Origin: a virus
Lineage: Duplodnaviria; Caudoviricetes
DNA length: 59,882 nt
Strand: one strand, 5' to 3'
Virus record (IMG/VR): IMGVR_UViG_3300026519_000015
Span: 1-59,882 of that record
In this document: positions 1 to 59,882 of the stretch, piece by piece
Layout: every line of letters begins with the position of its first letter
How positions within the stretch are numbered: position 1 is the first letter of the stretch
Notes under the pieces: generated by a model
What the model was told of the DNA's origin: nothing
Database searches by the model: none
The model's input: the letters and a program-made list of their open reading frames with translations, nothing else
Program-made: the position numbers and the translations under genes

Positions 1-3000
1 TGGGTCCAGCCCCAATCCGGGGTCCGTTTTTCGGTACCCGTCATCAGGGTCTTGAGCGCATTCTGATACAGCTTCTCCGCTTCCTCAATCGTAGGGATAC
101 GACGCATCGCTTCCGTGACTAATCGAGGATTCAGGTACGGATTAAATTCTCCGGGGGCAGACCGGCCACGTGAATACAACTCTGATAACTCCGGGAAAAT
201 ATGGAACCAACCATCATCCCGGAACCAGGACCGCAACTCCGGAGACGCTACCTTAAACTCCTCCAGCATCTGGATGACCCCGAAATATGACCCCAGGGAT
301 TCCCGCATATTCGGATATTGCTCAAGAAATTGGGTCATCTTATTCGTGTTATACGGCATCTCCTGGATCGCATACACCATCTTACGGGCTACATCCGGAA
401 CCAGGCTGCCTTTAGAATCCAGGAGATCCGTGCCCTTAAGGGTGACTTTGAACATATCCTTGAGCATCGAAGCCGTAGTGTAGGCCAGGTCTACTCCGGC
501 TTCCTGCTGATGCACCATATCGCGCCAAATATTCTCACCCTTAACCACTAACTCTTGGAGTGACGCAGGGAATCGGGACCGCACCCAACGGTCTAACGCT
601 CCTAACAGCCCCTTAGCGGTATCCCGCACTGGTAACGCAGTTGTGGCTGCTAACTCTGAAGCCGCACGCTCACGACTCAAGATCCTTAAGGCACGACCCA
701 ATTGCTCCGGGATATAACCCCACCGACTCGATATCCCGTCAATCAAACTCTGGGTATCCAGGCTACTCGGGTCATACTTTATCTCTTGAACCCGTTTACG
801 CGCCGGCATCGCCATATCCAGATAATCATCCGTCAAGGACCACATTTCTTCCAACAACAAACCGGTCCGATCCTCCGGGCTCATACCACGCCAAATCTCT
901 GTAGCCTCTGCGAACGGGTCCCCGATATCGACAGGGCTACCGTCAGTAGGGATGAGGGGCGGAGGCGGAGCATTCGGGTCAAGAGTGCTGGTTAGGTGCT
1001 GGTTCCCGTCTACATCATCCAACAACCCCAGGAGCCTGGCGGTTAACCTGGTCTTAATCGTAGACTTCTGCAATAACTGCTCAGAACCCTTAAGAGCCTC
1101 TTGCTCCGTAGCACCCGTAGCGGTTAACCTCGCACCCTCAACCTCCGCAAGGTCAGACCCCAGAATCGTAGCCCGGTCCCTAAGACCCGGTAACTGCTCC
1201 TGGAGCTTTTGTTCCCTGGTCTTAAGTAATTCAATACGACGCTGTAATCGGTCAACAGTTCTGTCCCAACTATCCCGCATCGCCTGGCTACGCGCCAACC
1301 AGGCATCACGCTCAAGACCGGGGAGCCGAGTGTCAATATCACTAATCGCTTCCTTGCCAGCCTTAATCTTCTCCTGCAGCCATTTCTGATACCGCAATGC
1401 TTTCTGATAAGCACGCTCCTCTGGAGTAATCTTTGGTTTCCCCTTAACCGCAACACCCTTCGGAGGATTCGATAACAACTTCTTATGAGCCGCTTCCGCA
1501 TTCCGCAACACCTTACGAGCATGCTCAATCTTCTTCTGACCCTTACCCGCCTCCGCAGCCTTTAGACGCTCACGAGCCTTATTGACCCGATCCTCAGACC
1601 TCTTTACACGGTCGGTATACTTGGTATACCTCGACTTCGCTTGCTCTTTAGCCTTGGTATACTTCGCCTTTTTAACCTCTTTTTGGGCTTTATCAGCTCT
1701 TTTCTTGAGTTCCGGGAGAACTTCGTTCCTTAATTTAGTATGTTTATCCGACAGTTCTGTTATCCGCTTCTCAGTACGCTTCCGGACACTTAAAGCCTTA
1801 TTGTGCTCTTTAACTGCTTCAGTACCACGACCGAACTTCTTGATATCCCACTCAGTATCCGGGGACTGGGTCGCCATCTTGCTCGCACGTTTCTCAAGCT
1901 CCGGTATCTTCCGTTGCGTGCGTTTTAGCTCCCTTGACGCCGCCCCGAACGCCTTAGTCGCGTTCTCATACGCATTCTGTTTCGCTTGCACAAGGACCTG
2001 ATACAAAGCATCCGGGTCCTTACTCATCGAGTGCAACAACATCCGCACCGTTTTGGATGACTCAAACCCAATACGATCCGGGAACTGACTGAAATTCAAA
2101 CGGTTCTGAACTACCGAATCCAGAGCTTCATCAAAATGCTTAACCGCAGCATCCCATAATTCCGGGACCTCGGAACCCCGGAATTCTTGTAACGGATCCA
2201 ACACTACCCGCTCAGGTAACTCACTACCCAGGGAATCCAGGACTTCGGCATGCCGCTCTAACCGATTCCCCACATGCTCAAATACATCCGCGGTCTTGAG
2301 GTAATCGTCAGACTTCTGGTAAGGCTCCGTCATCTGCATCTGGGTAAGCTGATTCTTACCCCCCAGGAACGTTTCTTTCGCTTTTCGGTAATCCTGAAAC
2401 TCCTCAGGAGTAATATCCAGATCCCGCAACTTCTGGTGCTGCTCAGCACGTAACTGGTTCAAATACTTCTGGATCTTCTTGATTGCCTTACCGTCAGGAC
2501 CACCCTCAACAATATCCTCCGGAGTAATATCTAGCTGCTTCAGGAGTTCGGCATCCTGACTTAACGCATCCACTCCCAGGTCCTTACGGGGATGCGCCAC
2601 ATCACGAGCACGATTGATTGTTTGCTGTGTTTTATCAATCAGCTCTGCAGATGCCGTCAGGGCACGATCCGCTTCCCGAAGACCAGGCTTCTGCTGCACC
2701 TTCTGAGATAAATCCTTACCAACCTGGATTACCTGCTGCTGCAACCGCTTGATATCCGCAAGATACTTCTGAACCCCGGTTCGATACATCTGGGCAGTCT
2801 TTCGGAAATTCCCCGCGTACTCCAACAACTCTTTCCGGGTATTCCGTAACGCAGATGCCCGCTGTAACTGCTGCAATAACTTAAACGATTCTTTCATTTT
2901 GGACAAAATACGCCCCGAGAAAGTAACCGCTTCCGGGTCAGCATTCGGAAACGCCGATACCATCAATTCATCAAACTTATTTAGCCATTTGGTTACGGCA

Positions 3001-5144
3001 GGCGCGGCTTTCGCCATCCAGGGCATATTCTTTAAGTTATCTCTAGTAATCGACTCAACAACACTGAGCCGCACATCCCCCATTTCCGCACCTGCAGCTA
3101 ACGCCGCTTTCGTCTTCTCCAGCCAATTAGACTCTTTTAACTTAACTCCCGCAGCACCTAACCCCATCGGGATCGCCATCCCGACTAACCAACCCGCGAA
3201 CCCGGCCACTAACCCTTTCGCCACAGCCTCTACCGGACTGGCACCAGCATACAGTTCGTGCCCGGCCGTGACTGCTGCTGCGTCTACTGCCCCCAGGGAA
3301 GCATAGACCGACATCGCCTCAACAGTGCTCTCCGCAAACGCCTTAGCCTCCAGCTCCGTAGCACCACGCCCGATAGCCTGCTGCTTAAACATCTCCGTGA
3401 ACTTCGGCTTCAAACCAGACTTCACCAAAACCGCATCCCCCGGGGCCCCCAGGGCTTCCTTAGCGCCCACAGCACCCGGCTTCGATAACAACCCGGCCTC
3501 CGGACCCAATAACGCCATCAGGGTTGTGGTACCAGCCAACATCGGGATCTCCATAGCCAAGCCGGCCACATTACCCATAGTTGCCCGCTTAGCATTCTCC
3601 CACGACCACTCTTTCTTCTTACCTAACGGATCCGTTACAGTCGCTTTCGCCCAACCCCAAAAGTCAAAATCCTCAATATCACCTTCCCCAGAACCCCGGC
3701 GGTCAGTCTGGATCTGCGCGAACTCCGGATCCCACCAATCCGTAGGAGCCATTGACATCGCAAGACTCCTCCAGGGCACCAGACCCCAAACCTTACTTAA
3801 CCCCTTAGCACCCATCGAGATCGCAGGGTCCAGAGGTGTGGCATAATCCTCTTTATTCCCAGTCAGGGGGTCCGCGTGAATCCCTATCTCCGGAATCCCC
3901 ATACCCGGCATCAACCCGGGAACAAAGCCGGCGGACTCCGAACGGTCACGCATAGCCTTAATGTTCTCCATCCGGGTTCCCGCCACATCACCCACAGCAG
4001 CCTGCTCTAATTGCTTCTCGATACCCGCACCCAGCAGGAAAACACCGGACGTCAACCCCCGCACGTAAGCCCGAGTACCCTCTTTTATATCCTGACCCTG
4101 GATCTCCATCGGAGACATGCCGGTCCGTAACGCCTTCTCCTCCAGCGCCTCCTCAGTACCCGGAACAATAAACGGCATCCAATCCTGGATATCTTTCCGG
4201 ATCCGAGCACGCTGACTCGCCTCTATAGGACCCCGGGTCCTGGCAATCGGCCCCACATTCTTCTTAAAATCAACCGCAACCTCGGACCCCGACACTTTTG
4301 GGTTGACATAATCCCGGGGAGCCGCGATCCACTTCATCGCTTCATCGTTCGTCACCCCCAAGATCCCCGCTACATACGGTAACGTTTGGGCATACCAGGT
4401 TGTGGGATCGTCAGACGGCGGATACTGACCGTTAGCTTCCGCATACTCTACCGCCTGACCACCCCCGTTATACGCAGCTAACGCCTTAGCCCAAGACCCA
4501 TCATACTTATCCAGAAGCCCGCGCAGGTGCTCCAGGGAGATATCGATCTGTACATACGGGTCCTCAATATAATCCTTAGCCTCAATACCACGTTTCTGAA
4601 GGTACGGGGCTAACGTCCCGGGCATCATCTGCCCAATCCCCAGGGCCCCCGCAGAAGAGGTCTTGATAGAACCATCCGGGTTATACGGCTCCATCCCACT
4701 CTCTTGCATCAATAACTTCGAATAAATCTCAGCATCACGATCATTAAAACCATGCGCCCTCGCTAACTTCGGTACCATATACCGAATCGACACATCACGA
4801 GGCTCCTCAGGACGACTCGGAACAGACGGCGCAGTCTCACGATACGACTCCGGGATATCCTGCTGATACGCCGGCGCGAACAACTCCTCCGGGTAAGCAT
4901 CATCCTCTATCACAGGAGGATCCGAAACACCCACAGTCTCCTCAGGAACCGGAGGATCCGGAGTATCTAGCATATTGACCGGAGAAACCTCGTCTATAGG
5001 AGACGGAATCTCGATAGGAGTAGGGGTTAATGCCGGGCCAGACTCCAAAGTATCCAGGGGTGGGATACCACGCTCCTGACGATCTTTCTCAAGAGCATCA
5101 CGCAACCAATCCATGTTCCCCGGGTCTTGAGGTGCACCCGCCAT
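1..5144 (-). CDS. Giant internal virion/ejection protein with N-terminal lytic transglycosylase (SLT) domain, 5' part; continues across the contig join (~2,523 aa in total)
   Basis: ATG at 5144 overlaps the upstream TAA; the translation contains LMQESG, SSAGALGIGQMMPGT and ALAAYNGG (~4370-4790); in frame with MRRIPTIEE at nt 107 = 59862; absent from the ORF track because no stop lies before the window edge. Confidence 0.85.
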   Translation of the reverse strand, partial: MAGAPQDPGNMDWLRDALEKDRQERGIPPLDTLESGPALTPTPIEIPSPIDEVSPVNMLDTPDPPVPEETVGVSDPPVIEDDAYPEELFAPAYQQDIPESYRETAPSVPSRPEEPRDVSIRYMVPKLARAHGFNDRDAEIYSKLLMQESGMEPYNPDGSIKTSSAGALGIGQMMPGTLAPYLQKRGIEAKDYIEDPYVQIDISLEHLRGLLDKYDGSWAKALAAYNGGGQAVEYAEANGQYPPSDDPTTWYAQTLPYVAGILGVTNDEAMKWIAAPRDYVNPKVSGSEVAVDFKKNVGPIARTRGPIEASQRARIRKDIQDWMPFIVPGTEEALEEKALRTGMSPMEIQGQDIKEGTRAYVRGLTSGVFLLGAGIEKQLEQAAVGDVAGTRMENIKAMRDRSESAGFVPGLMPGMGIPEIGIHADPLTGNKEDYATPLDPAISMGAKGLSKVWGLVPWRSLAMSMAPTDWWDPEFAQIQTDRRGSGEGDIEDFDFWGWAKATVTDPLGKKKEWSWENAKRATMGNVAGLAMEIPMLAGTTTLMALLGPEAGLLSKPGAVGAKEALGAPGDAVLVKSGLKPKFTEMFKQQAIGRGATELEAKAFAESTVEAMSVYASLGAVDAAAVTAGHELYAGASPVEAVAKGLVAGFAGWLVGMAIPMGLGAAGVKLKESNWLEKTKAALAAGAEMGDVRLSVVESITRDNLKNMPWMAKAAPAVTKWLNKFDELMVSAFPNADPEAVTFSGRILSKMKESFKLLQQLQRASALRNTRKELLEYAGNFRKTAQMYRTGVQKYLADIKRLQQQVIQVGKDLSQKVQQKPGLREADRALTASAELIDKTQQTINRARDVAHPRKDLGVDALSQDAELLKQLDITPEDIVEGGPDGKAIKKIQKYLNQLRAEQHQKLRDLDITPEEFQDYRKAKETFLGGKNQLTQMQMTEPYQKSDDYLKTADVFEHVGNRLERHAEVLDSLGSELPERVVLDPLQEFRGSEVPELWDAAVKHFDEALDSVVQNRLNFSQFPDRIGFESSKTVRMLLHSMSKDPDALYQVLVQAKQNAYENATKAFGAASRELKRTQRKIPELEKRASKMATQSPDTEWDIKKFGRGTEAVKEHNKALSVRKRTEKRITELSDKHTKLRNEVLPELKKRADKAQKEVKKAKYTKAKEQAKSRYTKYTDRVKRSEDRVNKARERLKAAEAGKGQKKIEHARKVLRNAEAAHKKLLSNPPKGVAVKGKPKITPEERAYQKALRYQKWLQEKIKAGKEAISDIDTRLPGLERDAWLARSQAMRDSWDRTVDRLQRRIELLKTREQKLQEQLPGLRDRATILGSDLAEVEGARLTATGATEQEALKGSEQLLQKSTIKTRLTARLLGLLDDVDGNQHLTSTLDPNAPPPPLIPTDGSPVDIGDPFAEATEIWRGMSPEDRTGLLLEEMWSLTDDYLDMAMPARKRVQEIKYDPSSLDTQSLIDGISSRWGYIPEQLGRALRILSRERAASELAATTALPVRDTAKGLLGALDRWVRSRFPASLQELVVKGENIWRDMVHQQEAGVDLAYTTASMLKDMFKVTLKGTDLLDSKGSLVPDVARKMVYAIQEMPYNTNKMTQFLEQYPNMRESLGSYFGVIQMLEEFKVASPELRSWFRDDGWFHIFPELSELYSRGRSAPGEFNPYLNPRLVTEAMRRIPTIEEAEKLYQNALKTLMTGTEKRTPDWGWT
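2..127. repeat. Terminal direct repeat (126 bp), identical to 59757-59882; circular-assembly overlap
   Basis: gggtccagcccc...gtgactaatcgag is read at both ends; only nt 1 (t) differs from 59756 (c); a reading frame continues across the join. Confidence 0.95.
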
Positions 5145-7525
5145 TACTTACTACGACCCTTCCCCAGAGTCTGCTCCCGGTGCCTGAGGTACGCAGTAAC
5201 TACCTGTTCGGCTTCCGCATCCGTAAACACACCAGGATGCTTCGACGTCAGCGCACGCTTGATCGTTTCCCTATCCGTAACCCCCGGGAACTGACTCATA
5301 AACCTGTTCATCGTACTCACAACTTTTAACCTATCCTGCTTCGAAATACCACTGCTATCAACAGGTTTAGCCGGCGCGGTCGCGGTAGCCGGTGTCGGCG
5401 CTGCCCCCGGAGGTATCCGGTCTACCTTCCGGACATACGTATCACTACGGTCACCAGGGGATTCCGCAGTTCCACCACCGCCGCCAGCGCTACCCGCAGC
5501 ACCCGAAACACTATAGTCTAACCCAATATTCTTCCGAAGGTCATTCACTACCCTACGGGCTGCAGCCTTACGAGTATCATCAAAACCACCACGATACCCC
5601 GGGTCATACACGAGGAACTTCCCGAGGTCATCAATTACCTGCTGGGGATTCTGGGTACGGGAAATCGCTACCGCAGCCTCCGCGTTAGCCCGGTCCAGTT
5701 GGCCCACAAGACCGGGAACATACTCGTTCTCAGGAGTATTGGGGTCATCCTCAACACCCCACAGCCGAACCCGTAACCGCTCCTTATGCTGAGCTGCCAT
5801 CCGGGCCCGCTCCAACGCTCTCTTGTAAGTCGGGTTATCCGCATACTCCGGAGGCAACTCCCCTCCGCCCACAAGCACATTGTCCAGCAAAACCCCAATA
5901 GGAGACAAGATCTTGTCCGCATCACGCAGAATCTCATCCGCACGATCTATCTCTCTATATGTGGTCTCAACCTGAGTCGCATACCCCATCGCTAACGCAG
6001 TCGCGTTCTTAGCAGATTTATCCCGGAATACTTGCGCATTATCCAGTAACTTCACATAATTCGTCTGCTCATCAACTGCTAACCGCCGCCACTTGAGAGC
6101 CCGGTCCTCATCACCCTTATCAATCTCCCACAACGCCTTGGCAGCTTCCGCCCAGTTCTTCTTAATCTCAGAAGGCGCTTTCTCCGCCGCCGTCTGGGCC
6201 CGGGATAAACCCGCCTGCGCATTGATCTTCTGCACCTCAAACGTCGCCATACGCTCCTGATGCGCCCGAATAGCAGCATCAGCTGTAACTTTATTGTCAT
6301 GCCACTGCTTCGCCATACCCCAGTGATACGCTTGAGTACTCTTCGGTAACCGGATAAACTGCTCCCAATACGGCCGAAACTCTTCCGCATTCTCAGCATA
6401 CTTCTCAGGATCCTGATTCATCACATACAACATCGTAGTGATCCCCATATCCATATCCGCAGGGTCAATCGCACCTAACCCATACATCGCTTCCTTGCGA
6501 ATCTGGTCCGCCTCACCCTGGTCTACCGCCATCTGGAGCATATCTACAGCCTGAGGAGTCCTGCCCTCCCGAAGGTCCATCGCTACCCGTAACCCCGCAG
6601 CGTGCTGCAACTGACGCTGATACAACCTGTTGACCTTCGGACCCACCAACTGCACCGTCTGGTTAACCCTCTTTGTCTCCTCCGGACTCAATACCGGCAT
6701 CGGTAGCGACATCTGAGGACCTTTGGCTCGTAAATCCGGACGCTCCACACCAACAGCAGGATCCAGATACGGCTTCCCGTCAGGTCCCAACACCACAGCA
6801 TCCGGGGACACATCGATCTGCTTCGCAGCCTGGGCCCTGATATCAATCTTCCGAGGCTCCGGAGGACTCACGACTTCCTGCGGTTGGTATATCAGAGGCT
6901 CCCCCTGGTCATAAGTAGGGTCCTGCTTAACCTCCGCAGCTACCTGGGCACTCACATCACGTGGTATCGGTAAATCCTGCTCAGCAGCACTCCCAGGAGC
7001 CGCAGGCGGTATCTCACCAAACACCGGAGGTTTCTCTGCACCCGGGACTACAGAAGCCTCTTGAGGCGTCTCTTGAGGCATCTCTTGCGGCACTGCTGCA
7101 GGCTCAAGACCACGAATCTGGTCTGTAGACTCATATAACCCCCGCTGCTCTTCCCACATACGCGCACGCGCAAGGTCCGCAGGATCAATCATATCCGGAA
7201 GCTTCGCAATACTATCCCGCCACTCCGGGAACTGTGTCGCTGCAGCCTCATCTAGTTTACGACGCTCCTCAGAACCTGGCTGCGTTTTCGCCCTATACTC
7301 CTGATACCCTAACCAGGAATTCACCTTATTCGACTGCGCTAATGCCGCAAGATACTCCTCATTCGGGTCCCCAAACATAAGACCCTTAACATCCTTAGCA
7401 GCACTCGCAATACTCGGGATCGCCCCCAGGAAAGCACCCCAAAACCCCTGACGCTGTTGCTGCACCGTTTGAGGGTAAATGACTTGAGGACGCTGTGCGG
7501 TAAATTGCGGAGGCTGTAACGGCAT
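5144..7525 (-). CDS. Putative internal virion (DNA ejection) protein, 793 aa
   Basis: Helical, Q/A/E-rich; amphipathic GFWGAFLGAIPSIASAA near the N-terminus; directly upstream of the SLT giant, as in podovirus ejectosome gene order. Confidence 0.55.
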   Translation of the reverse strand: MPLQPPQFTAQRPQVIYPQTVQQQRQGFWGAFLGAIPSIASAAKDVKGLMFGDPNEEYLAALAQSNKVNSWLGYQEYRAKTQPGSEERRKLDEAAATQFPEWRDSIAKLPDMIDPADLARARMWEEQRGLYESTDQIRGLEPAAVPQEMPQETPQEASVVPGAEKPPVFGEIPPAAPGSAAEQDLPIPRDVSAQVAAEVKQDPTYDQGEPLIYQPQEVVSPPEPRKIDIRAQAAKQIDVSPDAVVLGPDGKPYLDPAVGVERPDLRAKGPQMSLPMPVLSPEETKRVNQTVQLVGPKVNRLYQRQLQHAAGLRVAMDLREGRTPQAVDMLQMAVDQGEADQIRKEAMYGLGAIDPADMDMGITTMLYVMNQDPEKYAENAEEFRPYWEQFIRLPKSTQAYHWGMAKQWHDNKVTADAAIRAHQERMATFEVQKINAQAGLSRAQTAAEKAPSEIKKNWAEAAKALWEIDKGDEDRALKWRRLAVDEQTNYVKLLDNAQVFRDKSAKNATALAMGYATQVETTYREIDRADEILRDADKILSPIGVLLDNVLVGGGELPPEYADNPTYKRALERARMAAQHKERLRVRLWGVEDDPNTPENEYVPGLVGQLDRANAEAAVAISRTQNPQQVIDDLGKFLVYDPGYRGGFDDTRKAAARRVVNDLRKNIGLDYSVSGAAGSAGGGGGTAESPGDRSDTYVRKVDRIPPGAAPTPATATAPAKPVDSSGISKQDRLKVVSTMNRFMSQFPGVTDRETIKRALTSKHPGVFTDAEAEQVVTAYLRHREQTLGKGRSK

Positions 7526-7528
7526 GAT

Positions 7529-8899
7529 TTATACTCCAAATCCCCAGGCATACGGATTAGTATAAGGTGCTGCGAATCCACCCTGGGGCACATACGCTAC
7601 CGGACCCATAAACGGGGGCGGAACATACATCATAGCACCCCCGGCCGGAGGCTGCATTACCTCACCCATCCCCGGAACCATACTGCCCGCCTCCATCTCC
7701 TGACGCGCATTCCGATCTAGATTGTTCCGGGTCTTATCATCCTGACCCGCCCCGGATTGCTGCGGTTGCTGGATACCGGGGGAAGGCCGGCGCTGAGGCT
7801 GCTGACCTCCCGGGACCGCACCCGACATCCCTACCTGGTTCATACCCCACCCCATCAGGGGAGCCCAGTTCCCGGTTCCAAAACCCATACCAAGCCCAAG
7901 CCCCATCCCGAGCAAGTCCCCAAGCCCGAATCCGCCCCCGCCACCCTGCACTACAGTCGTGGGGGACTGCATCACAGTCGGGGATACCGGCTGAAACATA
8001 GGATTACCTAACATTGACTGCTCCCTACCTTGCGTCTTTAACGGTGCCTCCCGAGGTATCGCACTCGGTATACGCAACATCATATTACGCACAAAACTCG
8101 GGTCTATCGGGTAACTGTTACCCGGAGTACCCGGAGCACCACCACCCCAATACGGCATATCTCGAAAACCTTTATCACGCACGTCACGTTGCATCAACTG
8201 ATCCGCAAACAACAACGTATACGGATTCGCTATCCGGTTCTGAGGACTCTCTAGAACACTCCCGCGCCAGGAATCAAGCGCATTATTCAGATACTGAACC
8301 CGGGTAGATAGGGTCTCGGCTTTCTGCTCATCCGTATAGTATTCCCGTAACCTGTCCGGCAACGTGCCCGGATCCCCCTTGAGTAACTGCGAGACCTCAC
8401 CATACTCCTGAGCATACCGGGAAAACTGCTCCTTAAGTAACGGGTCCATATCCGGGATATCTGCCCGACGCTGCCATTCCTCTTTATTCTGCAACGCTTC
8501 CTGACTCAAATACGTATACAAATCCTTGAGTAACCGAGACCGCTCCCCATGACCCTCTGCAGGAATATCGCCCTTCCGAATCCGGTCTATCGCTTCATTA
8601 AAATACCGCTCCCGGAGAATAGCATCCTGAATCTTCTTCCCCTTAATCTCTTGCTGACCCCCAGGAGACTGGACATGACGTGCCTGCTCCGTAGCCTTCC
8701 GGCTTAACTGCTCCTCGTTCGCAGCCTGCTGTCTAGACTGCTGGACCTCCGGCTGCTTCCCAGACCACGTACGACCCTCAGTCAAAATAGGGGGATGCAC
8801 ACCACCCTTTACAAGCGGATCCCAGTACTCACGCTTATAAATCTCCCAGAAATTCCCAATTATCGGAACCTTACCCAGTCCAGAACGCTCCTCAGGCAT
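7529..8899 (-). CDS. Putative internal virion protein, 456 aa
   Basis: Gly/Met-rich hydrophobic stretch GFGLGDLLGMGLGLGMGFG; operon position. Confidence 0.5.
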   Translation of the reverse strand: MPEERSGLGKVPIIGNFWEIYKREYWDPLVKGGVHPPILTEGRTWSGKQPEVQQSRQQAANEEQLSRKATEQARHVQSPGGQQEIKGKKIQDAILRERYFNEAIDRIRKGDIPAEGHGERSRLLKDLYTYLSQEALQNKEEWQRRADIPDMDPLLKEQFSRYAQEYGEVSQLLKGDPGTLPDRLREYYTDEQKAETLSTRVQYLNNALDSWRGSVLESPQNRIANPYTLLFADQLMQRDVRDKGFRDMPYWGGGAPGTPGNSYPIDPSFVRNMMLRIPSAIPREAPLKTQGREQSMLGNPMFQPVSPTVMQSPTTVVQGGGGGFGLGDLLGMGLGLGMGFGTGNWAPLMGWGMNQVGMSGAVPGGQQPQRRPSPGIQQPQQSGAGQDDKTRNNLDRNARQEMEAGSMVPGMGEVMQPPAGGAMMYVPPPFMGPVAYVPQGGFAAPYTNPYAWGFGV

Positions 8900-8904
8900 C
8901 GAAA

Positions 8905-9054
8905 CTACTCCCCTTTACTAAATAAACGCGCTACCTTCAAGGCTTCCTTACGAGTACCACACACCGCGACTAACCGGCCCTCAGGATTCCGGACATACCA
9001 CACATTCTGATCCAGAATCTTCCCCTTCTCCTTACTCACAACGTACTTCTCCAT
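8905..9054 (-). CDS. Small basic protein, 49 aa (MEKYVVSKEKGK...GTRKEALKVARLFSKGE)
   Basis: Fills the gap; TGATG coupling with the upstream gene; below the ORF-track cutoff. Confidence 0.6.
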   Translation of the reverse strand: MEKYVVSKEKGKILDQNVWYVRNPEGRLVAVCGTRKEALKVARLFSKGE

Positions 9055-9731
9055 CACGACTTCCCTCCAGTCTGGGTCACAACATTCGTAGGCGCCACTA
9101 CCGGGTTCGACCCCAACATCGCCAACGGGAACTGAAAATCCCCGAACATCGCATTCTGACCTAACGAATACAAACCCTCAGACATACCCTGACCCGCCTG
9201 ATACGCCTGAATCGGGAACCCAAATGTAAACGGCATCGCCTGTGCCGCAATCTGCTGCCGCTGAGTACCCATCTGACCCGCCATCTGGTTCAATTGCTGA
9301 TTATACTGATTCGTAGCCTCAAACAACGCCGGCGCCAAAGAACCGTGGGACGCCGAATTCTCAAACATACCCTCAATACGATTGCTCGTATCCGCTAACT
9401 GACGCGCACCCAGCATCGCAGTAGACCCCAAATACGCCTGCTCCATAGGAGTCATGCCCGGAGAATACAACGCCTGCTGAAAACCCGACGCCTGCGGAGT
9501 AGCCTGCGACGCCCAATTGGCCTGATTCATCGCATTCCCGATACCATACGTAAACGGGTTCGCAAACAACGGAGGTAAAAAGTTATTCGCATACTCGGGA
9601 CCAGGACCCGGGGGCGGTCCGATCAACCCCCACTGGTCCACAGCAAAAGGATGCTGATCACCAGGATTTAAACCCTGCTGCTGTGGTTGCCCCTGACCAT
9701 ACGCCGGCTGTAAGGTTTGGTCAAATCTCAT
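9054..9731 (-). CDS. Q/G/M-rich putative virion/pilot protein
   Basis: Low-complexity composition typical of ejection proteins; stop/start coupled on both sides. Confidence 0.5.
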   Translation of the reverse strand: MRFDQTLQPAYGQGQPQQQGLNPGDQHPFAVDQWGLIGPPPGPGPEYANNFLPPLFANPFTYGIGNAMNQANWASQATPQASGFQQALYSPGMTPMEQAYLGSTAMLGARQLADTSNRIEGMFENSASHGSLAPALFEATNQYNQQLNQMAGQMGTQRQQIAAQAMPFTFGFPIQAYQAGQGMSEGLYSLGQNAMFGDFQFPLAMLGSNPVVAPTNVVTQTGGKS

Positions 9732-10414
9732 CAGGACGCACCCCCTGTTGGTTGAAACGGATTATACTGCTGGGCACCCGACATAAACGCATTCCAGTAA
9801 CTATACGGATCCTGCTGAAATGCGTTGATATTATTCGGCATAGAAGTATATCCCGCGGCACTTGAAGGCTGGGGACCAGCCTGCTGGGACGCAATAGACC
9901 ACATGTCAAACAAACTCTGCAAATCCTGAGGGTTCGGATTCTGAGAACCCTGAGAACCACCAGACCCCTGAGAACCACCAGAACCCTGATTACCCGAAGA
10001 CGGCACCACACTCGGATTACCACCAGAACCCTGAGAACCCTCACCTGGACGAATCGTACCGCCGAACGCCTGCGCCGTAGGAGCAGCACCCATCGGTAAC
10101 ATCCCAAAACCCGGAAGAACACCACCACTAACACCAAAACCTAACGGGTTCTGCAGAAAATTCCCCAAATACCCAATACCACCAACCGGATACTGGGGGA
10201 TCGCTCCCGGAACATAGCGAGGACTATAATCCGGAACAGTGCCAAAACCACGGAAAAAATCCACAGAACGCCACGGGGAACTATACCACGGACTCTGAGC
10301 ATATAACCGCCACTGAGCAGCAGAATTCATCATATCCTGGTTCGGAACAGACGGTAACGAACCCGGGATCTGCTGCACATCAGTACTCTGACCACCACCA
10401 AACAAATCACCCAT
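9731..10414 (-). CDS. G/S/Q-rich putative virion protein
   Basis: N-terminus MGDLFGGGQST resembles small podovirus core proteins; contains GSGGSQ repeats. Confidence 0.5.
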   Translation of the reverse strand: MGDLFGGGQSTDVQQIPGSLPSVPNQDMMNSAAQWRLYAQSPWYSSPWRSVDFFRGFGTVPDYSPRYVPGAIPQYPVGGIGYLGNFLQNPLGFGVSGGVLPGFGMLPMGAAPTAQAFGGTIRPGEGSQGSGGNPSVVPSSGNQGSGGSQGSGGSQGSQNPNPQDLQSLFDMWSIASQQAGPQPSSAAGYTSMPNNINAFQQDPYSYWNAFMSGAQQYNPFQPTGGAS

Positions 10415-10416
10415 AG

Positions 10417-10938
10417 CTACAATACCTTCCCAATCCCAACATACGTCGCCTTACCCCCAAACTGCCGCTCCATAGCCTCAATATTCCCATCCACCCTAAC
10501 ATTACCATAGATCCAAACCGCAGGAAACGGCTTCGCCTCACGAGCCCAATCCTCCACATTCCTAACCAGCTCGCGACCCACAACCCACGGCACACGGGCA
10601 CGGCCACACGGCGCAGAAATCGACGGCGCCACAAACATACTGTGCACAAAGCAATGCACCAATGGCTTAGAACCCGGGGGCGACGCTAAATCCGGGGGAT
10701 TCGTCAGCATCGCAAAACAATACCCCACAGGATGACTGCGCCACCAGGCTAACCATAACCCCACATTCGGCACCATAAGGCTATGCAGGAAATAACCCCG
10801 CATCGATTCCTCAGTAACCCCCAGGACAGGACCCACACTACCACCACGAACCTTACGACGCTTACTCTCCCAACTGGCCTGCACCGCCAACAGGGACCGC
10901 ACATCTACCCAATCCTCCAGCACTACCTGCCGGACCAA
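10417..10938 (-). CDS. GNAT-fold acetyltransferase-like protein (start uncertain: 10938, 10980 or 11013)
   Basis: VGYCFAML...HCFVHSMFVAP...VGRELVRNVEDWARE matches the GNAT motif A pattern; usual position after the nozzle gene in podoviruses. Confidence 0.6.
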   Translation of the reverse strand: MVRQVVLEDWVDVRSLLAVQASWESKRRKVRGGSVGPVLGVTEESMRGYFLHSLMVPNVGLWLAWWRSHPVGYCFAMLTNPPDLASPPGSKPLVHCFVHSMFVAPSISAPCGRARVPWVVGRELVRNVEDWAREAKPFPAVWIYGNVRVDGNIEAMERQFGGKATYVGIGKVL

Positions 10939-10942
10939 TACC

Positions 10943-11353
10943 TCACTGGGACACGAGGACTTGACCCTCAAGGCAGACATTGAGGACTGAGGCGACTCCG
11001 GCATACACCGCAATCTCAGAACCCCCTTCCAATACCTTCTGGATACAACTCAACATATACGTCGGATACGCAGCCGTCAGGGTCCGGCCCCAAATAATAT
11101 ACTTGTCAGCAGCAACCGCACCCTTAGGCGTATAACGCACCCGAACCGCTACATCACTACCAGAATCATGCCAAAACCATAAATTAGTCAACGTCCACGT
11201 CTCAAGATCCGGAACCGTGATCGCTACCGTCCACCCCAACCCTAACTCACCATCCTGATACAATACCTTATCAGCCCATATCTGAGACACAAAACGATCA
11301 CTATATGGCTGCGGTAACCCCGGGAAAAAATTGCCCGTGTTTAATCCGTCCAT
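10943..11353 (-). CDS. Small beta-rich virion/tail protein, 136 aa
   Basis: ATG at 11353 is coupled to the upstream TGA; pattern similar to 49587-49955 and 50293-50688. Confidence 0.55.
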   Translation of the reverse strand: MDGLNTGNFFPGLPQPYSDRFVSQIWADKVLYQDGELGLGWTVAITVPDLETWTLTNLWFWHDSGSDVAVRVRYTPKGAVAADKYIIWGRTLTAAYPTYMLSCIQKVLEGGSEIAVYAGVASVLNVCLEGQVLVSQ

Positions 11354-12945
11354 CAACGAGTACCACCCCTCGGTAACGTCCAGACCGCTACACCATCCAC
11401 AGGTGTGGGAGTAGTCGTCCCCACAGGCCACACTAAACCCCACTGGGCAAAACGCTCGCTAAACGTACGCTCCGATACATACGGAATCGAATCCGTAGCA
11501 GCCTGGTCAATCTCACTAAACGTCGTCGGGGTCGCGGACTCAATATCCTGAACCGTACGACCTACACGCACACGAGGCGTACACGTCCCCTCAGAACCAT
11601 GAATCGATACCTTATGAATCTCACCCTCCGACGCTAACGGCTGACGACCACCAAAAATCTCCATAAAGTCATAAACCTTAGACCAAACATACGCCTCCCA
11701 CTGGGTACCAGCATCACGCATCGGAGACGCTACGTCATACTCATACAACTTCCCATCCTCAGAACCCCAGAAAATAACAGACCCGGAACCCACGAAATAA
11801 CCATACGTGCCATGCAACACCTGCAACGTACTCACCGCAGTCGCACCCTCAGTCCACGCACCCGTGCTCAAATCCAAACACAGCAAATGACGCGCCTGCT
11901 CGGAACCATGCGCAGTAGTCGGGACCACCAACCAGTACAATGACTCATCATGATCCACTAAACCAACAGCACGATTCGCTTTCGAAAAATCCACAATACC
12001 CTGTAGGTAATCCTGCACCGGCAACCCCACAGGCTGCAACTTCCCACGAGCACCCAACATATACACATTCAGGTCAGAACCAAGGAACAACACCGTATCC
12101 TGGTATTGCCGGATCGTCTTACCTGCTATGCAACCAACACGAGTCGTGATGGGCACAAAATCGTACCAAACCGGAGAACCACGCCACTGACCAATATAAA
12201 TACTCCAGGTCTTGAACGCCATCACGAACTGACCCGAATGAAAATGTAACCCCGTTATGGGATACGTATCATGCTGCAGATCCTGGTAACTCGCAGAACC
12301 ACGCCCAATATCGCCCGTACCATTAGACCAAATATTAGAATTCAGCGTCGTACTCCACCAAACACGATACGGATACCGCTCACTACCGCCAGGCTCTATC
12401 CCGTTCGCCAAAAATACACGCGATGCAGTCGTGGCGATAAAACGCGCCTTATCCGGAGGACGTAACTCGGTATTCGGTTGCAAACTATCCACCGTCACTA
12501 ACGACGGGCCCGACGGGGTCCATTTGTGTAACTCACCATCACCCGGCAGCAATAAACCCTCATCCTTAAAAGGTAACAAAACAGGGGGAGTATCACGACT
12601 GGTCCCTAAACCCACGACTAAACTCGACCAGGCAGCACCATCCCAATACGATACCCCTAACGTCCCAGCAGTAAAATCCGAATTCCCCTTAATAGGATAC
12701 TCAACACCACCCCGATCCCGTAAGATCTCAAACAACGACAACGGATCCGTGTCTGTGTTGGTATACCGGGTCGATAACCTGAACCCCGGACGCGGTTGAA
12801 TCCTACCCTCCGTCAGGACAACATTCCACGCATCATAAAAACCCTTATCAGGAATACTCGCCGGCGGAACCTCACGGTGTATCCCATCCCACGGACCCCA
12901 TAACGGAACCGCATCCGCAGTCTTTAACGAACCCGCACGAGCCAT
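11353..12945 (-). CDS. Tail nozzle / packaged-DNA stabilisation protein (beta-propeller-like)
   Basis: 530 aa, beta-rich (RVWWS, GCIAGKTI, VLFLGSD); follows the adaptor gene. Confidence 0.65.
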   Translation of the reverse strand: MARAGSLKTADAVPLWGPWDGIHREVPPASIPDKGFYDAWNVVLTEGRIQPRPGFRLSTRYTNTDTDPLSLFEILRDRGGVEYPIKGNSDFTAGTLGVSYWDGAAWSSLVVGLGTSRDTPPVLLPFKDEGLLLPGDGELHKWTPSGPSLVTVDSLQPNTELRPPDKARFIATTASRVFLANGIEPGGSERYPYRVWWSTTLNSNIWSNGTGDIGRGSASYQDLQHDTYPITGLHFHSGQFVMAFKTWSIYIGQWRGSPVWYDFVPITTRVGCIAGKTIRQYQDTVLFLGSDLNVYMLGARGKLQPVGLPVQDYLQGIVDFSKANRAVGLVDHDESLYWLVVPTTAHGSEQARHLLCLDLSTGAWTEGATAVSTLQVLHGTYGYFVGSGSVIFWGSEDGKLYEYDVASPMRDAGTQWEAYVWSKVYDFMEIFGGRQPLASEGEIHKVSIHGSEGTCTPRVRVGRTVQDIESATPTTFSEIDQAATDSIPYVSERTFSERFAQWGLVWPVGTTTPTPVDGVAVWTLPRGGTR

Positions 12946-13874
12946 CAGTACCCCGAAGGCCCAAAATAATGCGAATCACCCGGTAAACGACGATACGTGC
13001 CATCACGACCAACAGCATCAGACGAACTCTGGTAAAACCCAATCTCCTCCGTATCCTGCTGCTCACGCTTGATAGTATCGAACTTCATCTTACCCACAAG
13101 ACCCGCATTCGCTATATCACTCCGAATATGCCCCCGATCAGTATCACCAAACAACTCACGCATATAATACTGCACCATCTTGACCTCATGAAAAAACTCC
13201 GCATACTCCAGACCCGCAAGACAATGCATCACACGAGGATAATACTGCAACATCAGATTCGTATAACTACCACCAGAACTGAACCACGGAGGATACGCAA
13301 GTTGGAAACTCACACACATCAAATACACATCATCCGGAATCGGAACCAAACGCAAATACGTAACACCATCTACCGTATGGGGCCAGATCCGCACCGGCTT
13401 CCCAGACGCGGACTCACGCGATAACACCGTCGTGGCAAAATACTGCTCAGAACCCGGGACCTCAAGGTTCGACTGGAACGCACCCTCTAGACTATAACGA
13501 CTCGCAAAATTAATACGACTCGCCTCAGTCGCTACCCACGAACGCGAACCCGGCACCGTACCAGGATCCGCTACATCACTCGTGTATAACTTATAATACT
13601 CCTTATCAGCCTCCGTCAGGAACCAACCCTCATCCAAAAACCGACCCACCACAATAGCCGCTACCGCAGTCGCGGAATCCGCATACGGAAACTGACTTGG
13701 TACATAAAAACCCGGATGCTTCTTCAGAAACCAATAATCAAAATCAGAACAGATCTCACGCATCCGATCACGCAGTAAATCCGCTATGTAACCCTCAAGT
13801 GTGGCCGAAGTCTTCCCAAACTTCGCCTTAACACGCTCCGTTACATAACTCAATAAACGCGTCGGAGACGACAC
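12945..13874 (-). CDS. Head-tail adaptor (tail tubular A-like)
   Basis: Helical N-terminus, LRLVPIPD and TNLMLQYYP segments; lies between capsid and nozzle genes. Confidence 0.6.
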   Translation of the reverse strand: MSSPTRLLSYVTERVKAKFGKTSATLEGYIADLLRDRMREICSDFDYWFLKKHPGFYVPSQFPYADSATAVAAIVVGRFLDEGWFLTEADKEYYKLYTSDVADPGTVPGSRSWVATEASRINFASRYSLEGAFQSNLEVPGSEQYFATTVLSRESASGKPVRIWPHTVDGVTYLRLVPIPDDVYLMCVSFQLAYPPWFSSGGSYTNLMLQYYPRVMHCLAGLEYAEFFHEVKMVQYYMRELFGDTDRGHIRSDIANAGLVGKMKFDTIKREQQDTEEIGFYQSSSDAVGRDGTYRRLPGDSHYFGPSGY

Positions 13875-13877
13875 AAC

Positions 13878-14504
13878 CTACTTCGCCTTCCGATTACTAG
13901 GAGCCGGGACCTTAAACCCTACCTGACCACGCTGCTTCACCGATAACTGAGGATTCGAATCCATAGGACGCCCATCAACACCCACATACGACGCACTAAA
14001 CTCCGAAACCGCCTCCTGCAATAACTCCTCCTCAGTAGGCATCCGGACCACAGAACGCTCCGATACCTCCGGTTCACTCTCTAGCGCCGCTAACGAACCA
14101 AATGGGTCACTAGGATCAATTAACTTTTTTAACTCCTCACCATCACCACCAGCACCAGGCGTCCAGACTAACTCTGGCTGCCTAGCGCCACACTCGGAAC
14201 AAAACTTGGAACTCACCGGTAACGACGGAAAACTACACTCCACACACTCACGATACTCACGCTTCTTCTGGTGAGGCTTCAACATCTGGATCATCGTGGG
14301 ACACACAGTATAGTTATTCGCACGCAACCACTTCACATCATGACGTAAACGGCGACCACGACCATCATACAGGGTCTGGTTATACACAATCACCGCACTA
14401 CAACCCTGCTCCTGAAAACGCGCATGCCCCGGAGGTAACCGGTCCTTATCCAATACCTGCGGAGCACCGTCACTCACCTTGACATCCGTAAACCTGATCC
14501 CCAT
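13878..14504 (-). CDS. Zinc-ribbon protein
   Basis: CVEC...KFCSECG. Confidence 0.6.
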   Translation of the reverse strand: MGIRFTDVKVSDGAPQVLDKDRLPPGHARFQEQGCSAVIVYNQTLYDGRGRRLRHDVKWLRANNYTVCPTMIQMLKPHQKKREYRECVECSFPSLPVSSKFCSECGARQPELVWTPGAGGDGEELKKLIDPSDPFGSLAALESEPEVSERSVVRMPTEEELLQEAVSEFSASYVGVDGRPMDSNPQLSVKQRGQVGFKVPAPSNRKAK

Positions 14505-14525
14505 ACATTACTCCAAACCTAAATA

Positions 14526-14553
14526 CCCCAGGGGGGGCAAAAGCCCCCCGGGA
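14526..14553 (-). terminator. Hairpin/terminator after the capsid genes
   Basis: ggggggc-aaaa-gcccccc stem followed by tattt on the minus strand. Confidence 0.65.
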
Positions 14554-14561
14554 TATCAACA

Positions 14562-15044
14562 TTATTGACCCGCCAGGATCCTGACTATGATGTAAGGCCA
14601 CACAGTCTGGTCGCCAACACCAGCACCCTGCGTCCCTACCTTCAACTCAATCAGTTGTGCAGAACTCGCCTCCGGATAACTCGGCTCCGCAGACAAATTG
14701 TCCGTCGTACTGTTCAGCTCAGTCTCCACTACGTCATTGATAGTATGAGACGCCACAGACGTGACGGTAAAATCATTACCATTCGCATCCTCTACGTCTA
14801 CACCACCAATCTCCATCACCATCGTCCCGTCAGTCGTCTGGGCTCCACCACCAGCGGCATAATGAAAACCCATCGCCAATACCTGCACCTTGCCCCAACC
14901 CGCAGGTATCCAGAACTTCGCAAGACTCGTGTTCGCAGCCGCAGCCAGATCTACCGCCGCAACCTTGTCAGCCGGCAACAACATCTGCGGAGCCTGGTAA
15001 CGCTCATATGAATGCCCACGAGAGGCAGTACTTACTAAAGGCAT
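14562..15044 (-). CDS. Putative capsid decoration/cement protein
   Basis: 160 aa, beta-rich, immediately after the capsid gene and before the hairpin. Confidence 0.5.
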   Translation of the reverse strand: MPLVSTASRGHSYERYQAPQMLLPADKVAAVDLAAAANTSLAKFWIPAGWGKVQVLAMGFHYAAGGGAQTTDGTMVMEIGGVDVEDANGNDFTVTSVASHTINDVVETELNSTTDNLSAEPSYPEASSAQLIELKVGTQGAGVGDQTVWPYIIVRILAGQ

Positions 15045-15066
15045 CTTATCCTAACTCTCCCCTTCC

Positions 15067-15999
15067 CTACAGCGAATGAACCCGAATCATTCGAGCCTCA
15101 TTCTCCGTAGAATAATCCCACGTCTTGGCCCAATTGCCATACCAGACCCACCGGAGACCACGATCACGACTGTAATCAGCACCCGCCTTGGCCTGGATCT
15201 CCTCCGGATACACAACAATCTCCAACACCGCATCCTCAGCAATATAGATCGCCTCGCCTAAGCCATTGCCAAGATCATTGTCCATCACATTCGTGTCCGT
15301 CAGAAAACGGCCCTTATAAAAATGACCAACCTCACCACGCCAAACACGCTCCGCAGCATTATAAACTACCGGACGCTCCCAGGCACCATCCTCATGGAAA
15401 CTACGCAAAAACGCAGTCGTACCTACCGCAATATAACCATCGTCTGAATAATAGGGCATGTTATAAGTACCCTCCATCAGATCAATCACATTACGATGAT
15501 CCCAAACCGTGAAGGGACGCGTGCCCGCCGCTAACGCAGTACCCGCAGTGCCTAACGTATAACTCGGATTCGTTAACGAACCCGTCGGGGTATACACCAA
15601 ATCAGACGTCTGGAAAATCTTCCCACACATCTTGTCCAACGTGCGCGCCATCGAATTCGTCAACGCTATCACTATCTGGTTGTAAATATCCAGCTTGGCT
15701 AAAATATCCAAACGCCAGGAGTAATCAATCCCTAACGTCACCTCTAACGCCGTCACACTAGACTTGTAAAACGTCAGGTTACCAGTGGGGACCGTCTCGG
15801 TCTCACTAACAACACGACCATCCTCAGTATCACCAACCTTCGTATACTGCAACACATCACCACGATGCATCCCAAATGACTCCTGCGGATTCACAAGATT
15901 ACGGAAAACCTGCTTCGTCTGCGCCACAACTCGGATCTTCTCCGATAACTCCGGACTCGTCAGGTAACCTCCGCGAGAGTCAACTTCCCAAACAAGCAT
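15067..15999 (-). CDS. Major capsid protein (HK97 fold, N4-gp56-like)
   Basis: 310 aa; GDVLQY, VSETETVP and GEVGHFYKGRFL segments; strong RBS GAGGAGGT; follows the scaffold. Confidence 0.8.
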   Translation of the reverse strand: MLVWEVDSRGGYLTSPELSEKIRVVAQTKQVFRNLVNPQESFGMHRGDVLQYTKVGDTEDGRVVSETETVPTGNLTFYKSSVTALEVTLGIDYSWRLDILAKLDIYNQIVIALTNSMARTLDKMCGKIFQTSDLVYTPTGSLTNPSYTLGTAGTALAAGTRPFTVWDHRNVIDLMEGTYNMPYYSDDGYIAVGTTAFLRSFHEDGAWERPVVYNAAERVWRGEVGHFYKGRFLTDTNVMDNDLGNGLGEAIYIAEDAVLEIVVYPEEIQAKAGADYSRDRGLRWVWYGNWAKTWDYSTENEARMIRVHSL

Positions 16000-16091
16000 T
16001 GTCTGGTTACCTCCTCTTGCATTTACTACTCCGACCCAAAAACCCGATCAGGGTCGGGCAACAGGCGCGGGGGCCACAGCCGGAAACAACA

Positions 16092-16730
16092 CTACTTCAT
16101 CGCATCAGGATAAGACTTCAATAACGGCTCACCACGCAAACCCCCACTCTTACGATACATTAAATCCTTCTTGCGAGCACGCATCCACTTGTCACGATCC
16201 CCCTCACGACGCTCCTCACTATAAAAACCAACACCAGAACCCATACCACGCTCGTCAGGACGCAATAAACCCGGGTCTAATCCACCATCTACACCAACAC
16301 CACGATTCGGCGACGGAAACGGATTGGAACTCGAAACCGCAGGAGGCTCCATACCCATATTGCGTAACTGCTGCACATGCTCTACAGCTAAATTATACGC
16401 AGACTCTATCCCTAAACCAGAACGCACAGACGCAGCAAAATGCTGCTCCGCTACACGCTTCCACGGCACTAACTCCGCGTTCTTCACAAACTCACGCTCT
16501 AACTCCACTAGACGCTCACGAGTCTTACCCCATAACTCCTGCTGACGACGCTGCTCCAACAACATCGCAGCACGAACACGAGACTGGATCTCATCAGCAT
16601 CACCAACACCCGCATCAACACCACCCGATACCTCACTCGGCTCACCACCAGAATCCTTCACAACACCCTCAGACTCCGGACGACCTGTCGGCTGATTCCA
16701 AAAATCAGGATCCTCCCACGGCTCTCCCAT
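16092..16730 (-). CDS. Putative scaffolding protein
   Basis: Acidic disordered N-terminus plus coiled coil; between portal and capsid genes. Confidence 0.55.
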   Translation of the reverse strand: MGEPWEDPDFWNQPTGRPESEGVVKDSGGEPSEVSGGVDAGVGDADEIQSRVRAAMLLEQRRQQELWGKTRERLVELEREFVKNAELVPWKRVAEQHFAASVRSGLGIESAYNLAVEHVQQLRNMGMEPPAVSSSNPFPSPNRGVGVDGGLDPGLLRPDERGMGSGVGFYSEERREGDRDKWMRARKKDLMYRKSGGLRGEPLLKSYPDAMK

Positions 16731-16732
16731 CC

Positions 16733-16978
16733 TTAACTACCCTCCAATATCCTCACGAGTTCACGACGAAAATCTCGAATCACCAACACCTTCGCCTGAC
16801 ATAAACGGCGAGACTCATCATCACTACATAACGGTAACTCACGCTCCGCTACATCTAACAACATACCCCCGAGAACCCGGGATAAATGATTGACGCTCAC
16901 TACAGACGCAACCTCGCGTAAACCAGCCTCTACACCCAAAGCCTCAATATCTATCCCAGGACCCGGAGGAAACATCAC
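16733..16978 (-). CDS. Hypothetical protein
   Basis: Compact operon ORF. Confidence 0.6.
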   Translation of the reverse strand: MMFPPGPGIDIEALGVEAGLREVASVVSVNHLSRVLGGMLLDVAERELPLCSDDESRRLCQAKVLVIRDFRRELVRILEGS

Positions 16979-16983
16979 TACAC

Positions 16984-17145
16984 CTACACCATCTTCGGAA
17001 TCGACTTCTGCTTCGCAGCAGCAGCCTTGTCACCAGCCTTCTCCACAGATAAACGACACGCCTTTACCTGCACCGCTACAGTATTCCGCTGCTTCACTAC
17101 AGCACCCTTCGGCCTGTGTGCACCACTATCTGACTGCATAACCAT
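16984..17145 (-). CDS. Hypothetical protein, 53 aa
   Basis: RBS AGGAGG, ATG at 17145; fills the gap; not in the track. Confidence 0.5.
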   Translation of the reverse strand: MVMQSDSGAHRPKGAVVKQRNTVAVQVKACRLSVEKAGDKAAAAKQKSIPKMV

Positions 17146-17180
17146 ATCCCTCCTATTCCGTAAATCCTAAGCCCATACCT

Positions 17181-17396
17181 CTAGTCAAACTTAACCGGAG
17201 GACCAGGACGCTCAAAACGCTTCACTACACTATAACCCACACGCTCTACCTCACTCATGCCAGGCGCATCACGTAAACGCACCACTACCTCACGCTCTAC
17301 ATAACGCCCAGCAGGAACACTAAAACCACCATGACGCTCGTTGCCACGCATACAATCACCTACACCATACACTACACGATCCTCTAGAATCTCCAC
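17181..17396 (-). CDS. Hypothetical protein
   Basis: RBS AAGGAGGT upstream of the GTG. Confidence 0.6.
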   Translation of the reverse strand: MEILEDRVVYGVGDCMRGNERHGGFSVPAGRYVEREVVVRLRDAPGMSEVERVGYSVVKRFERPGPPVKFD

Positions 17397-17414
17397 CCTA
17401 ACCTCCTTACCACT

Positions 17415-19439
17415 CTAACCCTGACCAGGAGGAACCGGCGCTACCGGACTCACAACACCCGGCTCCCCTATACCACCATCCCCCGCAGCACCACCTGGCA
17501 ACTCCATCGGACGATCAGCAGTCGGACCCGCATCCGGCCATAAAAACTGATCCGGATCCTCTTCTAGCGATATCATAGCAGTTTTGGCTACTTGATGCCA
17601 CTTCACACGCTGCGCAAAACCCGGGATCTGTTGCGCCATATCCGTGATCATAGAAATATTCTCCAGATTCTCACGACGCGACTCCCGAGCACTATAGACC
17701 TTAACCTTAAACCGAAATACCGCACTCAACTTCTCATAACGCTCACGAGCACCCCAATTCCGCATCACACGCAACTTCTTCACTACATCAGGCTCCTCTT
17801 GACCAACCCAACCCTCTAGCTTACTCGCTATCTTCTCATCAATAAAATTCTCCCATAAATCACGAGGGCACTTCTGCAATAACAATAAATACGCCTGATG
17901 CAACACCGGCGTGATCAGATTCCGCTCAATATTACGCATTATCTGCTGCCATAAACCACTGCTCGCTACACGACGCTCCGTAAACTCCTTCGCACTTATA
18001 CGATTACGAGTACGAGGCATCGCACCCGTGTCGGCTAACGCAGCACCCTCACTAAACTCAGTCTTGAAAAAACCTAACCCCTGCCACACACCAGACGGAA
18101 TATCAGGCGTCGCAGCACGACTCACCGCAGGAAAATTCTTCGGACCCTTATTCGTGTGAATCACCATGCCAGGATATATCCCAGACTTGAACTGGCCCGT
18201 CTTCTGACTCGCTATCTGATCCCAGTCAACCTCAGTAGGCGGGTTAATTACCTGCACTAAATAATCCAACAGCAAATTCAATAACTCAGTACGAGCTTCC
18301 TGAGAATCTAGATTCAACGTCAATAACGAACGATGATAATTACTCCACGGAACACGAATCATACCCGCACTCACTATCGGGATCTTCCCATGCCAATACG
18401 GATTATCACGAGGCTCCGGGGTTAACAAAAAGTCGCCGCTCCAAGCACAATACTTGTTCTCAAATAACGCCTCACCACGCTCATCAAATAACGTCCCGAA
18501 AAAATGACGGATCTCTATCGTATCCACAGGCTTCGGACTACTCGCCTCACCACGCTCACGAGCATCACGATTCCGAATCTCATGAGAACCACTACCCTCA
18601 GCACCACTCCCCGCACGCTGGGCACGAATAACCTCCTCCACATTCTCCCAACCAAACTCCGACGCTACACGACGAAACTGCCACGGCGTCATCTCCTGAT
18701 ACCACACCTTATACTGATCACCACGACCACTCGTGGTATCAACCAACACCTTCCGAGGATTCAGAGCCTCAAAACGTAACCTGAACTTATCCTGCGCCAC
18801 CACCACTGGGGGAGGACCAGTCTCCTGGCTAGACTCCCCCATCCCAAACGACGGCACCACGGCATCACCAACACCCGACTCACCCAGATCACCAAATATA
18901 TCAGACTCGTCAGGACTATAATCCACTACCCCCTCATTCTCCGCCACTACCAATACATGCGACATCTCCGAAATCGCCATCCCCACCATAGCGTCATAAT
19001 ACACCGTGAAAAAATCTGAACCATCATCATCACCCGCAGGACGTAAATACTCCATCACAAAATCCCGTGGAATATCAACCAGATCACGCCACGGATGCAA
19101 CGGCGTCGTTACCTCAAACCAATTCTTACCCGCTAACTCTAACGCCTTCGTCATCTCCCACGCATACTTTAACGCCAATACCGTGAACGTCGGTAAACCA
19201 CGCTTCGATTGCCACTCGCGTTTCCGGTAAAAATCCCAACGATTATTGAAACGCTCCCACGCACGATCCCATAAAACCTGGTGAGGACGCCGAACCTCAT
19301 ACTCATGACGAAAAACACGACGCAATGACTCCAGAATATCACCGCCACCAACCACATCAACACCATCCTGACCACCCAACACCAGCCCCCAGTCAGGACC
19401 ACCAGCCGCTAAACCTACACCTAACTCATCCACTAGCAC
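17415..19439 (-). CDS. Portal protein
   Basis: 674 aa directly after the terminase; NPYWHGKIPIV, IYPGMVI and ISAKEF...QIMRNIE segments typical of podovirus portals. Confidence 0.8.
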   Translation of the reverse strand: MLVDELGVGLAAGGPDWGLVLGGQDGVDVVGGGDILESLRRVFRHEYEVRRPHQVLWDRAWERFNNRWDFYRKREWQSKRGLPTFTVLALKYAWEMTKALELAGKNWFEVTTPLHPWRDLVDIPRDFVMEYLRPAGDDDGSDFFTVYYDAMVGMAISEMSHVLVVAENEGVVDYSPDESDIFGDLGESGVGDAVVPSFGMGESSQETGPPPVVVAQDKFRLRFEALNPRKVLVDTTSGRGDQYKVWYQEMTPWQFRRVASEFGWENVEEVIRAQRAGSGAEGSGSHEIRNRDARERGEASSPKPVDTIEIRHFFGTLFDERGEALFENKYCAWSGDFLLTPEPRDNPYWHGKIPIVSAGMIRVPWSNYHRSLLTLNLDSQEARTELLNLLLDYLVQVINPPTEVDWDQIASQKTGQFKSGIYPGMVIHTNKGPKNFPAVSRAATPDIPSGVWQGLGFFKTEFSEGAALADTGAMPRTRNRISAKEFTERRVASSGLWQQIMRNIERNLITPVLHQAYLLLLQKCPRDLWENFIDEKIASKLEGWVGQEEPDVVKKLRVMRNWGARERYEKLSAVFRFKVKVYSARESRRENLENISMITDMAQQIPGFAQRVKWHQVAKTAMISLEEDPDQFLWPDAGPTADRPMELPGGAAGDGGIGEPGVVSPVAPVPPGQG

Positions 19440-19445
19440 AACACC

Positions 19446-21107
19446 TCAGTAAGCACTATCACCAAAACCATAATACGCCATCTGGTCAAATCCGTCACCT
19501 ACATCAGGCACTAGACCAGCACCATATACCCCACTCCCAAACTCATCATGCCGACGCCAACCACTACGCTCCGGACGCACACTCGAGACCAAACTGTCCT
19601 GCAGACGCCTACGGTGCACTAAACCATACCTCAACGCATCCGCTAGATGAATATAATAACCATCATCAACAGGACGAAACCGATCACGACCTAAATCCTC
19701 AGGAACACAAAACCCTACCTCAAACATATCCTGCAGATCCTGCGTATACTTCCCGTCAGGCTCCAGCACAAGATCCGGCTGCACACCCATAACACGATCC
19801 ACACTATGCCCCTGTAACAACGAAATCACTAACTCCACACCCGCGGTCTCACTCGTCGGCGTCGCTACCGGATTCAGACCCATCGACCGCAACACATCTA
19901 ACGCATTCTCAGTCGATACACCACGCGGATCACTCACCTTCCCCGCAGGGTCCACATAACACAAAAACTCAGCACCAGGCAAAATCCTATAGACCTCATC
20001 CAGTACACGATTCCCAAACACACGCAACGACTCACTGTCACCCAGGTAACCCGCCAATAACCGTATCTGACGAAAACCCCCCACCTCAACATCCTGAAAC
20101 ACCACCACCGCAGGATGACGAAACCCAAAATCCCAACACAAACAAACAGGACCATCCTGCCATAACTGATCACGGGCCCACCTGGCGATAAAAGACTGCT
20201 TCGCTACATGAAAATCACGGTTGAAATAAGGACCATACACCGGCGTCCCCTTTACCTCAGGACCCCACTCACCCAAGATAAAACGACGAAACAAACCCGG
20301 AGTATTCGCATAACGCGCATACTGCGTCTCTATATATCCCGGAGGCAGCCACGCCGCATTATCCTCCATCGTAAAATGAAAGTCATGATAATCCTCCGGA
20401 TACGGCACACCCTCCTTACGTAAAAACATACGCGCTAACCAATGATTCTCAGGTGTCGGGTTCAAATTGTAAAACACAACACGTAACTTGATACCAGACT
20501 TCTCACGCAACCGCTGCGTCACAGTGTCTATCGCAGCCTTGTGAATCATATCCGCTTCCTCTAACGTCGCACCACTATACTGCGTCGAACCTAAACCACG
20601 CGCATTATCCGCAGTACTACTCTCAACAGCAGACTCACTACTCCAGAAAACCCACTTGGAACCATTCGGGTAACGAATCTCAGGAGGACCGGTCCCACTA
20701 CCTAAACGCTTACTATACGGAATCCGAAACTCATCATTAAACTCTAAAATCTGCTGGTACAATGACGCCATTAACTGGCTGTTCGTACGACGCATCCCTA
20801 ACCACTTCGCACCCGGAAAACGATGCATCTGCATCACAGGCCACGCTATCGATACCGTACTCTTCCCACTACCCACACTGCCACGTAACGCTACATGCTG
20901 AACACGATAACTCACACGCTCCGGTAAACCCGGATCACTCAGAATACTATACACACGACGCTGCTTCGGATTCCGACTCCAATCAAAACGCTCGTAAAAA
21001 TCACTCAGCATCTCAACATGCGCTAAAATCCGCTCCCGAACCTCACGACAAATAAAATCAAAACTCCCCGACGGTAACTGCTTTAACTTTACTACCTCAC
21101 TCCCCAA
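19446..21107 (-). CDS. terL: Terminase large subunit
   Basis: Walker A GSVGSGKS, Walker B ATLEEAD, NLNP coupling motif; nuclease motifs WDFG, DPAG and HLADALRY. Confidence 0.93.
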   Translation of the reverse strand: MGSEVVKLKQLPSGSFDFICREVRERILAHVEMLSDFYERFDWSRNPKQRRVYSILSDPGLPERVSYRVQHVALRGSVGSGKSTVSIAWPVMQMHRFPGAKWLGMRRTNSQLMASLYQQILEFNDEFRIPYSKRLGSGTGPPEIRYPNGSKWVFWSSESAVESSTADNARGLGSTQYSGATLEEADMIHKAAIDTVTQRLREKSGIKLRVVFYNLNPTPENHWLARMFLRKEGVPYPEDYHDFHFTMEDNAAWLPPGYIETQYARYANTPGLFRRFILGEWGPEVKGTPVYGPYFNRDFHVAKQSFIARWARDQLWQDGPVCLCWDFGFRHPAVVVFQDVEVGGFRQIRLLAGYLGDSESLRVFGNRVLDEVYRILPGAEFLCYVDPAGKVSDPRGVSTENALDVLRSMGLNPVATPTSETAGVELVISLLQGHSVDRVMGVQPDLVLEPDGKYTQDLQDMFEVGFCVPEDLGRDRFRPVDDGYYIHLADALRYGLVHRRRLQDSLVSSVRPERSGWRRHDEFGSGVYGAGLVPDVGDGFDQMAYYGFGDSAY

Positions 21108-21681
21108 GCACTACACCACCTAGACTACCCTCCATACGAGCCGCTATCTCTAACATATACTGCTGAGGCACTATCTCGAACAACACACGCATTAACTGAT
21201 CAAACACACGACTGTCAAACTCCACACGCACACTAATACCATCCGTGATCTCCTTATACTGCTTCGCTAACTTCCCTATATCAGCAGTAATACCACGCAA
21301 CACCTTCACATCATCACGACTTAACTCCAACACCGGTAACACCTCATCCAATACCGCCATCACAGCACTCGATACCGGCTCCACTAGATCAACACCTACA
21401 CCACGCCTCCGCAACTCCACACCAACACCACGCATCACCTCACTATACAACACACCACGCGCATCACCAGAACGACGCTCTATCGAATCCTGCAACTTCA
21501 AACGCAAATAACGTAAATACGATATATCCTCCGATAAATCCGTTACAGCAGGATTCCGACGCAACTGCTCCCATAAATCAACATCACGCTCCGGTATCCC
21601 TACAAGACTACCAACACCAGACTCCTCCAGCTTCACTAACTCCTCAAAAGGATCACTACTGCACTCTGCCACTAGACTCAC
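21097..21681 (-). CDS. Probable terminase small subunit
   Basis: Helical 194-aa ORF overlapping the terL start; LSEDISYLR helix. Confidence 0.45.
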   Translation of the reverse strand: MSLVAECSSDPFEELVKLEESGVGSLVGIPERDVDLWEQLRRNPAVTDLSEDISYLRYLRLKLQDSIERRSGDARGVLYSEVMRGVGVELRRRGVGVDLVEPVSSAVMAVLDEVLPVLELSRDDVKVLRGITADIGKLAKQYKEITDGISVRVEFDSRVFDQLMRVLFEIVPQQYMLEIAARMEGSLGGVVLGE

Positions 21682-21917
21682 ACCTTCCGGCCAGGCACCA
21701 CTACACCACCACCCACCGGACGCAACACCGTCTCCACCAATACCCGCACATCACCCGCATCACCAGTCCCCAAACCCCACAACTCCACTATCCGGAACGG
21801 CACAGGCTCACGACATAACTCACCCAAAAACTCATCAACACCCTGACCCTCACCAGGCCTCAATAAACCATAACTATAAAAACAATCATCCGCAGGACGA
21901 AACTTCACCGCACCCAT
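21678..21917 (-). CDS. Hypothetical protein
   Basis: RBS AGGGAG; stop coupled to the next ATG. Confidence 0.5.
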   Translation of the reverse strand: MGAVKFRPADDCFYSYGLLRPGEGQGVDEFLGELCREPVPFRIVELWGLGTGDAGDVRVLVETVLRPVGGGVVVPGRKV

Positions 21918-22167
21918 AACTCTCCCTAAACTCCTCCAGACTACATAACTCTACACGAAAACATACACCTAAACCAACACATATACGCATCAAACGCCGA
22001 AAATCTAAATTCTCCGCAACCATAAAACGACACACACTCGACCTCGATAACCCCACACACTCCCCTAGATCACCATAACTCATCCCCCTACACCACAACA
22101 ACACACACACATCATCACCAACACCACGACACACACGCAACACTAACTCGTCAATATCCACATACAT
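21886..22167 (-). CDS. XRE/Cro-family HTH protein
   Basis: RGMSYGDLGECVGLSRSSVCRF...LMRICVGLG. Confidence 0.7.
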   Translation of the reverse strand: MYVDIDELVLRVCRGVGDDVCVLLWCRGMSYGDLGECVGLSRSSVCRFMVAENLDFRRLMRICVGLGVCFRVELCSLEEFRESYGCGEVSSCG

Positions 22168-22341
22168 AACACTACCATGCCTGCCCCACGATACGCAACA
22201 CCACTATAAGTATACTGGTATACTAATATACCCCAGATCCACACTCCCCCGGAGAGTATTTCCACAACCATACACACACACTACTACCTCCCCTAGAGGA
22301 GAACTTCCCTACTCTACCCTAACCTATACACACTAGAAACC

Positions 22342-22467
22342 GCTACACAGGAAAAAATCCTAAATAAAACCCCCAGGAGGAGGCTACAAAAAAATCACAG
22401 AAACATAACCCCCACGTAGGAGGCTACACAAAAAAACCAGATCAACAACCCCACATAGGGGGCTACA
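22342..22467. repeat. Imperfect ~40-bp tandem repeat (ACCCC...GGAGGCTACA plus A-tract)
   Basis: GCTACA at 22342, 22383, 22423 and 22462. Confidence 0.7.
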
Positions 22468-22487
22468 TACCTCCACCCATACCACAT
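22395..22487 (-). CDS. Possible 30-aa membrane peptide MWYGWRYVAPYVGLLIWFFCVASYVGVMFL
   Basis: AAGGAGG 7 nt upstream of the ATG at 22487. Confidence 0.4.
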   Translation of the reverse strand: MWYGWRYVAPYVGLLIWFFCVASYVGVMFL

Positions 22488-22740
22488 ACATACACCTCCT
22501 TGCCCCCCTCCGCCCCCGGGCGCGCGCGTGGCCGTTCCGGGTGAGGGAACCTGCGCAGAGGGCCGGTCGTCCCACCCCCGCTTGAGGAATTTTCCTCAAT
22601 CCCCTAGGGTCGATTTTTCCTGCACCCCCCTGTCCCTGCCCCGGTCCTGTGGCCCATTGGAGCCTGTAGAGCTGGTTGACCCTGCCCCCTAGAGCTTGTG
22701 GAGCTGGTTGACCCCCTGGAGCTGGAGCCAGGGGGCGGAT

Positions 22741-23375
22741 CGGTATACCACATTGCATGGTATACCGGTATACCGATCTGACACCCGGGGACCCGGTATA
22801 CCTGGTTGCCCCCTGGTGCTGAGGACCACCAGCTGCTACTACCCTGCCCCGTGGCCCGGGGAGTGATAGTAGGTAGTGCGTATGTGTGTGTGTGTGTGGG
22901 CTGGTGGTGTGTTTCCCCCGCCCTACAGCCCCGTGGCCCCCCTGGAGCTGGTATACCGATCAGCGTTGGGTATACTGGTATACCCGGCTGCCATTGTCCC
23001 CACAGAGCCTGACCCCCGTCCACCCCGCCCTGCCCGTGTAACCAGCTGGTTGCCCGGTATACCTGGTATACCCCAAAAAGCACCCGGGTACAGGGTTGGT
23101 GGGGGGCTGGATACGATCCCGGGGGTACAGGGGTACAGGGGGGCAGGAAGATCCCCGGGTTGATCCGGCAAGAGGATCCTGGGGCATCCGGGTTGGTAGA
23201 GCTAGTAGAGGGTAGAGCTGGTGTGTGTGTGTGAGTGAAAAGGAAAAGATCGTCCGGAGGAGGAGTAGGATCCGGGGTATACCGGTATACCGGGGATTTT
23301 GGGGGGCCGCGCGGCAAAAATCCCGGCAGATCAGGCGGATTTAGGTTGACACAGATCGGTATACTGCAGTATACT
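22741..23375. repeat. Cluster of tandem GGTATACC/GTATAC palindromes plus (GT)n tracts; non-coding control region
   Basis: ggtataccggtatacc at ~22759 and ~23276; variants at 22742, 22795, 22950, 22969, 23056 and 23358. Confidence 0.8.
23346..23375 (+). promoter_or_regulatory. Sigma70-type promoter
   Basis: TTGACA-N18-TATACT, with GTATAC boxes in the spacer and the -10. Confidence 0.7.
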
Positions 23376-23382
23376 AGATCCA

Positions 23383-24345
23383 GTGGATACCAATATGCAT
23401 ACGGGTGCATCCCCTGCACCCGCGGGGCGCCCGCCCCGCAGGGATACCCGACCGCCGATCCGATGGATCGGGGCATTTCGCGGTCTGCCAAGATCCGAGA
23501 TCGAATCCCTGGAGTGGGAATGCCGGCAGAGGCACACACAGGTGCCCGCGGAGGTACCTGCGTGGCGACAGCCCTATCGGGTACCCGCGGTCCTGGGGAT
23601 CGTGGCCCGCGTCGAAGACGTGATCCAGGCGTACGACCACGATTGTTGGTCTAGATCCCGTGGTGGCCGGCTGCACACGGACAGCTACCCCGCGGCATCG
23701 TTGGCGGCAGCCCGCAAAAAATCGGACCACTATTGTGAAGTATTCTTGCGCCGCGGATGGATCCCGCAGGGGATCGTGCTACGGCCCGTCGCCCTACGCC
23801 ACGGGGATCCTGCCAAGGTGGACGCCGTGATCCAATGGGCATACCAACGGGCCATGCCCGTGTACATCCTGCGCGGGGGCCGGGACCTGACGCCGTACGA
23901 CCCGCGGATCGTGGCGCGCAAGGCAGCCCGCCGGGCCCGACGGACCGCCCGCAGGGTAGCGGATCCCCAGGTGTGGACCCGGCGTCTACGGCACGATGCC
24001 CCCGTGTGGCCTGCGGCCAGGTATACCCATACCCCGGACACCACGTGGTACGCGGGGTCGATCCCGGTCGACACAATGCCCGCGATCGACGGCCGTGAAC
24101 GGTACCGGTGGCGGTATGGATACTGCCACGTAACCGATCGGTATGACCCGGCGTACCAGATCCCCCAGTACCCCGGCAACCCGATCCCGGATGCCGCGTG
24201 GATGGATGGCCCGTATTGGCGGGCCCCCTGGGTATGGTCCCGCGTGGGCCAGGCGGTCCGCAAGGCCTGTCCTGCCCCGGGTCGAAAAATTTTCAAGATC
24301 AATCCGAATCATCAGGAGGTGATAGCATGCCTACTGGGCATTTGA
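23383..24345 (+). CDS. Hypothetical early protein, Arg/Trp-rich, possibly leaderless
   Basis: 320-aa ORF starting ~7 nt after the -10 box; no SD. Confidence 0.55.
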   Translation: MDTNMHTGASPAPAGRPPRRDTRPPIRWIGAFRGLPRSEIESLEWECRQRHTQVPAEVPAWRQPYRVPAVLGIVARVEDVIQAYDHDCWSRSRGGRLHTDSYPAASLAAARKKSDHYCEVFLRRGWIPQGIVLRPVALRHGDPAKVDAVIQWAYQRAMPVYILRGGRDLTPYDPRIVARKAARRARRTARRVADPQVWTRRLRHDAPVWPAARYTHTPDTTWYAGSIPVDTMPAIDGRERYRWRYGYCHVTDRYDPAYQIPQYPGNPIPDAAWMDGPYWRAPWVWSRVGQAVRKACPAPGRKIFKINPNHQEVIACLLGI

Positions 24346-24362
24346 CGCCTACGCGGGGATAG
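24327..24362 (+). CDS. 11-aa minigene MPTGHLTPTRG (candidate leader peptide)
   Basis: Near-perfect SD AGGAGGTGA immediately upstream. Confidence 0.35.
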   Translation: MPTGHLTPTRG

Positions 24363-24523
24363 ACAGGCGGAGGAGCCGCTGGATAAGTCGGTCCCCGACC
24401 TGTTAGATCCCCCTGTGTCCGGGTGTGGTCACCCGGATCGGATGACATGGCCGGCAATCCATGTCCGCATGCCAGGCGTCACTGGCGGGACCGCCCCCGG
24501 GGCCGGCGGAGGAGCCCCGGGGA
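24343..24523 (+). ncRNA. Candidate multi-stem structured RNA/leader
   Basis: tgacgcct/aggcgtca closes ggggat/atcccc, acagg/cctgt, tccgggtg/cacccgga and gacatgg/ccatgtc; followed by ccccggggc/gccccgggg. Confidence 0.5.
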
Positions 24524-24543
24524 AACCTAAAGGAGGACACAGC

Positions 24544-24741
24544 ATGTATATTTTATTTTGCAACAATATTTGGCGATATTGTATCGCCACACAGGACGAC
24601 TGGGACACGATTGTTCCGGTCGGGGAATTTAAGACATCGGATGAGGCCATCGAGGCGTGGATCCGAGAATGCAGCCCAGAGCACATGGACCGGATCCAGT
24701 GCCCCGCGGAGGGGTGGTACTATGCGTACCGCGGGGCTTAG
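24544..24741 (+). CDS. Hypothetical early protein, 65 aa
   Basis: AAGGAGGACACAGC-ATG. Confidence 0.75.
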   Translation: MYILFCNNIWRYCIATQDDWDTIVPVGEFKTSDEAIEAWIRECSPEHMDRIQCPAEGWYYAYRGA

Positions 24742-24814
24742 GATCGTCGGCACATTTTTCCCCGCCCTGGTGTGGGCGGGGGTAGTTTTAACCACACTTT
24801 AGGAGGTAGCACAC

Positions 24815-25099
24815 ATGCCATACGGACATACGATATCATGGGTCGTCATAGACGACACCCGGGCAGCGGACGTAACCCCTGTCCTCCGGCCGGAGGAGAT
24901 CCTAGGGGGCTACAGCCTCTGGGATCTCGCAGGGATCCTAGGAGATCAGCTCTACGAATATGTATGGACACACGGATCCCTGGATCCAGAGGACGCGGTA
25001 ATGATCGCCCGCAGACTAGATGACCCGGACGGCGCCTGGGTCTGCGCCTGGCGATCTGTCAACCCCTGGATCGCGCGCTGCCTGGAGCGCGTCCAGTAG
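24815..25099 (+). CDS. Hypothetical early protein
   Basis: AGGAGGT RBS. Confidence 0.75.
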   Translation: MPYGHTISWVVIDDTRAADVTPVLRPEEILGGYSLWDLAGILGDQLYEYVWTHGSLDPEDAVMIARRLDDPDGAWVCAWRSVNPWIARCLERVQ

Positions 25100-25132
25100 C
25101 TCCAGCCCCCCACCGACCAACTTTCAGATTTA

Positions 25133-25161
25133 GGCCCCCGGTATCGTGCCGGGGGCTTTTT
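25133..25161 (+). terminator. Rho-independent terminator
   Basis: gcccccggta-tcg-tgccgggggc followed by ttttt. Confidence 0.8.
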
Positions 25162-25246
25162 GATGTACCCCCCCCCCGGGGATCCGGCACCCGGGTTGAT
25201 CGGGGGTCGACCGGGGGGCCCTGGCGAGGCCCTGCCGGAATCACCC

Positions 25247-25282
25247 GCACGACTTCGGGCACGACTTCGGGCACGACTGCGG
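25247..25282 (+). repeat. 3 x 12-bp direct repeat GCACGACT(T/G)CGG
   Basis: Read directly; abuts the GTATAC boxes and the promoter. Confidence 0.85.
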
Positions 25283-25305
25283 TATACTGGTATACCTACA
25301 GGGGG

Positions 25306-25334
25306 TTGACAGGGTATACTCATACGGGTATACT
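25306..25334 (+). promoter_or_regulatory. Sigma70-type promoter
   Basis: TTGACA-N17-TATACT, flanked and overlapped by four GTATAC boxes. Confidence 0.8.
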
Positions 25335-25345
25335 ATTAATACGAT

Positions 25346-25771
25346 ATGGATATCGCCCCTGACATAGATCTCATTGGCCTGGCCCTGGAGGGTATGGGTC
25401 TGATCGAGATCCTCATCACCCCCGGAGATGGTGATGTGTTTATGTCTTCCCCACAGGGTGATGTCTGGTGGGACGCCACGTCCCGGACCTGCGTCATTGA
25501 GGATGATGCAGAGCAGGAGGTAGCCACAACCTCCTGCCCCTCCGGGATGCATCCTGACACATTTATTGCAGCCGTGATCGCAGCTGTTGAAACTGCTGAC
25601 CAACACGGTATACCCCGTGTGGAGCTAGCCCCTAGAGGCGCCCACAGCCTCCACAACCTGGGATGGCACCTGCAGAATCACGCATACGATAACCGGGTGT
25701 GTTATGCCATCCAGGATGTCCGCACACAGGACCCAGCGCGGTATATGCGGTGGTGCAGGGATACGGATTAG
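25346..25771 (+). CDS. Hypothetical acidic early protein
   Basis: First ORF after the promoter; very short leader. Confidence 0.65.
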   Translation: MDIAPDIDLIGLALEGMGLIEILITPGDGDVFMSSPQGDVWWDATSRTCVIEDDAEQEVATTSCPSGMHPDTFIAAVIAAVETADQHGIPRVELAPRGAHSLHNLGWHLQNHAYDNRVCYAIQDVRTQDPARYMRWCRDTD

Positions 25772-25811
25772 ATGTTTAGAGTGATAAAAAAACAGAGAGG
25801 AAGGACACAAC

Positions 25812-26246
25812 ATGGAAACCTACACATTTGACTATATAATTCCCTCCCGGGGATTAGTAACATCCCTATACCTGGAGGGAACTCATGTCCACATCCTCCG
25901 CCACCGAGGAGATAAAATACTGCTCCGGAAACAGTACCTCGGTGATATCCCCGGGCGGGTTGTGACCCCACACCAGAGACTCGAGGAAATAATCACCTGT
26001 CTCCTCGAGACCCATGACCCCCGAACCGAGGCGTGGAGGGAAGCTTGGAGCAATATGCTCCAGAGTCTCTGCTTGAGAGGGTACCCCGATCATATCCCCC
26101 TGGAGAAAATCCAAAAACTCCGAGAGGCGGGGAACAGCTGGGAGGATCTGGAGATCCGGCTGTCAGACCACAAAACCCGCTATTTTGCAGCGGATCTCCG
26201 GGAATATTTTTCCCCCCTACAGAATTACACCCGTGTTGACGACTAA
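25812..26246 (+). CDS. Hypothetical protein, paralog A of a tandem pair
   Basis: Shares KQYLGDIPGRVVT and YFAADxREYF with the next gene. Confidence 0.8.
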   Translation: METYTFDYIIPSRGLVTSLYLEGTHVHILRHRGDKILLRKQYLGDIPGRVVTPHQRLEEIITCLLETHDPRTEAWREAWSNMLQSLCLRGYPDHIPLEKIQKLREAGNSWEDLEIRLSDHKTRYFAADLREYFSPLQNYTRVDD

Positions 26247-26287
26247 TTTTTTCGAGTGGGAAAAAAACAACCAAAGGAGGACACAGC

Positions 26288-26698
26288 ATGTATACATTTG
26301 ACGACATCACCCCCTCCAGGAACGGGATGCACACATCCCTGTACCTGTCCGGGAGCCACATTTCCGTCTTGGAGCACACGGGCGACAGCTGGCTCCAGGG
26401 GAAACAATATTTGGGCGATATCCCCGGGAGAGTAGTAACCCGACAGCAATCCCTAGAGCAGGCTATAGCCTGCCTCCTCGAGACGTACAAGCCAGGCACC
26501 GAGGCATGGGGACACGCATGGAGCGACATGCTACAGGGGCTCTGCTGGAGGGGGTACCCGGAGGAGGTCACCCTGGAGGAGATCCGAGACCTCCGAGAGG
26601 AGGGATACGACTGGGAGGACATAGCGGACCTCCTATCGGACCACGAAACCTGCTATTTTGCAGCAGATATCCGAGAGTATTTTGCTGCGGACCTGTAA
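26288..26698 (+). CDS. Hypothetical protein, paralog B (more acidic)
   Basis: Shares the same motifs with paralog A. Confidence 0.8.
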   Translation: MYTFDDITPSRNGMHTSLYLSGSHISVLEHTGDSWLQGKQYLGDIPGRVVTRQQSLEQAIACLLETYKPGTEAWGHAWSDMLQGLCWRGYPEEVTLEEIRDLREEGYDWEDIADLLSDHETCYFAADIREYFAADL

Positions 26699-26707
26699 TT
26701 TTCAAAA

Positions 26708-26768
26708 TTTCCGAAACCCCTTCGGGGGTCCACCAGAGATGGGCTACTGGTGCTGATGATGGAAGCCT
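26708..26768 (+). ncRNA. Type II hammerhead ribozyme; predicted cleavage after GUC at 26730
   Basis: UUCC-GAAA-CCCC-UUCG-GGGG-UC / CACCAG-loop-CUGGUG-CUGAUGA-U-GGAA; loop GGGCU can pair with downstream AGCCU. Confidence 0.85.
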
Positions 26769-26783
26769 AGAGAGGACACAAAA

Positions 26784-27185
26784 ATGGGCAGAATATTAAA
26801 TTTAACCCAGCATACCGCCACCCCGGAGCAGGCGGCAGCAGGAGTTTTCGAGCCTCCTGCAGAGACCAAGAAGGAGATCCGGGAGCTGCTCACGTTCAAC
26901 GAGCTTCCGAACCGTGAGGAGATCCGGAAACGGGTCAAACGGCTAGCCGCTATTGCTAGCTACCAGATCCAAAAAGCGGAGCTTCGGCCTGCCCCAAAGG
27001 CCATGATTGGCGGAGCCCCCTATTTAATGGGGCCCCTGCAGGATGAGCTTGACAGTTGGGGCATTGTACCCCTGTACGCGTTTTCTCGACGGGAGAGCAC
27101 CGAGGTGCTCCAACGAGACGGAATCGTAACGAAAACAATACGATTCCGGCACCTGGGATTCGTGGCGGGTGTCATAAACGTTTAG
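26784..27185 (+). CDS. Csx15/Csx16/Csx20-like protein; candidate cyclic-oligoadenylate ring nuclease (anti-type III CRISPR)
   Basis: ILNLTQH..TPEQ, AMIGGAPYLM, YAFSRRESTE...DG..TK..RFRHLGF motif order. Confidence 0.5.
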   Translation: MGRILNLTQHTATPEQAAAGVFEPPAETKKEIRELLTFNELPNREEIRKRVKRLAAIASYQIQKAELRPAPKAMIGGAPYLMGPLQDELDSWGIVPLYAFSRRESTEVLQRDGIVTKTIRFRHLGFVAGVINV

Positions 27186-27217
27186 GTCGATCAGCCAGAG
27201 AAAGAGAGGAACACAAC

Positions 27218-27421
27218 ATGTATTTCGTTGATGAGAGAATGCTAGGAGGAGACCACCTGCCCCTGGAGCAGGTAGCGATCTTCGCCCGTATATTGACCGA
27301 CATCACAGGGGTAGTCTGTGTAGCAGCGGACTGTGCTCCAGTCGGGCAAGAAGCCCCGTTCAGCCAGGAGGACTGGGAGCTGGCTCTGGAGCAGTTCTGC
27401 CGGGAGGTAGAGCCGGTATGA
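27218..27421 (+). CDS. Hypothetical acidic protein, 67 aa
   Basis: GAGAGGAACACAAC-ATG. Confidence 0.7.
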   Translation: MYFVDERMLGGDHLPLEQVAIFARILTDITGVVCVAADCAPVGQEAPFSQEDWELALEQFCREVEPV

Positions 27422-28086
27422 CGATCCAGGAAGCAGCCAAAACTTTGCGTGGGATCGCAGAATCCAGCACATCACCAGACCTACAACCCAACCATTTCAA
27501 AATCCACAAATCCCACCCGGAGCTGGTACCGATCAGCCCCCCGACCCAGAAGATCCTGACCCTCGTGACAGCCGGAGGGATGGGGTCTATTTTATTTACC
27601 CCCGGACCCGACGACCCCGACCCGGGCACCCCACCAGGACAGGAGCCCCAACTGAATACACGACTTCGAAAACTGTGGGGCAACACGGTATACCGTGACT
27701 TCGTAACCATGCGCACCCACATCCTGACCCAACGGGGGCGCAAGCGCACCAGCTTTACGATCCACCCAACCGCTGCCAAAAAGATCGCATCCCGGATCTG
27801 GAAAGCAGGGTTACGAAAGACCGAGGATTATGTAGTGATAAAGCCCCACAAGAACGCGATCTACCTTGAGTTATACGGGGCATTGCACGAACTAGACTGC
27901 TGCCCCCTGACGAAAATAACCCAGAACCGCAGGATTAGCCTGTGTGCCAAAACCATCCGGGGCATGCTGCGGTATTGTGGGAAACAGGGGGAATCCCTAC
28001 GAGTCGAGTACTCGACTTCCCAAAAATTGATCGAATTAACCGGCGCCACGATTTACTGGGCTGGATTAGGGAGGAAATGGCTATGA
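27418..28086 (+). CDS. Hypothetical protein; weak resemblance to a sliding-clamp fold
   Basis: ATGA coupling; C-terminal ISL.AK.I..ML...LRVEY...LIEL pattern. Confidence 0.4.
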   Translation: MTIQEAAKTLRGIAESSTSPDLQPNHFKIHKSHPELVPISPPTQKILTLVTAGGMGSILFTPGPDDPDPGTPPGQEPQLNTRLRKLWGNTVYRDFVTMRTHILTQRGRKRTSFTIHPTAAKKIASRIWKAGLRKTEDYVVIKPHKNAIYLELYGALHELDCCPLTKITQNRRISLCAKTIRGMLRYCGKQGESLRVEYSTSQKLIELTGATIYWAGLGRKWL

Positions 28087-28445
28087 AACACATACAATTT
28101 AAGGCGACAGGGGCCCTGGAGGAGGCGATCCTGGACAGGACCCCGTTACTCCAGAGCTGCCACCTGGTGGCGAAACGGGACCTGGCTCGTTACTATGAGC
28201 TGATCGAAAAGGTCGCGGTCCCGAAGGGATTGGTGAGCCGGTTCCGTGCCCTGGGGATGGGGGGGATCAATACGGTGGGGGAGCTGTGTATGCTGGCGGT
28301 TATGCATGGTGCAACCCAGGCAGACCTCGAAAAACTTCGAAAAATGGCTCCCTGGGAGCTGGCTAAATTATTGGATGAGTTGACACTCCCGGAGGAATCC
28401 GGGAACTACGCAGGTTTACGGGAACGGAGGACACAGACATGTTAA
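28083..28445 (+). CDS. Hypothetical protein, 120 aa
   Basis: GGAGG RBS; ATGA coupling. Confidence 0.65.
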   Translation: MKHIQFKATGALEEAILDRTPLLQSCHLVAKRDLARYYELIEKVAVPKGLVSRFRALGMGGINTVGELCMLAVMHGATQADLEKLRKMAPWELAKLLDELTLPEESGNYAGLRERRTQTC

Positions 28446-28633
28446 TCACAGGCAAGCTCCTAAAGGAACATGGAGCATGTACGGAATGGCTCGAACGATT
28501 CGAGCAGAACTATCCGGGACCTTACAGGTGCCTACACACACCACCAGGACCCCAAAACTGGAAAACTTTCCCTAAAAACCCCCTTTTTGGGGACAAAACA
28601 TATAAAAATAACGAAAGGACACAAAGACCATGA
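28439..28633 (+). CDS. Short protein (IT.KLLKEHGAC.E..ERF N-terminus), possibly truncated
   Basis: GGAGGACACAGAC-ATG; the C-terminal half looks non-coding. Confidence 0.45.
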   Translation: MLITGKLLKEHGACTEWLERFEQNYPGPYRCLHTPPGPQNWKTFPKNPLFGDKTYKNNERTQRP

Positions 28634-28998
28634 GAACACTACTATTTGAGGCAGGGGTATACTTCGCAAAAACCCACGAAGACGACATCCGATACATTTA
28701 CCGGAACTATTACCCGGAAGACGGGGTAGAGACCCGGCAGTTTTTCCTAGAACTCGAGACCCAGGTGCTCCGGCAACTAGACACAGACACCGAGCAGTCC
28801 GACATCCCGCTCTATCTTAGCCTCCCGGCAGAAGCCACAATCCTCCGGGACCTCCGGGACCGTGACTCAAGATTCCTCGATGGAATCGTGTCCGAAGCCG
28901 AATCCTGGGAAGACCTGGAGTTCTACCACACCCGGGACGCAGACGAAGAAACAATGCTGGACAACAAATACCGGTTGGAGGCGATCCAAAATGCTTGA
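28630..28998 (+). CDS. Hypothetical acidic protein
   Basis: AAGGACACAAAGACC-ATG. Confidence 0.7.
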   Translation: MRTLLFEAGVYFAKTHEDDIRYIYRNYYPEDGVETRQFFLELETQVLRQLDTDTEQSDIPLYLSLPAEATILRDLRDRDSRFLDGIVSEAESWEDLEFYHTRDADEETMLDNKYRLEAIQNA

Positions 28999-29281
28999 GT
29001 ATAACGCTTGGAGAATGATTGCAGACAGTATTGTGGAGCACAACCCGGTACTCGTAACACAACCTCCCCAGGATCTACGGGCTCTTGAGGTATGGCTCCA
29101 CGCATGGGCACACTATACCTATCAAACCCTACCGCGATCCCTACCCCCAGTCTACCGAGACCTGACCGGGTTCAGTACCGCAGTAATCCGGGACAATATT
29201 CCAAAACTCGCCCCTATGGTTATGACCGCGATCCGGGACTATGGGTACTATGCAGACCGAGAGGTAACTCAGAATGTCTAA
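28991..29281 (+). CDS. Hypothetical protein, 96 aa
   Basis: GGAGG RBS before the ATG at 28991. Confidence 0.65.
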   Translation: MLEYNAWRMIADSIVEHNPVLVTQPPQDLRALEVWLHAWAHYTYQTLPRSLPPVYRDLTGFSTAVIRDNIPKLAPMVMTAIRDYGYYADREVTQNV

Positions 29282-29930
29282 AAATCCTTACCTTCTAATT
29301 AGTCCCGGGATCCTTCGGGGTATTATGCGGTCCCCAAACCCTAGTACCCTCGATGAAAAATATATATATTGGCCAGAACTAATCCAAAAATACACCCTGC
29401 TATTTGGGGAACAGGAGCGCCAATTAGACCCAAATATGTTAGTGAAACTCCTGAACGCAGGATTAGGAGGATTGGCGTGTCCAGAATTGCAACCCCCGGT
29501 ACTTCAGAAGGTCGAGATCCTCCTGACCCAAATCCTGACACTCCGGAACCTCTGGATCCAGGAATCCAAATTTGAAGCCTGCACCCTGACCGGGAGTCTC
29601 GAACAATGCGACCTACACCATAGCACGTTTTCGGATCTCATCATCACATACTCCGCCGTGATCCGAGATACTAATATGCAATGCTGCAATTTATACAGTG
29701 TTGTTGCGAATGACTGTCTATTCGAGAATACCAGCCTGGATTCCGCAGTATTCGAACACGGGGTGTTTACATACTGCAATTTTAAAAACTGCTCCCTAAC
29801 AAACATCACATTCCTCAAGACCGCGTTCCGTGACTGTCGTTTCCGAAACTGTGACGTAACCGGGGCCAACTGGGAAACTACCCTCCTTGTGCAAACCTCA
29901 AAATTCCACAACTGCGCCGGATCACCTTAA
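29274..29930 (+). CDS. Pentapeptide-repeat protein
   Basis: C-terminal CLFEN/TSLDS/AVFEH/CNFKN/CSLTN/TAFRD/CRFRN repeats. Confidence 0.85.
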   Translation: MSKNPYLLISPGILRGIMRSPNPSTLDEKYIYWPELIQKYTLLFGEQERQLDPNMLVKLLNAGLGGLACPELQPPVLQKVEILLTQILTLRNLWIQESKFEACTLTGSLEQCDLHHSTFSDLIITYSAVIRDTNMQCCNLYSVVANDCLFENTSLDSAVFEHGVFTYCNFKNCSLTNITFLKTAFRDCRFRNCDVTGANWETTLLVQTSKFHNCAGSP

Positions 29931-29932
29931 AG

Positions 29933-30214
29933 GTGAAACACCCCAAAAAACCTCAACTAACCGTCACCCTGACCCCCGAGGCATCACTACGTATTCATTA
30001 CCTATCCGATGCCTCGGGGGTTTCGGGCAGGGAACTAGTCATGTGGGCTATCGCAGAGCTATATCACGCATACCAGAACGGGGAATGGCGAGCGCACCCG
30101 GGATTGCTACAGGACGACCGGGACAGCCATACCCGTAGGGTAGCCCGGAACATGAAAATACCTCGAAAGAGTACACGAATATGGACCCTGGAAGACCAGC
30201 AGAAATACAAATAA
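29933..30214 (+). CDS. Ribbon-helix-helix DNA-binding protein
   Basis: QLTVTLTPE...LSDASGVSGRELVMWAI. Confidence 0.65.
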   Translation: MKHPKKPQLTVTLTPEASLRIHYLSDASGVSGRELVMWAIAELYHAYQNGEWRAHPGLLQDDRDSHTRRVARNMKIPRKSTRIWTLEDQQKYK

Positions 30215-31818
30215 TCGACCACCAGGCCGTCATTAAACTACACGACAAAAACCTCCGGACAAAAGTGACACGGAAGCTGGCTAAACTACCCTGGCGGTAC
30301 GACTACAGGCTACAGGCATGGATTGTGCCCATGTTCGCACTGCCCAGTATCCCAACAGAACTACACCCCTATATCCCCGACACTACTCCGACAAATGGGG
30401 ACCCGCTCCTCCTTACCCTTCTGCCAGAAAACATGACCCCTTACGAATTCCAGTACGAGCAAATCCGGAACCTCCTGACAGGACGCTGGGGTCTCTGGAG
30501 CGCCTGTGGGACCGGCAAAACCTTTATGGCCCTGGGAGCCTACCATATCCTCAAGACCTTGGGACACGTTGACGGAATGCTCGTGGTGGGGCCAGAACCC
30601 GGACGCCACGTATGGGTAGGAGAAGCATCCGAAACCTACAGATGGTTAGGCGAACCCGGGCACTACGTAGTACGCCCTGAGCCGCTCCCAGAGAGCCGGG
30701 AAGGGGTTGTGTACGTCACGACTGCTAAGATCTGGAGGCAGCCGTATTTCACCATCCTGGGGGACCTGGTGCGGTCACAACGCTGGATCCTGGTGATAGA
30801 TGAGTGCCACGAATGCTCCGGGGTCTTGAGTAAACGATTCGCCACCCTCAATACCTGGGTCCGGTACTGCAAGTACCTCTGGTGCCTAACCGCAACCCCT
30901 GTCCGGAACTGGCCCGATACCTTTTGGGCGATCTATCGATTCCTGTCGGGATCCGGAATCGATATCTCTCTCTGGTACGACTGGTTCTGCCCCTCGGGAG
31001 GAAAGAAATGGCGCAACGACAGACTCACAGACTTAGCACTATACTGCTGGCGATTCAGCAGCACCATCACTAAGGAAGCAGCGGCTTCATGGCTACCCCC
31101 GATCACCGAAACCGTTATCCGGGTTCCCATGACCGGGAGACAGCTCAAGCTGTACTCCGACATGGTCAACGATAGTAAGATCAAAATTGAGGAAACTCAT
31201 GGGGACCGAAACGTGTTTGCTCGCGAGATGTTCGTCCAGATGACACACTTGCAAAGCCTTGCATCACACCCGCTTGTTAGCCGGGATACCGCATGGCAGG
31301 ATCACGACATTGCTAAATTAGAACGCCTGGAAGCCATCCTAGCCGGCGTCGGGGAAGAGAAGACCCTTATATGGTCCTGGCACCCGGGAGTACTGGAATG
31401 GCTCGCTGCTAAACTCCCAGGGTCAGTTCAATACCACGGACGCGTAAATAAACGAGACCGGGAACAAGCCGTGCACCGATTCAATAACGACCCCGATGGC
31501 AAGATATTCCTCGGGAACCCGTCGAGCGCTGGAGTCAGCCTGAACCTGGGAGCCGGGACCGTCAGGGTCTTTTGGGACCTGCATTGGTCCTGGGTCCAGT
31601 ACCACCAGGCATGTGAACGCAACAATAGGATTACACGTAAACTACCAATCACAAGCTACATCCTGATTAGCCAGGATAGTATAGAGGAGGCAATATGGGA
31701 AGCGATCAACCACAAGAGCGACATGTCTACAACAATCGGGGGTGTCGGGATCTGGAAACAAAGCGTCGAAAAAACCACCGAGCTAATAGCCCGCTGGGAA
31801 AGCTCCGCAGGAACCTGA
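30181..31818 (+). CDS. SNF2-like superfamily 2 helicase
   Basis: PYEFQ, GTGKT, IDECH, LTATP, GVSLNL, QACERNNRI. Confidence 0.9.
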   Translation: MDPGRPAEIQIIDHQAVIKLHDKNLRTKVTRKLAKLPWRYDYRLQAWIVPMFALPSIPTELHPYIPDTTPTNGDPLLLTLLPENMTPYEFQYEQIRNLLTGRWGLWSACGTGKTFMALGAYHILKTLGHVDGMLVVGPEPGRHVWVGEASETYRWLGEPGHYVVRPEPLPESREGVVYVTTAKIWRQPYFTILGDLVRSQRWILVIDECHECSGVLSKRFATLNTWVRYCKYLWCLTATPVRNWPDTFWAIYRFLSGSGIDISLWYDWFCPSGGKKWRNDRLTDLALYCWRFSSTITKEAAASWLPPITETVIRVPMTGRQLKLYSDMVNDSKIKIEETHGDRNVFAREMFVQMTHLQSLASHPLVSRDTAWQDHDIAKLERLEAILAGVGEEKTLIWSWHPGVLEWLAAKLPGSVQYHGRVNKRDREQAVHRFNNDPDGKIFLGNPSSAGVSLNLGAGTVRVFWDLHWSWVQYHQACERNNRITRKLPITSYILISQDSIEEAIWEAINHKSDMSTTIGGVGIWKQSVEKTTELIARWESSAGT

Positions 31819-32066
31819 TCAATATCGGGATGCGGGTACACGGGTTCGACAATATCACGAAACTCGCAGCACACCTGGATATGAGTGTCGATGCGATCCG
31901 ATTCACTCTATACCGACGCCCCAAAAACGTGAAAAAATGCCATATCACGATCCGGAAGATCGGGGAGACGTTGCCATTTATTGAGGATTATTGGCTGGCA
32001 GCGTATGGATTGGTTAAACCACGGACTGATGCAGAATGGACAGAGATCCTGGAGGTGCAGGAATAA
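31695..32066 (+). CDS. HTH-like protein (start uncertain)
   Basis: NITKLAAHLDMSVDAIRFTL. Confidence 0.5.
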   Translation: MGSDQPQERHVYNNRGCRDLETKRRKNHRANSPLGKLRRNLINIGMRVHGFDNITKLAAHLDMSVDAIRFTLYRRPKNVKKCHITIRKIGETLPFIEDYWLAAYGLVKPRTDAEWTEILEVQE

Positions 32067-32554
32067 TGAAGACCACACTACGCTGTCTCGGGACAATGAT
32101 CATCATAACAATATGGGTCCTGGTAATGCTGGCACAGGCACAAGGTGCAGAGACCCCGATCACTGAACCAAAAACTGTAGAAGACACAGGAACACAAGCC
32201 TTCACCCTGGGGATCCGGCAAGACGGTATCCCGTTAGTATATATCGCTGTCAGCTCCCTGGAAGACCCAGAGTCCTCCGCAGCAGTCTTGACTTCAGCAC
32301 AACTACAAGCACTACAACAGGCTCTCACAAAAGCCGAACGCTGGCTCAAACGCCCCAAAACCAAACCGATCTACATCAACATACCCTCTGCCCTAAAATA
32401 CCCCGTGACCGTCATAGGGTTTTCCGACATGGGGATAATCGGGGTCGGGATAGATGACGGGACCGGCACCCGGGTATTCGCAACCAGCAATCCCCGGAAG
32501 ATCCGAAAGCTCCAGCAGAACTTACGACACGCAGCCAGGATATTCCGGAGGTAA
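32066..32554 (+). CDS. Secreted or membrane-anchored protein with signal peptide
   Basis: MKTTLR, hydrophobic IIITIWVLVML, then AQA; GGAGG RBS. Confidence 0.65.
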   Translation: MKTTLRCLGTMIIITIWVLVMLAQAQGAETPITEPKTVEDTGTQAFTLGIRQDGIPLVYIAVSSLEDPESSAAVLTSAQLQALQQALTKAERWLKRPKTKPIYINIPSALKYPVTVIGFSDMGIIGVGIDDGTGTRVFATSNPRKIRKLQQNLRHAARIFRR

Positions 32555-32560
32555 CTAGTG

Positions 32561-32725
32561 ATGAATAGACGCACCGAAAAGATCCGGATTCAGCAACTCG
32601 AGACCAACGTAACTTCCCTCCAGCAAGATATAGACTTTCTACACGACCGCACAAAACAACTAGAGGGTCTAATCAAAAACCTAACGTGCAAACTGGAATC
32701 CCTATGGAACGCACCCCCAAGATAA
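32561..32725 (+). CDS. 54-aa coiled-coil protein
   Basis: GGAGGT RBS; heptad leucines; not in the track. Confidence 0.55.
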   Translation: MNRRTEKIRIQQLETNVTSLQQDIDFLHDRTKQLEGLIKNLTCKLESLWNAPPR

Positions 32726-33149
32726 CCACCTAACTCACCTCACCTCCGGCAGGATCCACATCTTCCCGGGGGTTCCTTATGTACACCACAGATCCCCGGA
32801 GGAAAAACGGTATACGACACAATATGCCATACCATTTTTCACAATAACAATCCAATATTAAAAATAGTATACTTAAATTTGTATACCTCCGTATTTACCC
32901 TAAAAAACCCCATCTATGGTCAAGTTATACAAAGAATTTTATACCGGGGCTTTAGACCCGGGATTCCCCGGAGCCCCCTCGCGTAGGTAAAAATTCCGTT
33001 CGCTGCACTACCGTTGCCGTCCGTGCGAACCGCTCACTTCTTATGCCTCACTTCGTTCGGCGGGGAGATGGGGGACCCAGGTAATCAGGGGCGCGCAACC
33101 CCCTGTGTTGTACCCTCAAAAACCACTCTATTTTTACCCCCGGATCCAC
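32726..33149. other. Non-coding AT-rich region with inverted repeats; candidate replication origin
   Basis: AT-rich 32800-32945; AAAAACGGTAT...ATACCATTTTT; paired (G/T)TATAC; CTCACTTC twice; upstream of the replication operon. Confidence 0.4.
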
Positions 33150-33178
33150 TTGACATAAGAGGCGTACCACTTTAATAT
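33150..33178 (+). promoter_or_regulatory. Sigma70-type promoter of the replication operon
   Basis: TTGACA-N17-TAATAT. Confidence 0.65.
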
Positions 33179-33199
33179 GTTACGTGGAGGCACCGAGAT

Positions 33200-34270
33200 A
33201 TGACTGATTGGGATCACCCCCTGAATTGGGTATCCGCGAAGTCAAACCTGTTCGTAACCCATTGGCTCCCGGAGGAGTTCGGGGATGATTACCGAGTGAT
33301 TGGCGGGGTACTGGACGGGATATCAGAGGTTTGTCTATACCCTAATATGATGAACCTCCAGGAGCTGCATCTGCGGTTCCAGAAGAATGACAGCCCTGAA
33401 TCTGACCACATTCCGTCACTTCCGGTTGAATCGATCGCGCATGTCCTGTGTGAGGAATGGCGCCGGGAGATCCAGGTGGTGGTGTGGTTAGGTGATACGG
33501 TGATCCAAAAATCTGAAACTAAAGGAGATAACATGGCTAGACGTCGGAGAACTACAACAAAGAATGACGCAGAAAAAGCGGCAGCAGCTGCCGCGACTGT
33601 GCAGCCCACCGAAAGCCCCCTGGAGGGTCTCACAGAAGACCCGTTCGCAACCCTAGCAGAGACCCCCACGACTTCTTCCGGCCCTGTAGAGACCGCTACC
33701 GGGCTAGATGCCCTGGTGGAGAGTGTGACGACTTCTGAGGTAGCTGCCGCAATCGAGACAGTTCACGGTAACGACCCGGCTGTCGCGAGTAGTGTGGTGA
33801 AGATCCTGGGACACACGTCCCAGATCCTGGAGAAACTCGACAACAGCCTTGAACTTAAGGCCGTCACCAAACTGACAGATAAGCTGCACAAACACCTGAA
33901 GGATGTAGAGACCATGATTGAGGGTAATGTGGCTGCTATCTTACAATCCCTCCAGGCCGTCAGGGACGCTGTAGCAGACCTCCAGACTGCTAATCCGGCA
34001 CCTGCCCCCACGACTACTTCCAAACCCCGGAAAGAGGCTTCTGCGGCTTCTCAGAAAGCGTCCGATATGGCTGCGCAGCTGATCGCAACTCTCCGGGAGA
34101 AGCGAGCCGTAATGCCTCGGTTCCCGAAGGTGCTGGATATGGCTAACCCGCACCATGCAGAAGCTGTGAAGCAGCAGGTAGAACAACTAGGGTTCCCGAT
34201 GCGGGTAGACCAGATCCTGGAGGAATTGGAGAAAGCCGGCGTCCTAGAGGGTACTGTTATCAAATTCTAA
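33200..34270 (+). CDS. Hypothetical protein, 356 aa, with a strong internal in-frame start at 33533
   Basis: RBS GGAGG at 33186; second RBS AAAGGAG before MARRRR. Confidence 0.65.
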   Translation: MTDWDHPLNWVSAKSNLFVTHWLPEEFGDDYRVIGGVLDGISEVCLYPNMMNLQELHLRFQKNDSPESDHIPSLPVESIAHVLCEEWRREIQVVVWLGDTVIQKSETKGDNMARRRRTTTKNDAEKAAAAAATVQPTESPLEGLTEDPFATLAETPTTSSGPVETATGLDALVESVTTSEVAAAIETVHGNDPAVASSVVKILGHTSQILEKLDNSLELKAVTKLTDKLHKHLKDVETMIEGNVAAILQSLQAVRDAVADLQTANPAPAPTTTSKPRKEASAASQKASDMAAQLIATLREKRAVMPRFPKVLDMANPHHAEAVKQQVEQLGFPMRVDQILEELEKAGVLEGTVIKF

Positions 34271-34291
34271 ACGCAACACGGGGGCGTACCG

Positions 34292-34374
34292 ATAGCCCCC
34301 GGCAGCAGGGGCCTTGCGGAGGTGCCTCCCACCACATCCCCCGAGACCGCAAGGCTCCTCCTGGCGGGGGCTAT
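34292..34374 (+). ncRNA. Long imperfect hairpin with an anti-RBS loop
   Basis: atagcccccg...ccttgcgg pairs with ccgcaagg...cgggggctat; the loop contains ggtgcctccc. Confidence 0.6.
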
Positions 34375-34401
34375 TTGTCCCTCCCCGGAAAGGACTGAGG
34401 A

Positions 34402-34932
34402 ATGGGGATTTTTTCGAACTGGAAACGGATACGTGCACTGAAACAACTGAATGCGCAGCTGCGCAGCCAGGTAGCAGAACTGACAGAGCAAGTTATCAAG
34501 ACCCGGAGAGAGCTAAGGGCTACCCGGGAAGAGATCGAGGGTTGGGAGTACGATTACAAAGAGGCAACGGAGAAACTGGAGAAGTTAGAGAATTCTATTC
34601 AACCGTTTAGACATTTATTTAAGAGCAATGACGCTATTGTGGTCCATAGCGACATATGGATCCGGCATGCCCTAGAAAATGCCCCCCCTGCTTCTGAATT
34701 CCCGGACCCGGCCCAGGATTCCGGAGAGATGGGGGATGTTGCAAAAATAACAAAACTCCCGGAAGTAATTGGGATTGGTTACGTAAGTAAGAAAGTCTTA
34801 CGGATCTTTTGTTCCCGTCCGTTAGGTTCACCCTCATGGCAGCGTGTTCTGGAGTTATGCCCGTTATCGTTATATGCGGTACGTCCGGATCCGGGTGAGA
34901 TTAAAGCTGGAGTATTGGAGCTGAGGTGGTAA
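34402..34932 (+). CDS. Hypothetical protein with an N-terminal coiled coil
   Basis: ORF track; overlaps the polymerase start. Confidence 0.65.
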   Translation: MGIFSNWKRIRALKQLNAQLRSQVAELTEQVIKTRRELRATREEIEGWEYDYKEATEKLEKLENSIQPFRHLFKSNDAIVVHSDIWIRHALENAPPASEFPDPAQDSGEMGDVAKITKLPEVIGIGYVSKKVLRIFCSRPLGSPSWQRVLELCPLSLYAVRPDPGEIKAGVLELRW

Positions 34933-37709
34933 TGGTACCGATTAGGATTGATGATAGGGATTGGATCGAAGTTAATGGTGCCCGGGTGGAGGCGGAGAAC
35001 CGCCCCCTTGTGCTTGTGGTGCTGCCCTCCCCTACAGAATTCGAGAGAAAATCCGGGCAGGCCCTTGTGGGGTCACAGCACGATTTTCTCCTTGACTTCC
35101 TGACGGCTCTCGACTTCCGGTGGGCCGCTATGTACCTGTACCCGGATTACGATACTATGCTGGAAGCTATAAAAACGGGGACTAGAGATGCGTTAGACCG
35201 ATTCTGGAGAGTGGTACGGAACCTGAGCCCGAATGTGGTGATGTCTTGTGGGAGTAATGTGCTTAAAGCCCTATGGCCACCCGGGGCGGGGAAACCCACG
35301 TCAATCCACAAGGCTCGGGCAACTCCGTTAGAGATAGCTCCCGGTCTCTTGTGTGTGTGGGCCTATGATCCTATGGCGCACCACAAGTATCTTCAGACTG
35401 ATGGGCGTTACGGGAAAGACTTGGTTGATGACCTGTGTGCCAGCTTCCAACTGGTATCAGATATCGCAGAAGGAACTTATCGACAACCTGTCCCAACCTA
35501 CACTGTGATCGATACCCCTGCTGGTTTGGCCAAATTGGCCCAACGAATAGCAGAACTTAATCCTCCGGCATTGTACTTAGATGTGGAAGATGCGACTTGG
35601 ATCGGATCTGGGAATGTGCAACCTCACAAATGGCCCCCGGATGTTCCGAGCAAATTGACAATCCGGCACCCGGGTAATCGATTGTTGTTACTAGGGCTAA
35701 CTATCCCGATCTGGTGTGGGGGCCGGGTAGATTACGAGACTTATTGTATTTTGCCGCATTTGGTAGAGAAAACGCCACGTCAAGAATGTCCACCATTATT
35801 ACAATCTTTGCTGACGGGACGCCACCTTGAGGCGTGGAACATGGATTATGACTGGCAGGCTTTGGATTGGTTCGGCGGCTACGATGTATATGATCCAGTG
35901 AACCAAAATACCCTCGGGGATGGGATGGTAGCGCATTACGAGGTGGACCAATCAGTTCCGGGCAACGGATTAAAGGCGCTGGCTATGAACTTATTGTCGT
36001 TTCCCGCGTGGGACCTTGAGGTGCGGAGTCAATTAGAACTGGCTCGTAAAAGGAACCGAACCCGTTGGGGTTCTGGTATGAACGCTGCCTCATTCGACCA
36101 GGTTAGTCCCACCAATCTGTATCTGTACAATGCCTTCGACACCTTTGCGAATGCTCGATTAGTTGAAGAGTACTTCGCAGACCCCCTGAAGTTCACTCCT
36201 CCCGAGAATTGTAAGGTCTATGATTTTCTTGTGGATAAGGCAGCACCCGCATTTGCTAGCATGACTCGAACCGGGATCCTGATAAATACGGAACAGCTAA
36301 GTGGGGAGATCCGGGTTCTGGAATCAGATATCCATAACCTTAAGGTGAAGATTTTACGGTCTAAATACACCCGGAAAGCCGGAGAGATATCGGGAAAAGA
36401 GTTTAATCCAAGGTCTCCACTATGGTTCCGAGCCCTGGTAGCGGTTACTCACGGGAAAGCGCAGCAAGCAAATGGGAGCTGGGACTTAGAATTCCCGGAT
36501 TGGATCCCCCGGACTAAGAAAACAAATGCCCTGCAACGGTCCACAAGTGTGATTCGACAGCTCGCCGGACTGGACCCGGAAACTGGGGTGCTGGGTCCGG
36601 GAGAGAAACAGAATGCGGGACAAAAACTGTGGCATAAGATTCACGATTACAAACTCGCATTAGATAAATTAGGCAGGTTCCTTACGCTGCAAAACTACAT
36701 TGTGGGTGACCGGATTCACCCGACGTACCGGTTAGTGAAAGCAGCAGTTCCCTCTGAAGATATTCTCACGGCAGGAGATAAATCCGGAGGTTCGGTGTCC
36801 GGGCGGACCTCCACAACCCCAAACATGCAGAACGATGCTAACGATCCCCGGGTTAAACGGCTATTCGGAGCACCCCCGGGGTTCCTTGTGGTCCAGATCG
36901 ATTATGATCGGTCCGAGTTAATCTGGTTAGCTTTCAATACTAAGGACACTCTGTATCGGGAATGGGCAGTAGCGGGGTTAGACCAGCACCTGCGTAAGGG
37001 CATAGAACTCTGGAAGGTTAAAACCTCTGGGTCTGAAGAGTATTTTCACCAGTTACCTCCGGAAAAACAGAAACGGTGGCGTGCGATTGGTAAAACGATG
37101 AACTTCGCCACCGTGTATCTCCAGGAACCCCAGACCACAGCTGCCATGATGGGGGTAACGGTAGAGGAAGCCATCAAGACTGCACAACACGATACCCTGA
37201 TCCATACTGGTGTGACGAATGCGAAGTACGAACTGTACGAGACAATCCAAGCCGGTAAGATGGTGACGACCCGGGTGTTGGGACGTAGGCGATCCGCACC
37301 TGGGTGGCATTCGACTAAACTATCAGCCGAAGACTTTTTCTCCTATGACCCGGACAAACAGATCCTGCAGGACCAAAAGAACAAGACAATTTTTAGGTCC
37401 TTATGGAACACCTATGCTGCACAAGCGGATAGCAACGATATGGCTATGATCCAAACCGCGGAGATCCATAGACGTTTAACCACAACAGATTGGCTTAACC
37501 CCGAATGGGTTGTGCCCCATTTATTTCTGCATGACGCGGTCTATTTCTACATCCGGGAAGACTATATTGATGTGGCGATCCCGGAGCTGTGTAGGCAGAT
37601 GGAGGATACTGATATCCTGGAATGCGGATTTGACCTGCCGATTCGTGTGTCGGTAGAACTGGGGCCCAACAGGGCAGAGATGCAAGACTATGATTGGAGG
37701 AACCCATGA
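34926..37709 (+). CDS. polA: Family A DNA polymerase with 3'-5' exonuclease and a degenerate N-terminal uracil-DNA-glycosylase-like domain
   Basis: Exo LDVED / WNMDYD / YNAFD; GRTSTTPNMQN; motif A DYDRSEL; motif B R...KTMNF...Y; motif C HD. Confidence 0.92.
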   Translation: MVMVPIRIDDRDWIEVNGARVEAENRPLVLVVLPSPTEFERKSGQALVGSQHDFLLDFLTALDFRWAAMYLYPDYDTMLEAIKTGTRDALDRFWRVVRNLSPNVVMSCGSNVLKALWPPGAGKPTSIHKARATPLEIAPGLLCVWAYDPMAHHKYLQTDGRYGKDLVDDLCASFQLVSDIAEGTYRQPVPTYTVIDTPAGLAKLAQRIAELNPPALYLDVEDATWIGSGNVQPHKWPPDVPSKLTIRHPGNRLLLLGLTIPIWCGGRVDYETYCILPHLVEKTPRQECPPLLQSLLTGRHLEAWNMDYDWQALDWFGGYDVYDPVNQNTLGDGMVAHYEVDQSVPGNGLKALAMNLLSFPAWDLEVRSQLELARKRNRTRWGSGMNAASFDQVSPTNLYLYNAFDTFANARLVEEYFADPLKFTPPENCKVYDFLVDKAAPAFASMTRTGILINTEQLSGEIRVLESDIHNLKVKILRSKYTRKAGEISGKEFNPRSPLWFRALVAVTHGKAQQANGSWDLEFPDWIPRTKKTNALQRSTSVIRQLAGLDPETGVLGPGEKQNAGQKLWHKIHDYKLALDKLGRFLTLQNYIVGDRIHPTYRLVKAAVPSEDILTAGDKSGGSVSGRTSTTPNMQNDANDPRVKRLFGAPPGFLVVQIDYDRSELIWLAFNTKDTLYREWAVAGLDQHLRKGIELWKVKTSGSEEYFHQLPPEKQKRWRAIGKTMNFATVYLQEPQTTAAMMGVTVEEAIKTAQHDTLIHTGVTNAKYELYETIQAGKMVTTRVLGRRRSAPGWHSTKLSAEDFFSYDPDKQILQDQKNKTIFRSLWNTYAAQADSNDMAMIQTAEIHRRLTTTDWLNPEWVVPHLFLHDAVYFYIREDYIDVAIPELCRQMEDTDILECGFDLPIRVSVELGPNRAEMQDYDWRNP

Positions 37710-37975
37710 CCCCGAGACAATCCCAAATCTATAACTCCCTGTGCCGGATGGAAAAGAAAGCCGACTATATCCGGAAGTATTTACGAATTCAGCTAAACAA
37801 ACTTCCAAAAAAGACCCCGATTTTACTACCTCCGGGGGCAGAATTAGCGAAGGAGTATCCTAATCAGTCTGTGCAGGCCGTGCTGGCAGACCTTCTAGAG
37901 CAATCGGAAGACCACTACTGTGGCTTGGTTCAGGTCCGTAGGCTATTTAATGGGGAGTGCGGATTCCAATGCTGA
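37706..37975 (+). CDS. Hypothetical protein, 89 aa
   Basis: GGAGG RBS; ATGA coupling. Confidence 0.65.
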   Translation: MTPRQSQIYNSLCRMEKKADYIRKYLRIQLNKLPKKTPILLPPGAELAKEYPNQSVQAVLADLLEQSEDHYCGLVQVRRLFNGECGFQC

Positions 37976-38193
37976 AGTGTGAACGTCATGATGTCGAGTA
38001 TTGTTGGTTCGAACATCCGCGTCGTAATAGCCGCCAGGTATATGCGTGCCCTGTGTGTCACGGGGTAGCGGAATCCGCGCGTCCTGCGAACTCCCCATTC
38101 CCGAGGGTCCGGTGGGGCATCAACTTTTGGCGGGATCGCCCCCTGACAGAAAAAGAGAAACAATCCCCACCCCGTAAACCCTGCGATTGGTAG
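37969..38193 (+). CDS. Small Zn-binding protein
   Basis: CERH...CPVC. Confidence 0.55.
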   Translation: MLKCERHDVEYCWFEHPRRNSRQVYACPVCHGVAESARPANSPFPRVRWGINFWRDRPLTEKEKQSPPRKPCDW

Positions 38194-38222
38194 TTGACAG
38201 TAGAACATTGTTTTGCTATGAT
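38194..38222 (+). promoter_or_regulatory. Sigma70-type promoter with an AACA-T-TGTT palindrome in the spacer
   Basis: TTGACA-N17-TATGAT. Confidence 0.8.
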
Positions 38223-38253
38223 TCTGACAGCGAACAATTCAGGGAGGCACAAC

Positions 38254-38643
38254 ATGGTAATTGGTGAGAGGCGACGAAAAATCCTCAAGTTCGTCAATCA
38301 ATACTATGAGGAACACAAAGTACCCCCGACGTACCGGGAAATAATGCTCGCAGTCGGGTTAAGATCAACATCCACAGTCTGGAGTCACCTTCGGAAGCTT
38401 GCACGCTCCGGAGAACTGAGTTCACTCGGTAGGGGACGCCCCAGGAGTTATGTTCCCGTTAATGTGGCCAGTACTTCATTACAATCTGAGGAACTAGACA
38501 AACTGCAGCAGCAGCTCGACAGCTTCCGAGACTTGATGCTGGAAGTAGCGAATCCAGAAAATTGGAACTGCAACGTGTGGGTCGGAGCCGGGTGCTTACA
38601 CGTCCGGGCCCTGACCCTATTACAACAGGACGGCAATGACTGA
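38254..38643 (+). CDS. LexA-type winged-helix DNA-binding protein lacking the peptidase domain
   Basis: PPTYREIMLAVGLRSTSTVWSHLRKLARSG; no Ser/Lys protease domain. Confidence 0.85.
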   Translation: MVIGERRRKILKFVNQYYEEHKVPPTYREIMLAVGLRSTSTVWSHLRKLARSGELSSLGRGRPRSYVPVNVASTSLQSEELDKLQQQLDSFRDLMLEVANPENWNCNVWVGAGCLHVRALTLLQQDGND

Positions 38644-38872
38644 CACAAATGTAGTCCAGATGTATATATTCAGTAACCGAGACCGGAAACTGTACCAAGT
38701 GAGGTTCAACATCACCCAGATCCTACAGGCCGGAGAGAAGTTCGATCCCCTGGATGCAGAGTGCTTTGCCTTTATCTGCAAAGCTTTATCCCAAATCCTG
38801 GAGACCCGGATTCTGGATATGGATATCATCCTTATTGATACCCTACTGGGGCAAGAAATTAGTTGGAATTGA
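38636..38872 (+). CDS. Hypothetical protein
   Basis: Operon ORF. Confidence 0.6.
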   Translation: MTDTNVVQMYIFSNRDRKLYQVRFNITQILQAGEKFDPLDAECFAFICKALSQILETRILDMDIILIDTLLGQEISWN

Positions 38873-38881
38873 GGTAAAATT

Positions 38882-39337
38882 ATGGAAACCCCACCCCCCG
38901 GATGGTTTGAAGTTAACAGCATAGACCAGGATAACTTACTATATCACCTGGAAAAAACCGCAGCACAGGAAGCGTGGCTGGGAGAAAAGATTGCGGAAGT
39001 AGACCGGGAGCTTCAGCTCCTGAAGCTACGTGTCCGGGATCTGGAACTCAAATTATTCCTGGAGTACAAGAGTGCACCAATAAAAAAAGAAACCGCGAAA
39101 CGCGGATTGATAGAAGTCGATGCTTCCGACGAGGTAGCGAAAGCAATGGCTGCCACCAGCCCGGATGTCATCCAGATGAAAGAGTTGGCGATCCAGGCAC
39201 AAACGAAACGAGATACCCTCCGGGGATACCGCGATGCGTTTGAGACCAAGAAAAGCTTCATAGCCTGCTTAGCCGGCTTGATGCGTGATGAAAAGAAAAC
39301 ATTGGGAGGCAATCCATGGGTTTTAACAGAGCAGTAG
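38882..39337 (+). CDS. UvsY-like recombination mediator (putative)
   Basis: All-helical, 151 aa, DAFETKKSFI C-terminus; precedes SSB and RecA. Confidence 0.45.
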   Translation: METPPPGWFEVNSIDQDNLLYHLEKTAAQEAWLGEKIAEVDRELQLLKLRVRDLELKLFLEYKSAPIKKETAKRGLIEVDASDEVAKAMAATSPDVIQMKELAIQAQTKRDTLRGYRDAFETKKSFIACLAGLMRDEKKTLGGNPWVLTEQ

Positions 39338-40269
39338 TAAAGCAAAGACGGGCCTTAAAAGACCAACAGGCTCGAGCACAGGCACGTGCCAACAGGGGCG
39401 CCCGAATGCCCTTTATCCAACCGAAAGAACTGATTGACGGGGCATTCCGGATCCGGTTATGGCCTACTCACGAAAAGAATCCACACGGGTTTCTATATTA
39501 TGCGAGTCACGCGTACCTTCACGGCTACGGTTCCCCGGACAAAACTATCGCCCAATGCCCCCGTTCGAATAACTGGGACCCCCTTCCGTATATGGAGGAT
39601 GAACACGGAGATCCGATCTATAAAGAACGGTGCCTGGCGTGCGAGATCCGAGAATGGGTGTATGAACCGGAACTAGACACAGCCGGCAATATTGTCACAC
39701 CTCCGCTGTATGACCAATTCCCTGAGAGTCTCCAGAGTGTGTGCGATACCCTTATCGGGACCGGGTTTATGGCGCCGGCTAACTTTTACCCAGCAACCAT
39801 TAAGGCGAAGATCCATGCCCGGGAGAAACGGGAATCCGCTGCTGGTAAGGTGTACGAGGTTGTGACGTACGAACCTGACCCGGAAACCGAGATGTATATC
39901 ATCCTGAAGCTAGAGGACGGGAAGATCTATGAACGCCAATTGATGGACCTGATCGCGCAGTGCGAGGACCTGAATGACCCCATCACGGGCCGCTGGTTAA
40001 CGCTCACAAAGGCGAATGGGGGTAAGGGTCCCGGGGGTTATAACTGGAGCTATGACCCGCATCCTAGCCAGTTTGACAACTACGATTACAGTCAGGTAGC
40101 AGACTTCCGAAAATGGGGAGCTGGGAACCGGAGCAAACCGAGCCGTAGAATTCCCTTTGTGGAGCAAATAGCGCTTGTGGAAACAACCGATTGGGGAAAA
40201 GACCTCCAAAAGTTCGGAGTTCCGATCCGAGACGAAGACACACTGGACCCGGATGATATCCCGTTCTAA
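39316..40269 (+). CDS. Single-stranded DNA-binding protein (gp32-like)
   Basis: RIRLWP, H...C...CLAC, DPITGR.LTLTK, acidic tail DDIPF. Confidence 0.75.
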   Translation: MGFNRAVVKQRRALKDQQARAQARANRGARMPFIQPKELIDGAFRIRLWPTHEKNPHGFLYYASHAYLHGYGSPDKTIAQCPRSNNWDPLPYMEDEHGDPIYKERCLACEIREWVYEPELDTAGNIVTPPLYDQFPESLQSVCDTLIGTGFMAPANFYPATIKAKIHAREKRESAAGKVYEVVTYEPDPETEMYIILKLEDGKIYERQLMDLIAQCEDLNDPITGRWLTLTKANGGKGPGGYNWSYDPHPSQFDNYDYSQVADFRKWGAGNRSKPSRRIPFVEQIALVETTDWGKDLQKFGVPIRDEDTLDPDDIPF

Positions 40270-41276
40270 TGAGCACGAGTCGAGCTGATAGGTTGGGGGC
40301 GGAATTGGGGCGCAGGGTTCCGAAAAAACATTCCGCGTCTTATCAAATCACTACCCCCACAATCCCCTACTGGATCCCTACGGGTTCGGTCCTCCTGGAT
40401 ACCTATATCCGGGGGGGCCTGACCCCATCCGGGTTACCCTGTGGTAAATTCACCGAGTTCTTCGGGCCGGAGGCTTCCGGGAAAACCAGCACCTGGCTCC
40501 GGGTAGCGTCAGGGGTCCAGAGACGCGGGGGTATGGTGGTGGCGATTTGCCCGGAAGGGTTAGATGAACCGTACGCTAACCGCATACATTTCGTCGATAC
40601 ACAAGACCCGGATAAATGGATCTATATTGAACCCTACAGCCTCGAGGCTGCACTATCTGCTATCGAATCCGCGGTATATCAGTTCCACGATGCCGACTTC
40701 GAAACCCTGATTGTACTGGATAGTCTGTCAGTACTCCGAGCGAACGACCTGACTATGGATCATCAAGAGATCAATGCGACCGAAGCGGCTGCTGCTGAAG
40801 CTAAACTGCTCCATAAGTTCTTCCGTAGAGGAGTCTTGTACTATATGTCTGGGTCACGGGTATCGTGCTTAATGGTACGCCACCAGACCCAGAACCCCCG
40901 GCCCTATAGTCGGTCCGTCACGACACACGGTTCTGCATTAGATTTTCAAGCCTGGCTCCGGATCCGGTTCCGGAGAACCAAATTAGAATTTAACAAGAAG
41001 CAAACCGGTTGGTTCATTCATTTAGCGTGTGAAAAATCCAAGCTGGGACCAGACCTCTGGCGGTTATCGATCCCGCTGTATTTTGACGGAGGGTTTGACC
41101 CCGGGATGGAAGCGATCTGTTTCCTGCTGGACCGGAAGGTGGTGAAGACAGACCGGGCCGGCTACATAGTTATTGGTGACGAAAAACGGTGGGCGTCAAC
41201 TTGGCGGAAACTGTACCGCGAGAACGAGACAGTAAGAGACCAGATTGATGAAATGGTGAGGAACGAACTGAAGTGA
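40269..41276 (+). CDS. recA: RecA/UvsX recombinase
   Basis: IPTGS.LLD, GLP.GKFTEFFGPEASGKTS, IVLDSL, GSALDF.A. Confidence 0.92.
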   Translation: MSTSRADRLGAELGRRVPKKHSASYQITTPTIPYWIPTGSVLLDTYIRGGLTPSGLPCGKFTEFFGPEASGKTSTWLRVASGVQRRGGMVVAICPEGLDEPYANRIHFVDTQDPDKWIYIEPYSLEAALSAIESAVYQFHDADFETLIVLDSLSVLRANDLTMDHQEINATEAAAAEAKLLHKFFRRGVLYYMSGSRVSCLMVRHQTQNPRPYSRSVTTHGSALDFQAWLRIRFRRTKLEFNKKQTGWFIHLACEKSKLGPDLWRLSIPLYFDGGFDPGMEAICFLLDRKVVKTDRAGYIVIGDEKRWASTWRKLYRENETVRDQIDEMVRNELK

Positions 41277-42844
41277 AGACAACAGACTGGGAAAAAGCCG
41301 TCATATCCTGGTGTCTCCATAACCCGGATGACTTTGGATTCCTTGCAGATCGGATGAAGGAATTCCACTTCGGGGACCCTAGAGCAAAGATTGTGTGGAA
41401 ACCGCTCCTACAGGCTTACATAAAACACACTACATTTCCAACATTCTCCGAGTTAACCCAGATCCTGAATCAGGTGCAGACCGAAAAGGAACAATATACC
41501 CGGGCCCTCCTGGAGCAGTACCTGATTGAGGTATACCAAACCCCCCACACAGGTGTCACAGGAGACCGGGTAAAGGAATGGGTGGCTTCAAAAGAACTGT
41601 TCGACCTCGGGAACAAATTCATTGAGGTGTCGAGCACAGGGGTGACGGGGCACGAAGATGACCTGTACGGGTGGCAAGAACGTCTAGAATCAATTCAGTA
41701 TCTGGTTGGGAGGACAACCAAAGGCACAGTGTTCCGACCCCTGGACCTGGAGAGTATTGAGAACCTGGAGACCTGTATCGAACAGCATTACGGAGTGGAC
41801 CCGGTCCCGACTGGGATTTATAGACTAGACAAAAAACTCCGGGAGGGTGGGATTCGGGCACACCTGACAGTTATCTTTGGCCCTATCGGGACCGGTAAGA
41901 CCACTATCTCCCTGGGGATCGCAATGAATGTGATCCGGACCGGACGCCGAGTAGTCTACTTCTCACTCGACGACAACCCGGGGGAACTGACTGAACGTCA
42001 GTACAGTCATATGCTTAAGCGCCCCTTTTGCATCGATACAGAAGAAACCAACCAGACCCTGGAGGCAACTAAACAGGAACTCAAACACCTGATCGAAACT
42101 ACCTGGACCGGGGATTTTCACGGAGTCGAGCTGATGGCCGACACCACTACTCCCCACGAGATGGCTCGTGACCTTCTCAAGATGCAAAAAACTTTCTACG
42201 TCCAAGACCGAGAATCAGGGGAGGTTCCGGAATCCGAATGGGGGCAGATAGACCTTGTGGTGGTCGATACCGCCGACCAGGCTAAACCTCACAGGCATTA
42301 CCGATCTGAATGGTATGAACAAACAAAAGTATTCGAAGCCTTTAACGTGATCCCTAAGCGCCTGGGATGCCCTGTCCTGTTGAATGTGCAGGGTAACCAA
42401 CAATCTGTGGGTGCCGCACAACTAACGGAACGTAACCTCGGGGGCACCTATGGGAAGAACAAAGCTGCCAAACTGGTTCTGGGAATCGCCCAAACGTTTG
42501 CTCAAGTCCATAACCGAATCACCCTGGATCCTGGACACCCGGATATCCGAGATAATTTGGGGCGCTTACGGAACTACTGTCCGGAGCGTGACCGGGATAC
42601 TGAATGGGAGCGAGCCTGGATCTGTGTGGTAAAGAACACACGAGCCCGAGAAGGCGCGGGTGCTGTTCGGAGAGTCAAGATCCCGATCCTTATGAACCTG
42701 GCGACCTGTAGAGTTATTGATGATTTTACATTACCAGAGTCTGCAATCATGGTGGAACAACAAACCTTACGAGAGGAACAGGAGGTTGCGCGAGCGGGAG
42801 CCTCTGCGAGCCGACCGTCCGGTGGGAAGAGAGGACCGAAGTGA
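41273..42844 (+). CDS. dnaB: DnaB-like replicative helicase
   Basis: VPTGIYRLD, GPIGTGKT, VVYFSL, VVVDTAD, PVLLNVQ.N. Confidence 0.85.
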   Translation: MKTTDWEKAVISWCLHNPDDFGFLADRMKEFHFGDPRAKIVWKPLLQAYIKHTTFPTFSELTQILNQVQTEKEQYTRALLEQYLIEVYQTPHTGVTGDRVKEWVASKELFDLGNKFIEVSSTGVTGHEDDLYGWQERLESIQYLVGRTTKGTVFRPLDLESIENLETCIEQHYGVDPVPTGIYRLDKKLREGGIRAHLTVIFGPIGTGKTTISLGIAMNVIRTGRRVVYFSLDDNPGELTERQYSHMLKRPFCIDTEETNQTLEATKQELKHLIETTWTGDFHGVELMADTTTPHEMARDLLKMQKTFYVQDRESGEVPESEWGQIDLVVVDTADQAKPHRHYRSEWYEQTKVFEAFNVIPKRLGCPVLLNVQGNQQSVGAAQLTERNLGGTYGKNKAAKLVLGIAQTFAQVHNRITLDPGHPDIRDNLGRLRNYCPERDRDTEWERAWICVVKNTRAREGAGAVRRVKIPILMNLATCRVIDDFTLPESAIMVEQQTLREEQEVARAGASASRPSGGKRGPK

Positions 42845-43083
42845 TGGAAACAATCTATATCTACCCCATAGACAATAACCTGGAACAATGGCGTATCAAA
42901 ACCGATTACTCCCCGGAATTCAAAGCCGGGATGCGTCAGATACCGAGTGAAGACCGGTACTGGGATGCAACAAACCAATGGTGGGTATTCTCAGATTCCT
43001 GGTTAGAACACGTAGAGCAGAAAGTAGTGGAAGTCTGGCCGGCTACGAATATTGTGGTGGTGGAAGAATGTCCCGAGGATTAG
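42841..43083 (+). CDS. Small HARP-like protein
   Basis: YSPEF...RQIP...RYWD..NQWWVF. Confidence 0.5.
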   Translation: MMETIYIYPIDNNLEQWRIKTDYSPEFKAGMRQIPSEDRYWDATNQWWVFSDSWLEHVEQKVVEVWPATNIVVVEECPED

Positions 43084-43835
43084 CGTTACCTACCGGGGGT
43101 CGCCGGTCAGGGAACGAAACCGTCTGGGATTGCCCTGCCTGCGGGGGAGTGCAAAAATTCTGGTTCAATACCCGGAACCACAAAGGTATCTGCTACCGAT
43201 GCAACACCCGGGTGGGAAACCATAAGTCCTTACTACGCTTATTCCGGAATCCCCCGACTGTTACGGTTGATATCGGTGACTACCCAAAGAAAATCGGGTA
43301 TATAGCGGATTCGGCCCACAGCGAACGCACTGCGGATGTGGAAGCTTACCTACGGAGCAGGGGTGTAAATACCCAGCTGGCTAACCAGATCCCGATCCGG
43401 CAACAGGGGAAACGGATTCTGTTCCCGGTATCCTGCCCTATGGGGCGACCGGATGAATGGATCTGGCGCCGGCTAGACCACGGATCCTGGATGGGACCCA
43501 AATACCCGAAAGGCTTGTACTGGTTTGGGCAGTGTGCCACGAAACACCCGGTGTTGGTCGAGGGTGTGTTTGACCTCCTGACTCCCGGGTTATGGGGACA
43601 CGGGTGGGCCTTACTGGGGACCAACTTAAGTGCACATTTAGAGTGTTGGCTCGCGGGACAAGACTTTGAAACCATAACGATTTGGTTCGACAACGACCCC
43701 CCGGGACGCCGGCGGGCTCAGCAACTCAAGAAACGCCTGAATGCCTGGATCGATACCCGAACCGTATTTGGGAAACCAGACACAGACCCGGGGAACTACA
43801 GCCCGGAGGAAGCAAAGAAGGTGCTGGGATGGTAA
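43068..43835 (+). CDS. DNA primase (Zn finger plus TOPRIM)
   Basis: CPAC...CYRC; VLVEGVFD; WFDND..G. Confidence 0.88.
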   Translation: MSRGLALPTGGRRSGNETVWDCPACGGVQKFWFNTRNHKGICYRCNTRVGNHKSLLRLFRNPPTVTVDIGDYPKKIGYIADSAHSERTADVEAYLRSRGVNTQLANQIPIRQQGKRILFPVSCPMGRPDEWIWRRLDHGSWMGPKYPKGLYWFGQCATKHPVLVEGVFDLLTPGLWGHGWALLGTNLSAHLECWLAGQDFETITIWFDNDPPGRRRAQQLKKRLNAWIDTRTVFGKPDTDPGNYSPEEAKKVLGW

Positions 43836-44869
43836 AATTCCTGCTGACTGCCGACCTGCACGGTTCCGACCGGACAGATGAAGAACTGCATTGGTCTCTT
43901 CACGTCTGGGACCACCTGCTCACCACAGGCCGGAAACTCAAGGTGGATGCAGTCATCATTACTGGTGATATTATCCATTACAAATACGGTCTGAGCGCCC
44001 GGCTCCTACTCCATATCTCCCGGATGCTCCAGGATTACCCTAAACCTGTCATTATTCTCCCGGGTAACCACGATATTCCCTGGCCTACCAGCCCGGAAGA
44101 CACGGTGCTGGAACTGATAGCCGGCGCCAAAGTTCTAACTAAACCCTTCTTATGGGTGCTGGAGGAGGCTATTCTGGCATTCATGCCCTGGAGACCCCCG
44201 GATTCCTACCAGGATTTACTGCACCAATTGACTCTGGAGGCTATGAAGTTAGGAGCCGGACGTAACAAAAAAGCCTTCCTGTTCTCACACGTAGCTCTAC
44301 ACGAAGGCCACGTTAGCTCTAGCAACATCCGGATCACCACACCTATCAGAGCACACCATTTATACCTAGACACCTATGACCACGTGTTCCTGGGGGATTA
44401 TCACGCACGCCAACAGATTAAGAACATCACCTATATCGGAGCACCAAGGCCCCGGACACATGGAGACTACGATAACAAAGGCTTCATGACCCTCACGATC
44501 CCGGATTCCGGGGCCTGGACAGTCGGCTCTGTAGATCCTCACCCTGAATGGCCACAATACATTACCCGAAGGGTTCAGTGTGAATCAGACTTCCCGTTAC
44601 CCAAAGGGAGGCCGCAAGATAAGATCCGGGTCTATGCACCCCTGGAGATGATGCGCTGGGTCCAGGAAACCTACCCGAACTATAAGGTCCAGGTTCTGGA
44701 GGGTGTGAAGATAAAACAATCCGATAACCGCCTCGGAGATATAGAATCCCTGGACCCCTGGAATATTTTTACTCGCTGGCTCAAAATCCGAGGGTATACC
44801 AGCAAAATATACCAACAATTAGGGAGGCAATACATTGAAGAGATACCGGAAAAGACGAGTAAAGTTTAA
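43829..44869 (+). CDS. SbcD/Mre11-like metallophosphoesterase nuclease
   Basis: ADLH, TGDIIH, GNHD, FSH, GDYH. Confidence 0.9.
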   Translation: MVKFLLTADLHGSDRTDEELHWSLHVWDHLLTTGRKLKVDAVIITGDIIHYKYGLSARLLLHISRMLQDYPKPVIILPGNHDIPWPTSPEDTVLELIAGAKVLTKPFLWVLEEAILAFMPWRPPDSYQDLLHQLTLEAMKLGAGRNKKAFLFSHVALHEGHVSSSNIRITTPIRAHHLYLDTYDHVFLGDYHARQQIKNITYIGAPRPRTHGDYDNKGFMTLTIPDSGAWTVGSVDPHPEWPQYITRRVQCESDFPLPKGRPQDKIRVYAPLEMMRWVQETYPNYKVQVLEGVKIKQSDNRLGDIESLDPWNIFTRWLKIRGYTSKIYQQLGRQYIEEIPEKTSKV

Positions 44870-45212
44870 GCCCAATAAGACCAACATGCCTTACTGCTCG
44901 GGATCCGGAATCCTGGTAGCGGATATTGACTGCAGAAAAGTAAAGGAACCCCCGTACAGACCTGGTGATGTATACCCCTGTCCGGAATGCGGGGACCTGG
45001 TGGTGCTGTCGGGTGAAACCCATTACCCCAAAAAAGCGAAACTCCCGTCCCATAAACCCCGGGATACGGAACTAATCCTCCGGGTACCGACCAGACTACT
45101 CCCGGACCTGGAAGATGACTTCTGGCACCGTAAGACTATAACCGGGTTTCAGATCCAAAGGGCTGAGGACCATTCTGCGACAGTGGAGATAAGGTTATCA
45201 AGATGCGACTAA
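44835..45212 (+). CDS. Zn-ribbon hypothetical protein
   Basis: CSGSG...CPECG...H. Confidence 0.55.
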   Translation: MKRYRKRRVKFKPNKTNMPYCSGSGILVADIDCRKVKEPPYRPGDVYPCPECGDLVVLSGETHYPKKAKLPSHKPRDTELILRVPTRLLPDLEDDFWHRKTITGFQIQRAEDHSATVEIRLSRCD

Positions 45213-46933
45213 GTGCACTCACAATACAGAATTGGATGAGTTGGGCCGGGAAACACCAATGGGATCCAGGAGTCGGGCTCGTGGTGATTAACGGCGACAA
45301 CCGTGACACAAGCCCCCCGCAGTCAAACGGAGCTGGAAAGTCCGCATTGTTTTACGCTATCGTGTGGGGCCTGTGGGGAAAACTTCCAAGGAAACATAAG
45401 AAAGATGACCTTATCACTAACGGTTATAAGAAATGCAGCGTTCATTTGGTACTTGAGAGCAAGGACACAGTGCTGGAGATTACTCGCACGAAACAAAAAA
45501 CATTAGGTGAGAAACTCGAATTCAAAATCGGGGACAAAGTTGTTGCCGGCGACCTCCTGAATACTCAAATCGCCCTTGAGGAATGGTTCCATATCAGTTT
45601 TGAAACGTTCTGCAACGTAATCTATATCGGGAGAGAATCCGCTTCGGCCCGTTTCTTTGAAGCCAGTCCGACCCAACGGATGGCTATCCTGAGCGAGCTC
45701 ATAGAGGACACGGTCTTCCGGGAAGCCGGAAAGCGTGTCGGAAAAGATATCACTAAACTGGTTCGGGAAAACGACAAAGACACAGCCTCAATCAGTAGCT
45801 TGCAACAAGTCGTAGACCGCTTGAGTAAAGAGGCAGTCGAGGTTAACCGGAAACTACACCACGAACGAAAACAACAACAAGCCGAAGTTCACGAAAAAGC
45901 ACACCAGATCGCGGAACTCGAGAAGCAACAAATCGAGATCCAGAAACGCATCCGGGATTGCCCTGAAGGCGACGAATCCGCTCTCCGGGAAGAAGTAGCG
46001 ATCCGTTCGACTAAGATTCGGGAACTCCAGAACCAAAGCGCTATCCTGTCCCACCAGGTTCGGACAACCACCTTACCGCCCGGGAGTAAATGCAGCACCT
46101 GTGGACAAACCGTGACAGAGGAATTTGTCGCAGGGATCCGGCAGAAACAACAAGCAGCTCGAGACGAACTCCGAAAGATCAACAATACCCTGACCGACCT
46201 CCAGGCCGAGCATACCCAGTACCAGGAGGAACTCAATAAGATCCTCCGGTGGCATCAACAAAAAGAAAAGTACCGACAACAAATGGAAGACCTGAATGCC
46301 CGGATATATCAGGTCAGAGAAGCCGCATACAGCCGGGCTGTCGAGTACCTGGAGGAAAACCTGAAGCAGATAGAGGAGAATATCAATAATCTCCACACCC
46401 AAATAGCAGATCTAAAACGTTCGATAAGCCAACGCAACAAACACCTTCCAGTCCTGAAAGCCCTGCAGGCCGGGTTCAACCGAGAGATCCGGAACATGCT
46501 CCTGGATGAAGTGAGACAGGTCCTCACACACTACACGAACCGCTACACCCCCTATATGGCGGGTTCCGAATTCTCCATCACCTACCCACCCCAAACCAAC
46601 ACAGGCCGGGAAACCTTCGATATCGTGGTTAAACGGGGCCCTGAGGAGGTGGGGCTCCCGTCAGGTGGTGAACGCTACCGGATCTCAATCGCCTGCCTCC
46701 TGGCTCTCCGACAAGCCCTACAGTTCGGACGCACCTGCCCCTTCGACTTCCTCCTACTAGACGATCCTGTGGGGGAACTAGACGACCCCGGGTGCCATGC
46801 CCTCTCATTACTCCTGAGAGACCTGAATCCCGACATCCAGACCATCATGATGACTGTCCCCCGGGAAATGAAGCTGGAAGGCCACAGGGACGTATTAGTG
46901 GTTAAACAGGAGGGTAAATCCAGAATTGGGTAG
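45203..46933 (+). CDS. SbcC/Rad50-like ATPase
   Basis: NGAGKS, coiled coil with CSTCGQ hook, SGGE, LLLDDP. Confidence 0.92.
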   Translation: MRLSALTIQNWMSWAGKHQWDPGVGLVVINGDNRDTSPPQSNGAGKSALFYAIVWGLWGKLPRKHKKDDLITNGYKKCSVHLVLESKDTVLEITRTKQKTLGEKLEFKIGDKVVAGDLLNTQIALEEWFHISFETFCNVIYIGRESASARFFEASPTQRMAILSELIEDTVFREAGKRVGKDITKLVRENDKDTASISSLQQVVDRLSKEAVEVNRKLHHERKQQQAEVHEKAHQIAELEKQQIEIQKRIRDCPEGDESALREEVAIRSTKIRELQNQSAILSHQVRTTTLPPGSKCSTCGQTVTEEFVAGIRQKQQAARDELRKINNTLTDLQAEHTQYQEELNKILRWHQQKEKYRQQMEDLNARIYQVREAAYSRAVEYLEENLKQIEENINNLHTQIADLKRSISQRNKHLPVLKALQAGFNREIRNMLLDEVRQVLTHYTNRYTPYMAGSEFSITYPPQTNTGRETFDIVVKRGPEEVGLPSGGERYRISIACLLALRQALQFGRTCPFDFLLLDDPVGELDDPGCHALSLLLRDLNPDIQTIMMTVPREMKLEGHRDVLVVKQEGKSRIG

Positions 46934-47651
46934 ACGACGTGCCAAAGTAGCACCACTAGCGGATGTGATCGAATGGACCATGGGGGATATTACTGCCAGG
47001 GAAATGCGAGACCCTGACTACATCAAACCCTTACCCAAACCGATCCACCTTGAGGTATGGGTCCCGGGGAATCCGAAACAGAAAAACCAGGGGTTCGCAC
47101 GAGTGAGTAAACGCGGGAATCCCTATATGACCACGGATAAAAAAACAATCCAGGCAGAAGCCAATATCCGTCAGGTATTTATCGATACCATGTGCCGCGA
47201 CTACCCGCACCTGATACCCTACTTACCTATCCGAAAAGGTGCTGCACGACTTCGCACAATATTCCTCATGAGTCCCCCTGAGAAAGCCTGGTTCCAGGGG
47301 AAACAACACACGAAGCGTCCCGACTGGAGTAATTTATATAAGCTCGTAGAGGATGCGCTAGCGGGTAGGCAAGCCCGGATGCCCCCGCTCCTGTATGTGG
47401 ATGATTGCCTTGTGGAGGGTGGTTCCGGTCTTAAGGTATACTGGGATCCCCACATGATCCATGTCCCCGGTTACCCCCAGCAGCCCGGAACCCAAATCTT
47501 TATTGACCTGTACCCAGAAGTACGAGACCCACGACTTCCCCCAGCTGGGTTACGACAATGCAAACGGTGCGGGCGTGACGACTTTAAGACTGACGGGGGG
47601 CTACGAAGACACGAACAATACTGTAAAGACGGAAGAAAGAAGGTAGAGTAA
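46926..47651 (+). CDS. rusA: RusA-family Holliday junction resolvase with a C-terminal Zn finger
   Basis: VPGNPKQK, KRPDWSNLYKLVEDAL, YVDD; CKRC...H..YC. Confidence 0.85.
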   Translation: MGRRRAKVAPLADVIEWTMGDITAREMRDPDYIKPLPKPIHLEVWVPGNPKQKNQGFARVSKRGNPYMTTDKKTIQAEANIRQVFIDTMCRDYPHLIPYLPIRKGAARLRTIFLMSPPEKAWFQGKQHTKRPDWSNLYKLVEDALAGRQARMPPLLYVDDCLVEGGSGLKVYWDPHMIHVPGYPQQPGTQIFIDLYPEVRDPRLPPAGLRQCKRCGRDDFKTDGGLRRHEQYCKDGRKKVE

Positions 47652-47654
47652 ATT

Positions 47655-47858
47655 ATGGGTAGTAGGGATTGGCAGAACAGAGACACACGGCAAGTGAGTA
47701 TGTTACTGGAGATCGACAACATCCTCTTTCTAGACGACCTGAAATACCGGATGCACCTGAGCCGTAACCGTGTGATGAATCACCTTGTGGCCCGGGTCCG
47801 GTGGCTAGAGAAAGAGCACCCAGAGGTATTCCAAACCCTATTGGGGAAAATGTTCTAA
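47655..47858 (+). CDS. Ribbon-helix-helix-like protein
   Basis: RQVSMLL...FLDDL...LSRNRVMNHLV. Confidence 0.55.
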   Translation: MGSRDWQNRDTRQVSMLLEIDNILFLDDLKYRMHLSRNRVMNHLVARVRWLEKEHPEVFQTLLGKMF

Positions 47859-47861
47859 AGC

Positions 47862-47887
47862 GAGAAACCCGGGTACACCGGGTTCTC
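47862..47887. terminator. Hairpin at the convergence of the two transcription arms
   Basis: aacccgg-gtaca-ccgggtt. Confidence 0.5.
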
Positions 47888-47945
47888 AGGTTGTGCGATT
47901 GGCACCATTATGGTATTCTAGCGATAGGATCGTATGGATCTGCTA

Positions 47946-48125
47946 TTACCGGTACCGCCCCCTCTTTAGGGGGTGTTGTTTTTTCTTGCGGGCTTCCGAG
48001 AGAGCGATCGCGATCGCTTGTTTACGTGACGTGACTTTCTTCCCGGAGGAACTCTTAAGCTTCTTCTTTTTGAACTCACGCATCACTTTTGCAATTTTTT
48101 TCTTGTTTTGGGGTGTTTTAGCCAT
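47946..48125 (-). CDS. Small basic protein, DUF6496-like, 59 aa
   Basis: KIAKVMREFK...LKSSSGKKVTSRKQAIAIALSEAR; not in the track. Confidence 0.75.
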   Translation of the reverse strand: MAKTPQNKKKIAKVMREFKKKKLKSSSGKKVTSRKQAIAIALSEARKKKQHPLKRGRYR

Positions 48126-48127
48126 AG

Positions 48128-49444
48128 TTATCCCAATCTCTCAAGCTCAAAAAAACCAACTGTGTTACTGATAGATCCAGACCCCCAGATACGAGCCCAA
48201 TAATACGTAGTCCCAGGAGTAACGACATCTATTACTCCTGTTACCAGATTCAGGTATGTGACACTGGAAGCAGTCATGTCGATATTCGCAACTGTAAAAC
48301 CGTCATCTGAGGCTCCCACGGCATATGCACTAGCCCGAATATCTACCCCCAAAATAACTCCCGTAGTTACGGAAACAAATAACCGCAACCTTACATAGTT
48401 ATCCCCCGATATACTGGTGATTCGTTCTGCGTTAGTGAGGGAAAATCGACCCGCGGTATCATTTACCGCACTACCCCATGTGATGTTGGAAGGGGTACCC
48501 CCGATTGTCGCAGAAGCCGACTTTAGTCGGGTGTAATGGTCACTGGAGGTTATGTACCCACCACCACTGACATTCGATAAAGTATACTCACTATTCGTAT
48601 TATCCCACGTGACAGAATAACCGTCTTCGCCAGCACCGGGTGTTCCGACATTCACATCAGATAGGTCATTAAGAGCATGGGTGTGGCTTGAGGTGGCTAA
48701 AGAAGCTTCCGCTGCTGTTTGGTTAATCCATTCCCCGGATGCTGTGTCATACGCCAATACCTCATTATCCGCTACTCCAGTGATCGTGACATCAGATAAA
48801 TCATTAAGAGCATGTGTATGTCCAGCAGCAGCTAAACCAGCCTCAGAAGCAGTCTGGTTAATCCATTCACCAGTAGCTGTATCATAAGCCAACACTTCAT
48901 TATCAGCCACAGGACCAGTGATAGTGACATCAGATATATCATTAAGAGTAGAACTACTGGATAAAAGACCCGCTACTGTCGCCTGGTCCACATCCACCCA
49001 TTGCCCGGAAGCAGCATCGTACAAAAGAAAATCATTATCCTGCAGGGGTCCTGTAAGAGTGACATCTCCAAGGTCATTCAGGTTCCAAACATCCCATGAG
49101 GATCCATCATAATGATAATACAGATCCTCATCCTCGACCCAAACAATCCAACCCTCGGTCGGGACATAAAACTCCCAGACACCCTGCGCAGCATTCCAGA
49201 CCGCAATCTCATCCTCATGAAGGGCCCAATCGCCACCCGCAACCGCAGTCACAAGATACGCATCCCCGTCAGCAGGAGACCCCGGAGGAGTATTGAGACG
49301 GTCGATTACTGAAAAAATAGACGACACCGATATGGTGCCGGGTTCTGATAAATCTACAGGTTTCCCTGAAGGCGACGTGGTGCGGCCATGAAGACCAACT
49401 GTCTGCTTCCGCTCCCCTAATTGTCCCCAACGATTGCGATACAT
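48128..49444 (-). CDS. Tail fibre / receptor-binding protein (DUF2793-like domain plus repeats)
   Basis: TPPGSPADGDAYLV...W...P.EGW; four LND(L/I)xDV repeats with LxYD...W and HTHA. Confidence 0.8.
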   Translation of the reverse strand: MYRNRWGQLGERKQTVGLHGRTTSPSGKPVDLSEPGTISVSSIFSVIDRLNTPPGSPADGDAYLVTAVAGGDWALHEDEIAVWNAAQGVWEFYVPTEGWIVWVEDEDLYYHYDGSSWDVWNLNDLGDVTLTGPLQDNDFLLYDAASGQWVDVDQATVAGLLSSSSTLNDISDVTITGPVADNEVLAYDTATGEWINQTASEAGLAAAGHTHALNDLSDVTITGVADNEVLAYDTASGEWINQTAAEASLATSSHTHALNDLSDVNVGTPGAGEDGYSVTWDNTNSEYTLSNVSGGGYITSSDHYTRLKSASATIGGTPSNITWGSAVNDTAGRFSLTNAERITSISGDNYVRLRLFVSVTTGVILGVDIRASAYAVGASDDGFTVANIDMTASSVTYLNLVTGVIDVVTPGTTYYWARIWGSGSISNTVGFFELERLG

Positions 49445-49462
49445 TTACCGAACCCCAGCAGT

Positions 49463-49559
49463 AAAAGAAAAAGAGAGGGCCCCCGGGCCAAGTGATACCG
49501 CGGGAGCCGTAAGAGACCGGTTGTTAAGGACACAACATGAACTGAGAAAAGAAACAACC
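49463..49559 (-). ncRNA. Candidate trans-acting antisense sRNA (~97 nt) against a shared RBS motif
   Basis: 5' stem GGUUGUU/AACAACC; 27-nt loop containing CAUGUUGUGUCCUU; terminator GGCUCCCG/CGGGGGCC plus U-rich tail. Confidence 0.7.
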
Positions 49560-49565
49560 AACCAC

Positions 49566-49594
49566 ATTATACGTGCCCACATCTGGTTAGTCAA
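49566..49594 (-). promoter_or_regulatory. Sigma70-type promoter for the sRNA
   Basis: TTGACT-N17-TATAAT on the minus strand. Confidence 0.8.
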
Positions 49595-49955
49595 TCTCCT
49601 CATAAAATAGAATCAGATTCAACGACCCATTAACTGTCGCTTTCGCATACAGACTATATCCAGACAATAAGGGGATATCCCCGATCTGAACATAATCGTC
49701 AGCCGCAATCTCAATCTCTATAATCGTGTTGGCAGCTGTAGCACCCGCGTCAGAATCCGATACGTAATACAGGGTAAAGATAACAGCAGCCCCCGAGTAG
49801 TTACATACCCGGGAGCTACCGAGAACGTACCGGGGCGCCTCTGTAGCTGGAGAGTCCAAAACCTCCGCTGCCGATGTCGTGAGCGCAATCACACCCGTGG
49901 TCCCAGCAGACGTGTTAGGACGAAACGTAGAGACATGCCCGGTATTGTAGTTCAT
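49587..49955 (-). CDS. Small beta-rich virion protein
   Basis: Pattern shared with 50293-50688 and 10943-11353. Confidence 0.55.
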   Translation of the reverse strand: MNYNTGHVSTFRPNTSAGTTGVIALTTSAAEVLDSPATEAPRYVLGSSRVCNYSGAAVIFTLYYVSDSDAGATAANTIIEIEIAADDYVQIGDIPLLSGYSLYAKATVNGSLNLILFYEEID

Positions 49956-50293
49956 TACCGCAGTATCCCCTGCCTCTGAAGGTCATCAACTACAGCATTC
50001 ACAAAAGACGCTGTGTCGGCCTGGTCCGATACCAGCTTGTTAATCTGGTCCGCTAACTCACCAATCGCATCCTTCACATCACTCACAACCGCATTCACAG
50101 CATTATTGACAGCTGTATCAGTATAGGTGTCCGCAGTAGACAGAGCAATATTAGCGACATCCGCAATCGTCCCGTCCGGAGCTGCTCCGGAAGTGTTGTC
50201 AGTTAATGCTGCAGCGGTACGAGCCGCGTGGGTAGCATCGGCAGTACTATAGGTCTGCGTGATCGCAGTACTCTGTGATCTTGTAACCGGCAT
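49955..50293 (-). CDS. Small fibre-like virion protein, paralog of 55446-55991
   Basis: TQTY.TA, LTDN, LADQ.NKL. Confidence 0.6.
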   Translation of the reverse strand: MPVTRSQSTAITQTYSTADATHAARTAAALTDNTSGAAPDGTIADVANIALSTADTYTDTAVNNAVNAVVSDVKDAIGELADQINKLVSDQADTASFVNAVVDDLQRQGILR

Positions 50294-50688
50294 TATACCC
50301 TCCGGGTCCAGGAGACGATCTCGTAGTTGATCGAATCATTCGCACTCGCCAGAATCCCAAGAGTATCCCCAGCCTGTAAGACCGCAAGCGGAACTTCCGG
50401 GTGCGACGACTGAATCAACACAAAGGTGTTGGCATTCAACGATTCCTCACTAATAATATCGTAAGTATCCGCCGCTATACCTTCACCAGATGCTCGATGC
50501 GTGATTGAGAAAGTCGCGGCATTAGTCGCATGGCGATTCGTCACTAGAATACTGGCCACATGGATCTCAGCACCCCCGGTAGCTACCGTGTGGACCGCGG
50601 CTTCCGTAGTAGTAGCAGTCCCTTTCTTACGGTCGTATTCACGATCCGAGGAAACCGTCCTGAACTGTACTCCCGTCCCGACAGACAT
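50293..50688 (-). CDS. Small beta-rich virion protein
   Basis: AAGGAGG RBS; SILVTN...VLQAGDTL. Confidence 0.6.
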   Translation of the reverse strand: MSVGTGVQFRTVSSDREYDRKKGTATTTEAAVHTVATGGAEIHVASILVTNRHATNAATFSITHRASGEGIAADTYDIISEESLNANTFVLIQSSHPEVPLAVLQAGDTLGILASANDSINYEIVSWTRRV

Positions 50689-50742
50689 AATAAACCCTCC
50701 TTACAGATAAGAACCCGTTTCCCCGGGCCCAACAACCCTATC

Positions 50743-51152
50743 TTACTCCAAATCTAAATCCCGGTCTAGATCCTCTCGTAAGCCCGCAACCAACTCCTCC
50801 GGTGTCGGCAACCCCGTCATCGGCGGCATCACGACCGGAGGCAACTCCACCGGCCCAAACTCCACTGGTGGCAGGTCCGGCCTTGGTCTCTCGATCTGCT
50901 CTACTAGTTCCGGCACCGACGGGTTCGGATCGCCGGGTTTCGGCTGCGCGAGCAGGTCTCGCAGAGGATCCTCTACAACTTTCCCAGTTGAGACCCGACT
51001 ACTTCTAACAAATCCTGCAGAGTCAGTTTGCCCGGGCTGTCGTCCTCCGGGCCCGCCTGCTCTGCAACTGCGATCAATAAATTGCCCGTGAAAGACAACG
51101 CCTTCTGGACATTCGGCGTGACGGTCAGACCTTCTGCCAAAAAGTTATTCAT
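50743..51152 (-). CDS. 59-aa ORF (50973-51152) with a predicted -1 frameshift extension to 136 aa
   Basis: Strong RBS; G-GGA-AAG at 50985-50979, one codon before TAG; the -1 frame is open to TAA at 50743. Confidence 0.7.
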
Positions 51153-51286
51153 TTTAATTCCTCCTCTTTAGGTTTATACATCAATACCATGATCGGATCC
51201 CCGGGATCGTCGAACACAACTTCCCACACCTCACCATGTTCCCACTTTGGTGCGGGATCTGTTGTGAGTGACGTATACCTAATCAT
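51149..51286 (-). CDS. Hypothetical protein, 45 aa
   Basis: Overlaps the endolysin stop and the next ATG (ATGA). Confidence 0.45.
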   Translation of the reverse strand: MIRYTSLTTDPAPKWEHGEVWEVVFDDPGDPIMVLMYKPKEEELK

Positions 51287-51971
51287 CCAGGGTCACGATT
51301 TTCTTTTCGGGATCCCACCCGGTTTTAAGTCCGGCCAAATCCGCAACCTGTCGAACCGGAGCATAGGTGGTTCCGTCTATTATCCTACCATAGATTGTCT
51401 GGCCCTTATAGACGATCGGGACCCCGGCAGGAGTCTGGTGATCCGGTATCGACCCCACAGTACCTCTTTTGATATTGTCCGAGATTGAATCCATGATCTC
51501 ATATAGGTTTTTTCCCGGACATACAGTCTTGTTGTAAAGAAGATGGGGGAACAGGGGCAACTTATTAGGATGTTGCCCCTGCAACCAGACCACGAGGCGC
51601 ACTAACGCGTCGATAGCGCGCTGGTCCGGATAATCAATCTCAAAATTCCCCATTAAGCAAATACCGAGAGAATCCCAGTTTTGCCCATAGGTATGGGCAC
51701 CGACATAATGGATTGAGCGCCCCTCGAAAACCCACCCTGCCGGCGCAATCACATAGTGATATCCGATATCACTGTACCCCCGCACCCGGATATGGTAGTC
51801 CTGGTGATCCCGCATCCGGGCCGCTGCCTGCCCCCAGGTCATGTCGTCCGGGGTCTCGGACGCATCATGGTGTAAGATGATTTGGGTTACGGGGGATCTT
51901 ATCGATGTTGATACGTAAGCATTAGGGTCCGCACCCCACTCATCCTTGGAAAAAATTTTAGGCTTGGTCAT
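51279..51971 (-). CDS. Endolysin: amidase_2 (PGRP-like) plus a copper-amine-oxidase-N-like binding domain
   Basis: IILHH, DIGYHY, EGR, GAH, GICLMGNF, H...CPG; C-terminal IIDGTTYAPVR.VA....GWD. Confidence 0.9.
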   Translation of the reverse strand: MTKPKIFSKDEWGADPNAYVSTSIRSPVTQIILHHDASETPDDMTWGQAAARMRDHQDYHIRVRGYSDIGYHYVIAPAGWVFEGRSIHYVGAHTYGQNWDSLGICLMGNFEIDYPDQRAIDALVRLVVWLQGQHPNKLPLFPHLLYNKTVCPGKNLYEIMDSISDNIKRGTVGSIPDHQTPAGVPIVYKGQTIYGRIIDGTTYAPVRQVADLAGLKTGWDPEKKIVTLDD

Positions 51972-52615
51972 TCCGCCTCCACGAAATCCAGGATTTTAAC
52001 GGAATCCCGAGGATCCAGTTCCACGGTAGTGTATTTAACCTGATTATCCTGTTTGGTTTTCTGCACATGACACTTATGACAAAGAACTTGCATGTTATCG
52101 AGCCCCATGTAGGACCCTCCGTATCGCCAGGGCCAGATATGGTCAAGCTGCCACATGGATCTTGGCCGGGAGGAATAGTGTGCATCCTGCCAGGTTGTGC
52201 CTGCAATTCCATAAGGCCATCCTTGTTTCTCCATCTCCTCAGCCAGACTGATATAACTCTGGAATTTTTCATCTACCTTTGGCTTCATCTCTTGTCTCTT
52301 GTTCCTGCCGGCACGGCAGTAGTGCCAGTACAGGTCTCGCCAGGCTCTCCAGGCATCCCTAACAGGCCTTTCAAGCTCTATCATATCGAGCCCGCAGGAC
52401 GCACACACGCAGCCCCCCCGAGTCTCTACAAGCTTTTGTCTGGCAAATCCAGAATCTACACGGATCCGGTATTCATCAACACAGGCATCGCTACACCAGG
52501 CTCGACGACGACCTTGGAGCCGGGTTCCGCACCACTTGCAGAGCAGGTTGCCATCGGGGTCCCGGGGGGTTTTGTCCGGAACCTTGACCCGCATACGATC
52601 TCGATTCCAACTCAT
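51968..52615 (-). CDS. HNH endonuclease
   Basis: CKWC, CASCG, LDHIWPW..GG....DN.QVLCHKCH..KT; ATGA coupling on both sides. Confidence 0.85.
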   Translation of the reverse strand: MSWNRDRMRVKVPDKTPRDPDGNLLCKWCGTRLQGRRRAWCSDACVDEYRIRVDSGFARQKLVETRGGCVCASCGLDMIELERPVRDAWRAWRDLYWHYCRAGRNKRQEMKPKVDEKFQSYISLAEEMEKQGWPYGIAGTTWQDAHYSSRPRSMWQLDHIWPWRYGGSYMGLDNMQVLCHKCHVQKTKQDNQVKYTTVELDPRDSVKILDFVEAE

Positions 52616-52902
52616 AATTTGCTGATCGCCTCCGAAATCAGAGCCAGTAATGCCGCCGCAGCAGTCGCGTACAGACCCTTTTGTTGCCCGGCCGTCATAC
52701 CAGCCTGGTCCTTGCAATCTTTGGACCGGTCCTTCAGGACCGCCACGTCCTGCTGGATATCCGCAAGGTCCTCCGCTACCCGGATCGACCTGTCCTTGTT
52801 AGCCGCCACGTCTCGCTTGATCGCAGCAACATCTGCCTGTATGGCCGACTGACCACGATATATCTCCCGTAAGATCTCCCTGGTCTCCTTGTCAGGTGCC
52901 AC
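52612..52902 (-). CDS. Putative holin-like membrane protein
   Basis: Coiled coil plus a single C-terminal hydrophobic helix; upstream of the endolysin. Confidence 0.5.
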   Translation of the reverse strand: MAPDKETREILREIYRGQSAIQADVAAIKRDVAANKDRSIRVAEDLADIQQDVAVLKDRSKDCKDQAGMTAGQQKGLYATAAAALLALISEAISKL

Positions 52903-53000
52903 CTACACTGTCCTCCTTACTGTGAATCTCAGTCAATCTCTGGCGCATTAAGGCAATATCGCAATATACCGGGCCGTATCCTGTGACGGAGAGGCTCGTG

Positions 53001-53409
53001 TCACTCGTATCCTGTGTCATCTATGTCATCCTCCCGTTGCAGGATTACTCCGACTGGCCAGTCATGGCTCCACATGATCGTTACTCGATCAGGGACAGTG
53101 TTGTTGCTGGTCACGTCTCCTCCGGAGCAATATACGTCCGGGGATCCAGTATCTGGTCCCGGTATACTTGCAGCAGATATCCCAATGTTGCCAGATCTAC
53201 CTGCTGGTTAGTCCCACTCGTAGGCCCATCTAGGTCGATCATGCATCCCCCAACCACATAGCCTGGTCCTGGGCATCTTGCAGGCTAGATTTTTCGCGCA
53301 TCAGGGCCTGGATCTGCTGCTGATGCAACTGCACCTGCCGGTTATGCAGCTCCAGACTATGCAGCAATTTTCCCATCTTGGCCTCTATCTCTGCGATCCT
53401 ATCACTCAT
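53001..53409 (-). CDS. Three coupled micro-ORFs: 53239-53409 (56 aa), 53111-53242 (43 aa), 53001-53114 (37 aa)
   Basis: The first has a GAGAGGACAC RBS; successive ATGA/GTGA overlaps. Confidence 0.45.
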
Positions 53410-53422
53410 ATCCGTGTCCTCT

Positions 53423-53824
53423 CTAGGGTTTTACAGGTCTGGGTGGTAAGGTATCGCGCCACCTGGCCAAAAGCATCTCTGCTCGCTCCATAGCCTTCCG
53501 CTCATACGGACGCTTCATGTAGGGCAACACAATATTCCACCACCACCGCAAAAACTTCTGCCACCACCCAAAATGCTCCCACTGCTCCACATGGTGCAGT
53601 TCATGAAACAAGGTCGAGATCTGCTGGGCATCTCGGAGATCAAACGTTTTGTCGGGCCAATGGTCGAGAGACATAATGATCGTTCGGGGACGCTGGGATT
53701 GATGCAGCCCAAACCCATGCTTAAGCTTCTCAAACACGATCTCGATATTGTCCACATCTGTGATGCGGACATAATTAGCCCGGATAAACATCCGGAGAGT
53801 CTCTGGTAAGTCTTTAACCCACAT
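53423..53824 (-). CDS. HExxH zinc-metallopeptidase-like protein (DUF4157-like)
   Basis: TLFHELHHVEQW...Y.KRPYE.KA. Confidence 0.7.
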   Translation of the reverse strand: MWVKDLPETLRMFIRANYVRITDVDNIEIVFEKLKHGFGLHQSQRPRTIIMSLDHWPDKTFDLRDAQQISTLFHELHHVEQWEHFGWWQKFLRWWWNIVLPYMKRPYERKAMERAEMLLARWRDTLPPRPVKP

Positions 53825-54182
53825 TGCCCAATTCTACTACCGGCGGAGGCTCTGGTTTTTGCTTATCCTCCAGGATGTCTACCCCATCCCGGACCTCCTG
53901 GAGCAGGTCTCCGTCCGGGACCGTGGCGAGCGCCGCATACGGCATCCCCGCATGGGTGCGCTGGGATAGTTGGGCATATAGATCTGGATCCTGCTCGCGC
54001 ACAATCGTCTGCTGTCCGAGACGGTATGCCTCCTCACCGGCCTGGCGCGCTGCACGATCGCGCCATCCGCCCCACACGACCGTGAGGTGTTGATTGGCGT
54101 CGTCATAAATCCGGACCATGGGGGCGACGTAAAGGTTACGCCTGCCCCACACCGGATCGATCTTTGTGATTTGCTTGGCCAT
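53814..54182 (-). CDS. Hypothetical protein (possible fibre assembly protein)
   Basis: AGGAGGACAC-ATG; follows the fibre-like gene. Confidence 0.6.
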   Translation of the reverse strand: MAKQITKIDPVWGRRNLYVAPMVRIYDDANQHLTVVWGGWRDRAARQAGEEAYRLGQQTIVREQDPDLYAQLSQRTHAGMPYAALATVPDGDLLQEVRDGVDILEDKQKPEPPPVVELGNVG

Positions 54183-54190
54183 GTGTCCTC

Positions 54191-55015
54191 CTAAATTATT
54201 GCGGCGGTGAAAGTTTTTAGGGTGCCGTCGGAATATTTAATCCGTGCTTTGAGATTGTTGCCAACCTCGTCAAGATAAAACGTAATGGATCCACTGTCCA
54301 GGTTAGCATCACTGGACGGCGCGGAGGAGTCCGCCTTGAGGTTGCAGCCAGTTGTACTGTGCATCCGGATGTATCGGGTCGTCATGACATTGTTCCCAAT
54401 ACCGATCTCCATTGCCTCGCGACCGATCAGTTGTAATCCGTGTTGGATCCCGATTAAATTCAGAACTGATCGGAGATCTCCGAGCAGCACGCTCCCACTC
54501 GTCCCCAGCGATAGCTTGTTGACGATCCTTACATCGCCACTAGTAGGAGATATCACGAGCCTACCTGTGCTCGTGACCTCGAAATCACTGTAAACACTGC
54601 CGGAGGTGTAGGAGAGGCGGAGTTGGGGGGAGGTGCTGGCCACCTCAAGCGGCATTGCTGGCACTGACCAATCGGTGGCGAGCCCGATCCCGACATTCCG
54701 ACGGGGCAGGAAAAAATTCGATCCGACCATGAGAGCCGATCCTGAGCCCGTGTAGAACCTGTAGGCGTCCCCGGTCTGGCTAACGTTAAGATCGCCGTTG
54801 TTGGCGGATTTGATTGTGACGGTCCCGGCGCCAGCGGAATCGGAAAATTGAATCCCGATATCCGGACCGAGAGCCAGGTTGATGCCGTCGAATATCAGAT
54901 CACTCGTCCCCTCGATCGTCCCGTCCCCGGTCCAGACCGCTACCTGGTTATCGGCAGGAGTGCCGACCTTGTAGACGTCGCCGCCGCCTGTATTTATGAG
55001 GATGTTACGCGACAT
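54191..55015 (-). CDS. Tail fibre/spike-like protein
   Basis: NQVAVWTG, NVGIG, PLEVAS..PQLRL beta-rich motifs. Confidence 0.65.
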   Translation of the reverse strand: MSRNILINTGGGDVYKVGTPADNQVAVWTGDGTIEGTSDLIFDGINLALGPDIGIQFSDSAGAGTVTIKSANNGDLNVSQTGDAYRFYTGSGSALMVGSNFFLPRRNVGIGLATDWSVPAMPLEVASTSPQLRLSYTSGSVYSDFEVTSTGRLVISPTSGDVRIVNKLSLGTSGSVLLGDLRSVLNLIGIQHGLQLIGREAMEIGIGNNVMTTRYIRMHSTTGCNLKADSSAPSSDANLDSGSITFYLDEVGNNLKARIKYSDGTLKTFTAAII

Positions 55016-55433
55016 AGAAGTAACTCACTCCCTCGCCGTTATTATCCACATCCAAGTACACCTTACTCAGATTATCAATCGGGATCACCACACTCTGGGT
55101 GGCCGCAAGAGCTATTCCGGCACCCGCTGCAACAGAACTGCCACCCACATACACGTTACCCGTGTTGCTCGCGAGAGCCTGAATCGCTACCTGAACACAC
55201 GTTGTTGCCGTCGCTAACGCTTCCGCCGTCCCGGCAGCTGCTACGGTTTTGGACCCGGAAGCTAAACTTGAGGGTGCGGTATCCAGGACATTCAGGGTCG
55301 TACTGGTGGAAATAATAACGTAACCGTCAGAGTCTAACCTGAGCATCCGGAGTTCAGGGGAAGCCCCTGTCTTGTCTTCCCCGTACACGATAGCGTTATC
55401 AGTATAACGCCCAATCTTCTTATCGTCCGCCAT
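55005..55433 (-). CDS. Small beta-rich virion protein
   Basis: IQALASNTGNVYVG...GI.L. Confidence 0.6.
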   Translation of the reverse strand: MADDKKIGRYTDNAIVYGEDKTGASPELRMLRLDSDGYVIISTSTTLNVLDTAPSSLASGSKTVAAAGTAEALATATTCVQVAIQALASNTGNVYVGGSSVAAGAGIALAATQSVVIPIDNLSKVYLDVDNNGEGVSYFYVA

Positions 55434-55445
55434 TCTCTACTTCTC

Positions 55446-55991
55446 CTATCCGGCCAGACCGAAGCTTTGACTGTCATCTATAAGGCTATTTACTACCTGT
55501 TTAACATTTTCTAAGTCTACTCGCAACTTATTGACCTGATCCGCCAGGTCGGCAAAATTGTTCCGTAGCTCTGGTATTAAGTTTAACACAAGATCATCCC
55601 GGAGTGCATCAGCATCCACAGGCGCATTCGCGGGATCCGTCAATGCCTGAATGGTAGTATCCGGAATCCCTCCAGAATTGTCAGTCAATGTTGCGGAAGT
55701 CAGGTTATTCTGGGTGCGGGAAGCAGTTGCGTAGGTCTGGGTGTAAGCCGCAGCCTGGATCGTGGGGGTAACGTTGAAGAATCCTACATTGGACCCGTCG
55801 TGATTCAGGTCCCCATTTATCTCAAGATTCTCAACAACCGAATCCCCGGGGTTAACCGTAAAATTGCCCTGAACAGTTAACGCCCCTGTTATGGTCCCCC
55901 CGGTTTTATCTAACTTCGCGTCCAACTGGGCCTGCGCATCCGTTATCTCCAGGATCGAGGGTTCGCTACCAAATCCCGCACGCTGCGTCAT
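55446..55991 (-). CDS. Fibre-like virion protein
   Basis: KLDKTGGTITGALTV motif; the C-terminal part is paralogous to 49955-50293. Confidence 0.65.
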   Translation of the reverse strand: MTQRAGFGSEPSILEITDAQAQLDAKLDKTGGTITGALTVQGNFTVNPGDSVVENLEINGDLNHDGSNVGFFNVTPTIQAAAYTQTYATASRTQNNLTSATLTDNSGGIPDTTIQALTDPANAPVDADALRDDLVLNLIPELRNNFADLADQVNKLRVDLENVKQVVNSLIDDSQSFGLAG

Positions 55992-57331
55992 TCATCCTCA
56001 TCCTCATCTTCTTCCTCTTCTTCTCGTAACACCGACACAGGATACAGATCCATCTCCCATAACGGATCCGGTTCCACAAGGGCCTGCACAAACGGAATCC
56101 TGCTGCTCTGGAGCTGATTCCGCACCTCCACAAGTGATTCCAGATATGTAGCACCCTTACCCGTCAAGTAACCAACTGTAGGGTGGATTATCTCATACCC
56201 ACCTTGCCGATCATCCCGAACACCTGCCCAATAAATATTCGGCTCCTGGCGAGTTATTTGAGGATCCGGAGGTAAACACTCCTGCACCAACTTCCGTTTC
56301 TGTTCCTGCGATAACCACCGGGCTTCGGTCAATGGGTACGGTGGCACTGTTAACTTCCGACTAGAGACATGCCCTACCCAGAAATCATACGGATTATCCG
56401 GTCTACGGGGGTTCAGGAGCCGGTCCAGGAAAAAACTAAACGATATCTCCAGACCCCGCAGAAAACACGCCCAAAACCCGTCTGGCGCTGTTAGGGAAAA
56501 ATTCGTGCAACACAACCGGCTACGCCAATCCGTTTCCGCAGACGGTGCCTCCACCGTACACCCCAGAAATACCGGGCCCACATAACCCATATTGCTCAAA
56601 CTCGGAACTAACTTCTTAAGCGTCATCCCGATTATACGGTGCCCGGACGGGATATTCTGGATCGTCACACCCTCAATAGTCGGGATCCCCATACCACCTG
56701 GTAAGAACCCACTACTTACTCGGAACCCCAGACACGGATTCATCAAGCCTCTTGAGTTCACAAACCCGCATAACCAGAACTCCGAACTCAGCTGCAACTG
56801 GTTATCCGCAAGACCGGGGAAATCCCGCATCAGAGCAAACCGCTGAGGAACCTTATTGTTCGCCTCCAGGGTCTCGAGGTAAATCTGTAACTGCACCTCA
56901 TCCGGAAACGTCTCAGAACTACAATCACTGCACACCATACGCCACGGGTGCGCCCCACACTGCACATACTCGCAAGCATCCGATACATCTGTGAATTCCT
57001 GGTAATCACAAGTCGGGATACCGGCAGCATCTAAGAAATTGATCGCAAACAGATAATCTTTCTCTATCCGGGAGGCTAACGGTATACTCCCGACAACAGG
57101 AACTCCTGCCTCTCGGAACCGTTTTGCCGCAGGCCCCAATCCTGGTTGATCCACCAACACAACTTCCGGCTCCCAGCTTAACGCATCCCCAAGGCTCCCA
57201 ACACGATTGACAAGCCCATCCCATACCCCCGTGTTGTACTTACTCAGGAGCGCAACCTCATTACCCTCACGAGTTAACTGATCCAGTAAAAACGCGTGCT
57301 TTTCGTCACGACTCAGTAATAATACCTTCAT
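55988..57331 (-). CDS. PurD (GAR synthetase)-like ATP-grasp protein, divergent
   Basis: MKVLLL, AGVPVVG....ASRIEKD..FA..F...AGIPT..YQEFTD..DA.EYV, G.GIPT, GYVG. Confidence 0.7.
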   Translation of the reverse strand: MKVLLLSRDEKHAFLLDQLTREGNEVALLSKYNTGVWDGLVNRVGSLGDALSWEPEVVLVDQPGLGPAAKRFREAGVPVVGSIPLASRIEKDYLFAINFLDAAGIPTCDYQEFTDVSDACEYVQCGAHPWRMVCSDCSSETFPDEVQLQIYLETLEANNKVPQRFALMRDFPGLADNQLQLSSEFWLCGFVNSRGLMNPCLGFRVSSGFLPGGMGIPTIEGVTIQNIPSGHRIIGMTLKKLVPSLSNMGYVGPVFLGCTVEAPSAETDWRSRLCCTNFSLTAPDGFWACFLRGLEISFSFFLDRLLNPRRPDNPYDFWVGHVSSRKLTVPPYPLTEARWLSQEQKRKLVQECLPPDPQITRQEPNIYWAGVRDDRQGGYEIIHPTVGYLTGKGATYLESLVEVRNQLQSSRIPFVQALVEPDPLWEMDLYPVSVLREEEEEDEDEDE

Positions 57332-59882
57332 TTATTCCGCCACCCCGGAGTCTTGACCCGCACCTTAGAAGCCCGTTTCTTCCTCTCCTGTTTCCGCTTC
57401 TTCAGCATTTGAGGAACCCGACCCTGAAGAGTTTTGCGCATATTCCGAACTGCTCGTTCGTACTCCAGTTTTCTACCTTCCGACAAACTCTCAATCGTGA
57501 CCCCAAACGCCTCCATCCGTTTCGCGATCACTAACGCGATCTGATCCTCCGTAAGCCTAACTTTATTCCCGGGGTAAATCCCAATCCAATTCTCATGACC
57601 GCCCTCACCCCATACATCAGCACCCGTAGCGGCTAACTGCAACGCCCGGTCCAGACCTTCCGGATCAGACCCCGAGAGCCAACTGTCGATCATAGGATTA
57701 ACCTGGTCCAGTAAATCATTCACATTGTCTTTCTCAATCATCGACAGCCAGGCTTTTTCCTGTAGATACGGGTTATTCTTACCGATCTGGACACCCGCCC
57801 AACCCGCAAGGTACTCACTCAATTGCCGGGATTGGGCCCCTACATACGGATAAACAGACTGCCCGAATACTTCCTCGATTGTCGTGCCCGCTATCGCACG
57901 CAGCACATAACGCCCCATCTTGAGCGCCTGGTACGCCTTCATCCTGGGGTCCAAAGACCGGTCCCGGTTATACACAGGTCTTCCGGGGCGATACCGATCC
58001 CGGTTAGTCGCGATATCCATCAGGACAGGCCCAAACCCACTCACCTGACTCGATACATAACGGCCCGCAATCTCGGTATCCAGCACCGCCCCCGATAACC
58101 GCACCGGATCCTTATACATCCCCATGAAAGGAATTGTGACGTAATTCGTGGGTGATAACTGAATATTCGCAATATCGTTCGGGTTATTCCACTGGTACTG
58201 AAAATATTTCCCCGGATCCCCCGAAGCAATAGCAGCGAACATACCCCGGTCACTCACGATCCATTCCAGCACCTGTTTCGCTACGAATCCGGTCGTCATC
58301 GCAGTCAACAACGCTTTCTGGTACTCACCACGCAGATTCTTCGCCAGCACAGGATCCCGGACATGCCACAAACTCCTACCTAAAGGTGAAAGCAACATAG
58401 TATCCACTTTGGCTCGGAACCAACCCGGAGTCTTGGCATGCACCATCGTTCCCATTAAACCCTGGCCATACAGGTACTCATCCAGGGAAACACCACCAAT
58501 TACTATTTTTTGGTAATGGTTCAGGGATCCGGCCATCTTGTTGACGTAATCCGCGGCTTCTCTCCGCACCTCCCGGAATGCTATCTCGAACGGGACACCT
58601 CCGCTCATCAACTTCTGACCCCAGTTTTTCCAATGCACCGCGGTCCAGTAATGATACCCGGCAAAAATAGCTTCCTTGATAGGGTTAAATGTAACGAACT
58701 TATTCATCAGGAGATCCGTGTTATACGCGATCCCCCCAATGTTTGTCTCCTTATTCCGCCACATCTCACCCAACTGACGGAATGATTCCGCCTGTTTTGT
58801 GGCTTTCTCAAAAGCCCCCTCGGGTTTCGGTTTTAACTCCGAGGAATTCATCTCTAGTAATCGTTCCTGGATCTTAAGCGCGGTTTTGGCGAAATTATTC
58901 CACGTCTCCATATTGGCGCCACTCAGGATCGCATCCGTCCGCAAAGCCTGCCCTGCTTCCAGACCACGCCGGCCAGCTCCCGCAACCCCGAAAGCATCTA
59001 CCGGGGCCGACACAAAATCCAGAATCCCGCCCCCGAGATTCTTAATCCGCTCCTTAAAAGACCCAGGACCGAACACCGACTTAAAAATCGTCTGGAGCGC
59101 GGTTTTGGAAAAATTAAAGTAAAAATCACTCAGAATATTGACCGCATGATGCACCGGACTACCCGAAAGCTGCGCTAACCTTGTCATCTCGATAATACCC
59201 ATCGCCTCCGGGTTAGTCGCGTTCGGGTCAATATCAAATCGTGCCTTAAAGGCTTTCGCCATCTCGGGGTGCATGTAGACGTGCTTCGCCTCTACTTGTT
59301 TCCCCTTAATCGTCAGGACCGAATCCGGTGCCATCCCTAACCCCGTGTCCGGGCTCGATAACGATATATAGTACTCACCCGTGGACATATCGTCCCCCAC
59401 AGTCCCCAGGGTCCGGGCTAACGGGGGGCTCCCGGATTCGTTCACCATCACCATTGTGATCGGTTCCTCAGCCCCCACCATATTCGGTACCTTGACGCGT
59501 GCAGCATTCGATATCGCCTGCCGCACTGAATCCGCCTTAATAGTAGACCGGATTTGGCGCTTCACTACCTCTACAGGGTCCAGAACCGGATTCCCCAACG
59601 ATAAATGCATCTGGACCCTGGCGATATTCCGCAGGATCTTATCCCGCGCTTCACCACGAAACTCTTCCGCACTATACCCTAAAACTCGCGCCCTTTGCTC
59701 ATCAGTAGCGGCCTTAAACAACTTTGCTCTTTGGGCAGGGGTATTGGTCGCTTTCCGGGTCCAGCCCCAATCCGGGGTCCGTTTTTCGGTACCCGTCATC
59801 AGGGTCTTGAGCGCATTCTGATACAGCTTCTCCGCTTCCTCAATCGTAGGGATACGACGCATCGCTTCCGTGACTAATCGAG
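57328..59882 (-). CDS. Giant internal virion protein, 3' part
   Basis: The 844-aa ORF is the in-frame continuation of the 5144->1 frame through the terminal repeat. Confidence 0.85.
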   Translation of the reverse strand, partial: RLVTEAMRRIPTIEEAEKLYQNALKTLMTGTEKRTPDWGWTRKATNTPAQRAKLFKAATDEQRARVLGYSAEEFRGEARDKILRNIARVQMHLSLGNPVLDPVEVVKRQIRSTIKADSVRQAISNAARVKVPNMVGAEEPITMVMVNESGSPPLARTLGTVGDDMSTGEYYISLSSPDTGLGMAPDSVLTIKGKQVEAKHVYMHPEMAKAFKARFDIDPNATNPEAMGIIEMTRLAQLSGSPVHHAVNILSDFYFNFSKTALQTIFKSVFGPGSFKERIKNLGGGILDFVSAPVDAFGVAGAGRRGLEAGQALRTDAILSGANMETWNNFAKTALKIQERLLEMNSSELKPKPEGAFEKATKQAESFRQLGEMWRNKETNIGGIAYNTDLLMNKFVTFNPIKEAIFAGYHYWTAVHWKNWGQKLMSGGVPFEIAFREVRREAADYVNKMAGSLNHYQKIVIGGVSLDEYLYGQGLMGTMVHAKTPGWFRAKVDTMLLSPLGRSLWHVRDPVLAKNLRGEYQKALLTAMTTGFVAKQVLEWIVSDRGMFAAIASGDPGKYFQYQWNNPNDIANIQLSPTNYVTIPFMGMYKDPVRLSGAVLDTEIAGRYVSSQVSGFGPVLMDIATNRDRYRPGRPVYNRDRSLDPRMKAYQALKMGRYVLRAIAGTTIEEVFGQSVYPYVGAQSRQLSEYLAGWAGVQIGKNNPYLQEKAWLSMIEKDNVNDLLDQVNPMIDSWLSGSDPEGLDRALQLAATGADVWGEGGHENWIGIYPGNKVRLTEDQIALVIAKRMEAFGVTIESLSEGRKLEYERAVRNMRKTLQGRVPQMLKKRKQERKKRASKVRVKTPGWRNK
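59757..59882. repeat. Second copy of the terminal direct repeat
   Basis: Identical to 2-127. Confidence 0.95.

Follow-up and report, generated by a model that had tools for sequence, protein, structure and literature searches.

The 142-nt gap before the last late gene of an uncultured phage contains, on the minus strand, what is probably a sigma-70-type promoter, followed by a 5′ hairpin with a large open loop and a GC-rich hairpin with a U-rich tail. The RNA of the open loop is the exact 14-nt complement of a segment that reaches from the Shine-Dalgarno sequence (SD) to the AUG of an early gene. The promoter match, the two hairpins, and the complementarity together with the statistics on it are properties of the DNA as it stands. 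The reading preferred here, tentatively and with somewhat less than even confidence, is that RNA terminated in this tail-fibre leader would act in trans on the starts of three early ORFs.

Genome setting and promoter

The window is the whole stretch of DNA analysed, a record of 59,882 nt that the IMG/VR listing gives as linear and 61% complete. Its positions 2-127 repeat 59757-59882, and because of this exact 126-nt terminal overlap, taken with an independent Logan assembly of the genome that is 59,786 nt long (identical through 48900-50300, with no variants), it is most likely that the genome is a complete circle of about 59.76 kb. The sole public run containing the stretch is of DNA type, comes from a hydrothermal-vent metagenome and may be the source sample. 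The parts of the layout that matter for the gap are as follows.

~23.5 kb through the origin to 48,128 (~35 kb), minus strand: late block, holding TerL, portal, endolysin and the tail-fibre-like gene
19446-21107, minus strand: TerL, in the late block
17415-19439, minus strand: portal, in the late block
51279-51971, minus strand: endolysin, in the late block
~23.3-48.1 kb, plus strand: early and replication block, with helicase, DNA polymerase, SbcC-like and RusA-like proteins
49587..49955, minus strand: gene upstream of the gap, 122 aa, without family
48128..49444, minus strand: final gene of the late block, tail-fibre-like, 438 aa, with DUF2793 and matches to tail-fibre families in PHROG

The candidate RNA unit lies in the 142-nt gap before the final late-block gene (48128-49444), with the endolysin, terminase, portal and tail genes all upstream of it on the same strand. 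Elsewhere in this part of the operon the genes adjoin closely, with start and stop coinciding at 49955 and at 50293, and the gap is therefore conspicuous. The SD of the tail-fibre gene is weak, at -5.4 kcal/mol to a generic anti-SD. Elsewhere on the minus strand, the frames running from 5144 to 3 and from 59757 to 57331 are in phase across the circular junction by our own phase arithmetic; joined, their 1714 aa and about 808 aa add up to a single, giant tail-region ORF of about 2,522 aa, and its 57328-59862 part has no PHROG match.

An earlier note on this DNA had proposed a near-consensus minus-strand promoter in the gap, and both of its hexamers are there.

49589..49594, minus strand: -35 hexamer TTGACT, whose last base overlaps the TAA stop of the upstream gene (49589-49587)
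49566..49571, minus strand: -10 hexamer TATAAT after a 17-nt spacer, with a predicted +1 near G49559

The site, TTGACT-N17-TATAAT at 49594-49566, agrees with the sigma-70 consensus at 11 of 12 positions, that consensus, like the Hfq status, being an assumption about the host. Counting both strands, the genome has four such 11/12 sites where 0.35 would be expected (mean of 40 first-order Markov simulations), and the remaining three (+23346, +25306 and +38194) stand before plus-strand genes; all four lie at gene boundaries. From this excess, and from the position of the other sites, the phage evidently uses sigma-70-type promoters, and the one in the gap is probably real. From a sigma-70 promoter of consensus type, transcription would begin as soon as the phage infects; on its own such a promoter does not explain a late switch.

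Some further features surround the early promoters. Palindromes based on GTATAC (GGTATACCGGTATACC, GTATACTGGTATAC and GTATACTGCAGTATAC) are repeated within 22210-25300, for instance at 22759, 23276, 22970, 25281 and 23359; they overlap two of the early promoters, 23346 and 25306, and look like repressor operators. A protein with a LexA DNA-binding domain is encoded at 38254-38643, behind its own 11/12 promoter. On the plus strand at 25247-25280, after a terminator at 25136-25162 and just upstream of the early promoter at 25306, a 12-nt unit, GCACGACTTCGG, is repeated in tandem about three times. The first gene after that promoter, at 25346 (+), lacks an SD and has its ATG a few nucleotides past the predicted transcription start; its mRNA may be leaderless.

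Hairpins, seed and terminator

Beyond the predicted +1 come the structures that the earlier note had also described, a 7-bp stem closing a 27-nt pyrimidine-rich loop and then a GC stem with a U-rich tail, every one of which was found again.

49519..49559, minus strand: hairpin 1, a 7-bp stem GGUUGUU/AACAACC (49559-49553, 49525-49519) with a 27-nt U/C-rich loop
49526..49539, minus strand: seed CAUGUUGUGUCCUU, within the loop's 3′ half and running up to the point where loop meets stem
49478..49508, minus strand: hairpin 2, GC-rich, with 8 bp, a bulge and 3 bp, an 8-nt loop and -19.7 kcal/mol
49463..49477, minus strand: U-rich tail CUCUCUUUUUCUUUU, with U at 11 of 15 positions and its first U5 run beginning 5 nt past the stem

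The loop of hairpin 1 (49552-49526) consists of pyrimidines at 21 of its 27 positions, and the computed opening energy of the seed is 2.2 kcal/mol, which means that it is accessible. The stem that closes the loop is weak, with -6.4 kcal/mol at 37 °C and -0.4 at 65 °C. If the host is thermophilic, hairpin 1 would be melted, and in the same modelling both a 14-bp duplex of the seed (-11.4) and the terminator (-10.3) would persist at 65 °C.

Hairpin 2 is among the genome's strongest candidates for a hairpin followed by a T run, and it resembles the intergenic plus-strand terminator at 25136-25162, with a CGGTATC loop and an CCGGGGGC arm in both. Its U tail is interrupted and not ideal, because the U run starts 5 nt beyond the stem; similar spacers of 4-5 nt between stem and T run occur in the plus-strand terminators near 24786 and 47979. 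A fold of 108 nt has -29.2 kcal/mol (z -2.63), with 3 of 200 shuffles folding as well, and a fold of 145 nt that includes the tail-fibre start is not unusual (z -1.42, equalled by 19 of 200 shuffles). Among 1998 suboptimal folds within 6 kcal/mol, 1915 keep the terminator. A transcription attenuator was considered and rejected: no alternative antiterminator fold was found, the best upstream competitor for the 5′ arm of the terminator having only -5.7 kcal/mol against the -19.7 of the terminator itself. With the Rfam covariance models no part of the region gives a match at gathering score, and relaxing the threshold to E <= 10 adds nothing but a snoRNA match of 10 bits.

The tail-fibre ATG (49444) is 16 nt past the U tail, with no space for a second promoter, and transcription must therefore read through hairpin 2. 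Because read-through into the tail-fibre gene is obligatory, the unit is a leader as much as it is an sRNA gene.

Complementarity to early gene starts

On the plus strand AAGGACACAACATG occurs exactly at both 25801-25814 and 49526-49539, and the loop RNA is its complement, which bears out the claim of an exact 14-nt loop complement at the start of gene 25812. The related GAGGACACAGCATG is at 24533 and 26277; both of its differences from AAGGACACAACATG are A-to-G and become G:U pairs. Three sites are thereby predicted as targets.

25801..25814, plus strand: predicted target 1, SD-to-AUG of gene 25812-26246 (144 aa, without family), exact 14-nt complement of the loop
26277..26290, plus strand: predicted target 2, SD-to-AUG of gene 26288-26698, 14 bp including two G:U
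24533..24546, plus strand: predicted target 3, SD-to-AUG of ORF 24544-24741 (65 aa)

A full duplex of 13-14 bp is formed at only these three starts (25812, 26288 and 24544). Genes 25812-26246 and 26288-26698 are tandem paralogues (84 of 133 residues identical, 63%, E 1e-61) with no Pfam or PHROG family, and the start regions of 24544 and 26288 have 22 nt in common (24529, 26273), so that the evidence amounts to about one independent match and not to ten targets. As to the wider pairing that had been claimed, the part concerning full pairing with G:U at 24533 and 26277 stands, and the part concerning partial pairing to seven further starts is nothing special, since shuffled U/C-rich loops pair with as many.

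The chance tests of the match were made against a hand-made list of 78 starts, each with a window of -25 to +6. The longest Watson-Crick run is 14 for the real loop and at most 12 for shuffled loops, none of 300 of which reaches 14. The real loop has 11 start regions with a duplex energy of -18 kcal/mol or lower, and no more than 9 were reached in any of 100 shuffles; its best duplex energy, -24.6 kcal/mol, is equalled by 5 of 100 shuffled loops. When contiguous pairs including G:U are counted, 16 start regions have at least 10 with the real loop, which is mid-range in the 1-33 of the shuffled loops. When all 21 intergenic gaps were shuffled (2782 nt, on both strands), 1.5% of 1000 trials produced a 14-mer antisense to some start. 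Exact 14-mer repeats that stand alone are a common occurrence across the genome, about 10 direct and 8 inverted pairs being expected from Markov simulations. To the extent that such sequence statistics can support it, a 14-nt complement from SD to AUG appears to exceed what composition alone gives.

The predicted targets share a start-site motif. GGACAC is present, in the sense orientation and within 20 nt upstream of the start codon, in eight genes (24544, 25812, 26288, 26784, 28439, 28630 and, on the minus strand, 53409 and 54182), and there are variants at 27218 (GGAACAC) and 38254 (GGCACA), in agreement with the earlier count of about 10 genes with a start-site 'barcode'. On the hand-made list of 78 starts, motif genes account for 7 of the 13 starts in 23.3-29 kb and 3 of the 65 elsewhere (Fisher p 6e-5). 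They do come up among the top predicted targets of the loop, as had been anticipated: when 7510 sense-strand windows are ranked, 9 of the 15 best distinct sites overlap starts, and 7 of those 9 are motif genes. A 'candidate ring nuclease' that had been named among the targets was not confirmed, nine of the ten motif genes being without a Pfam or PHROG match and the tenth, 38254, having a LexA DNA-binding domain.

T4 RegB cuts GGAG in early SD sequences with a consensus given as GG*AGRAYARAA (PMC3014915), and by our own comparison the motif GGAGGACACAG fits this at 9 of 11 positions. Because of that fit, the shared motif could serve protein recognition or translation efficiency, with no sRNA needed.

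Copying of start cassettes has extended well beyond the SD, as CCTAGAGAGGACAC, which is common to the starts of 26784 (+) and 53409 (-) (at 26766 and, on the minus strand, 53414), illustrates. The start of 26784 also has a type II hammerhead ribozyme ahead of it, at 26709-26771 on the plus strand (Rfam RF02276, 43.3 bits against a gathering score of 37, E 1.5e-5). The ribozyme takes up the gap that separates early gene 26288-26698 from early gene 26784-27185 and ends 2 nt before the GGACAC motif of the latter; in that position its self-cleavage would sever the polycistronic early mRNA immediately ahead of the 26784 ribosome-binding site (RBS).

A leader RNA acting in trans, its rivals and its known counterparts

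From the features of the gap we infer that RNA is produced there, that its transcription terminates in part, and that it pairs with and represses early starts. The 142-nt gap would be a short transcription unit within the tail-fibre leader, with its sigma-70 promoter and a 5′ hairpin with a large open loop. The intrinsic terminator would stop part of the transcripts at about 97 nt, and the remainder would continue into the tail-fibre gene. The terminated RNA, as well as longer late transcripts with the same loop, would expose CAUGUUGUGUCCUU, and this would pair in trans with the SD-to-AUG segments of 25812, 26288 and ORF 24544 and so block translation initiation. That the terminated leader RNA acts in this way on the 25812, 26288 and 24544 starts may be right, the chance of it being put a little below even. 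If it is right, one short RNA, the by-product of leader termination, turns off several of the phage's own early genes via their RBSs, and a self-targeting case from an uncultured, unrelated lineage joins the few phage sRNAs with known targets.

The earlier note had gone further, to one RNA silencing a whole class of genes, and this overreaches, keeping in mind that the full duplexes are only three, that two of them involve paralogues and that there is about one independent match. It is unlikely that the ~97-nt RNA shuts off the immediate-early class jointly (7 of the 13 first plus-strand genes, 38254 and two minus-strand genes). Equally unlikely is what would go with such a shut-off, namely that the start-site motif is kept by selection as the address of the RNA.

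The leader may instead work in cis only, a possibility to be taken seriously though it is thought clearly less than an even chance. The promoter and a partial terminator would then set the level of tail-fibre mRNA, the 5′ hairpin may stabilise that mRNA, and the complement would be due to chance or would be the relic of a copied cassette; with a fortuitous match, what is left is an ordinary promoter, leader and terminator before the tail-fibre gene. The obligatory read-through, with the tail-fibre ATG 16 nt after the U tail, is in keeping with a role in cis, as are the position of the unit at the very end of the ~35-kb late block and the 5 of 100 shuffled loops that equal its best duplex energy. 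Terminated 5′-UTR RNAs without a known trans role are moreover frequent in phages, 29 ncRNA candidates derived from 5′ UTRs being described for six virulent Pseudomonas phages on the basis of ONT-cappable-seq (PMC10914365). Start cassettes have been copied around the genome (the 22 nt at 24529 and 26273, and CCTAGAGAGGACAC at 26784+ and 53409-), and the plus strand of the gap itself reads as a copy of an early start cassette, AAGGACACAACATG being followed by AAC TGA; it also aligns co-linearly, though weakly, with the leader of 25812 (13 of 15 positions between 49464-49478 and 25786-25800, BLAST E-value 25). In a relic, however, an identity of 14/14 is not expected to persist while the flanks are without significant similarity. 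Against chance stand the exact 14-nt run reached by 0 of 300 shuffled loops and in 1.5% of the shuffled-intergenic trials, and the exact placement of the complement, from SD to AUG in the target and within the open loop in the RNA. A more extended similarity of the gap to early leaders was rejected as evidence, as it consists of short matches only, with BLAST E-values of 1.3-25.

It is improbable that an operon-internal terminator is the only functional element here, with a promoter-like site and a hairpin 1 that arose by chance in what is only a spacer between two late genes. About 0.35 sites with 11/12 are expected per genome by chance, the end of a coding region extends into the -35 hexamer, hairpin 1 has only -6.4 kcal/mol, and the 145-nt fold is matched by 19 of 200 shuffles (z -1.42). 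Yet the promoter sites number four, all at gene boundaries, against that 0.35; the 142-nt gap stands out among tight junctions, and the 108-nt fold has a z of -2.63. Less probable still, and in fact very much so, is a small protein translated by coupling, to which the RNA structures would be incidental or by whose ribosomes they would be melted. Its frame is as follows.

49445..49603, minus strand: open frame of 52 codons from ATG 49603 (45 from ATG 49582) that fills the gap, its TAA abutting the tail-fibre ATG (TAAATG)

The frame does span the gap, and coupling to the upstream gene would be by a stop, 4 nt and an ATG; there is an AGGAG 13 nt before ATG 49582, the N-terminus is hydrophobic, and the weak SD of the tail-fibre gene (-5.4 kcal/mol) would also suit coupled translation. 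But a stretch as U-rich and A-poor as this one (A at 18 of 142) stays open by composition in about a quarter of cases by our own arithmetic, and there are no Pfam matches. HMMER against 1.84 billion representatives gave one match, at E 1.4e-4 over 28 residues of a 1057-aa protein, which is not credible. The codon score of -0.089 is below that of 93% of in-frame windows (the other frames have -0.075 and -0.136) and so is not specific to this frame, these being tests of low power for 45 codons in an orphan phage.

A trans-acting leader RNA, if real, belongs to the already known phage sRNAs that are leader-derived or antisense. Considered as an sRNA, the unit has an accessible seed complementary to the translation initiation region of its target (14 nt, 2.2 kcal/mol, 0/300), and for a start of its own and a defined 3′ end it has promoter-like and terminator-like signals above chance. 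The PR′-tR′ leader RNAs, lambda 6S RNA and StxS, are short transcripts of the constitutive late promoter PR′ that end at tR′, and such a terminated by-product can act as a base-pairing sRNA. StxS is described as the product of early termination behind PR′, a promoter that is always active (PMC7547250), and lambda 6S RNA, found among Hfq-bound RNAs and with one target in the lambda early operon, has a terminator across which orf-64 runs (bioRxiv 10.1101/2024.10.31.621285). The gap unit is like these, by sequence only, in that a host-type promoter in the late region, apparently a constitutive sigma-70 one, is followed some 100-200 nt on by an intrinsic terminator with late gene(s) directly downstream. 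Unlike lambda 6S RNA and StxS, it precedes just the last late gene (48128-49444) and not the head of the late operon, it has no sequence or Rfam similarity to them, its predicted length is about 97 nt, and the RNA itself is putative. No match to the Q-family antiterminators PF06530, PF03589 and PF06323 was found in six frames at E <= 0.1, the control for PF06323 being silent and a novel antiterminator possible.

In its predicted antisense pairing of a loop with an RBS at a distant site the unit also resembles the c4 RNA of P1 and P7. That RNA is processed from the operon of its own target, has two short loops and serves immunity. Its complementary sequences, likely in loops, are described as pairing around a distant ribosome-binding site and blocking translation (PMC12197685). 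The gap unit, which shows no homology to it, differs in having one 14-nt seed and a predicted target on the opposite strand at a distance of 24 kb. A class-wide shut-off of early genes via translation initiation regions would have a parallel in T4, where RegB acts on early SD sequences and RegA is reported to cover sites at the AUG of some 30 mRNAs (PMC3014915); the agents there are proteins, not RNA, and the likeness is functional only. With the Pseudomonas-phage ncRNA candidates the unit has in common a predicted start site of its own and an end before the downstream gene; those candidates were seen as RNA and carry no assigned targets in the cited account, whereas the gap unit, itself predicted, comes with a predicted target.

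Relatives in which loop and motif could be compared were sought widely. Among GenBank phages the locus has no match by megablast or blastn, and neither has the upstream gene (49587..49955) by tblastn; scans of IMG/VR with the upstream gene, the tail fibre and TerL gave nothing, the exact 41-nt hairpin pattern has 0 matches in IMG/VR, and no relatives were found among JGI metagenome contigs and GTDB genome contigs. A word-based search of 5.8 billion proteins returned no homologue of gene 25812 from outside this genome. The best match of TerL has 29% identity, and the tail fibre is matched through its DUF2793 domain alone, at <=48% identity. The motif GGAGGACACARCATG is present in at least 119 stretches of IMG/VR, and among the 80 matches listed all are single, with no multi-copy contig. 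The upstream gene has one homologue among the 5.8 billion proteins (P0002), which is 57% identical and encoded on a contig of 3055 nt.
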